Below, one piece after another: positions 1 through 64,000 of a stretch of 64,000 bases of DNA. This DNA comes from Eledone cirrhosa (lineage: Eukaryota): positions 256,928,001 to 256,992,000 of the forward strand of contig OZ024740.1 of NCBI GenBank assembly GCA_964016885.1. The letters are read 5' to 3'. The notes beneath the pieces are model-generated. The model was not told where the DNA came from. It did no database searches and saw only the letters and a list, made by a program, of their open reading frames with translations. Within the stretch, counting starts at the first letter, position 1. Every line of letters starts with the position of its first letter. The translations under genes and the position numbers were made by a program.

Positions 1-36
1 GTCCTTAATAGGACGAAACATTGTTGGCCAATAAAG
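1..36 (+). ncRNA. 3' half of a minimal type I hammerhead ribozyme (cut by the window edge), followed by AATAAA
   Basis: GTCCT-taat-AGGAC hairpin directly followed by GAAAC-att-GTT, then AATAAA and (TA)n. The CTGANGA half would lie just outside the window. Confidence 0.45.
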
Positions 37-75
37 GCTTTTGATGTATTGAAGGTTTCTTTGTTTTACTTTCAT

Positions 76-106
<31 letters not shown>

Positions 107-157
107 GAAGTATTTCCGTAGGAAAGGTAAATTATTTTATGTTGTTTATTACATAAC

Positions 158-275
<118 letters not shown>

Positions 276-954
276 TACATACATATATAAATATATAAGT
301 GGGTGTGTATGTGGTTAGCCTGCATATACATGTTTGTTATTTACCACCAGATTCTTTTCATGGTACCTTAACTGTATATAAAATGAAGTGAGATTTAGTG
401 ACGTTCATTTTATTCCTACCAGTTTTCTATGAGCCCTTAACGCTCGCTGGTGTTGTAAGGGCGTCATTTTGACATGCAGCTCGATTTTTGGTATTTAAAA
501 CTAACAGAGCCCTCCCTTCTCTGTCTGAACACAGCCGAGATTTTTCACTCCCAATCCAACAAACATATATATACCAGTACCATCACCTACTGAAACGTTG
601 AAAAACCCCAGTTAATGAGAAAACGCTGCTAAACGAATGACCTAGATATTAACTACCACACCCTAAATCTAAAAGTTTAAGGATACATTACGGGCGGAGT
701 GATGGTTGCCTGTATACGGAGATTAACTAGCTTTTACTTTTTCGGTATTATAATCTCAGTACTTTTCTGACTGTTGCTATTCTTAAGACTGTTGTTGCTG
801 TTGATATCATTCTTATATATCTGTTGTTGGTATTGTCGTTACTGTTGTAAAATCTATTGTTTTGGTTGTGGCGAATATTTCATATCCATATGTATAATCC
901 AATATGTCAGCCTTTCTGCATTAATACCATATGATCTCTCTGTCTGTCTCCCCC

Positions 955-1067
<113 letters not shown>

Positions 1068-1087
1068 CATACATATATATATACATA

Positions 1088-1854
1088 TGATGACGAAAGG
1101 CTTCTCTGTACGCTTCTTCGGAAAGTATGTTTATTCCCTTTCAGAAACTAATTAGTTGGGAGTGAAATTTTAGTAAGTAAGTTAATTTTATAATTTTCTT
1201 ATTTTACGTCTGTCATATTATTGTTCTGCAACCCCATGCATTGAACCACAAAGTTACTAAGACAAAACCTATATATTTGCTAGCATAAGTATGCATCTGT
1301 GTATATATATGTTACTAGATATACTAATTCTTTATAATTATCTCCAAATTATTTGTCGAGCAAAAAATTGGCCAAAACTGCTGCTATAGTAACAGTCAGG
1401 CTGCTGTCTTCTTAACAAACCACTTTCCACTGATTGACATCGATGTCACGTGATTGATTCTTTTGAATTTGCCACCGACGCAGTAGGCAGTGATTTTCTC
1501 AATGGCTAGGAATTTAGTCCACGCTTTGCTTTCTTCCATCCACTGAATTATTCTTGTATAAGTTCCCTGTGTCCACGTATTGCCTGGAAACTTAGCTGAG
1601 AATAGACTTCCCTGATGACGAAAGGCTTCTCTGTACGCTTCTTCGGAAAGTATGTTTATTCCCTTTCAGAAACTGATTAGTTGGGAGTGAAATTTTAGTA
1701 AGTAAGTTAATTTTATAATTTTTTTATTTTACGTCTCTCATATTATTGTTCTGCAACCCCATGCATTGAACCACAAAGTTACTAATACAAAACCTATATA
1801 TTTGCTAGCATAAGTATGCATCTGTGTATATATATGTTACTAGATATACTAATT

Positions 1855-1860
<6 letters not shown>
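1088..1860 (+). mobile_element. Family A non-coding unit, ~525-bp period, ~1.5 copies, flanked by (TA)n; atypical HHR-like core
   Basis: TGACGAAAGG occurs at 1091 and 1616. Core at ~1612-1650 is CTGATGA-CGAAAGGC..GCTTCTTCG-GAAA, with stems I and III irregular. Confidence 0.7.
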
Positions 1861-1908
<48 letters not shown>

Positions 1909-1911
<3 letters not shown>

Positions 1912-2944
1912 AGACGTAAAATAAGAAAATTATAAAATTAACTTACTTACTAAAATATCACTTCCAACTAATTAGTTTCTGGAATGGAGTAAATATATTT
2001 TCCGAAGAATAATAAAGAGAAGCATTCCGTCGTCAGGAAAGTCTATTCTCATGTAAGTTTCCAGGCAAAGCGAGGACACTGGAAACTTATTTTAAAATAA
2101 TTCAGTGGATAGGAAATAGCAAAGCGTGGACTGAATTCCAAGCCATTGAGAAAATCACTGCCTCTACGTCTGTGGCAAATTCCAAAAGAATCGAACACGT
2201 GACATCGAGGTCAATCAGTGGAAAGTGGTTTGCTAATAAGACAGCGGCCTGCCTACAACCGTAGCAGCAGTCATGGCCAATATTGCTCGACAAATAATTT
2301 GGAGATAATAATAAAGAATTCATATCTAGTAACATATATATACATACAGATGCATATCAATGCTAGCAAATACATAGGTTTTGTCTTAATAACAGTGTGG
2401 TTCAATGCATGGGGTTACAGAACAATAATATAAGAGACGTAAAATAAGAAAATTATAAAATTAACTTACTTACTAAAATATCACTTCCAACTAATTAGTT
2501 TCTGGAATGGAGTAAATATATTTTCCGAAGAATAATATTGAGAAGCATTCCATCGTCAGGAAAGTCTATTCTCATGTAAGTTTCCAGGCAAAGCGAGGAC
2601 ACTGGAAACTTATTAAAAAATAATTCAGTGGATAGGAAATAGCAAAGCGTGGACTAAATTCCAAGCCATCAAGAAAATCACTGCCTCTACGTCTGTGGCA
2701 AATTCAAAAAGAATCGAACACGTGACATCGAGGTCAATCAGTGGAAAGTGGTTTGCTAATAAGACAGCGGCCTGCCTACAACCGTAGCAGCAGTCATGGC
2801 CAATATTGCTCGACAAATAATTTGGAGATAATAATAAAGAATTCATATCTAGTAACATATATATACATACAGATGCATATCAATGCTAGCAAATATATAG
2901 GTTTTGTCTTAATAACAGTGTGGTTCAATGCATGGGGTTGCAGA
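1909..2944 (-). mobile_element. Diverged family A copy, inverted, ~2 tandem units of 523 bp
   Basis: Near-identical short ORFs at 2102 and 2625 give period 523. The sequence is a diverged reverse complement of 1088-1860, with CTGACGA on the minus strand. Confidence 0.75.
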
Positions 2945-3059
2945 TATATATATATATATATATATGTAGAAGTTGTATTTAAATTGTTGGGATACAACAA
3001 CCAAATATTTTTATAACTGATATAAAGCACTCAACAAATTATTGGAGTAAAAATACGAT

Positions 3060-3412
3060 ATATTAACAAGCGGAAACTATATTTATAAAACCATATTTAT
3101 TTCATTATACATATTTCAAGGACACCAAGTTAAATTATGGTTTTATTTCATCAGATAAAATATAATATAGATCAGTTTTATAAATAAATATTGACATACC
3201 CTTAAAGAATGCAACCATTACTGTTGGAAGCTCCCGGATAGCTTCCAACAGAAATGGTCGCATTCTTTAAGGGTATGTCAATATTTGTTTATAAAACTGA
3301 TCTATATTATATTTTATCTGATGAAAGCACACCATAATTGAACTTGGTGTCCTTGAAATATGTATAATGAAATAAATATGGTTTTATAAATATAGTTTCC
3401 ACTTGTTAATAT
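3060..3412. repeat. Family B fold-back (~170-bp arms, 7-nt loop at 3233-3239), each arm with an HHR motif
   Basis: ...ctgttggaagct-cccggat-agcttccaacag... and the arms stay complementary outward to ~3060/3412. Confidence 0.85.
3311..3373 (+). ncRNA. Type I hammerhead ribozyme (family B)
   Basis: attttat CTGATGA aagcACACCA..TGGTGTcctt GAAA TATGTA TA atgaaat. Stems I and II form, and stem III is near-palindromic. Confidence 0.65.
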
Positions 3413-3448
3413 ATATATATATATGTATGTATATAATTGTATATATTT

Positions 3449-3509
<61 letters not shown>

Positions 3510-3518
<9 letters not shown>

Positions 3519-3894
3519 AGAACAAAAGATGGTTAAAGGAGTTCCATGTATTTTATTATGCGCATTTCAAAAACAAACATCATCATGCAATAATATTTGT
3601 GTTTTTATCAGATAAAACAGGAGGACATGACATGATATGTTGATTTAGAACTGCACTATCCACAAGTGTTTTTTAGCCTTCATATCATGTCCTCCTGTTT
3701 TATCTGATGAAAACACAAATATTATTGCATGATGATGTTTGTTTTTGAAATGCGCATAATAAAATACATGGAACTCCTTTAACCATCTTTTGTTCTTATA
3801 TATTATGTATACTCCAGTCCTACAAACTGTAGAGTGCTTCTTATCCGATATCTGCATTGCTTTATTGTACTACAATAAAACTCACCTCCTACAT

Positions 3895-3895
<1 letters not shown>
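3510..3895 (+). mobile_element. Family C ~260-bp HHR element (3637-3895) with an inverted partial copy upstream (3510-3636)
   Basis: 3510-3630 is the reverse complement of ~3685-3800. Homologues lie at 26700-26970 and 39440-39625. Confidence 0.75.
3698..3764 (+). ncRNA. Type I hammerhead ribozyme with palindromic stem III (family C)
   Basis: ttttat CTGATGA [stem II aaaca..tgtttt] GAAA TGCGCA TA ataaaa. Stem I is perfect; predicted cleavage after A3758. Confidence 0.75.
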
Positions 3896-3924
<29 letters not shown>

Positions 3925-3925
<1 letters not shown>

Positions 3926-4978
3926 AAGTAATATATATGAGTAATATATATGATGAAACAGATACCAACACATCTGTATTTATATTGCAAAAGAAAGTTA
4001 GCCAGAATGAAGAATATTAATTATTTTACCACAGTTCGTCCACATCGATTTAAAATAATAAATCGACAAAAACTAGCTGCGCTGCCAAATGGCTATGATG
4101 TTTATACATATTTAAATTTCAAAGTCAAACCTGTTCAGTAGATAAGTTTAAACCTCAAAATCCAAACATGTTTCGAGATGAATATAAGTGTAGGAATATC
4201 ATGCCACTGCTCTCCTCAGTAAACATCCAGAGACAATTGATAAGCTTCACTTCTAAATAATTTAAAAGACTGTGTGACGCACATGGGTTCACAGATTAAT
4301 ATTCTTCATTCTGGCTAACTTTCTTTTGCAATATAAATACAGATGTGTTGGTATCTGTTTCATCATATATATTACTCATATATATTACTTTTATACACGG
4401 CTCAGGAATATTTCCTTTTGAGCTAATACCATTGTAAAAGAATTAATTACACTTAATATAACTGCTCTTCGTCGAGCTGAAATTCGCCTCATATATACGA
4501 CTGTTATTTCTAGCAGTACGGTTATGAGACTAGATTGAATCTGTGAACCCATGTGCGTCACACAGTCTTTTAAATTATTTAGAAGTGAAGCTTATCAATT
4601 GTCTCTGGATGTTTACTGAGGAGAGCAGTGGCATGATATTCCTACACTTATATTCATCTCGAAACATGTTTGGATTTTGAGGTTTAAACTTATCTACTGA
4701 ACAGGTTTGACTTTGAAATTTAAATATGTATAAACATCATAGCCATTTGGCAGCGCAGCTAGTTTTTGTCGATTTATTATTTTAAATCGATGTGGACGAA
4801 CTGTGGTAAAATAATTAATATTCTTCATTCTGGCTAACTTTCTTTTGCAATATAAATACAGATGTGTTGGTATCTGTTTCATCATATATATTACTCATAT
4901 ATATTACTTTTATACACGGCTCAGGAATATTTCCTTTTGAGCTAATTCAATTGTAAAAGAATTAATTACACTTAATAT
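3925..4978 (+). mobile_element. Family F unit (519-bp period, ~1.3 copies, 4295-4978) preceded by an inverted copy (3925-4296)
   Basis: Identical 63-aa pseudo-ORFs at 3950(+) and 4885(-). The segment attaatattcttcattc occurs at 4295 and 4814. Confidence 0.8.
4611..4675 (+). ncRNA. Type I hammerhead ribozyme candidate (family F)
   Basis: gttta CTGAGGA GAG..CTC GAAA CATG TT tggat. Palindromic ACATGT stem III, weak G-U-rich stem I. Mirror copy at ~4160-4225 on the minus strand. Confidence 0.5.
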
Positions 4979-5556
<578 letters not shown>

Positions 5557-5738
5557 ACGGAGAAAGCTAATAGCGATACACCGGCCAAATTCCAACTCAC
5601 TCAACAAACATTAGGAAATATCTGAGTATGTTCCTAATTAAACGTTCGGGGTGATAACTATATTGTATTGTGTGGCGAATTGGCTGTATCATCTCATATG
5701 AGATATATCAATATATATATATATGTATATAACAATAT

Positions 5739-5803
<65 letters not shown>

Positions 5804-6324
5804 TAGTTAAAAGAATAGAGGTGTAACACACAAGTTATTATATATTGGAATAGAAAATGCTGACAAATTGTTCACAGTTGAAAAATGGTTTAATTAGGAA
5901 TAAAAGAGTATTAGTGATTGTATGGGTTAGTATTCAGTTGTGGTTTTAAGTTTTTAAGTTTTTACCGGTTGCGCATTTCTAAATGCTTTTCAAAAATAAT
6001 TTTGAGATAGAGTGTCCGTGTTGTTTGCTCTGATCTGATTAGTTTTGGGAATTCTACCTGTTTTTATGTTAAAAAAGTGGCTCCAGCGTTAGTTTTGTGT
6101 TGCAAAAATGCTTGTGGTCAAAACAATTTTGATTGGTCGGTAGAGGTCATGTGAATGTAAAAAGTTGATTTTGCGCCAAGACTGTTTTTATGTTAAAAAA
6201 GTGGCTCCAGCAAAAATTCTTGGTCAAAACAATTTTGATTGGTCGGTAGAAGTCATGTGGATAAAAAATTGGTTTTGCGCCAAGATTGAGAAATGACTCT
6301 TTCACAACAAATATGTGTGTGTGT

Positions 6325-6398
<74 letters not shown>

Positions 6399-6466
6399 AG
6401 TAGTAGTAAGATGTTCGATGCTGCGACAATGGCCAGCAGCGATGTGTGTCAAATGGCTATTAAGAT

Positions 6467-6516
<50 letters not shown>

Positions 6517-7821
6517 ATAGCAGAGTAATTCGATGGTCAGTAAGAAATTTTAGCATGTCAAAAGATATTTTTCTGCTTTTGTCTTATACGGAGAAGTGCG
6601 TGTGTGTGTGTGTGTGTGTGTGTATAAGTCTCTCTGTATGTTGATGTACGCGTGTGTATGTGTTTGTGTATATATGTGTGTGTGTGTGTGTGTGTGTGGG
6701 TGGACCAGTATTTTTTTCCCCCTGGTAAAATGGTGTACATTATTCGATTTTTTTCAGTAAAATCGGTTCTCTTAATAGAACATCAAAAATCTTAACAATA
6801 AAAGGTGTGAAATGATATTCACTATATATATATACACATACATATATTCACTACATATATAAATATATATACATATATACATACATATATATGCACATAT
6901 ATTTTCTTGTATTGCACCATAGAGCATGTGTGTTTACGTGTGTCATTGTGTTTATATGTGGGTAGAGATGTGTGCTGATGTAGGTATGTATGTTGACGTG
7001 TGTATGTTGTGGGTTCGTCTTAGGGAGAAGTGTTTAGACGGGGTCCGTATTTGTTAATGAAGTAAGATTCCTTGCTGATGCGCTGGGTGTGGGTGTCATT
7101 ATCTTTACATTTGTAGAGGGGAAAGATTCTGAAGTTGGGATGATTTTGGGCGGCACAGGTATCAATGTGTTCACTCAGTGGTATTTTCCTGTATTCCCGT
7201 ATTTTAATTTGGGATCTATGAACCGCACAACAACTTCTCAAACCCCCAAGCCTCAAACAAACGAAGAAGGAAGCACCACACCGAAGATGAACTTCCCAAC
7301 CTCGCTACCATAAGAAGGAACAAAAACCCAAGAAATCATCTCCCCCAGAATGACATTTACAACTTTCCCCCTTCAAGGAGACACCATACCAAATCACTCA
7401 ACTACTACGCGGATTCCTCATCGTCAAACATAGGGAAAAGATACCACCGCCATGATAGATGCAACAACTTCCCCGCTTCAAGAGGACAGCAAGGTAATTA
7501 CTATTTTCTCAACTCTCACTTCCACAATACACAACAAACCAACACCACACGATACAACCAACAACGTAGGCCACTTATAACACCACAATACAACATGGCA
7601 CATAGAAACACACACCCATACTCGCAGTACAGGAACACCCCATTCAATCTACAACCACCAACCCGAACCACATTTTACAACAACAAGGAATATAACAAAC
7701 ACAGGAGACCACTTAACATCAGCAGACAAACCCTCTACCCCAACCATTTTTTAGACACAGCACACAGATACAGGCAAACAAAATAACACAAAACAGGGAG
7801 GAGAAACCGATAGTAATAAAT

Positions 7822-10071
7822 ATTATCAATCTTACTAGTGCAGAACCAACACACAACCTTATCAACTTACTCTCCAAAGGTCTTAAATTCACACCGACCC
7901 CACTACGTCCTAACTACTATGAAATGAAGGAAGATATCACAGACTTCTGTAGAAAGTTACGACTTAGTGAACAACTATTCGACCAGTACAATGAGGATGA
8001 ATCATTAGCCAGAAATAGAAGCAATTACACACCTTCAAAAGGTAGAAATAAAATCCTGGACGAATTCTGTGAACACATCACACACTTCCCTTACCAACAC
8101 TTGCACAGACAAAAACACAAGCCAAACCTCAACAAGAAAGAATGGGAAGAATTAAATAGATTAAAAACCGACAGAACCATTACAATTAAAGAGGCTGATA
8201 AAGGGAGTACAGTAGTCCTAATGGAGACAGAATTCTATATCAACTTAGCGCTCTCCACTTTGGAAAACGAAACATACTACGAAAAGGCTGAACACTACAA
8301 TCAACAGAAAATTATGAGAAACCTAAAAACTCTAATCAACCAATACAAAGAAGGACTCACTAACAAGGAATTCAGCTTCATCACAGACTTCACAAGTAAA
8401 TCCAGCCTTTTCTACGGTATCCCTAAAGTACATAAAAGCGAATCAATCAGTAAGGCATGCAAGGAAGCCACAGACATAGTCATCAATGTCCCCTCACCCA
8501 ATGATCTCAAATTAAGACCTATAATAGCAGGCCTCGCTTGTGAAACGCACCGTCTTAGCAACTTCATTGATACCCTTCTCAAACCCTTCCTCAAGCACAT
8601 CAAAAGCTATATAAGGGACGACCTAGATATGCTCAATCACCTCCCTAATATGCCACTTTCTGAACAAACCCTACTAGTGACGTTCGATGTAGTCAACCTA
8701 TACTCCAACATCCCCCACAACCTAGGAATAGAAGCTATCCAATTCTGGCTGGATAATTTCCACAATGAACTCCCACAACGCATCAAAAAAGAATTCGTGA
8801 TAGAGGGACTCAAATTTATCTTGGAGAACAATTACTTCGTTTTCAATAACAAACCCTACAGGCAGAAATCTGGGACCGCTATGGGAACGAAAACAGCCCC
8901 TACTTATGCCAACCTAGTCATGGGATACCTGGAAATCACCCTCTACACTAAAGTCCTAAACAAATTTGGAAACACCCTCCACTTACACATTGAAAGGAAC
9001 TGGAAGCGATATCTAGATGACTGCTTCATCCTTTGGCACGAAAACATCGAAAAACTTAAAGAATTTCACACCCTTATAAATGGGCTCAACACAAATATTA
9101 ACTTCACGATGGAATACAGCCATCAACAACTCCCCTTCCTCGACATCCTCATTAAGATCCATAACAAAAAAATAGAAACAGACATATACTACAAGCCCAC
9201 AGACTCCAAGCAATATCTCCCCTTCAACTCTTGCCACCCTAGACACGTTAAAATTAATATTCCCTACAACTTAGCCAAGAGAATCTGTACTATAGTCTCC
9301 AATAAAAACATCTGCTACTTACGGCTACAAGAACTAAAGGACACACTCATAGGCAGGGACTACCCTGCATCACTAATTGACAATGGAATCCAACGTGCCT
9401 TAAAACTCAGTACCCAGGACCTTAGACACCCTAAAGTAAATCAACCAAAACTAAAAGCTCTTCCATACATCTCCACACACAACCCCCTCAACAATGAGGC
9501 CTTTGACACCATCCTCCAGAACATCCCTGTATTGAAAAAGGACCATAGAATGAACCAAATTTTACGAACACACGATATCATAAAGAGCAAAAGACAATCC
9601 AAGTCAATGTAAAATATCTTAACACATGCCAAAGTACTGCCAACCACAACAACGAAACCTACAGTAAAAAAAGGCGATAGACCCAACTGTGGCATTTGCA
9701 TCAACCTAATAGAGGGTTCGGAATTCTATTTCAAAGATGGACAACGTTTTATAGTAAAACACAATTTCACATGTGCATCGGAAAATCTAATATATGTATT
9801 AACTTGTTCAGGTTGTCGAGAACAATACATAGGCCAGACCAAAAACAGCCTCCGCCAACGCATGACTGTCCATAGATCCCAAATTAAAATACGGGAATAC
9901 AGGAAAATACCACTGAGTGAACACATTGATACCTGTGCCGCCCAAAATCATCCCAACTTCAGAATCTTTCCCCTCTACAAATTTAAAGATAATGCCACCC
10001 ACACCCAGCGCATCAGCAAGGAATCTTACTTCATTAACAAATACGGACCCCGTCTAAACACTTCTCCCTAA
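7822..10071 (+). pseudogene. PLE reverse transcriptase + GIY-YIG endonuclease, one in-frame TAA at 9610-9612
   Basis: Motifs INL..LLSKGLKFTP, ADKG, FYGIPKVHK, LRPII, FDVVNLYSNIP, GTAMG, RYLDD, LPFLD, YYKPT, SCHP. After the stop the same frame gives CGIC, NLIYVLTCSGC..YIGQT..LRQR. Confidence 0.92.
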
Positions 10072-10555
10072 GACGAACCCACAACATACACACGTCAACA
10101 TACATACCTACATCAGCACACATCTCTACCCACATATAAACACAATGACACACGTAAACACACATGCTCTATGGTGCAATACAAGAAAATATATGTGAAT
10201 ATATATGTATGTATATATGTATATATATATATATATGTAGTGAATATATGTATGTGTATATATATATAGTGAATATCATTTCACACCTTTTATTGTTAAG
10301 ATTTTTGATGTTCTATTAAGAGAACCGATTTTACTGAAAAAATCGACTAATGTACACTATTTTACCAGGGGGAAAAAAATACTGGTCCACCCACACACAC
10401 ACACACATATATACACAAACACATACACACGCGTACATCAACATACAAAGAGACTTATACACACACACACACACACGCACTTCTCCGTATAAGACAAAAG
10501 CTGAAAAATATCTTTTGACATGCTAAAATTTCTTACTGACCATCGAATTACTCTG

Positions 10556-10647
<92 letters not shown>

Positions 10648-10742
10648 ATCTTAATAGCCATTTGACACACATCGCTGCTGGCCATTGTCGCAGCATCGAA
10701 CACCTTACTACTGCTACTACACACACACACACACACACATAT

Positions 10743-10858
<116 letters not shown>

Positions 10859-11182
10859 ATACACATATTTGTTGTGAAAGAGTCATTTCTCAATCTTGGC
10901 GCAAAACCAATTTTTTATCCACATGACCTCTACCGACCAATCAAAATTGTTTTGACCAAGAATTTTTGCTGGAGCCACTTTTTTAACATAAAAACAGTCT
11001 TGGCGCAAAATCAACTTTTTACATTCACATGACCTCTACCGACCAATCAAAATTGTTTTGACCACAAGCATTTTTGCAACACAAAAATAACGCTGGAGCC
11101 ACTTTTTTAACATAAAAACAGGTAGAATTCCCAAAACTAATCAGATCAGAGCAAACAGCACGGACACTCTATCTCAAAATTA

Positions 11183-11220
11183 TTTTTGAAAAGCATTTAG
11201 AAATGCGCAACCGGTAAAAA
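11183..11220 (+). ncRNA. Degenerate minimal HHR in the PLE 3' UTR (U3-A8 core, GCAA instead of GAAA)
   Basis: ttt TTGAAAA GCATT-taga-AATGC GCAA CCGG TA aaaa; the same sequence is in the left arm (~5958-5995, minus). Confidence 0.45.
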
Positions 11221-11360
11221 CTTAAAAACTTAAAACCACAACTGAATACTAACCCATACAATCACTAATACTCTTTTATTCCTAATTAAACCATTTTTCA
11301 ACTGTGAACAATTTGTCAGCATTTTCTATTCCGTTTACCAATATACATATATATATAGAG

Positions 11361-12463
<1,103 letters not shown>

Positions 12464-12464
12464 C

Positions 12465-12545
<81 letters not shown>

Positions 12546-12609
12546 TATGTATATATGTGAGTGTGTGTGTCTGTGTGTGTATATACTTCTGCATTTATAT
12601 AAATATATA

Positions 12610-12862
12610 TTTTTATACTTTGGGAAGATCATTTCGCCAATATAAACACATGCACCTGTTGGTTTTCATTTCAAATTTATCATAAATTTCTGATTGGCTG
12701 GTTGGTTCAACAATCGGAAGGTTGTTTATATATTGTCAAATCTCTTTCGTCACAAATTCTGTGACCTCCTCAGTATCTAGGTTTTTATTTTGTGTCTCTT
12801 TATTTTTCTGTCCTACACCATTTGTTTTTGTGTGTTGTGTGCCTAGTTTCCGTATGCGTTAC
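12610..12862 (-). mobile_element. Family E PLE terminal-repeat fragment with HHR motif (12735-12777)
   Basis: CTGAGGA GGTCACA..TGTGAC GAAA on the minus strand; homologous to 28800-29285 and 41075-41500. Confidence 0.65.
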
Positions 12863-12915
12863 ACACACAGACAGACAAACACTCACATACATACATATAT
12901 ACGTCTCTCTCTCGT

Positions 12916-13005
<90 letters not shown>

Positions 13006-13898
13006 CGAGGTGTGTCAGAAAAGTTCCAGGACGGATGTGACAAAAGATTTATTTCAAACCCAAACTTCACACTAAAAGTGTTCTTCTTCAAAGTAATCCC
13101 CCTGGAGTATGTAACTGTAATCATAGCTCTCTGCAGCGATCAAACTTTTTCTTCATAATTTTATATACATGTCCTCTGTTTCAGGTCGTCAAGCAATGAG
13201 CACAGAGCAACCAACAAACTTGAAAACTCCGTCAGAATCACTTGGATTGCTGCAGCAAGTGTATGGAGATGAGACGATGTCACGCTCACGTGTTTTTGAG
13301 TGGTGCACGAGGTTTAAAGAAAGACGCGTGGACGTGGAAGATGACCCCAGGGGCGGAAGGTCCTCAACAACGAGGACTGAGGTCAACGTTGAGCACGTCA
13401 GGCAGATGGTGCGTAGCGATCTTCAGCTGACCGTTCGACTGATGGCAAGTGAGCAGGGCATGAATAGCGGCAGCGTCTGGAAGATTCTCACTGAAGATTT
13501 GGACATGCGGAAAGTCTGCGCGAAGATGGTGCCAAAACTGCTGAACGATGACAAGAAGGGTCGACACATGCTAGTGTGCCAGGACATCCTCGAGCGTCTT
13601 GAAACCGAACCAGACTTGCTAGGGACAATCATCACCTGTGATGAGTCATGGATCTTCGAGTACGACCCGGAGAGGACACGTTTTGAAGACGTGGATGACA
13701 TCAAAAAGGCCGTGACGACAGAACTGCGGAGGATGCCGGAAGAATCCTTCCAGGAGTGCATGCAAGGCTGGTAGAAAAGTATGGAAAGTGCTTTAGACTC
13801 AGGGGGATTACTTTGAAGGAGTAAACTCTTAGTGTGAAATTTGGGTTTGAAATAAATCTTTTGTGACATCAGTCCTCGAACTTTTATGATGCACCTCG
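13006..13898 (+). mobile_element. Internally deleted mariner-like (Tc1/mariner) DNA transposon with ~100-bp TIRs, inserted in (TA)n
   Basis: Ends CGAGGTGTGTCAGAAAAGTT.. and ..AACTTTTATGATGCACCTCG are inverted repeats; transposase fragment inside. Confidence 0.9.
13169..13774 (+). pseudogene. Mariner transposase remnant (HTH region and first catalytic Asp; remaining DD34D core deleted)
   Basis: [29 protein letters not shown] and [14 protein letters not shown], joined directly to C-terminal RFEDVDDIK. Confidence 0.88.
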
Positions 13899-13902
13899 TG
13901 TA

Positions 13903-14026
<124 letters not shown>

Positions 14027-14076
14027 TTTTGAGCATATGTTGGTTGTATACCAACACCTCAGTATGCAGGCTTGGG

Positions 14077-14159
<83 letters not shown>

Positions 14160-14161
<2 letters not shown>

Positions 14162-15498
14162 CTCTTTTTCCTGTTCCAGCCATCCGGTTGAATCCATGCT
14201 GGAGCACCGCCCTTGTTGCTACACATTTTATCTCCAGCCTCTATTGGTTGGCCACTGGTGTAAGAGGGAGTTTGTTGCTGCTGCCCTTAGGTTTCCCTCG
14301 TGCCTTGCTGTGGGCTCATCCGGGATCCTGGATAGCAAGGTGTCGAGATGTTTCTTGAAGACATCCACCTCCACACCATGCAGATCTCTCAGATCCCTCG
14401 GCAGCTTGTTGAAGAGTTGAGTGCCCTTGAACCCCAGGCTATTGCAATATCTGCTCCTTATTCCAGATGTGGAAGACGGGACCTTTGGCACCGCACAGTG
14501 ACGTTCTGTTCGACGGTTGGTCCAGCTCCCAATGCCAAAGTTTGGTGCTAGTCCCTCCAGGATTTTCCACATGTAGATCACTGCGTATCTCTCCCGTCTT
14601 CGCTCCAAGGAGTAGAGGTTCAGTTCCTTTAGCCTCTCCAAGTAGCTTATGTCCTTCATCGTAGCAATCCTCTTGGTGTAGCTTCGCTGGATTGCCTCGA
14701 GCTCCGTGGTTAGTTTGACACTATGGGGTGACCACAATTGGAAGCAATAGTCCAGGCGGCTTAGGACAAAAGTCCTCCATAGTGTCAACATGGTGCCTCG
14801 GTCTCTTGTCCAGAAAGTCCTCAAGATCCAGCCAGCGAATCGTCTGCACATTGTCGCCACTTTCATGATGTTTGAGGAGAAAGATGCATCATCGCTCATG
14901 TCTATACCCAGGTCTCGTATCAATTTTGACACGGGGATATCGGTCCCTCCTGGTCCTGCGTAACTGTGTTGTACTCTATTTGTGTTTGCAGCTTTGTATT
15001 GTAGGGCTTGGAATTTGCCAGCATTGAACTGCATGTTGTTTTCTTCCGCCCATTTGTATATGGCATCCATATCTTGTAAAAAGGCAGCGTCAGCCGGGTT
15101 TTTGATTGCCTGTGCTACCTTAGTGTCATTAGCATAACTAGTGAGGGATGTTGTTGTATGTACTACAGAGGGCATGTCTGAGAGAGCCACCAAAAACAGT
15201 AGTGGTCCCAGGACTGTCCCATGGGGCACCCCACTTGTTATTGATGTTTCCTTTGAGAGGGCCCCGTTTGCTGCGACTGTCTGGCTTCTGTACTTTAAGA
15301 AGTCATGCAGCCACTCACCTACTTTTCCAGTTATGCCGAGTCCGTGTAGTTTGTGACATATCATTCCGTGGTCGACCTTGTCAAAGGCATTCGCAAAGTC
15401 AAGATATATCACGTCCACATGTGAGCTGTCTAGCAGTTGTTTCAGTACCAAGTGGTAGTGATGTAGGAGTTGTGTAAGGCAGCTTCTTCCTGGGTGGA
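14160..15498 (-). mobile_element. 5'-truncated CR1-like LINE (RT + 3' end); ORF 14228-15451
   Basis: IYLDFANAFDKVDH, SGVPHGTVLGPLLF, YAND (YADD mutated), RDLGI, RLDYC..LWSP, LYSLERRRER. Confidence 0.88.
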
Positions 15499-15509
15499 TA
15501 TATATATAT

Positions 15510-16050
<541 letters not shown>

Positions 16051-16055
16051 ATTTA

Positions 16056-16138
<83 letters not shown>

Positions 16139-16139
16139 T

Positions 16140-16720
16140 TATACAAATAAAAGGGAGAGTTAATAACTCATACAGATACTCTGTAATTAACAAGCTCAAA
16201 GTATAAACACTGACCATTTCAATAATATATGTAGTAATAAACACAGTAAATCGTGTGTCTAAAATTACGAGGGTTGAAATACCACATTTGTTTGAGAAAT
16301 TTAATCAGAAGCAAACGGAAAATACAGTATGAGTTATTAACTCATTTGTATTTCGGCTCCCTACTAGGTGAACTTATAAGTTGGGTGTATCAGGCTATTG
16401 TTTCTAGCCAATCCACTCACGCCACTTTTGACTTCTAGCACACGAGGTGAAATATTCATTCGCGTGGATTTGGCTTAGGTGTTTGTTTCAGTTAATCTAT
16501 TCTCTCGCTGATGATGCCCACGGATTATCTGTTACAAACACAATTCTCAGGGCGAAACAGATTAACGCCATAATCTGTCCGGGAGATGTCATAGTTATTG
16601 AGGCAGTCTGTATATATTTTATTTTATTTTATGTATATTCCGATTGCTTCTGATTAAATTTCTCAAACAAATGTGTTATTTCAACCCTCGTAATTTTAGA
16701 CATACGATTTACTGTATACT
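16140..16720 (+). mobile_element. Family G HHR element with inverted arms (16245-16320 / 16638-16714)
   Basis: cagtaaatcg..cagaagc is inverted relative to gcttctg..cgatttactg; flanked by (TA)n. Confidence 0.7.
16501..16586 (+). ncRNA. Canonical type I hammerhead ribozyme
   Basis: TCTCTCG CTGATGA t GCCC..GGGC GAAA CAGATTA-acgcca-TAATCTG TC CGGGAGA. All three stems form, with a GUC site (cleavage after 16579). Confidence 0.88.
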
Positions 16721-16921
16721 ACATATATTATATATATATATTTGAAAAAAAAGGAAAAAAATGACTTCACTGGTAGTGTTAAACATTTTTTTGGATTTAA
16801 TTTTATAATATAATATTATGAGTTGGTAGATCCAGTAAGTTCTTTGTTAACTTCGGTGGGAAGAATTTTAGAGAATCCTGGTTAACTTGGGTTGGAGAAC
16901 TTTCTCGCATTCGTCTGTCTG

Positions 16922-16969
<48 letters not shown>

Positions 16970-17377
16970 AATATATATATATATATATCTTTTTCTGCAC
17001 ACATACTTTTTTGATCTATACAAAAAAATACCCTCCCACTACAACCACCATAATACTCTTGCTTACCCGCTTAAAGTGCTTGTATTACATGTAATACCTT
17101 GCCACTCAATACTCGTATATAAATGAGACACACTTGCATGCCCCATGTATGACTAACGCATACACTATCTACTAGATCTGATTATCGAACTATCCTCTTG
17201 CATTCTCTGTGTTATCTGCCGCATGTATTTTAATTTTGATTTTAAATTTGAATTGCTATACAAATATAGTATAGTATAATATATGTCACTCCACTGTACA
17301 TCAATATGTATCTGTATATGTATCTGTATGTCTCTTGCGTTGGACAGGCGGTCAATTATATGTACAAGCATTAAAAA

Positions 17378-17430
17378 ATGCTCCGAAGACCGAAGCCTAG
17401 ATTTGGATGAAACAATTGTAAGTGAATAAA
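17378..17430 (+). ncRNA. Degenerate minimal HHR followed by AATAAA
   Basis: tgct CCGAAGA CCGAA..TTTGG at GAAA CAATTG TA agtg aataaa. U4>C core change; palindromic stem III. Confidence 0.4.
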
Positions 17431-17601
17431 TGCTTTGAACATAGCTTTTATTCTTGTGAATTCTATATAACTGCTCTGTAGAACAACTGATGTTATTACA
17501 TTGAGCTATTTATCTTAGTGGTAATAAGGTAGTAATAAATGACTGACCTTCCCTGTTTATAGTTTAAAATATACATAACTATAAATAGTATCCTTAATAA
17601 T

Positions 17602-17675
<74 letters not shown>

Positions 17676-17698
17676 GTATTTATATATGTATATATATG

Positions 17699-17793
<95 letters not shown>

Positions 17794-17916
17794 GTCCACA
17801 TCTTATGTTAACTATTTTCTCATTTTGACGCTATAGTCACATATATGTTATGGAATACTGTTAGTTTCTCGCTACAACAATTTCTATACTTTTCATTTAT
17901 ATATATATATATATTC

Positions 17917-18527
17917 GTGGCTACTTTGCAAAAACATTACATCATAGAGATGCAGTATTTTTGTGAGGTTTGCCAACTTATGAAGAGAATACCTCATTTA
18001 AAGTTTCAAAACACGTCCGCAAGGCGTGAGAGAGAATCCCAGAAAGGCGGAGGGGGAAATTATCACGTGATACAGCGGTCAAGAAACAGAGTTAAGCCTC
18101 TTACAACCAAGAGAAAAATACCACAAATGGCAGAGGGTGTATTAATATCTAGGCTACACACGAGGTGTCTAAGGAGGGCTAGAAGTGTAAATAGTGTAAG
18201 CTTGACCGCAGTCACTGTACTTCCGTGGTTACTCTACCGTAGGGAGTTATAGACAATAAAAAGAAATACACAGATACATGCGAATACATATATATACATG
18301 CATATACACACATATATCCCTGTATTTTCTCTTGGTTGCAAGAAGCTTAACTCTGTTTCTTGACAGCTGTATCACGTGATAAGTTCCCCCTCCGCCTTTC
18401 CGGGATTCTCTCTCACGCCTTGCGGACATGTTTTGAAACTTTAAATGAGGTATTCTCTTCATAAGTTGGTAAACCTCATAAAAATACTGCATCTCTATGA
18501 TGTAATGTTTTTGCAAAGTAGCCACGT
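17917..18527. repeat. (TA)n-flanked island with ~205-bp inverted arms (17917-18120 / 18322-18527)
   Basis: Near-identical translations ATLQKHYIIEMQYF.. on opposite strands. Confidence 0.8.
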
Positions 18528-18618
18528 AACTGCGCAGTCGAGAATGTAGAGGAATATTATGTATTTATATATTTTTTATTTATGACTAATGTTTCTTCTT
18601 TCTTTATAATGTATTACA

Positions 18619-18751
<133 letters not shown>

Positions 18752-19632
18752 GTAAGCGGACAGTACTTGATTTAGGAGTCGCAGAAACCCAAATGCTGGA
18801 GTCCGGGTAAATTTTTAATCACATATATTTTTATTTGTTTGACCCGAATTACTTGGTCGTTTCTTTGGTTGTGCGGATGTTTGTTTAACCATCGTCTCAA
18901 TGTGTTTTGGCCTCTAACCTATGTTGTAGCTCTGGTTCATCTGATTCATCGAGCGCTTGCCACACATCTCGGAAGTTGTTTTTCGTTAATTCCTAAGCCG
19001 AAATACGATTCTCGCTAATTTATATTTGTATTAATCTCCAGAGTCTAGCTATTGACCAGTTAATTTTCTTGATTTTTTTAGTTGATTCTATTGACTGATG
19101 AATAGCTTATGTTAACTTTAACCATTCTGTTGAGAGCCTTATTCGATTTGTGATGTTTTGCATTCTTGCAATAATATACACAACTGAATTCATTCGCCTA
19201 AAATAAGGATTGCCTCCCTTGCCGAACTCCACGTGGGCTCAGTAACCATCATTCCTTGAATTAGCAATTGAAATAAAACCTGTTGATAAATTGGCTTCCT
19301 TGTTCAATCATCTTACCAGAAGCCTAACATTATTTATGTCAGTGGACAGTAATTGATTTAGGAGTCGCAGAAACCCAAATGGTGGATTTTACCAACCATC
19401 CAGGGGTCCGGGTAAATTTTCAATCACATATATTTTTATTTGTTTGACACGAATTACTTGGTCGTTTCTTTGGCTGTGCGGATGTTTGATTAACCATCGT
19501 CTCAGTATATTTGGCCTTTAACGTATGTTGTAGCTCTGGTTCATCTGAATCATCGAGCGCTTGCCACACATCTTGGAAGTTGTTTTTCGTTAATTCCTAA
19601 GCCGAAATATGATTCTCGCTAATTTATATTTG

Positions 19633-19635
<3 letters not shown>
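18752..19635. repeat. (TA)n-flanked unit, ~590-605-bp period, ~1.5 copies
   Basis: ttgatttaggagtcgcagaaacccaaat..gattctcgctaatttatatttgta is duplicated (18766-19030 / 19353-19634). Confidence 0.8.
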
Positions 19636-19718
<83 letters not shown>

Positions 19719-19845
19719 TAAGTTAATGCGGGTGTTGAATCGGAGGTAACCACAGTAAGTAAGGTGCTCAATACATAGCAGAGTATAACAAATTTAATAT
19801 AGATGAGATTCTATAGGACTAGAACTGTTTCATTCTTAGGAAATC

Positions 19846-19878
<33 letters not shown>

Positions 19879-20522
19879 ATTATATATATATATATAGTAA
19901 TAATAATAAATTTGAAGACTAAACTCCAAAGAGGGCTCGATGTATTACCTGCATGAGTTTCAGAAGATCCCGTGAAAGCAGCGATTTTTGCTTAAACTTT
20001 CAACTGTCATTTTAATATATATTTAGCAGTATTAGTTATAGATCTTATCGAGATACGAGTGACATAATAATTATTTCAACAGCAGAAATTAGAGATGAAA
20101 GATACGTTTATTTTTTGATGTAGCACAAATAATGGTGTTGTACAGAGGCTGGTTTCTTGCGTGTGTTCCGTCGGCTTTCCAGTGGCTGTCTGTCCTTTCT
20201 TTCTGGCGTTCTCAACCGGCGTTGTTCTATCAAGGAGCGTGAGGCGTCTTACTACAGTACCTCGAGCCAGATTTTCAAATTATCGAAAATCGATGCCATT
20301 ACTCACATGTGGAGTAAGATGGCGAACAATGCAACAAGGGGGAGCTATCCGCTCGAGCAAAAATTGAATCCAGAACAAGGATTTGAAAAATGTTTAAAAA
20401 AAAACGACATGCATGCATAAAAAAACAAGGCAAAGAAAAAGCAGAAACACAGAGGCAAAAAAAAGGTGCTGCTAACAGTCTAAATATAGATGGTGCTGCA
20501 AAATTTTTTGGGCCAGTGGACC

Positions 20523-21654
20523 CTACGACCTGAACGGGTCGTGGTCTTGTAACGTGGCGATGGTGGTGGTGTAGGTTACAGGCGATGATGGTGGTTCAGG
20601 AACAGTCGTTCGCTCAACAGGCAAATACGAAGGGGTTCGTGGATCAGGAACCACAGCGTCCGTGTCAAGGTGCGCCTGCTTATGCCTGTCTAATGTAACT
20701 GTCTCCCTGGACCCCTTAATATCTAACGTGAAATGCTTAGCCGAGCGCGCTAAGACACGGTAAGGTCCAGTGTAAGGCTGTGTGAGCGGGGGCTTCACCG
20801 TATCATTCCTTACAAAGACATGCGTCCACGAGGCAATATCCCTCGGGACAGCAGTAATTTCACGTTCCTGCGTCGCTTTTCCAAGCAGCAATTTCACCCC
20901 TCATATTTGGCCAGAAAAATCTAGCTGATATGAGCTTTGCTGTGGCAGAAGATCCTGGATGCGAGATACAATGTAATCCCAGAAACACGGTCCGACGATG
21001 ATTCTCTGGAACGAAGGACCTAGGCACGTCCAAAGAGACGTCGCAGAGAATTTGGCCAACTGCAGTCGACAGAGGCAAGTATTTCATCTCGCAATTCGCA
21101 AACTCAGGCGATGTGACATCCAATGACTCAAGGGGAGGCTGATCCGCAGCCAAACGAGTCAGATCTATGACAGAGGATGACGAGATCGCTGTCACGGGTA
21201 AGCGGGACAAAGCATCGGCCGCTGTATTTAGTGAACCCGGAATGTGCTGGATATCACTCGTATATTGCGAGATGAAATCAAGGTGTCTCGTCTCTCTGGG
21301 CGAGTATTTATCAGCCTTCGCTCTCAAAGCAAAAGTCAATGGTTTATGGTCAGTGATGATAGTAAATTGTCTACCCTCTAGCACATGTGAAAAATGTTTC
21401 ACGACCAAATAGATGGCTAAAAGCTCTCTTCCAAAGGTGCTGTAGCGCGTCTCAGCAGGATTTAGCTTTTTGGAAAAAAACTCCAGCGGTTGCTGGTGAC
21501 CATTGATGTTTTGGTGTAGTACTGCGCCCACAGCGATATCCGATGCATCAACACAAAGCGTTAGCTTTGCACCGGGTACCGGGTGAGTCAGTAACGAAGC
21601 ATTAGCCAAAACAGTTTTGGCGTGCTGAAAATCAGCAAGTTGAGTGTCTGTCAA
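20523..21654 (-). pseudogene. Gypsy RNase H + integrase N-terminus fused to integrase C-terminus (DDE core deleted)
   Basis: VDASDIAVGAVL, YSTFGRELLAIY, TDHKPL, ADALSR, LHCISHPG, FFWPNM, then PPLTQPYTGPYRV (GPY/F motif). Confidence 0.88.
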
Positions 21655-23029
21655 AGAAATATCTTTGTTCTAGCCTCCGACAATTTTTCAAAATTTCCGT
21701 CAGGGAGAAAAGCAATTTTGCACAATTTGGCACGAAACGCCTATAAAAGTTAACCAGACCTAAGAACTGGCGTAACTGACGTAGTGAGGTCGGTGGAGGC
21801 AAATCCTCTATGACCTTAACTCGCTCAGGCCGGGGTCGAATACCGTCAGCATCGATGACGTGACCCAAGAAAGTCAGTGACTCAGCGCCAAAAACACATT
21901 TGGGTGCATTAAGCTGCACGTTATACGCCTTCAATCGGCGGAAAAGACGATTCAAATGGTGCGTATGCTGCTCTGGAGAAGAACTAGCAATGAGCAGATC
22001 GTCAATATAGGTATAGACGAAATCGAGGCCGCGAGTAACCTCATCCATAAACCGCTGAAAAGTACTAGCGGCATTCCTTAATCCGAACGGCATAGTCAAA
22101 AACTCGAAAGATCCAAATGGCGTAACTATAGCCGTTTTTGGAATGTCATTTTTATGGACAGGAATTTGATGGTACGCACGAATTAAATCTAGTTTGAAGA
22201 ATATCTTGCATCCCTGCAGCGAAGACGCAAAGTCTTGCAGATGAGGGATAGGATAACGGTCCGGTACCGTTATCGAATTCAGGCGTCGATAATCTCCAGT
22301 AGATCTCCAATCGCCATTCGCTTTCGGTACCATGTGTAATGGGGACGCCCACGGGCTCGTGGACGGACGAATAATCCCCATTTGCAGCATATGATCAAAC
22401 TCTGATCGTGCTGCTTTGAGTTTGTCCGGAGGCAAGCGACGAGGACGAGAGAAAACGGGAGCACCAGTTGTCGATATGAAGTGCTCCGTGGTATGAGTTG
22501 GTTCATCAAATCGAAAATTTCCCCGAGTCAGTTGCGGGAACGAGTTCAACAACGCATGGAAAGGATCACCGGTGTTAGCAAGAAAAAATGTCGGGCTAAC
22601 CGTTGGAACTCCTGCTGCCTTGCCAACAACAGTTAATCCCGTGATGCCATCAATTAGGCGTTTACCACGAAGGTCCACCGTCAATGAAAAATGGTGGAGA
22701 AAATCCGCGCCTAGAATCGGATACGGCAAGGCAGCGACAGTAAATATCCATTTAAAATCGCGCCACAGATTACGAAACTGCAAAGGTAACGAGATTTGTC
22801 CGAAAGTTCGAATCGGCGAACAATTTACTGCCTGCAACTCAATAGGCGTCTCAGGGGGAGTCTCCTTCATACAACACACAGGCCATACGGAACAAGCTGC
22901 ACCTGTGTCAACCAGAAAAGCTCTACCTGACAGCAGGTCCTCAATGAAAAAGTGACGGTTAGATGTTGTTTCGCAGAGCGCACTATCCGCCGTTAGTGAC
23001 TCTGGTCGTCTTTTCCCTCGTAAGCACAA
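21632..23029 (-). CDS. pol: Gypsy pol: aspartic protease + reverse transcriptase (frameshifted before RNase H)
   Basis: [64 protein letters not shown]. Confidence 0.92.
22974..23017 (-). promoter_or_regulatory. Predicted -1 programmed ribosomal frameshift signal at the gag/pol overlap
   Basis: G GGA AAA in the gag frame (23017-23011), a 6-nt spacer, then hairpin CAGAG-T-CACTA..TAGTG-CG-CTCTG. pol is in the -1 frame. Confidence 0.65.
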
Positions 23030-23768
23030 GGAGGCCTACAACGGGCGGCTTTTTTACCATATCTTTCATGGTAATAACAATAGGATGTTCCTGGTGTGTT
23101 GGAAGGGCTACGGTGGCGAGAAGTTGAATAACGTCGTGAGCGGCTCCTCTGCCGTCCAAAGGACCTGAATTCCTTGCACAACTCCGCCATTTGACGAGTC
23201 ATGGCTTCCATTGTGGTGATTAAATTGCCATCAGACGCTGATGAGCGTGATTGAGGAAGAGAAGAGGAAGCAACGTACTTTGGCTTCGAAGTGTCTCTCT
23301 TCGTCACCTCTACAATTTTGTCAGCAGAGACAGCAATGTGATCCAGGGTATTCACCTCTAGCATATGAGCTATGATCGCCTGTACCTCTTGAGGTAGGCG
23401 AGAGAAGAACAATTGCTTCAGGAAAGGGCTATCCTGATCTTGGGAATCGCTCAAATCCCGCAAATGCCGGAGAAAAGCGGTAGGAGTCCTATCACCCAAT
23501 CGTTCGTCCTCGATCAATGACCGAAAACGACTCTCTACCGACTTACAATTCCTCCTCAAAATCTCGCCCTTCAAAAACTCATACGTCAAGTCAGAGGGGG
23601 GGTCTGTAATTAGGTCTTGGACCGAATCTGCTAGATTAGGGGAAGGCCGCTAATCAGTACAGCGAGGCGCTGGTCAGATTCGGTCTTACAGACCGTAAAA
23701 TACGCCTGTAACTGGGCAAACCACATCTTAGGTTTTCCAGTAAAGGCGGGAAAATGTGGCACATTCAT
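22993..23768 (-). pseudogene. gag: Gypsy gag (frameshift near 23635)
   Basis: PAF..KPKMWFAQL, LGDRTPTAFLRHLR, FFSRLP and the knuckle [18 protein letters not shown]. Confidence 0.8.
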
Positions 23769-24697
23769 GTTAACTTTTATGAAAAAATATATACATATAT
23801 ATATAAACAGCAATTAATGTACCCTTGTACAGTGAAAAGAGAACAGCCAATATTGAGAAAAAGTTAAAGGGCAAAAAGAAACAGACACTCAAAACGTAAG
23901 GAAATATGAAAAATACATAAAATACAGATATATATCTTTAAAAAAAAATTTTTCCTTCAACGTCTGTCCTCTCGCGTTGCTTCAACGAACCAGCCAAATC
24001 AAATAAGGTAAAAAAGAGGAGGAAAAAAATGTTTGTTTTCTTTTTAAAAAATATATCCGCGTTGGATATCAACAAAGGTAGCCAGTGGCTAAACATCCCT
24101 TAGAAAAAGGTAAGGCATGTATATCCCCATGTGGGGCAGTTATGTTCACAAAAAAAAGTTTAGTCTCTTCTCTCTTGATCAGTCATGGAACACACACGCA
24201 ATTCAAAAAATGTGTCCGTTACAAAACTGGGAAGGAACGCAACGCCACCTTGGAAAAATACACTTTTTTCTTTTTTTTCCTGTAAGTTGCAAAAAAGTTG
24301 GCAACGGAAATGAAATATTCAAGTGAATAAAAAAAAGTTGCTCTAAATTATCGACTATATATTTTTATCTTTATTTGGTGTAAACGTTTGTATACGTGCG
24401 GGAATAGGCGTTGCGTGGGTTCTGTATGTGCGTGCGTGTTTTTGTGTGTACGTGCTTGTATTTGCATGCCTATGGCGGGTGTTTTCGCATATGCATGTGT
24501 ATGTACGTATGGATGCGTGCATGTATATATTAAATTTTTGTTGATTTCAATTACCTCTGTAATTTATTTACATTATTCTTAACTCTGAAGCCGAGATTCA
24601 TTCGGTTTCCTAAATAGAATTTTAGTCTGCGACTTCAGTTATAGCATAAACGTGGTTTTGTCTTTGCGTGTACTTGTTTTCACCGGTCCACATAATG

Positions 24698-26248
24698 TCT
24701 TCCGGAGGCTGGCTGTCCGTCACACACGAACTGGGTAGGGAGTTTAGTCCGGTGAAACTGGGTGTCGGCGTGTCCGGTGGCTGTGAGGGAGCCTCTCATG
24801 CCATCAGGCAGTTTTCAGCAGCAGCCCATCGGTAGCGGCATCCAGGGACTCCAGGCATCTCATTGTCAAGCTTGACATGAGGAATGCCTTTAACTCTTTA
24901 CGCCGGGATCATCTGCTCGAGGCCTGCCTCAGCCGAGCCCCCTCTGCCTACCCGCTGGCCTACCTGTCATATGGGCTCCGAGCATGCTCCTAGCTGTTGA
25001 TACGGTCATACCCTCGGCTACTGGGGTTCAACAGGGCGACCCTTTGGGACCCTCCTGTTCGCCCTTGGTATTGACCACATCGCCCGGAGTATCACCACCC
25101 CTCTCAACGTTTGGTATCTGGATGATGCTACGTTGGGTGGGCCCGTACGGACGGTGTGCCAAGACCTTCAATCGGTGATTCCTGCCCTGGCGGGAGTCGG
25201 CCTCCAGTTCAACTCGGTCAAGAAGGAGGTGGTGAAAGTCAGCCTCGATGCTGTGAGCTTTGCAGCCTCCGTCTTGGACGTACGGTCCATTCTCCGCCAG
25301 GTTCTGATGACCCCCAAAGAGGATGTCCACATCCTCGGGTCACCGATCCACCCGCCAGCCATCCGCTCCACCATCAGGTCCAGGTTTCAACAGCTCCAGA
25401 CTCTCACGAGCCGACTGGGCTTGATTGACGGCCACCCAGCTCTCTTTCTCCCGAGGAACTGCTTCGCCATGCGGAAGCTCCTCTATACACTCCGCAGCGC
25501 TCCATGCTACACCCACACATCTCTCCTCGCTGATCTCGATACTTGTACACGAGCAGCAGCCGAGGAGATATGCAACGTCAAGTTTGACGACATAGGGTAG
25601 CAACAGGCCACTTTACCGGTCAGGTATGGCGGCCTAGGCCTACGGTCCCCTATGTCATTAGCTTTTTCGGCGCATCTTTCGTCGGTGACCTCGTGCCGCG
25701 TCCTCGTCAGCAGGGTTCTTCAAAACACAACAGAACTCTCTGTGTTCCGAGAACGTGAGGCCACCTGTGAGACGTGGGACGAGCTGGGACTTAGACCAGT
25801 AGACGTCCGTCATCCTTCTCCTCCTGTTGCCGCCAAATCCCCCCACCGCACTTGGGATGCCATCCAGTGCAGCCTGGCCTCAGACAGGCTCACGTGCCAG
25901 CTCGACCAGCACCGCCTTGCTTGTTTTCGTGCGGCCTCAAAACCCCACAGTGGTGCCTGATTCCATGCTCTGCCCTCCTTCTCCACTGGCACGCAGCTGT
26001 ATAACGATAGCATGCGCTTCGGCGTTTCCCTGAGGCTTGGCCTCCGGATCTGCGAGCCACATAAATAGGTGTGAGCCCCGCGAGTTGGAGTGGCTTTTCC
26101 AGCGCGTCTCCCTTGCCGTCCTCCGGGGAAACGCCTTCTCCATTCTGTCCGCCGTGGCTGTGGGTGGGCCCCATCGCGTACCATTACATTACTTGAATAC
26201 CATTCTTTCATCTCATACAAACTAAATATAAATAAATTGTAGTAGTAG
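24698..26248 (+). mobile_element. 5'-truncated, internally deleted CRE-like (RLE-type) non-LTR retrotransposon with (TAG)n tail and probable TAATG TSD
   Basis: LGVGVSGGCE, VKLDMRNAFN, GVQQGDPLGP, WYLDD, QATLPVRYGGLGL, FQRVSLAVLRGNA. TAATG at 24693 and 26249. Confidence 0.8.
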
Positions 26249-26588
26249 TAATGACGTATTATCTTCGTTTTTTCCGTTCATTGCCAGAGAACGTCTCCAC
26301 GAACCAACTAATAGAATATTAGTATACGACTTCATTTATAAAAGAAACGTGGTTTTGTCTTTGCGTGTAATTGTTTTTACCGCTCCAAATAATGACGTAT
26401 TATCTTCGTTTTTTTCCGTTCTTTGCCAGGGAACGTTTCCACGAACCAAAGTATCATCTTCCTGTCTTCCTTCGGTTGCAACGTTTTTCGAAATATTTAA
26501 TTCTGCGTTCATAGATTTATTATTTAAGTTTCAGAAGATCCCGTTATGGGTGAAATCAGCGATTCTTTCCTTAAACTTGAATTTGATA

Positions 26589-26698
<110 letters not shown>

Positions 26699-26699
26699 T

Positions 26700-26965
26700 A
26701 TAGGATGTGAGTTTTATTGTAGTACAATAAAGCAATGCAGATATTGGATAAGAAGCACTGTACAGTTTGTAGGACTGGAGTATACATAATATATAAGATC
26801 AAAAGATATGTTGATTTAAAACTGCACTATTCACAAGTGTTTTTTAACCTTCATATCATGTCTTCCTATTTTATCTGATGAAAACACAAATGTTATTGCA
26901 TGATGATATTTGTTTTTGAAATGCGCATAATAATATGCATGGAACTCTTTTAACCATTTTTTCAT

Positions 26966-26970
<5 letters not shown>
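26700..26970 (+). mobile_element. Family C copy with HHR (26869-26935) and an inverted 5' piece
   Basis: ttttat CTGATGA..GAAA TGCGCA TA ataata; homologous to 3637-3895. Confidence 0.72.
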
Positions 26971-27018
<48 letters not shown>

Positions 27019-27019
27019 T

Positions 27020-28066
27020 TATTAAAATAACAGATTAAAGTTTAAGCAAAGAATCGCTGCTTTCACCCTTAACGGGATCTTAAGGGTTGACGGCCAAGCA
27101 TATTTATCAATTCCAGTACCAGTTGTATCTCAGCGCACTCAATGGGCAATGTAAGATACATTACCAGAGTATACACATAGTTATTTGCCTCAACACAACA
27201 CACGTAAAACGGGTGCCGATAAGGTTCCCAGACTCGAGTTTCTGCAGCACTAATGCAGCAGTAAGGTGCACTGCACCATCTGTCTGCATATATTATGCAA
27301 CAATGCACAATCGGCTTATGCTGCTTCATCAGCGGGTATCGCCTAATCAATAACCAATCGATCGACATAATCCAAACACCGGCCCGCGCCGGTTATGACT
27401 GTTTGTGACAACCGACAAGGTAAAGCGATTAACTGGCAACCGATAGGACTCTATCTCTCAACTAGCCACTGATTTATAAATGTTACGTGGGGACGAGAAG
27501 CTAAAAAGAATCAATCTATTAGTTCCTGTCAGGAGATCTCAGCCAACGTGTTTCACACACAAATTATCAAGGGGTGAAAAGATGGCTATTAGAAATAGCA
27601 GTTCACATTGATATAAAATAGAATAGTAGCATTCGGTTCATGTCTCCAAGCCCCATGGCGATGGTAACAATGGTAGTGCCAAGAACCTTTAATGGACAGT
27701 AAATGCGATCATCCATTATATAACAATATAGTAGCGAGCTGAAATGTGTCAGCCACGTACGTAGATAACCAGTCTAATTCACAACTTAAAAGAGTGAGAA
27801 ACAAAATTAGTAGCAGGAAAAAGAGTGCATATCAAAACAAAAACAGAATATAAAGTGAAAAATTGTTTAACAACATAAGCCGATTGTGTATTGTTGCATA
27901 ATATATGCAGACAGATGGTGCAGTGCACCTTCCTGCTGCATTATGTGTGTTGTGTTGAAGCAAATCACTATGTATATACTCTGGTAATGTATCTTACATT
28001 GCCCATTGAATGCGCTGAGATACAACCGGTACTGGCATTGATAAATATGCTGGGTCGTCAACCTTT
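27020..28066 (-). mobile_element. Family H island with inverted arms (27085-27320 / 27872-28064)
   Basis: Mirror pseudo-ORFs at 27087(+) and 28061(-); flanked by (TA)n. Confidence 0.7.
27227..27336 (-). ncRNA. Type I hammerhead ribozyme with a long stem II
   Basis: CCCG CTGATGA a GCAGCA..(~70 nt)..TGCTGC a GAAA CTCGAG TC TGGG. Palindromic stem III and GUC site. Confidence 0.72.
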
Positions 28067-28076
28067 ATTATATAAG

Positions 28077-28109
<33 letters not shown>

Positions 28110-28118
28110 GTATATACA

Positions 28119-28748
28119 TGACGAGAGTTTTTCTTTGCAATGGATGCCGTAAGGACTGTCCATTTATTTTTGAAACTCGAAACCGATTCGGTAAAGGTAA
28201 CCATAGTGAGAAAAGTTAATTTTTAAAAATTTATTTTGAAACATTTTCTTATTTGCTAAACCTTGATTATATATGTTCTGGTTCGTTAATTTATTAACCT
28301 GCCATTGAACCACATTGGCATATGGTTGGACAATACATGTGTCCCTATGCGCTTTGTGCGTGTAGGGATATATACTTTATTATTATTCTCCTCTTGGTCG
28401 AGAAAAAAATTTGGTCGTTCTGACTGCTGCTAGTTATAGTGGTGGTAGACTGACCTCCCTGCCTTTGCTTCTATCTTTACACACGGCACTTGAAGGAATT
28501 GCTCCCACATCATTTATTCTCATCTCGGGAACAATTTTGAATAGCCCAATTCGTAATTTGAACTCGGGAATTTTATATTCTCCGAGAGAAAAGATCCTTC
28601 TGACGAGAGTTTTTCTTTGCACTGGATGCCGTAAGGACTGTCCATTTATTTTTGAAACTCGAAACCGATTCGGTAAAGGTAACCATAGTGAGTAAAGTTA
28701 ATTTAAAAAAAATTTATTTTGAAACTTTTTCTTATTTGCTAAACCTTG

Positions 28749-28752
<4 letters not shown>
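28119..28752 (+). mobile_element. Family I unit, 482-bp period, ~1.3 copies, flanked by (TA)n
   Basis: TGACGAGAGTTTTTC occurs at 28119 and 28601. Confidence 0.8.
28596..28679 (+). ncRNA. Canonical type I hammerhead ribozyme (family I)
   Basis: CCTT CTGACGA GAGTTTT..GAAACTC GAAA CCGATTCGG TA AAGG. GUA site, cleavage after 28675. Confidence 0.82.
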
Positions 28753-28799
<47 letters not shown>

Positions 28800-29365
28800 T
28801 TTCTGAATTTGTTTAGCAAGATTCTTTGTCTGAAAACGTGTGTTGAAACCGATATTGTTATGCTTTGGGAGGGTCATGTTGCCAATAAGAAACACACGCA
28901 CCAGTTACTTTCACTTCAATTTATTATAAATTAAATTTATAAATTTAGGAATTTATAAATTTCCGGTTGGTTGGTTGGTTCCACAACCAGACGATTGTTC
29001 ATATATTGTCAAAGTTCTTTCGTCATACATTATGTGACCTCTTCAGTGACTGGGGATTCTTTTCTTTGTTTTTGTGCCTCTCCTTTGTTCTGTCCTACGC
29101 CATCTTGTTTTTGTTGTGTGCTTAGTTTGCGCATGTGTTACATCCGGGTGTCTGTGTGTGTTTATATTTGCTTATTTATTTGTTTATTTGCATGTTACTG
29201 GTTGGTTGTTTGTTCTATGTGTGTGTGTGTTTTCATTTTGTCCTTAATTGTAAGTTGTAATTTGTGATGTTGCTCTTCCATTCATAGCAACATCAATAGC
29301 AACATCACAACTTACAATTAAGGACAAAATGAAAACACACACACACATAGAACAAACAACCAACT
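28800..29365 (-). mobile_element. Family E copy with HHR (29008-29050) and a short fold-back (29285-29365)
   Basis: GTCA CTGAAGA GGTCAC..TGAC GAAA GAAC TT TGAC on the minus strand; near-identical to 41075-41500 reversed. Confidence 0.72.
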
Positions 29366-29723
29366 ACGATTTCACAGAACTTATCTTCACCGATTTCAGG
29401 GACTTGACTCCTTCTTCCTCCCGTTTGACCTGTGCGAAATTCTTTCCTTGCTCCCATTTCGACGAGGTTTGATGGTCTTTATTCTCTCTCGTCCACGATT
29501 TCACAGAAATTATATTCATCGATTTCAGGGACTTGACTCCTTCTTCCTCACTTTTCGTTGCATTACCATCTTTGTTTGTTTACAGTCTCGCTCGTTCCCC
29601 TTATTTACGTGTCCCAACGACTTTCTTTAGCCGTTGCTCACACCAACCGGAGGTATATGGTCTTTAAAGCGATGAAATACCAATGAAGGTTGGAAGATCA
29701 CTGATGAAGGACTAAATTTATTC

Positions 29724-29754
<31 letters not shown>

Positions 29755-30327
29755 TGTATATATATATATGGTGGCTGCCAACTCGTTTTCGAGCACGGCC
29801 ACTACTCTATATCCATGTAGAAGAACCCCTACCGATGCGCTGAACGAGTGTGACTTTTTAGTCCAGCCAGCGACTTGAAAACTCTGGTACCAACACCACA
29901 CTTGTGACAATTATTGACACATAGTGCTGGGCCCATGGTACCATGTGACAAGTGCTGAGAGATCTCCAGATATAAAGCAATGCCTGTGCCGTGAAGCTTT
30001 TATAGTGAGCAAAGGCACTGCACAAAGCCAGTCCCACTCTCTTAACCAAGATGATATTTACCAAAAAGAAGAACAAGTCAACATCATTGGATACCATCAG
30101 GGTTGCTAAGGGGTCATCTCTCCCGGTGATTTTCGATGGCCATTGACTCTTAAGAGCTCCTTTGCCCTTTGACAGGTTTTGTTTTTAGTCCTGCAGGATG
30201 TCCAAAGTCACCCTCCTCACCAAGAAACATTGGTGGGGTTGCCAGTTTAGTCGCCAACGACCCGACCATGAGAAAGGTTGTACTGGGATACATGTTACCA
30301 GTAGCACCAACTGGTGACCTGACATAA

Positions 30328-30414
<87 letters not shown>

Positions 30415-30418
<4 letters not shown>

Positions 30419-31646
30419 GTAAGTATGCATGTATACGTACATACATATATGTATACAGACGTACAGTAGCATGCACATATATATATATATACATATATAT
30501 ATACATATGCATACAGGTACACATACATATATGCACGTATCAGTTTAGCGGCGCTAACGTCGCTTTGTTCGTTTGTAAACAAACTGAACAGCCTGAATTT
30601 ATGCCATACTGTACGTCTGTATACATATATGTATGTACGTATACATGCATACTTACATTTAAGTAAGTGCCATACTAAGAGTGAGAAATGAAATTTCGTT
30701 TTCATTTTGTTTCAATTTATCGTTTTCGGTATGCCTGACCGATTTAACTCACTCAATATGCAAATTAGGCTGCTCAGCCGTTAATTTTCATAAGGAAAGT
30801 ATATACTTTCGAACGTTCAACTATCTGGCAGATGGGTAAACGGTGATGATGATAGCTAACAAGCTTGAAACTAGTACATCGTTCCTGTGTCAGTGTTGAA
30901 CAAAAAGGTGACGTGGTTGCCTTAACACCGTATGGCATAAATTCAGGCTGTTCAGTTTGTTTACAAACGAACAAAGCGACGTTAGCGCCGCTAAACTGAT
31001 ACGTGCATATATGTATGTGTACCTGTATGCATATGTATATATATATGTATATATATATATATATGTGCATGCTACTGTACGTCTGTATACATATATGTAT
31101 GTACGTATACATGCATACTTACATTTAAGTAAGTGCCATACTAAGAGTGAGAAATGAAATTTCGTTTTCATTTTGTTTCAATTTATCGTTTTCGGTATGC
31201 CTGACCGATTTAACTCACTCAATATGCAAATTAGGCTGCTCAGCCGTTAATTTTCATAAGGAAAGTATATACTTTCGAACGTTCAACTATCTGGCAGATG
31301 GGTAAACGGTGCCGATGATAGCTAACAAGCTTGAAACTAGTACATCGTTCCTGTGTCAGTGTTGAACAAAAAGGTGACGTGGTTGCCTTAACACCGTATG
31401 GCATAAATTCAGGCTGTTCAGTTTGTTTACAAACGAACAAAGCGACGTTAGCGCCGCTAAACTGATACGTGCATATATGTATGTGTACCTGTATGCATAT
31501 GTATATATATATGTATATATATATATATATGTGCATGCTACTGTACGTCTGTATACATATATGTATGTACGTATACATGCATACTTACATTTAAGTAAGT
31601 GCCATACTAAGAGTGAGAAATGAAATTTCGTTTTCATTTTGTTTCA

Positions 31647-31650
<4 letters not shown>
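30415..31650 (+). mobile_element. Family D array: ~2.2 tandem 466-bp units (30607-31650) preceded by an inverted piece; HHR motifs at 30841-30881 and 31307-31347
   Basis: Duplicated pseudo-ORFs at offset 466; cggtg NNGATGA TAGCT-aaca-AGCTT GAAA CTAG TA catcg. Confidence 0.85.
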
Positions 31651-31721
<71 letters not shown>

Positions 31722-31850
31722 GCATACGTATGTATATATATGTGTATGTATATGTGTTTGTACGTGTGTATATATGTTTGTGTGTACGTATGAATATATA
31801 TATACGTGTGTGTGTGCGTGTTTATGCATAAGAGCGTGCGTGTGTGCGTG

Positions 31851-31881
<31 letters not shown>

Positions 31882-31904
31882 GTATATATATGTATGTATG
31901 TGTA

Positions 31905-31953
<49 letters not shown>

Positions 31954-32633
31954 ATATATATGTGTGTGTATGTGTATATATATATAGATATATATATGTA
32001 TATGCGTATGTATGTACACATATGTATGTATATGTGTATGTATATATTTGTATATATCTATGTGTGTATGTACCATTATGTATGTTTGTTGTGTATGTGC
32101 CTGTCTGTGTGTGCGTGCGTGTATGTGTGCGTACATGTGTAAGTGGCCACGTGTATGAATATGCTTGTCGACACTTGGAATATATATTAAATGAAACTTC
32201 ACAATAAGGGGGTTCACCCCAACATTTGAATCTGTTGAAGGAACCCGTTCTGCCTTTGTCACCCTTATTTCAATCTTAAAGAAATAGCTTCTAATGAATT
32301 TCCCTTTTCTTTAAACCATTGAACCCCGCCCATCCTGTAGACACCGGTCTTACAGGTATTGTTAGTCTAAAAAGTGATAAACAAGGATTGGTATTCCAAT
32401 TTTGAAATTGTTTACAGTATTTTTTCTGCCTTTGTTAATATTATAGCTTTAAAGAATTAGCTTTTAATGAACTCCCTTTTCTTTAAATCCTTCAACCAAT
32501 GACCTCCACTCATTCCAACCCCCACGCTCTCCTACCACCAGAAAAGGAAAGATATAAATACTACCACTCATTTGGACGGTCAGCTTCCTGATGATTTCTC
32601 AGTTCTAGTCCTGTAGAAGCTCTTCTATATTAA

Positions 32634-32705
<72 letters not shown>

Positions 32706-32745
32706 ATATTAAATAAATGGAAACTATATTTATAAAACCATATTT

Positions 32746-32803
32746 ATTCTATTATATATATTTCAAGGGTACCAACTTTTGGTACGCTATCATCAGATAA
32801 AAT
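32746..32803 (-). ncRNA. Type I hammerhead ribozyme at the PLE 3' end
   Basis: attttat CTGATGA tagcGTACCAA-aag-TTGGTACcctt GAAA TATATA TA atagaat. Confidence 0.68.
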
Positions 32804-33806
32804 ACGAAGTGTGTTTTATAAATTTTGACATAACCAAGGAAAATATATCTTAACGGTTCAAGTTATCCTTGTATAGTGAAGGGATAAGAGAAGAAAAGTA
32901 AGATATTTCAAATTATTAAGATGAGTATGCAAATGAGGTTTAGGTAAAAAGGCTGAAAAAAACGTTATTTTAGACGCTATGGAGAATTTAAATAATTATG
33001 ATAAGTTTTTGTATTCGAAGGAAAGAAGAGAAAGGAAGAAGAGTTTGCATTTACGTTAATTTGGGGTAAAAGAGTGGAATATGATTGCAGAGCTTAAATT
33101 TAAATTTATTTACCTATATTATGAGTTATAATATAGTATATATAATCAATTAGATTATATGAAGAATTATCGTTGTAAGTATTTTACCTTATTACGTTAC
33201 GATATGTTTATATGTATATAAATATCTATATAGATTAATAATTGCGTATGTATTAGTATTATAGAAATAGAAATAATTTACAATTATTAGCTGTTTATAT
33301 ATAAAATATGAGTTGCGAAGAATGTTGATTTTGTATTTTACTTAAAAAATAGGTGGTTCAAGTGTGAGAGTAGAACAATTTATGGATTCAAAAATTTTGT
33401 TCAACATTGAAAATGTTTTCAGAATATTGTTAATTTAGCGAAGTTATATAGATTATCAAACATAATATGTTTATGTTTGCACAATTGAGAAAGGAGAGAT
33501 ACCTCCAATTTTGTTTGTTAACCGTTAAATTTGATGAGTGATTTACTCCAAAATATATAGAGAAAATTATATATTATTTCGTGTGAGATCAATTATTTTA
33601 GTCGGAAGATGTGTGAATGTTTGAATAACAAAAAGAGAGGAAAAACGTAATGTGCTTTTCGAATATCTATCGTAAAGAGGATAAATTTTCAGAATGTCAT
33701 TTAAAGATTATCAATCTACATCTAAAAAAATATATTTAGTGTGGTGTCATTAGAAAAATAATGTCAGAATTAAAAATAATGTCATAATTAAAATACTGTC
33801 GGAATT

Positions 33807-33876
33807 AAAAATATAAAAAAATATAAAAAATATAAAAAATATAAAAAATATAAAAAATATAAAAAATATAAAAAAT
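33807..33876. repeat. (AAAAAATAT)n 9-bp tandem repeat
   Basis: About 8 copies, seen directly. Confidence 0.9.
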
Positions 33877-36800
33877 AATTTACATTTAAATTTTTAATAA
33901 GGTAGGATCATTTTGAAGGTGTATAGGAATATTATGAATTAAAAATAGTTCTGAACGTGGAATTTTGGCGATGTCTGCAAGAAGAAAATAATTCTGTTCT
34001 GAGATTAATAGAGTTTTGACAGTTAATTTTATAAAAAATTTCTTCGATACACAATTTACAGAATCTTGATAAAGCCATATTTCGGTATGCAGGTGCTTTC
34101 GAAATCGTTCTGCAAGATATTGAATAGTCTATATTGTTGTCTTTTAAGTTCCAAATTAGATGTGAAAGTGATGTAAAAGATTTTTTATCAGATCCCCTAA
34201 ATGCATGATTATAGTTATTAAGCGTTTTTTAAATTTTGTTGAAGTGGCACCAACATAGTTAAACATTTTACCCCTAGTTTTAACTGTGCATTTATAAACT
34301 ACGTTTTTGTCTAAACAATTATTTTGTAAAGGGCAGTTTGATTTGATTCTACAGTTACATTTACTGGAGTTATTGTTGTTCAGAAAGGTATTATTATTCT
34401 GAATATTGTTGGTAGAAATATTATTATTTCTATTTTGGTTAGTTTGGTTAGGGTTTAAATTTAAGTTTCTATTATTAATTCTATTTATATTTTGTGCTAT
34501 ATTCATAGTAGTAGAGTAGGATAGTTTTATAGTGTATCTGTTAAAAATAGAGTGGTATCTAGTGCTTTAAAGAATAGCTTTGTTAAAGGTGTCTTAATGC
34601 TTAATAAGAATAGGGGAAAGTACCAAATAATATTTCTAGTTCTAGTTTTTTTTGTTTGGTTTAGTGTTTAATTTAATACTAGGATGATATGTCATGTTAT
34701 TGTTATCTATGTATTTAATTCTATTCTTGTATCCTGCTCTATGTAAAGCTTCATTATAATATTCAGCCTGACGAAACAGATCTCTTTGTATTTGTACGCG
34801 TCTGTTATATAGTTATAGAGGTGCGTATATGCATTTTAATTTATATTTTTAATTATTGTGTGTCTACCCTGCCTTCCATAGTTTATAGATTCCATACACT
34901 AGTGGTTTTCCCTGTTTTATTGATGGCACACGATCTCTCTCTCTCTCTCTCTAGTGTGTTACCCTTTCAACATATGGTATTTTAAAGAGCTCAGGATTCC
35001 TTTTAATTTGAGCACATAATTTACGGGGAATAACGAGAGTGAATGGCTCCGTTAATTTATCCTGATATTTCGCTCCTAATAACAGCCTTTCCTCTCTCTC
35101 TGTTTGATTGAGCACATTTCTTTGAGGGGTTTTTTAAGCACACAAAAAACCAGAGGAAGCTATGCGTTGGTCACTATATGTAACAGGTGATTTAGTTCTC
35201 CATAACTTAGAGTTATAGAAATAATAAGAGGCTCCCAAGGTACCTTCAGAAAGTGAAAAGGAGATTTTATTCCTCTCCATAGTATACATAATCAAGGTAT
35301 ACTAGTAGGTTACGGAATTACGTCGACCATGGGTGCTAAACCTGTTTATAGACAGGCACCACATTAATACAAGCCAAACACAAGCAAAGCGGGGTTATTG
35401 CATGATCAAGCTGAAGCAAAAATACATAACAAAAATGGTTTGGTTCCTGTAAAACACACACATCTGGCGAGGAGTCACTACGTATGCATATCTACCGTAG
35501 AGGTTAGTCCAATCGGTTTCATATGCCCCGATTGTCTAGGAATTATAAAGATAGTGGATTGTCCGTAGATAGTAATTCGGTCCAGAGTTTATAACATATG
35601 TAGATCATCCGTAAAGTGCAATCCAGTCAGATTCATACGCTCACCAAAACATATCATCACATATAGTAACATGTATTACAGGCTGAATTTACACATCAAA
35701 AAAATCTCCACATGTTTAAAATCCCAGACCGTGAAGTACAATGTGTCCAAGTTGGAGCTTCAGATTCTGTACAACCAAATTCGTCACACCTAATCCAGCC
35801 GCGAACACGTCAAAATAATGCCAGGTTAAGTTCAGCAATAGTTCACCGTTGACCAAATGCGTACAGCACGTGGATTAACAATCTATACAAAACAGAAAAT
35901 AACACAAAGTGCTCAAATCAGTAAATCCACCAGGTACCCCAGTATGTCTATTAGTTGGGGTCATATCCAAACAGGCATACCATAATCATATAAGACAGCT
36001 TAGATACCCCGCGGAAATTTAGGAATTCGACTCCATAGAAAATAAACACATGCTACCTCGTTCGTCACCGCTATGGGTCTATACACACCATCACCGCTAT
36101 AGGTATATACACACCAATTCATGACGTAGAAGGTACATACGGGGTGTTACTCCCTTCAGTCACCAAGTAATGACGTTACAGTGGTAGAGAAAGTGGGATA
36201 CTCTAATGTGTCATCTATAAGGCTATTTAATTCGAACTGCCACCAAAAATGTAATCACCAACAGAATAACCATATTAATTCAATAAGATTCGTACAAATA
36301 AAAACTATATTATTATTAATTACTATTGAATCGCGGTTACCTTATGATATGTCAATAATCAAAAGGATAGCTTTACTAATTCTATTATGGGGGAGTGTTC
36401 AAACGGGTCGGGTTCAAACAGATAGTATAAAATATAGGTTCTACGGTAAAGGGAACTCTAATCATCCTAAGGTGCAAACACGGTGTCCCCAACCCCGGTA
36501 CGAGCCGTATCTATTACCAAGTATGGGGAGCGACAGTGTACGCATGTCCCGTTAGAGGGAGGGTCAAACAATTGAACTAGATACGCCCATATGGGTCTGT
36601 GGGACTGAGCCAGATGGGGCGAGTAGTTGAATTACCTTCCTCGTAATAGCAATGGGCTGCCATATAGATACAGTATCATTCGCTATCAAGGGAGGAGGGA
36701 CAATACGTAGGACGTTACGCTAACGATCAGGGACCAAAAACACAACAAAATAAATATGAATCCTTAGCCCAAACTGGGGCAAGGCGTACTCTCACACACA

Positions 36801-37139
36801 CCAGTAACCCTCAAGTTGGTGGCTGATGGGTTGTGTTATTACCCAACCACAGTGGCTATAGGGAAGCCACGAAATAACGGTCACATGGTGGTCACCCCTG
36901 TGAATTTAGACATTCACACCGTGGGCTGGGCGCACCGGAGACCAACCCATTATCAGGCAATATGCAAATGCAATGGAACAGAAGGCCCCATTGTCATACA
37001 AACTTACATACCGAGGGAGGTCCACAGGATGGGAAGGTAGTTGGTTAAGGATATAGGAATAATGAGGCGGAAAGTTAAGAGAGTGCTACAGGGCTACTGA
37101 ATAGGGAGGAGTGATTCCTCGGCAGATCTAAGTAATTAG

Positions 37140-37850
37140 CTTAAAGTGGTAAAAAGAATTAAGATTCATGTGTATACAAGAAGAAAATATCCCTGAGTTC
37201 CTATTGAGCAGGTTACATCTAGAGTATATTATGGCGTGAGACTCTAGAAGGCACAGGTTACAAGTTTTGCTCAGGGGCAGTAGGGCGTAGATTTAGTCAC
37301 CAATCTCCAATTAAGGGTATAATCGATACTATCATTTAAAAAAAATGAATATATTTAGCTAGGGAGGTGGCATTCTTGAACCTATCGTATCTAAATGTAT
37401 ATTTTTGGGAGTTGTATCTAGTCTTAAATGAGGTAGAAGTAGAGCCCACATATGTTTTGGTGAAGGTTGCCGTTACAACATCACATACATAAAGTATGTT
37501 TCTCATGAGGCAATTACCCTTCAAAGGGCAATTTTCACTCCGCCTACAATTACAATTTCGGTGTGTATTGCTGTTCTTGTCTTGGGAGGGCCGGTTGGTA
37601 AAACCTTCCCGATATGGTATATGTTCTTCCGAGGTGTTGCTACCAAACTCAGACACCTCATTTCCCAATGTCTTAGGTTGTTGGTGGTCATTTACAGATT
37701 TGATTGTGTCGAACCCTACTCTAATTTTCCTATTATTAGTGCGTGCTAGGTGGTAGGCCAAGTTTGGGATAGTGGAGTAGGATAATTTAATCGTATTTTT
37801 ATTAATTATACTATGGTATCTACTGCCAGCGGGAAGTTCTTTTCTAGAAG
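37140..37850 (-). pseudogene. Second PLE GIY-YIG endonuclease fragment (CxC-linker type), frameshifted
   Basis: CNCRRSENCPLKGNCLMRNILY..YVGSTSTSFKTRY..TSLAKYI, then CNLCLLE..LLNRNSGIFSSCIH. Confidence 0.82.
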
Positions 37851-38059
37851 ATGGTTTTGGGTATGTTAGTTAAGACTTCCGAGTTGTAGGGTGGGTTAAA
37901 GTATGTGTTCACTCTTCTTCTATTTTTGCTATTTTTCCCCACAAGAGTCAGGTTAATGTTAGAACTACCATTACCCCTAACGCCGTCAATATTAAAGCCA
38001 CGATATACCTGCTGTGAAACTCCCGCATTATTTTGGTCACTACGGGGCGGTGAATTCGC

Positions 38060-38232
38060 AGTAGCGGTAGAGGGTTGGACGCCATGCTTTGATGCATAGA
38101 GTTACAGCCCTTGCCATTCTGAGTTCAAATCCCGCCGAGGTTAACTTTGCCTTTCATCCTTACGGGGTCGATAAAATAAAGTACCAGTAATGCGCTGGGA
38201 TAATTGCTGGCCTTGTGTCAAAAGTAGAAACA
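38060..38232 (+). mobile_element. SINE with B-box-like head and conserved central domain
   Basis: GAGTTCAAATCCCGCCGAGGTTAACTTTGCCTTTCATCCTTACGGGGTCGATAAA; copies at ~49995-50075(-), 52745-52810, 57425-57542 and 62790-62950. Confidence 0.8.
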
Positions 38233-38855
38233 AATTTTTTGGTCACTACTCCCATTAATAACACCACGATGCGTAGAGATTCTAGAAGGGGGAAGCATAT
38301 ATGAATGAAAAATGGCATGCTGTGTTTCATTCCTAAATGCTTTCCCTTCGCTGTGACCTGTCATTTTCTCTTCCATTTCTGCTATCCCCTTTCTCTCTCC
38401 CCCTTCTATCTCCTTCCCTCTCTTACTTTCATTCACCCCCTCTGCTAGTCACCCTCTCTCGACTAGCCTCTTTCTCACACTTGCACTCACTCACTCTCTG
38501 CTACTCACGCTCTCTCACTTCCTCCAACGTCCGGCACTGTACGAAATGTTTTTCTCGTTCACTTTTCGCACGGTACGGATGGTCTTTCGTCTTCTCGTCA
38601 ATGTTCGCAAGTTCTTATGTTCAAATGAATCACTGACTTGATTTTCTCATTTTTCCTCTCTTTACGTTGCCTCAGCATTCTTGTTTGTTCACCTGTCTCT
38701 CTTTCTCCACCCAATTCTTTTTATCACAATAACTTATTTTAGTTATTGTTCGCGCTAGCCGGAGGTATCTGGTCTTTAATGCGAAGAAATACCTATGATG
38801 GCAGGCAGATCACTGATGATGGATAGTCCCGGCCTCTCTTTCTAATTTTTACTTC

Positions 38856-38967
<112 letters not shown>

Positions 38968-39144
38968 GGAAAAAAAATGAAACGAAATTTCATTTCCCAC
39001 TCTTAGTACGGCTGTTACTTAAATATAAGTATGTACACGTACATACATATATGTATACAGACGTACAGTAGTATGTATATATATATATACATACATGCAC
39101 ACATACTGTACGTCTGTATACATATATGTATGTACGTGTACATA

Positions 39145-39180
<36 letters not shown>

Positions 39181-39182
39181 TG

Positions 39183-39264
<82 letters not shown>

Positions 39265-39290
39265 GATGTATATATATATATTTATATATA

Positions 39291-39390
<100 letters not shown>

Positions 39391-39439
39391 TATGTATATA
39401 TGTATGTGGTGAGTAATATTGTAGAAAAATAAAACTTGG

Positions 39440-39625
39440 CATATATCAGATAAGTAGCACTCAACAGTTGGTAGGACTGGAATATATATAAAGAAGAAAT
39501 TAAAAGATGGTTAAAAAATGTCCATATATGTTATTATGCGCATTTCGAAAACAACATGTTGACTAGACTCTTTCTTGATCAGTGTTTTTAGGCCTCATAT
39601 CATGTTACCTTATTTTATCTGATGA
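39440..39625. mobile_element. Diverged family C fragment (inverted 3' part + forward 5' part up to CTGATGA)
   Basis: ttattatgcgcatttc on the minus arm, then atgttga..catatcatg..ttttatctgatga. Confidence 0.6.
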
Positions 39626-41075
39626 GAATAGAATTTGCTCCTATACAAGGGGCAGGTCCCATTTGTGTCATTATTTACCATTTTTTCCCATTTGATTCTG
39701 GCTCCTCTATATACTCTGATTTTATCTCTCTGATTGTAGCCAGAGAACTGCATCGGTGGATGAAGTGTTGTATGTGTTTCTCTAGTTCTTTGGGGTTGCA
39801 CATGCGGGACACGCTTCTCATCACCCCTACCAAATCCGCAATCAGTATGTTGATTTTGGTGTGATCCGAAACAGCTGAGTTTCGGTGGATCAGATATTTG
39901 GAAGTCATGGGTTTGGCATAATGGTAATGGAGGATTTGTTTTTTGTTATTAATGGTTTCTAACCAGAGCACTGTGTCTAGTACAGGTAATCGATGGTTGG
40001 GGTGTTTGCTTGGGTAGTCTATAGTAACTCTAATTCTCTGGTGGATGGAGTTAGCTATTTGCTGGATGCTTTCCATGGTGTTTTTCTCTAATTCCTGACT
40101 GTTCTCTAGTGGGGTGTTTTTACTACGATGTTTATATCATCAACGTAGCGGGAGTACATTATCAGGGTTAAGGGGTTGCTGTCTTCTAATTGTTCTTTAA
40201 ATTTAAGTTGAAGTCTATTGTCCCACCATACCATGAATAGGTTAGCTATGTCAGCTGCAATGCTAACACCAATGGCTGCTCCCTCCTCTTGGGCATATGT
40301 TTTTCCATTAAATTTGAACATATGTTCCTTATGTGATAAATTTATGCTGGCCCCCACCGCATTTGCAATCATTTTCTTTAGTTCATCGCGGTTTTCGGGG
40401 GTCCGTATGGCTCTGTTCCACCCATTCCATCTATGTGTGAATTTTCTTGACCATTGAGGTAATGGTCGGTGGTCTGCCTCTTACTGATCTTGTAGGGCAC
40501 AGGTTGCTAAGGCCATATGTATCTAGATAATCATTACTATAGGTAAGTTTAAGTAAGAGTCCCAGCTCACTGGTATCAATTCCACGGAATTCAACATTGC
40601 TCTCACTGATCATTTCCACGCATTTCTCCACAGCAAAATCCACGTCAATAGATGGATACAGGGACACAATATCCATACTACCTATTATGCAGTTTGTCAG
40701 GTCCCTAGATCGGTTACTCTCGCCCATTCTGCTGAGGAGGTCCTCCGTGCTGTCACATATATCTGGGGACATTTCAATGATGGGGCGTATGATCAGGGAG
40801 AGGAAGTAGGAAGGTCTGTAGTTACTAGCAATGTTAGCTCCACAGACTGGCCATGTTGGTGGTCCTGTGACAGGGTCACTGCTCGTTTTATGGTCTTTTC
40901 GAACCCCATAAAATGCTGGCACGCCATTCTTCCAGGCGTGGAAGTTGTTGGCAGTCCTTTTGTTGGGCTGCATTATATTTGTCCACATCATCATATGGGC
41001 ATTGAGGGCTTTTTCCCTATCCTCATGCTCTTGTGGTGTTACTTCTCTTGTGTTAGTGATGTGGGGTTTAGACAA
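39626..41075 (-). pseudogene. PLE-type reverse transcriptase fragment, frameshifted
   Basis: FYGVRKDHK, GSMDIVSLYPSID, GAAIG..ADIANLFM, YSRYVDD, LPVLD, HYAKPM across ORFs 40431-41108, 40106-40372 and 39675-40076. Confidence 0.85.
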
Positions 41076-41500
41076 ATCACAGAGGCAATAAACATAAATG
41101 AACTCCAACCAAAATTAAATAGAAAACATGAATGGAACAGCAACATCACAACTTACAATTAAGGACAAAATGAAAACACACACGCACATAGAACAAACGA
41201 CCAACCAGTAACATGTAAATAAACAAATAAATAAACAAATATAAACACACACAGACACCCGGATGTAACACATGCGCAAACTAAGCACACAACACACACA
41301 AAAACAAGATGGCGTAGGACAGAACAAAGGAGAGGCACAAAAACAAAGAAAAGAATCCCAGTCACTGAAGAGGTCACATAATGTGTGACGAAAGAACTTT
41401 GACAATATATAAACCAACCAACCGGACATTTATAAATTCCTAAATTTATAAATTTATTAAAATAAATTGAAGTGAAAGCAACTGGTGCATGTGTTTCCTT
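41075..41500 (+). mobile_element. Family E terminal repeat, inverted relative to the adjacent PLE RT; minimal HHR at 41361-41403
   Basis: GTCA CTGAAGA G GTCACA-taatg-TGTGAC GAAA GAAC TT TGAC. Confidence 0.75.
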
Positions 41501-41502
41501 GT

Positions 41503-41596
<94 letters not shown>

Positions 41597-42289
41597 ACAA
41601 GGAAACGATAAAACAGGTACAAAATGTCTTATTAGTTTAAAGCTTTATATGGAAAAGGGGAGAAAGAAAGTTCGACGTGTGGGGTTTTATCCCTAAGTGT
41701 AGAATATAAATATAAAACAATATGTTCATCACTAGATCGTCTATTTTTTCTTTATTGTTCTTTTTAATGTTTCTCTCCCACTCTCAGTTGCTCTCATTCA
41801 CCCTCTGTTTCTCATCACCTTTTTTCTCTCAGTTACTCTCTATCTTCAGATCTGTCTCACCTCCACCTCTCTTCCTTTATAACCTCCTCTCTCTTCAATC
41901 ACCCCCCCCTCTTCAAGTCTTCTCTTCCTTCTCTCTCTATCTCTCTTTTACCTGTTCTCTTACCTACTCTTTCTCTCTCTCTCAGTATATCCCTCTTCAC
42001 CTATGTCCCTGTCCTCTATCCATTCTCCCTATCTTTTCTCTTCTCTCTCCCCCGTTCAGTCTTTCTTCTCTTTCTCAGACATTTATTCTTACTCTTCTCT
42101 TTTCTCCTTCTCCACTCATCTACTCTCTCTCTCTCTCTCTCTCTCACTCACTCCCCCTCTCTCTGTTAACCACGCCTTCATTATTTGATATTTTGGTATA
42201 TATTGTTTTGTTTCAGACTAGACTGATTCATTATATATTTATGTGAAGAAGACACACAGACCAACATACATACACACATTGACACCAGT

Positions 42290-42540
<251 letters not shown>

Positions 42541-44444
42541 CACAATCACCGTGTCCCAAACTTTGCACACAGTAGACCGTTGTTTCGAAAAACATTTTTA
42601 CGTGACCCATGGCAATATATAAAACAAAATAGACTTGTGTTCAGTTTCGTTGCGCGGCATCTTTGAGCAGTGTATTTTTCATGCGTATCACTCCACCTTC
42701 GCATACACTTAATTACATATATATACGCATAAACCTACACAATTACACAAATAGGCGTTCATATGCTTATACGGCTCTCTGTCAATTTCGAGTATTTATT
42801 TTTTCGACCAACTGAAGGGCTCAAACTCACCAAGTAGACCCATCGTGACAAGAGAGTCCTTTTGAAAATCAAAGACTTCTTTAACTGTAAGATAATTTCA
42901 TGTTCAGTTTATGTGTTACTGTACAAATTGGTAAAGTAGGGGCTGTTAGCCGTTATATTTTTGTTCGATGCATTGATGAGACAGAAATAGCTAGTTGAAG
43001 CTAGTCGACATGTTCTTGATTTCGTTCTTCGGAAAGAACTTTCTGTTTTAGCCGCCGCATCTAGTTATACAGGATTGAAATAAATATTATTCAAAATGAA
43101 AGAGTCGATCTTCAAATACAATACGTAACGTAGCTTTGAAAATAGAGTAAATTAATTTAAATAAACCTGACGTACCCTATTCCTGGATTAAAAAAAACAA
43201 ACAAACATTATTTCAAACCCGAGAGTAACCTTACACACTGTCTCTTTAAAAGTAGAGTGAAACTATTTAAAGAGACCTTGTGTAAATTCTGGACATAACG
43301 TTTTTTAATGGTGCTTTAGAAATTAGAGTAAAATGTTTTGAAAAACGTTATTTCAATATCGGACGTTCCGACATCATTGGACGGATGAATTTCTCTGTCT
43401 TTAGAGGCAACAGCAAAGCCGGGCGTATTTTCCTTAAAGAAACTCAATGGCTATATGTGCATGACCAGCGCAATGTCTCCAGTTGGGATATATTGATTGT
43501 GGTAAAACCGGCGCAGGGATGTGCGCTACGGAGATGTATATGTCTATGATACGCTGTAAATCAGCACCCTCATGACCGTAGAAGGTCAAGGGAAAAGAGA
43601 AATGACATATAAACACACAATCAATGTTGGGTACATATTTTTACAACATTTCGACCCGCACAAAACAAGCTCACGTCACGGTCCTGTTCTTTCCGTGCAT
43701 TTCTTTTTAATCACACTTCACCATGCTTATGGCGACCTCGATTCGGGTGTACAGTGCTAATTGTTTACCAATGGCGGCTTATTCAATCACCAGCGTTTTA
43801 AATCCCAAACCCTTGTCAATGATAGCTGAGGCTGCTACATCTGTTGCAACATCTACCTTAGAAGCGTACGAACTTGTAATTGGGTTCTGTAATGCGAGTA
43901 AAGCTTTCAGTTTATCCATCAGCATTACAAAAACTTACATCATCCACAATCCAAGTCCCACCCCAATACAAATCAGAGATATACAACACCAACACCAGTT
44001 CATCAGTTCCCTACTATTCCCAACCTCATCGATAGGAAACACCTGAAATATTCAGAGATTTTTAGACATCTGGCGAGCAGAATGATCTCAGGTGCCTCAA
44101 TTAAAGCTGAAATAGTTAACCATACAGGGAAAGTTGCAAATGCTTTCAGTAAACTTTAGCATCGCCTAAGGAGAATCTCATTAGAAAGAAAAAATAATGT
44201 CTACTGAGATTCTAGATCGGAACCGTGTCGCCTATCATACTGACCAGCTTGATGTCTTTCATAAGCGATGCCATCAAACTATTTACAGATACAACTTACG
44301 TGACAGAATTTCAAATATTAACCTATTCTGTTTGAGTAAAATCCTTTCCTCTGCAATCTCACTGAGGATAGATTGGCTATATCAGATATACACACACGCA
44401 CACACATATATGTGTGTATGTGTGTGTGTGTATGTGAAAATGTC

Positions 44445-44542
44445 GGGACCCCGACGGCTGAGCTCATGCCGTTTCAACAGCTAGTTCCGAACTGAATCGT
44501 GGTGTTTTGGCGGCAAAAATAGTTGACGTTATCAGGGGAGCA
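44445..44542 (-). ncRNA. Family J HHR copy (CTGATAA core, probably impaired)
   Basis: ccc CTGATAA .. GAAA CGGCATGAGCTCAGCCG TC GGGGT on the minus strand; homologous to 46365-46460. Confidence 0.55.
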
Positions 44543-45294
44543 ACGATGTCAAAATATGGGCATACACTTTATACATAAGTCGTTAAGAAAGTATCTAGTT
44601 TATTAGGGAAGTGGTCAGTTTTGTGTACATGTGTTTATATGTACGTATAAACATATGTACCCCCCCCCCCCCCCCGGAAAGCTGACCAGGCAGAAGGAGC
44701 AACACGAAATGAAATATTTTCCTCAACATCTTAACGTGCCAACCGGTCCAGGAATCAAACATCTGACCTTGTAATTGTGGGACCAACATCTCACCCACGT
44801 GGCTTCACATATACAAAACAACCAATCCTATAACACTATTCACCAACCAGAACCTTAATGGATAAATACTGGTTTATTCGAAATATCGCAGTTTTCTCAG
44901 GGAAATTATAATAGTTTCAAAACAGTAATGTGTATTTTTCAAAAACATGTTTACTGCACTTAAAATTCCCGACCTCCTCACCCCACCTCGTTCTGCTTAT
45001 TTCTACTCTTATTCCTCGTCAACCTCCTCTTTCCGTCGATTCAGTCCACTACAGTTACTTCCGGTTTACTACTCCATTTTACATCGGATACACGCTGCAT
45101 CCGTTTGTAGGAGTCGCCTGTTTACAATAGAAATCAAAGGATTGGTGTGGTATTTTGTATTTGTTTGTGAAAGAGTACATAAACATACCAAGACACACAC
45201 AAACAAACACTTATAAACCTATACTCACTCACTTTGTACACATCCCGAGATATGCATATAGCTATTGTATAACTATATAAGTGTACATAAATAT

Positions 45295-45398
<104 letters not shown>

Positions 45399-46089
45399 CG
45401 CGCGCGCGTGTGTGTGTATTAAAGAGAGTCATATTACATCCTAGTTAGTTTCTCAATTGATATATCTCAATATAAGATTATTTTATATTATTGATGCTCT
45501 GAACAGAAGTTTATTGGGATTTTACTGAGTAACATTATCAGTGAATATTTCATATGCATTGATGAAACTTAGAATTAAGTTATTTCTGTTCCTAATTTCT
45601 CTAAATTAGTTTTGAGCTGACTGAAATGGATTCGCCTGGAGCCCTTTCTAGCACTCCATTAAGATTTGTCCTGTTTACCTACCCAGCTATATATACTTCG
45701 TTATATTTACACTACGAGGAAAACATTTAAATCATTTTTTCCAATGGTAGAAACTACAAATTTAACACAACGCGAGATATATATGTATTTTAGTGAAGAC
45801 TTAAACAGACTGTTAAAGAGTTTCATGGTCTTGATTGAGGTTCACCTTAATTTGATAAGTAATCAATGGTGAACATTAAATTCTCTGATTCTCAGAAACA
45901 GATCTGTATATGATAGGATGGTCATATTTGGAAGTACCTCCATTTAAATATAACATAATCATTATGTGAGTAATGTTTTTATTTAACATCTAAAATTGTA
46001 TTTGTTATATATGTATATATGTATTAAATACTAGTTTCTCAGTTGATATATCTCAAAATATCGTTACAAAATATTTCATACATATACAA

Positions 46090-46475
46090 CAACGAATGTG
46101 TGGTAAGATACCAGGTGGACTATAACGCACCAGAGCACTCAATATTTAGGATAGTAGATCGGGTAATAGGAAAAGAGTCAGGACCCCGATGGCTGGGCTC
46201 CGGCTGATCCCGCGCCGCTATGAAGGAATTTAACTATGTATACAGCATCCCTGATCATTGACCACTCCTTTTGACAGACAAGAAAAAGAACGACCTTTTA
46301 TGATTTTTTGCTTAGATACTTTTCCTTTTTTTTTGGTTTGACTGCATGCTCATAAAAGGACTGTACCCCTTGATAAGTTCAGCTAGATTCCTGCCGTTAT
46401 AATACTGGTGGATTTGTTCGGATCTAGCTGTCGAAACGGCTGGAGCTCAGCCGTCGGGGTTCTGACTCTTTTCCT
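46090..46475 (+). mobile_element. Family J element with an inverted 5' piece; further fragments at ~53855-53925 and 56160-56345
   Basis: aggaaaagagtcaggaccccga (46168) is inverted relative to tcggggttctgactcttttcct (46454). Confidence 0.7.
46365..46460 (+). ncRNA. Type I hammerhead ribozyme with a U3-A8 compensated core
   Basis: ACCCC TTGATAA gttCAGCTAGATTC..GGATCTAGCTGtc GAAA CGGCTG-gagct-CAGCCG TC GGGGT; cleavage predicted after 46455. Confidence 0.82.
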
Positions 46476-46493
46476 ATATATATGTATGTATAT

Positions 46494-46600
<107 letters not shown>

Positions 46601-46654
46601 AAAATTAAAAATAAGGGTTGTCACATGTCTAAGAGACATGCGTCATATCCATAT

Positions 46655-46750
<96 letters not shown>

Positions 46751-46769
46751 CTTTGATAGGTTTCGGCCA

Positions 46770-48290
46770 GTATTGGGCCAAGCCATGTCTAACTTAATAG
46801 CACCGCCTGGCTAAGTCTTACAAATCAGTGTTTGGGCACCATGGTCCACTCGAGTAGAGAGTTAATGTTTACGGAGGCATATCCGGGTGTAGGAGACTTA
46901 TCCACGATTTCTTTAAGACTTCTTGAACTTGATGGGGTCTGTCTCTGCTTTGATGTGTCTTGGTGTAATGTTAAAGAGTGCAGGGCGAATTGAGGTGAAT
47001 TGAGGTGTTGTTATGTGATGCGAGTGAGATTTTTGTCGTGGGCGTATAGCACGAGGCCCAAGCCTTGGGTGTACACTAAAGGTGATGCCAACATCATTTG
47101 TTCAAAGCTGATGGAATATTTTCCACAACATACAGATAATGTAGCGCTCACGGCGACGTTAGAGAGAATAAAGTTTGAGCGTTTCTAATGACCCCAATAG
47201 TCAAGGCCTGTCATGCCATCTATCTTTTTTGTAATTGAGCTTTGGGGTGCTTCAACTTTCATGATACTTTGTTTCGTGTGGGGTGACCACAGTGGACAAC
47301 AGTATTCAAGGTGGGGTCGGGCAAAAGTGGAGAAGAGAAGGATAACTGTGTGGATATCTCTCGACTGGAAAGTTCTAAGAATCCAGGAACACATTCTGCG
47401 GGCCATATCAACTTTGCTGTTTTTATGAGTGGCCCAGCTTATTGTTGTTGTCCACAATTACTCCCAGGTCTCTGCTGTTATTGGATGCCACTAGAGTTTC
47501 ACCTGAAGGAAAAGAGTATGGTAGTTTCAGGGCATCCTTTTTTCCAAAGTGGATTAATTCAAATTTATCTTCATTCAACAGCATATTATTCATTTCTGCC
47601 CATTGGATAACAGCCGGTAGGTCTGACTGAAGGCAAGTCCGGTCACCCACCTCATTGATGACCCTTTGGAGCTTGGAATCGTCTGCGAAGATTCTGATGT
47701 TGCTGTGCTTGATGATGTCAGTAATATCATTAATGTAGATGATGAAAAGAAGTGGGCCCAACACAATGCCTTGTGGGACGCCACTGCTGACTTTGACAGG
47801 GCTTGATTTTACTCCTTCGACTACAACATGCTGGGTTCTGCCTGTCAGGAAACATTTGATCCAATGTAGTAACCTTCCAGAGACACCAACATTGGATAGT
47901 TTTTTTCAGTAGAATCTTATGATCAACCCTGTAGAAGGCCTTGCTGAAGTCAAGGTAGATGACATCAGTGTTGGAGCCCTCTCCCAAGGCTCTCAAAACA
48001 TCGTCAAAGTGATGCAGGAGCTGCGTTAGGCAGTCCCTTCCATTACGGAACCCATGTTGGTTGGAGTTCAGCAGGCCGTTGCTTTCAAGAAAGTGGGCTA
48101 TTCGTGATCCCACCACCTTCTCAAATACATTGATAATATGAGAGGTGAGTGAGATCGGACGGTAGTTCACTGCAAGGGACTTATTTCCCTTTTTGAAGAC
48201 TGGAACAACGGACTGGGACAGAAAGTTTTCCCGAATATAGCCAGTGTCCAGTGAGTTCCTCCACAGATTAGCAAGAGGAGATGCAAGTTG
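46770..48290 (-). mobile_element. Degenerate CR1-like LINE RT fragment
   Basis: NYRPISLTSH, NQHGFR, IYLDFSKAF, LGPLLF, FADD, RPHLEYC..LWSP; multiple frameshifts. Confidence 0.88.
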
Positions 48291-49085
48291 GAAGCATGGA
48301 ACCTACCAGGGCCTACTGCTGAATTGTGTTTAATTTCGTTTATTGCCGCTAAGACATCAGGTGTGCCAAGCGTTATGTCTGATATAGTGTGTTGGGGATT
48401 AACATCACTGATACGTTCTTGGAACCCACAAGTGTCACCCGTTGCTCCATCTCCCCTAATAGTTTACCGTTATTTTTCCGGGGTTGCTTATTCGACCGGC
48501 AATTTCCCGCTAATAACGCAACTAGCTATCATGCCTGGTGGCCATATCGCCATCCGCCACCTGCGACCTGTTGTCTAGTAGAACGGTTCTGTCGAGAAAG
48601 TTATTGTAGTGTTATAGACGCCTAGCCAAATGGTTAAGAAGTTCGCTTAGTAATCATGAGATACTGGGTTCAATTCTACTATGCGTTATCGTAAGTTTTA
48701 TTTACCATTGCCTCGGGTCAATCAAGTAAAGAAGTTTGAAGGCTGTTTTATGGATTTTGCCCTTAAATAAATGATCTGGCTTTATCAAACAATATCTCAC
48801 GCTGTATCTCCTGAATCATTACGTTATGTTTCCACGTATCTGTGGAATGCTCAGTCACTTATACGTTAATTTGTCAAATAATTTGTTCTGTTGTTAGAAC
48901 ACATATAGCCGAAACCGACTGGGGTGTAATATATATATATTGGCAACATGACCCTCCCAAATTATAACAATATATATATATAAACAAATAGTAAAAAGGA
49001 AAAAATACAGTAAAACATGCTGGAGGGATTTTTTCAGTATATCAAAACATTTATTAATAAAGTGGGTATTTCTGCATTTAATTGT

Positions 49086-49119
49086 GGTACCGGTTTCAAC
49101 ATTATATGCTTTTTCAACG
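49086..49119 (-). ncRNA. Minimal HHR candidate with U3-A8 core
   Basis: TTGAAAA AGCAT-ata-ATGTT GAAA CCGG TA, with AATAAA downstream; stem I is poor. Confidence 0.4.
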
Positions 49120-50269
49120 GCAGGAAGTGAAAAGTGCAGTTAAGTTGCATATTTATACGAACAATAATAAAATGGAGAAGAAAAATTATTAGTTTTTACA
49201 TACATATTTAAAGAGGAAAGTTCATGTCTATGTCAGAGGTTATCCTTCGTTCTCTGCTATTGACCAACAGAGGTAGTAGTATTTTTTTATATATATATCT
49301 ACATATATCTTTTCAATGTTTTCTTGTAAAATTTCGTTGTTTCTGTGGGGAGAAAGAAGAATTGGCAGATGTGAGTAACTGTGTCCCCGTGTATATGTGC
49401 GCTCATACGTATGTGTGTATGTATTGTACACTTCCGTCAAGTACCATATATAACCACTCAGTAACATAAGGTAACAATATATTTCATAAGAGCTTCTAAA
49501 AGCTAGGTCAAATGTTAGAGAAATATACTGAAATTCAAAAAAAATTAATGAAATAGTCAAAACGATTTCAAAACGGCCTTCTTGTGAAGTATGGGATCCG
49601 GTCTAAAATTGCAAGTGTGGTGGTGTATATTATAGTTTATCACGTGGGTTGCTGTGCTTTGAAAACAATATTTATTTTAAATATGTGTCTGACATGCCCT
49701 CTTATGAACTATGAGACCAAGTCTAAAATTGCAATTGTAGTTGTGTGAATTATATTTTAACTCGTGTATTATTGCGCCTTGGGAACAGGTTTTCTATCAA
49801 ATATGTAATATTTAATACACGATTTTACTCTAGTGGGATTATTTCTATTAAGTAATTTTCATATTTTCTTAAAGGTTCTTTATGTTGAGTGTGAATAGCC
49901 CTTCTAAATTCATGTAATTATTAACGTTTCGAAGTTTTCACATGTCAATTTTTTTAATGAGAATGTTCATCTCATATATATTTGTTTCTACTTTAGGCAC
50001 AAGGCCAGCAATAACCCAGTTCATTACTGGTACTTTATTTTATCGACCCCGTAAGGATGAAAGGCAAAGTCAACCTCATCTCATATATATTGATTACATG
50101 ATATACAGTGTGCGTGTGCATGTGTGTGTGAGGGGTGTATGTGTGTGATGTATGTTTGTTTGCTTGTTTGTTTATTATGTGTGTGTGTGTGTGCATATAT
50201 GTGCATGTATTTATATATAGTTCCATGGCTCTGTTACTGTAGATTTGGATTGAGGATGGAAATACCACA

Positions 50270-52481
50270 CCTCAGGTGTGGTATCAGAAATGACTGCTAG
50301 GGGGGGGGGGTACTTACAAGCCCCCGACTCTCAGGATGGGTGATGGACTGGATCCTATTAGGAGAGAGGATTTGTCTCTTGAAGCTTAAGCTGAAAGATT
50401 GGTCTCTGTGGGTGGTGCAATTTATGCACCAAACAAGGAGTCCGAATACAGCTCCTTCCTTCATGAAGTCAATGCAGCGTCAGATGTAGTTAAGACCGAG
50501 TCATATATCTTGACATGGAAATGAGTGATTGTAAGGAATGGCGACTCATTTATAAACAACTTTTTCCAGCACAGAGACATCCAAATACATGGTATAAGGG
50601 GAAACAGGGACAAATATCAATCGATTTTGTATTGTGTCTGATCTCTTTGATTCTGAGCTGGATATTCATGCTAAGAAAGGAGCTGAGCTGTCAACTGATC
50701 ACAATTTAGTTATTTGAAACTTGAGACTACCTAAAGACAAAGAAGCCCACAAACCTGGCAGATCCAGGTGGCCTACAGGATGAAGTAGGAAACATTGGTG
50801 GAAAAGGAAATCAGGACCATGTATACAGATACTATTTCATCAAATTCATAAAACTTCCTAAGCAAACTGAGGGGCGATATGACAGAGTGGAGATTCTTCA
50901 GCGCAGCAGTTTCTGCTTCTGCTGTTGAACGCTACGGTGAAAGAGTCTTGGTGTGGCGCCGGATGGCAGGTAGACCCCTTGGATCAATCAAGGAGTCAAA
51001 ATGCCATCCGAGCGAAGGAGGCTTACAAAACCTGGTTTCGAAATAAGTACTCTTTCTTGCACGAAATATCGCAGCAGAGACAGTAATGGCGTCCAAAATT
51101 AAGACATGTGAAGACTTTGGGGTTAAGCTGGAATCCGACTTCATATCAACAAATAAAGTGTTCTGGCAACTACCCGCCGACTTCATAAGAATCCCACCTC
51201 CACACCTGCTTCAAGAACGCGCCTGGGGTTCTCATCTTTTCTCCTCTAACAATGTGGTTTTTGCCCCGGACACCGCACAGCCGACCAAATATTCACACTG
51301 CGGCAGGTATTCGAGAATTCGTGGGTGTATTGCCAAGAGGTTCATCCTCGTATGGTGTAGAGAATACTTTACTAATTTCCTAAACCCGATCACAACAGCA
51401 TCTTCGGGTGTACACGAGGTGCATTTGGGAACGGTGACTAATCTCTCAGAAGCTGAGTTCACAAGAGTATTTAAAGAGCTCACGTGTGGTAAAGCCGGAA
51501 TAGAAGATGAAAACCGGCCGGAGATGTTAAAAGCCTTAAATAGAGAAGGTATTCTCTGACTGACTCGTGTTTGCTGAGAGGCATAGATCTCTGGAAAGGC
51601 ACCTAAGCAATGGCAATCGCGAATGATCATCCCATATTCAAAAAGGGAGACAAGAGAGATTGTTCCAGTTACAGGGGCAATCCCCTTGTTAAGCCTCCCT
51701 AGTAAAGTCTATGCTAAGTGTGTGGTAAAAAGATGAAGGGAGATAGATGAGTCCAAGCTATCTAACAATGAGGTTTTTGCCCCGGACGCCGCACAGTTGA
51801 CCAAACATACACTGCGGCAGGTATTCGAGAATTCGTGGGTGTATTGCCAAGAAGTAAATTCTTGTTTTGGCGCATTCATCGGGATCTGCTGCGGAAGGTA
51901 GTGCAGGAGTATGGGATCGACGGTTAGTTTCTTTTTGTCCTGATGTCTCTATACAAATGCTGGAGTATTTGTGTTCAGATAAATGGTGCTAAATCAAATC
52001 CATTCAATGTGGGAGTCGGACTCCGCCAAGGGTGCATACTGTCATCTCTCCCTTGTCATTATTTACATGAACAGGATTGTCATGCACAGCTGAGTTGGAA
52101 GTGGTATCGTGACTGGCGGGTGTAAAATCAGTCGGCTGGAATTTGCAGACGACATGATGTTATTCGACAGAAGGGGATATCCGACTTACACTTGAGAGGT
52201 TCGATGCCGAGTGCTGCAGGACTGGAATGAAAATCACTGCTGCGAAAACTGAGACGTTCATCTTCTCAAGGAAGCCTGCGCAGTGCACTCTATATTATAT
52301 GTACATAAAGTTCCACTGAAGCTGGTAGAGAAATTCAAATATCTCGGGACCGTGTTCTCGACTGCTGGATAGCAGGAGGCTGAATTAAGTACATGAATTG
52401 CAAAATCTGTGCCGTAATGCGTCACCTTCAGCATTCAGTAATCAGAAGGAAGGTAGGCGTGAAAGACAATCTCGCTATCTT
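50270..52481 (+). mobile_element. Heavily degenerate RTE-like LINE (APE endonuclease remnant + RT), ending at the gap
   Basis: Remnants of VVQFMH/YAPN, SIDF, STDHNLV, GKAG.DE.RPEMLK, PIFKKGD..C..YRG, GVGLRQGCILS, FADD, EKFKYLG. Confidence 0.75.
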
Positions 52482-52681
52482 NNNNNNNNNNNNNNNNNNN
52501 NNNNNNNNNNNNNNNNNNNNNNNNNNNNNNNNNNNNNNNNNNNNNNNNNNNNNNNNNNNNNNNNNNNNNNNNNNNNNNNNNNNNNNNNNNNNNNNNNNNN
52601 NNNNNNNNNNNNNNNNNNNNNNNNNNNNNNNNNNNNNNNNNNNNNNNNNNNNNNNNNNNNNNNNNNNNNNNNNNNNNNNNN
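52482..52681. other. Assembly gap (200 N)
   Basis: Seen directly. Confidence 1.
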
Positions 52682-53719
52682 GTTAGCTATTATTTGCTCA
52701 TACTTATGCAACCACATATAGCGTCGAATTGGCAAAGCGCCGCAGTCAACTACCCTTCACCCTTTCGAAGTCGATAAAAAACAGTACCAGTCTAGTACTG
52801 GGGTCGATTCTCCCTCTATATTTCTTTCTCGCTTCATTTCTCTCAGTTTCTATCCTTCCCTAGAAGAAATCTGCTGTATTCAGTACTGGAGAGAGATGTT
52901 CTCCATTAGGTTTCAAAGATCATACCATGCTACTAGCCTCGACTATACTGTAGATACCACCAAATTACTACAACTACCATGCCATAAACACTACACCACC
53001 ATTTCACAGATAGATTCCATTTTAGTTACCATTTCCAAGGTTATCTAACTTATGCTGCTGCTACATCATAAACCTACGTAACGTAACATCCAGAATCTTT
53101 ATTTGATACATAATTATCACTGAATTTATGTATCTACTTGTTTATTTATATTTACATCTCTAAATTTTCCTTTCAATCTTTCTTTTTCCCGTTTTTTTGT
53201 ATCTTTTTTTCTCTCTTCGTTTGTTTGTTTGCTGCTGTCTCTTTTCTCTCTCTTTCCTCTTTATTCTTTCTTTCTTTCTTTATTCTCTGGAAGTTAGGAA
53301 ACATCCTTCACCCTACACACACTTTAGAATAAAAAAGGTGGGTGGGGCACTGCGTGTTCGTTTTATCAACTAAAATTAGCAGCAAAATCACCTCCACATC
53401 ACATCCTGCTGTTGTAAAAAAACAATAGAAGCATAGATAGGATAATGATTTCATTTATTAGCCGACATGTAGGGGACAAGGGCCGACATGTAGGGGACAT
53501 AGGATAATGAAGTCTTACATATGATATGTTTGGATAAATAAACACGAAGACAACAACCAATACTAACAACATAGAAGACTCATACAAGCACACACATAGA
53601 TACATACAGCGGCGGGCTGGTAATATTTTTTTCGTCTTTCAGTGTCCTTACCCGATTTTTATTAAAAAAACTTTTATAACAACTGACTGTAATTGCAGTT
53701 CTCGTTTCTGCGCCTGACG

Positions 53720-53774
53720 TTTCTTCTTCTTCTTCTTCTTCTTCTTCTTCTTCTTCTTCTTCTTCTTCTTCTTC
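53720..53774. repeat. (TTC)n microsatellite
   Basis: Seen directly. Confidence 0.95.
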
Positions 53775-53930
53775 AGTTTAAAACTAGTTTGACCATTACC
53801 CAACAGTCTACTCGGCACTTGTGGTAGTAGCGTAAGTTTATATTAAAACAATTCGGGATCCGTCGGCTGAGCTCTTGCTGGAACTAGCCGTTGCAATGGC
53901 AAGAGCTCAGCCGTTGGCTCTCGCCCCTTT

Positions 53931-54013
<83 letters not shown>

Positions 54014-54985
54014 CACACACACACCACACACACACCACACACACACACCTATATATAAATAAAAAACGTTATTGCTCCAATCTGTCCTCAAAACACAGAG
54101 CAAACACCTCCGAGCGCCAAACTGCAGTCATGATTCCCCATGAACCAATCCGCAACCCACCCACCAAATACAGTAAACCGAAAGCGGACTGCAACAGCCA
54201 CCAAATGGGGAAGACCGACCTTATCAAGCTGCAGCTGTTATATCATGTACGTCCTATATAATAAATCAAATAACACTATTATCATCTGCAACGACTACGA
54301 CACCATTGCGTAGTACGGCGAGCTCTACCTCCCTATGTACAGTTTTGAGTACACAAGAAAGAAAAATGTAATCTTCATATAATGCGGAAGTGTTCATTAA
54401 TTTTCATTACTAACGGTTTCAAAACGAAAGCACGTCTAAAACAATCAGGTGCGTTTTGAAAAAATAAAAAAGCTGCTTCTTTTCTTCTCTTTCCCCTTCT
54501 CCTACTCGCCGCTCTTCCTTGTCACTTCCACTAGCTGCCACTCCGCAACGCCAGGGCTTTTGTTGGCCTTTCTAGCGGCGACTTTGTGCCGATAGGACGC
54601 ATTTTACGACTCTCTCTCTCTGATCTGTCTGTCTGTCTATCTAATTTTTCCGTTTTATAATGCAAACATCATACCAACAGAAATATTTACTTTTCTGTTG
54701 CACGAGCCGGCAATTACAGGTGGTACTCAGGAATTAAATCGTGTGAATCCATAGTCGGTTTGAGAGCTGAAGAGATTTAAAATATTTGTGTGATCTTGTC
54801 TCGTTCATTTCTACCTTTGTTCCCTTCTTCCTATCACTTCTGCGGGCCAACACACTTCTAGCCACTGATTTCTATCATTTGACGTAAATTTTACCCGACG
54901 CTGGCATTGGCGGCATTTTGCTGTTTTAACAACTATTCTCGCATTGATTTTTTTTTATTATTATTCTATGTTTATTATATATATG

Positions 54986-55064
<79 letters not shown>

Positions 55065-55106
55065 GAGGGGCTGGTAGAGTGATAAAAAGAGGGAGGATTA
55101 TCTATC

Positions 55107-55191
<85 letters not shown>

Positions 55192-55498
55192 GTGTAATAA
55201 TGGGGAGACGCAGTGCAATTAGTGATCAGATGGCGCTGCAATCGATGGCTTAATGAGCAAATAGCGTGTGTTTTGGCCGGACGTCATTGGGGTTTAGCAG
55301 TCTTGCTGTCTCCACTCAATAGACTATATTGGTAGTAAGGTTAATGGTTGTTCATACTGACATACATATATACATACATACGCACATAGATACATATATA
55401 CGCACTCCGCTACATTATAAAACACAAATACATATATATACATAAATATATACGCATAGCCATACGTACATACATATAAAACAGACTTATTTGCTTGC

Positions 55499-56160
<662 letters not shown>

Positions 56161-56186
56161 TATGGTTCCTTACCACAATTCCTTCG

Positions 56187-56218
<32 letters not shown>

Positions 56219-56435
56219 CGAAGGAATTGTGGTAAGGAACCAGATGGCCCATAACGCACCAAATTACTCAACACTTAGGGTAGTAGAGTGGGTAATGGGT
56301 ATAAGTATGACCCCGACGGCAGAGCTCAAGCCGTTTCGACGCCTATTTCTGGACTATTTTTTCTGGTCTAACATTTTCCTATATATATATAGCGAGAGAA
56401 AGAGAGAGAGAGAGATGTGTATATGTATATATGTT

Positions 56436-56468
<33 letters not shown>

Positions 56469-56469
56469 T

Positions 56470-56512
<43 letters not shown>

Positions 56513-56909
56513 TGGTGGGTGAGTGTGCTTGTGTGAATATATACACAAACATCATTTGACCAAGGGAACTTTGATCATGTAGTTCAAACGGATAAGTGGG
56601 CATAGTGTATGGATAATGGGGGGGGGGGGGGATTGAGTGATGGCTGGAGGAGAGGGATAAAGAGATTGAATGAATGAAGAAAGAAAGGAATAGAAACTAA
56701 GAGTGGCGAAGAAAGGATGGGTTGACCACGCCTTTACCTATACAAAACACTCCATCAATGAGGGAGTATTTACATCTTACGAGACCTGCTAGAAATAAAC
56801 AAATCTCTCGCAAATCCAAACAATTCTACAATGGACTAAACCAAATGTAGAACCTTTTGAATTTCGGAATTGGCTCTTCGTTTCCTCTATCAACAAACTC
56901 CCCCCACTC

Positions 56910-57104
<195 letters not shown>

Positions 57105-57424
57105 TTCGAGCCCATGTATATGACTCAGAGTTTACGCCTTCTTGTTCAATACATATAACCAGTCACATTGCACATCGATCATTGGATAGAGCGTAGGAAT
57201 ATATTAAGAATGTTCCAGAAAATGTTAGTCACATGTCAGCAGAGTATACAACTCAAACCATAAGTTAAACGAAGTGATCTAAAAAAAAATTTCCTGATTC
57301 TACGTTAGAACAATATTATTATTTCGTTGTAAGACGGATTCCTTCATGACACTAACATTGCAAAAGAATAATAGGTATGTATCGTATGTCAGACATGCTT
57401 TCCAGCGTAGTTACGTCCCTTTAC

Positions 57425-57542
57425 GATCTGAATTCAAATCCCGTCGAGGCTAACTTTGCCTTTCATCCTTACGGGGTCGATAAAATAAAGTACCAGTAAT
57501 ACACTGGGTATTTGCTGGCCTTGTGCCAAAAGTAGATACAAT
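57425..57542 (+). mobile_element. SINE copy (same family as 38060)
   Basis: ttcaaatcccgtcgaggctaactttgcctttcatccttacggggtcgataaaataaagtaccag. Confidence 0.8.
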
Positions 57543-58556
57543 TATTACTTACACTAAAATAAGTATATAACTTAGTTATATTGCATAATGTAGACCTAGA
57601 TAAGACGTTAAATTATTAGTCAGATGGAGTGTTTTCTGCGCATTGAGTTAAAATATGAACTTTGCTTTTCTTCCCTACATGGTCTATACACTTGTCGTTT
57701 CGGTGTGTCTGTCCATCTTCCTTCTCTTCCTTTACAAATTATCGAAGTTGTTCAGATCTAGAAAGTGATGGCTTCACCAAGTTTAAGTGGCCGCTTTAAG
57801 AAAAAGTAGCATAACAATTTTTTTTTAGTTTAGAACCTCTAACTGTTGAAGGAGACGTAGGATCACCGTATTGACATACAACGTTTCTATGACAATTTTA
57901 AAACCTGGCGGAGCTCATCTCTTCTAGAGAAGGATAGAAAGTGAAAGAACGGAAGTGAGAAAGAAAAATATAGAAAGAATCGCCCCTAGTACAAGACCGT
58001 CCTCGAATGGACGGAAGGTCTAGTTGACTTTGGCAGGATTTGAACTCAGCGAGCCGAGACGTATACCGCAAAGCATTTTATCCGACGTTCGGTAGGACTC
58101 TGCCAATTCTCCATCTTTTATGACAAATTATTATAAGCAAGGTCTCGACCGGTGCATGAATCGAACTCACTGTCTTATGATCGTCAATCCAAATCTCAAA
58201 CCACGTAGCTACCTTGCGAGCGGCAGATACTATCCGCATTGGAGAATGACCAATGGAAACACTTTTACCTTGGTCCTATCAGACGATAACAACGGCGACA
58301 ATAACAAATATAACAAAACAATATCATCATCATAAAAACAACATCAACCCCAGCAGCAACAACAAAGCCCACATCGCTCTAACGTACATTCTAGCAATCC
58401 CACACACTCCCAGCTACATTCTATAACACTACAATTCTTATATATGCAAAAATATACTCAATGTACACAGATACAAATACATACAATACATATACATACT
58501 CACCTATATACTTACATACACATACAAACATATATATATACATACTTACACACACA

Positions 58557-58598
<42 letters not shown>

Positions 58599-58668
58599 TA
58601 TGGAATACTGTTGGCTTCTTGCTACAATAATTTCTATACTTTTCATTTATATATATATATATATATAT

Positions 58669-60612
58669 GGATCAATCTAAGGCGTTCGATAGGGTCGACC
58701 ATGGTTACCTGGATGCGGTGCTAGCGGCGGCAGGCTTCGGACCCGTTTTCAGGGGCTGGATCACTGCTATGCACAGCAGCCGCATCTGCTCTAGGGTCAA
58801 GGTGAACGGCTACCTCTCGGAGCCGTTCAAAATCGCGCGGTCCATCCGACAAGGGTGCCCTCTCTCCTCCCTTCTGTATGTGTTGACTCTCGAGCCACTA
58901 CTGCGGAAGTTGGAGTTGTTGCAGGGCATCCCTTTGGAACCGGGATTGCGGAAAGCGGTGTCAGCCTACGCCGATGATGTGACAGTAATGGTGTCGACGG
59001 CCTCCGAAATCGAGGCGGTCGGCACCTTACTGGAGGAGTACGAAAAGTTCACAGGGGCTAAGCTGAACCGGGACAAGTCGATCGGTTTGCAACTCGGCAC
59101 GTGGAGGGGCAGATCGATGCCCTCTGATGGCGTCGTCGGACGCTGGACGGAGGGGCCCGGTGAAGTTGCTCGGGGTCTGGTTCGGACCGGACCTCCAGGT
59201 GGAGAAAAACTGGGCGGAGGTTACGAACAGGGTGTTTGCACTGACCCAGAAGTGGGCCAGTTGCAAACTATCCCTGAAAGGTCGGGCGGAGGTGGCCAAC
59301 ACTTATATAGCGTCCATCATCTACTACCGCCTGACCGTAGTGCCCTGCCCAAGGGAAACCCTCACCAAGATGGAGCGCGCGCTCTTCCAATTCCTTTGGA
59401 AGAGGCGGGCTCCTATGGTGAGGAGATCCATCTGCTGTCAACACCCTTCGAAAGGAGGGCTGGGGATGCCGTGGCTAATGATGCGTAAACACGCATTAAG
59501 GCTACGGCATCTCTACGTATTCCTCACCGGACAACCGGTGTGGGCCTCGTTTGTGAGACGAACCTTTCCCAGACTCGTCTCACTCACCGAGCTGCAATCC
59601 TGGGTCAAGCAAAGACCGAGAAAACTGGGCGCCTGGCACACTGAGTGTGCCCAGGCGCTCACCGCCCTCTGGCAGGCGGATCCGGTTATCAGTGGAGACT
59701 CCACCGCAACATTCTATAGAGGGCTGGTACGCAGCAGGTGCGACGACGCCCTCGGAGAAGCCCTAGACATGGAGGAGGACGAACTGGCCAGCCTGTTCGG
59801 TAGGACATTCAGCCCGGGACCTATGGACAACTTCCAGAAGTCCCTGGCCTGGCAGTGCTACCGAGGGGCTTTACCCGTTCGAGAAAGGCTCTACAGACAC
59901 GGGCGCCCGGGTAGGGACCCCGCCAAAAAGATCTGTCCCAGATGCGTGTGCGACGAGGAAACCGTTGCACACGCATTGGTACACTGCTCGGGCGTAGCCG
60001 ATCTGTGGGGCTATGTCGAACAACTGCTGTCAAGGGTGGGACCGATCCGGTTGACCACCGAGTCTATTGTAATGATCAAGCCGCCTCCCCCCTTCAAAGA
60101 TGAAGCAGAGGCGGTGTTTCTGTGCGTAATAGCCATGGCGAAAGAGGTTGTATGGTGGACGCGTCTGAAAGGACTGAGGTCAGGCACCTTTCTCTCTGGC
60201 CAACAACTGGTCCGTTTCTTCCGATATCATTTCGGAAGAAGGATCAGGATGGAGAGAGAGGTGCTGCACCCCAGTCGTTTTTATGAAAGGTGGGTGAAAG
60301 TGGCGAGAATGGCCCGTGTGAATGGGCCTTCTCTTTACATAAGCCTGTAGGTGGAAAAGAGGAAGGAACGAGGGAGCACCCCCTCTCTGTGCTCCTGAGG
60401 AAAAGGGTTGCACACTTTTTTCGGGGGTGTGTGCGACCCCCCAAGGCGCCTCCTCTCTATTGAGGATTTTGTTAAAAATTTTATTTTTTGTTATATCTTA
60501 TTTTATTTTTATATTTTGTTATTGCCTCCTCCTTATTGAGGACGCCTTTTTGTGTAAACTCCCCCCTTTGTACTTGTCCCACTTTTGATGCCCTAGTGGC
60601 AAATAAAAGAAA

Positions 60613-60615
<3 letters not shown>
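58669..60615 (+). mobile_element. 5'-truncated L1/Tx1-like LINE in (TA)n; RT (58669-~59155) frameshifted into the C-terminal zf-RVT part (to 60350), 3' UTR with AATAAA
   Basis: DQSKAFDRVDH, SIRQGCPLS, AYADD, KLSLKGRA, KGGLGMP, CPRC..EETVAHALVHC. Confidence 0.88.
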
Positions 60616-60662
<47 letters not shown>

Positions 60663-60759
60663 TGTGTGTGTGTGCGTTCATTCTCACATTTAAAACAATA
60701 ATAATATTCACTCACACAGACATATACAGACATGTATATGCTCGCACATACAAAACCAG

Positions 60760-60797
<38 letters not shown>

Positions 60798-61296
60798 TTA
60801 CATTCACACGCACACATACACATGTTCAAACCTATACACATTCATACCTATATTTACTATCACACTCAAACATGCATATACGCAGACATATACTGACATA
60901 TAAACACACACATAGGGAATAAATATTTTTCACATATATATAGATAGAGAGAGAGAGAGAGAGAGATGGACATATATCCCTATCTTTTTTAAACAAACAC
61001 ACTCTCTTTTATTTTAAAAGCAAATAACACTCACTATTCACACATACACACTCTGTCAAGCATCCCCAACATATGTAAGTGGATCTCCGTCGCTTTCGAC
61101 AATGAGTGTTTGAGTTGTCCGATCAATAGTTGCCTTCTGCATGTGTGTAGTATGTGTGTGTGTGTGTGTCTGTATGTGTGTGTGTATGTGTGTGTGTGTG
61201 TGTGTGTTAGTGTGTGTGTGTTTGTCTGTGTCTGTATGTGTGTTTATGTGTGTGTATGTGTGTGTGTGTGTGTGTGTGTGTTTTTCTGTATGTGTC

Positions 61297-61354
<58 letters not shown>

Positions 61355-61403
61355 TGTATGTGTGTGTGTGTGCGTGTATGTGTGTGTGTGTGGGTGTGTG
61401 TGT

Positions 61404-61466
<63 letters not shown>

Positions 61467-61850
61467 TGCCTGTCTGCATGTGTCTGATCAATAGTTGCCT
61501 TCTCATTAAATAAACCAAATATAAATGGTGAAACATTCCATAGACACGTGGATCCTTAACGTATTTCATCGTGTGGTTGTGTGTGTCAAGGCTGGTGTTT
61601 TGAATTACAGGTCCAGTCCATCGACAAGCATATGATCATATCCCCTTTATCTAATTTCACTCACAACGCATGCATGGAAGCGATGTTATAGTAAATGACG
61701 CCCGATATTCCACGTAGAGATGTATCAAACCAAGAACCTGATTTTTGATGGGATGGATTGGGGTGGGTTGCCGAATGCTCTTCCCCCTCTCCCAGAATAA
61801 GTCCCCCCATTTCTCTCTATCTTCCTGCATGTGTGTAGTATGTGTGTGTG

Positions 61851-61966
<116 letters not shown>

Positions 61967-62557
61967 TGTATGTGTATGTGTGTGTGTGTGCTTGCCTGTC
62001 TGCATGTGTCTGTGTTTGTGTGAATACTGCAAAACATTCTATTCGATGTTCTAGTGACTCTGCCAGTTCACAGCCTATATAGCTTTCCTGCAATCAAAAT
62101 TTGCCCCTGTTAATTTGCAGTGTGATTTCACGCTTTCACAGTAGATATTGAGGCTATATAGGAGACTATGTTTCATGGTCTCAACAGAAATCTGAGTAAC
62201 GTGTGTGATGCATTACACTCTATTCTCTGTAGAAGTATGTGTAATAACACTAAATTAACATTTATTTAGTAGAACCATATGGTAAAAACTGCTTGAAAAA
62301 TATAATTACCTCAAAACATAGATGATTCCATTATGTTTGGTTACACATCTCTATCACTACCCGCATCCCACCATTCTTCTTTACACGTCTCCTGTGGTAC
62401 ATAAAATACTGGCAGGCAGGGTACTGTAACTTCTAATCCACCCATCAACTAGTACTGGCAACGGAAATACAATGAATACCATTGGAAAGTTATTTTTTAA
62501 ATAAAATCCTCAATCTTTATTTATTGTAATAATAACTTCCTATATTAATAATCATGT

Positions 62558-62700
62558 GGTGACGCGTGGCTTAGTGGTAAGGGTATTGGACTTACGATCA
62601 TAATGTTGTGAGTTCGATTCCTGGGCTGGGTTGTGTGTTCTTGAGAAAAACAGTCATTTCACGCGTTGCTCAAGTATACCCAGCTGAAAATTAGTACGAG
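62558..62700 (+). mobile_element. tRNA-headed SINE
   Basis: A-box TGGCTTAGTGG and B-box GAGTTCGATTCC; similar heads at ~48620(+), ~44750-44805(-) and 63140(+). Confidence 0.65.
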
Positions 62701-62789
62701 AAATAGCTGGGGGTTTAACCTTGGTGAGCTTCCTGGCTTAAGACATACTTTAGAATTGGCTTTAGTAAGAGACTATAGTAATAATGGAA

Positions 62790-63110
62790 AGCGGTGATCT
62801 GGCAGAGTCATTAGAATGTCGGATAGAATGCATTGCGGAATTCGTTTCGGCTCTCCGCTTCCTGAGTTCAAATTCCGCCGAGATCAACTTTGCCTTTCAT
62901 CCATTCGAGGTCGACAAGAAAAGTACCAGTCTAATACTGAGGTCGATTCTTCCTCTATATCTCTTTTTCACTTTCATTCACTCACTCCCTATACTTCATT
63001 AAAAGAAATCTGCTGTATTCAGACTTGGAGAGAGACGGGCTCCGGAGGTTTAAACGTGCCTTAGAAACACCGTATGTTAATATGGTGCCCCAATGACCCT
63101 CTCGTACGCT
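62790..63110 (+). mobile_element. SINE with extended 3' body (shared with 52745-52915)
   Basis: TGGCAGAGTCATTAG..GAGTTCAAATTCCGCCGAG..gcctttcatcc..agaaatctgctgtattcag. Confidence 0.7.
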
Positions 63111-63214
63111 ACGGGACCATGCATACATAATAATGGTGAAGGCACATTGTGTAGTGGTTAATGGGTTGGGCTCACAACCGTAAGGTCGTGAGTTCGATAA
63201 AACTCTTTATTTCG

Positions 63215-64000
63215 TCGAAGCTCCTCCATACCCTTCACAGCAATCCATGCTATAGGCACACATCTCTCCTTGCTGACCTCGAAACTTGTATCCGAGCAGC
63301 AGCCGAGGAAATATGCAACGTCAGGTTTGACGACATTGGATGGCAACAGGCCATTTTACCTGTCAGATATGGTGGCCTTGGCCTCCAGCCCCCGATCTCG
63401 CTGGCTTTGCCGGCGTTTCTTTCGTCGGTAACCTCATGCCAAGTCCTCATCAGCAGAGTTCTCCAAAACACAATGAAACCCTCTGTGATCGGGAAACATG
63501 AGGCCGCCTGTAAGAAGTGGGACCGGCTAGGACTTAGCCCAGTAGACGTCCCTCCTCTTTCTCCCCCCTGCTGACTTCAAGTCCCCCGAAAGCATTTAGA
63601 ATGACATCCAGTTCAGCCTGGTCTTAGACAGGCTCACGCGCCAGCTCGACCAGCACCGCGCGGCCTCCAAACCCCACAGTAGTGCCTGGCTCCATGCCTT
63701 GCCCTCCTTCTCCACTGGCACGCAGCTGGATAACGATGGCCTGCGCATCGGCGTTTCCCTGACGCTTGGCCTCCGGATCTGCGAGCCACATAAATGTCGC
63801 TCTGGATCCACCGTGAACTCTTTCGGCCTCCACCCGCTTTCCTGTCTCCACAGTGCCGGCCGCCTTCCACGCCATGCTACCCTCCACGAGGTCATAAAGC
63901 ATGGTTTGGATGCTGCAGGCTTCCCCTCCCATCTCGAGCCGGTGGGGCTGGACCGAAGGGACGGTAAGAGGCCAGACGTCATGACCATCTTTCCGTTCCG
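63215..64000 (+). mobile_element. Second CRE-like non-LTR fragment, running into the RLE domain at the window edge
   Basis: QAILPVRYGGLGL, SAWLHALP, GLRICEPHKC, HPLSC..GRLPRH, EPVGLDRRDGKRPD; homologous to 25475-26065. Confidence 0.82.

What the first reader, a model, noticed from the sequence alone, without database searches (positions are those of the whole stretch)
16493..16600. Textbook full-length HHR with a built-in alternative fold
Unlike the minimal motifs, this one has a 7-bp stem I (extendable past a TGTC bulge), an 8-bp stem III and a GUC site. Loop II contains ACGGATTAT, able to pair with the 3' strand of stem III, and ATCTGTT, able to pair with the 5' strand and part of GAAA. A competing inactive conformation could therefore gate cleavage. 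It is the best single candidate for a biochemical test.
Basis: partly seen in the sequence, partly recalled or inferred. Interest (0 to 1): 0.7.

Follow-up and report, generated by a model that had tools for sequence, protein, structure and literature searches.

The report
Retrozyme hammerhead with long flanking helix
This is a hammerhead-type RNA motif, predicted to cut itself, in a small protein-free jumping repeat of an animal genome; the switch first proposed is predicted not to form, but its large loop matches the sequence just upstream over 17 base pairs, a conserved helix that likely braces the ribozyme and could instead hold it shut.

Summary
The type I hammerhead is there as described, with an intact core and a predicted cut after C16579. 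It is not textbook: it has an extra base after A9 and a 30-nt loop II, and Rfam misses it. The proposed loop II:stem III fold exists on paper, but is 4.5-6.3 kcal/mol above the active fold and at most 0.1% of every ensemble. Both strands are nearly invariant among copies (2 of 26 positions vary, against 16 of 25 in linkers), and the helix uses no core or stem base. The motif lies in a non-coding repeat with an inferred head-to-tail unit of about 461 nt, inserted in (TA)n with an inverted arm: a Penelope-mobilised retrozyme. Best reading: an unusually long pseudoknot bracing stems I and II (about 50%). Rival: a lock keeping the RNA uncut (about 30%). No linked covariation, cleavage or expression was shown. 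The scan had already noted such retrozymes in this genome and loop II pseudoknots in other genomes.

The parts
16048..16143 (.). (TA)n microsatellite at the left end of the insertion (likely target)
16141..16326 (-). Inverted arm. 16326-16222 is a 90% copy of 16632-16731; it continues through a further 73-nt part of the unit (16221-16149) and 8 nt into the start of the next unit
   Evidence: a contig of X2 joins 16149 (minus) to 16344 (plus)
16327..16343 (+). 17-nt piece of the unit's end at the inversion junction (inverted copy of 16157-16173), followed by an 8-nt gap relative to the minus arm
   Evidence: a contig of X1 has 8 letters inserted behind 16343, and another spans 16291-16420 with no difference
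16344..16731 (+). Direct arm: body of the non-coding repeat unit (inferred unit about 461 nt) carrying the hammerhead
16479..16498 (+). Upstream strand U of the long helix: 8-bp part 16479-16486, 3-bp part 16489-16491, 6-bp part 16493-16498
16501..16507 (+). Stem I, 5' strand (8 bp in most copies through T16500A)
16508..16515 (+). Core C3-A9 (CUGAUGA) plus one extra U before G10.1
   Evidence: the extra base is listed as a trait of Penelope hammerheads in PMC4209133
16516..16553 (+). Stem II (4 bp) and 30-nt loop II. 16522-16541 is strand L of the long helix; 16542-16549 is a linker of 5 to 10 nt among copies
16554..16579 (+). G12-A13-A14, 8-bp stem III hairpin with variable loop, and C17 (predicted cut between 16579 and 16580)
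16580..16586 (+). Stem I, 3' strand
16732..16742 (.). Short TA run at the right end of the insertion

Best explanation
This is a type I hammerhead motif in a non-coding repeat with an inferred unit of about 461 nt, likely a retrozyme copied by a Penelope-like enzyme, and its large loop II likely pairs with the flank just upstream of stem I as a long pseudoknot that braces the active fold. Shown in sequence and reads: the core and three stems, the 17-pair complementarity, its conservation among copies, the head-to-tail junction, the inverted arm and the TA flanks. Inferred: during transcription the upstream strand and loop II pair first as a hairpin. Its 23-nt loop then pairs with the later strands to make stems II and I, which holds the two stems side by side, the job done by loop-loop contacts in ordinary animal hammerheads. 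With a stable 8-bp stem III the ribozyme would cut as a monomer after C16579, release unit-length RNA from tandem transcripts and possibly ligate it to a circle. A Penelope-like reverse transcriptase and endonuclease supplied in trans would insert it into (TA)n. The loop II:stem III match is then a by-product of the same 5-base motif being used in both helices.
For: The helix overlaps no core or stem I-III base, and ends 2 nt from stem I and 2 nt from stem II, where tertiary contacts form. Pseudoknots between stems I and II are predicted for about 40% of hammerheads and are needed for fast cleavage; a human example lost activity without its 5-bp pseudoknot (PMC3088659, passages). Duplex of -21.1 kcal/mol: reached by 0 of 1000 shuffles of either strand, and the strongest of 7 window hammerheads tested. 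Among copies 2 of 26 positions of the two outer helix parts vary at 10% or more, both keeping a G-U pair, against 16 of 25 linker and loop positions (Fisher p = 2.8e-5), while the core (0 of 13) and stems (2 of 36) are kept as well. Clipped reads show the same upstream motifs at the same spacing. The 8-nt linker can just span the helix, and the 5-nt variant can if 2 end pairs fray (helix dimensions recalled). Retrozyme context. The longest stop-free frame in a doubled unit is 73 codons.
Against: No cleavage, probing or expression data. No linked compensatory change was shown: the read tables give single positions, and both strands are simply conserved. Energy does not decide: the knotted form beats the nested, ribozyme-off form only if the knot costs less than about 11 kcal/mol, which lies inside the range I recall for such penalties. 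In all nested predictions that include the whole upstream strand, stems I and II fall to 0-58%. A 3-nt linker deletion in 60 of 119, 51 of 96 and 26 of 85 raw reads makes the full helix too long to coexist unfrayed. 66 of 3593 window positions with the same geometry also reach -21.1 (1.8%). Of 6 other window hammerheads only 1 shows an own-flank excess (p about 0.01), and its loop pairs almost as well with another family's flank. The conservation tally counts only reads laid at 80% identity or more, leaves out clipped reads, has thin depth on the upstream strand, and RAD reads come from few loci. This locus has one hammerhead, not two tandem ones.
Confidence: 0.5

Rival explanations
1. The upstream:loop II helix is a lock. 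It forms before stem II can, keeps the ribozyme off in the circle or reverse-transcription template, and a protein (for example the Penelope enzyme) has to open it.
For: It is the minimum-energy fold from about 16538 onward in growing transcripts and has 95-100% probability in the inferred unit, linear or circular. The nested active fold is 6.4 kcal/mol higher on 16474-16600 but only 0.8 higher on 16440-16610 at 37 C. The insertion itself was copied through an intact cut site. Plant retrozymes are predicted to block their hammerhead with a complementary strand (PMC4918200). The Anolis Penelope hammerhead cleaved only with protein, and uncut RNA was the main template (PMC11167929).
Against: The helix sequesters no core or stem base, unlike the plant case, where most of the motif is paired. 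The strand is upstream in multimer and circle alike, so by itself it cannot tell them apart. The folding program cannot form pseudoknots, so its 'off' prediction is built in.
Confidence: 0.3
2. One reading: loop II invades stem III and gates cleavage.
For: 9- and 7-pair matches, beyond shuffles. Common variants at 16520-16522 keep the pairing. The upstream strand also matches the 5' strand of stem III in 10 of 11 positions, so four interchangeable strands exist.
Against: At most 0.1% populated in all 27 runs; stem III is 94-99% formed in all of them. It is 11-13 kcal/mol above the best fold on 16474-16600 at 37 C. The three variants are all transitions, which keep these pairs by default. A 1-nt deletion at 16521 (18 of 99, 13 of 66, 10 of 76 reads) shortens the match.
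Confidence: 0.07
3. The helix has nothing to do with catalysis. It is a structure of the cleaved or circular RNA (recognition by the enzyme, protection), or a neutral relic of a local inversion in an inversion-prone element.
For: The window is rich in palindromes and inverted arms. The background rate for such a duplex is 1.8%. The helix persists in the cleaved monomer fold.
Against: Both strands are as conserved as the ribozyme stems while neighbouring bases drift, which argues against a neutral relic. The ends of the helix abut stems I and II.
Confidence: 0.13

Closest known systems
Animal non-LTR retrozymes (PMC7229834, passages; 10.64898/2026.07.22.740005, part 1 of 5 and passages)
   Same: Type I hammerhead, non-coding low-GC unit (36%), head-to-tail junction, many dispersed copies, Penelope-like elements in the same genome.
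   Different: Unit about 461 nt (about 150-400 nt cited in PMC4918200). Stem III of 8 bp instead of 1-2 bp. 30-nt loop II pairing with the flank. Most published animal circles are predicted to leave the hammerhead free to fold (some mussel ones excepted), whereas this unit is not in nested predictions. Only one hammerhead at this locus.
Hammerheads of Penelope-like elements (PMC4209133, parts 1-2 of 4; PMC11167929, parts 1-2 of 4; PMC8557442, passages)
   Same: Extra base between A9 and G10.1, G10.1-C11.1 pair, inverted truncated arm, (TA)n target, insertion ends downstream of the cut site.
   Different: Animal ones are minimal with absent or palindromic helix III. A large helix III was described there for fungal and protist elements, with no recognisable tertiary contact. 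No ORF in this unit.
Pseudoknot hammerheads (PMC3088659, passages; figures not seen)
   Same: Watson-Crick pairing between the stem II loop and the stem I side in place of loop-loop contacts, reported for all three types.
   Different: The tested examples in the passages read have 5-6 bp; here 17 pairs over 20 nt. I found no such long helix in searches.
Plant LTR retrozymes and viroids with self-blocked hammerheads (PMC4918200, passages)
   Same: A complementary strand of the same RNA is predicted to stop the hammerhead fold.
   Different: There the type III motif itself is mostly paired; here only loop II is.
Type-SGC non-circularly permuted hammerheads (PMC10085705, passages)
   Same: Hammerhead core with an extra helix joining stems I and II.
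   Different: This motif has the ordinary C-G-S (type I) order.

Membership tests
Type I hammerhead ribozyme | Core CUGANGA, GAA, A15.1-U16.1, G10.1-C11.1, NUH site | tested here: met
   0 of 13 core positions vary among copies
Type I hammerhead ribozyme | Stems I-III in C-G-S order, stem I open | tested here: met
   minimum-energy fold of 16493-16600; 78-98% of samples without the upstream strand
Type I hammerhead ribozyme | Match to an Rfam hammerhead model | tested here: not met
   likely because of the 30-nt loop II (inference)
Type I hammerhead ribozyme | Self-cleavage at the predicted site | not testable with these tools
   needs an in vitro assay or RNA end data
Animal non-LTR retrozyme | Head-to-tail non-coding unit of a few hundred nt with one type I hammerhead | tested here: met
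   junction; inferred 461 nt; longest stop-free frame 73 codons
Animal non-LTR retrozyme | [quoted passage not shown] | tested here: not met
   one core in 16140-16930; other loci of the family could not be read because no genome is held
Animal non-LTR retrozyme | Unit-length linear and circular RNA in tissues | not testable with these tools
   no RNA run available to lay
Penelope-like element (autonomous) | RT plus GIY-YIG ORF within the element | tested here: not met
   Such an ORF lies at 7924-10068 but shares no blastn match with 16144-16930
Penelope-mobilised insertion | Inverted truncated arm, one arm longer, microsatellite target | tested here: met
   One contig of X3 shows the same arm joined to 16469 at another breakpoint. 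Described in PMC8557442
Minimal Penelope hammerhead | Absent or short palindromic helix III | tested here: not met
   8-bp stem III, kept among copies
Pseudoknot hammerhead | Four or more pairs between loop II and the stem I side, outside the core | tested here: met
Pseudoknot hammerhead | Covariation in the pseudoknot helix | tested here: inconclusive
   two wobble-keeping changes; one clipped end has C at 16486 that would pair with the G16534 variant, linkage not shown
Pseudoknot hammerhead | Rate depends on the pseudoknot | not testable with these tools
   needs disruption and rescue mutants
Type-SGC hammerhead | Non-circular order of blocks | tested here: not met
   order is C-G-S

The most novel reading that the evidence does not exclude
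An animal retrozyme carries a selected, built-in gate: a 17-pair helix that folds before the ribozyme, keeps the circle or reverse-transcription template uncut, and is opened or converted into the active pseudoknot by the Penelope protein. It would be a natural answer to how animal retrozyme circles and Penelope templates escape their own hammerhead.
Probability: 0.3. Interest if true: 0.7.

Novelty: new variant of a known kind. Interest (0 to 1): 0.45.

Why it matters
How animal retrozyme circles avoid being cut by their own hammerhead is stated as open in PMC7229834, and a Penelope hammerhead was found to need protein (PMC11167929). This motif gives a short construct in which one truncation series tells a brace from a lock. 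If it is a brace, it extends the known size of hammerhead pseudoknots and shows a build that Rfam misses.

Tried and rejected
Rfam: no hit. No whole genome is held, so full copies could not be aligned and covariation stays open. No second copy of this family in the window. The metagenome scan with a core pattern gave 1 locus, L001, a hammerhead-like motif with no flank likeness by eye, rejected as a relative. A 10-letter motif of the junction had 0 hits in the 584,131 characters of the PMC8557442 supplement, so no link to published Naiad or Hydra consensus sequences was found by that one exact search. Run search: no RNA holder listed. Scan notes near the window and by sequence: none; a word search for a blocking helix: none. 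Loop II:stem III folds and the swap of the upstream strand onto stem III: not populated. Bulge-spanning stem I extension: not conserved (3 of 8 positions vary), and it would compete with the long helix for 16497-16498. Cross-family test of the long helix: 2 of 7 hammerheads show an own-flank excess, 5 do not. An earlier, cruder test on 16 of 17 candidates gave p below 0.05 for 2. The inferred circle is not unusually stable (z = -1.66 against 60 shuffles). Summed contig depth was not used as a copy number.

Full report
Setting. The window is AT-rich DNA full of TA, CA and CT microsatellites and transposon remains, which points to an animal genome (inference; earlier scan notes call it octopus-like, which I did not test). 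A reverse transcriptase at 7924-9612 followed by a GIY-YIG domain at 9613-10068 marks a Penelope-like element. A scan for CTGANGA...GAAA listed 21 candidate rows at 18 places. No whole genome was available.

The observation. The motif differs from the usual animal type I hammerhead in an extra U after A9, an 8-bp stem III and a 30-nt loop II. Rfam finds nothing. The two loop II matches to stem III are real and above shuffles (0.43% and 4.5% of 3000).

The proposed switch. In 9 sequence contexts at 3 temperatures, the loop II:stem III folds were at most 0.1% of 2000 samples, and stem III stayed 94-99% formed. Forced folds lay 4.5 and 6.3 kcal/mol above the active one at 37 C. They were not the best fold in any prefix examined. 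Against my reading: the complementarity is retained in copies, as all three common changes at 16520-16522 still pair with stem III. These are transitions at A, C and a wobble G, which keep pairing by default, and a 1-nt deletion at 16521 is also common.

What lies just outside the coordinates. 16479-16498 pairs with 16522-16541 in three parts of 8, 3 and 6 pairs, separated by symmetric pyrimidine mismatches. The duplex scores -21.1 kcal/mol. One of 3000 loop shuffles reached this and 0 of 1000 for either strand, but 66 of 3593 real window positions of the same geometry did, so the sequence alone gives about p = 0.02. The helix uses no base of the core or of stems I-III and stops 2 nt from stem I and 2 nt from stem II. 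When the whole strand is included, nested folding replaces stems I and II by it.

Copies. Three contig sets of one sample and three RAD runs of the same species label were laid. On 16462-16606, 118 contigs and 216, 200 and 244 reads were laid. Positions with another letter or an indel in 10% or more: core 0 of 13, stem I 0 of 14, stem II 1 of 8, stem III 1 of 14, outer parts of the long helix 2 of 26 (both keep G-U), its middle 3 of 12, linkers and loops 16 of 25 (Fisher p = 2.8e-5 for helix against linkers). Clipped read ends, which the tally omits, show the same upstream motifs, different stem III loops and a stem I change from U-G to U-A. The linker after the helix is 5, 8 or 10 nt. Limits: reads had to be 80% alike, depth on the upstream strand is thin (3-26 reads per direction), RAD reads come from about 20 start places or fewer, and no haplotypes are given, so covariation is not shown.

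The element. 16222-16326 is a 90% inverted copy of 16632-16731. The minus arm runs on to 16141, and its last 33 nt match 16327-16351 on the plus strand except for an 8-nt gap. Public contigs join 16149 (minus) to 16344 (plus) and fill that gap. The unit is therefore head-to-tail, about 461 nt, without a long frame, and sits between TA runs. Other hammerhead-bearing repeats in the window have offsets of 525, 519 and about 483 nt. This matches animal non-LTR retrozymes (PMC7229834, passages; 10.64898/2026.07.22.740005, part 1 of 5 and passages) inserted in the Penelope manner (PMC8557442, passages). I reached the unit; earlier scan notes describe the same kind of element elsewhere in this genome.

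Mechanism. Brace: pseudoknots between stems I and II are common and rate-critical (PMC3088659, passages), and here the helix is placed like one and forms first. The linker can reach (53 A needed, about 57 A available with 8 nt; the 5-nt form needs 2 frayed pairs; dimensions recalled). Lock: plant retrozymes are predicted to block their hammerhead (PMC4918200, passages), a lizard Penelope hammerhead needs protein and uncut RNA is the main template (PMC11167929, parts 1-2 of 4), and this insertion was copied through an intact site. Energy cannot choose: break-even is a knot penalty of about 11 kcal/mol, and only with all three parts formed.

Novelty. Retrozymes, Penelope hammerheads and short hammerhead pseudoknots are known. 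A 17-pair loop II helix with an 8-bp stem III in an animal retrozyme was not found in six literature searches (listings and the passages named). The library lacks most subscription papers, figures were not visible, and the supplements of PMC4209133, PMC3088659, PMC7229834 and the preprint were not seen and may hold such motifs. Verdict: new variant of a known kind, interest 0.45.

Noticed in passing
window 5711-11470: Penelope-like element with long inverted arms, RT at 7924-9612 and GIY-YIG at 9613-10068 in the same frame after a stop; no [C/T]TGANGA core in the left arm 5711-7230.
   Followed up: partly
window 1088-2944, 3921-4979, 28119-28757: Other hammerhead-bearing repeats with offsets of 523-525, 519 and about 483 nt; the first two are two-armed.
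   Followed up: partly
window 4616 (+), 3704 (+), 26875 (+): Minimal hammerheads with palindromic helix III whose upstream flanks resemble each other and can pair with their stem II loops. The 4616 motif has a three-part upstream helix and an 8-nt linker like this finding (p about 0.01).
   Followed up: partly
window 16493-16497, 16523-16527, 16560-16564, 16571-16575: The same 5-base motif and its complement occur in both the long helix and stem III, all conserved among copies; origin unexplained.
   Followed up: partly
window 30607-31652: 466-nt tandem repeat, 99% identical, with no [C/T]TGANGA core on either strand; could hold a variant or rearranged ribozyme.
   Followed up: no
window 19095 (+) and 27332 (-): CTGATGA cores inside inverted repeats that were not paired with a nearby GAAA; candidates for oversized or rearranged hammerheads.
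   Followed up: no
window 16729-16914: A separate, much more abundant repeat right next to the insertion (highest depth).
   Followed up: no
window 20860-23029 (-) and 13169-13774 (+): LTR-retrotransposon-like RT, RNase H and integrase zinc-finger frames; a mariner-like transposase fragment.
   Followed up: no
L001:581-645: Unrelated hammerhead-like motif upstream of a ribosome-binding-like site and ATG in a metagenome contig.
   Followed up: no
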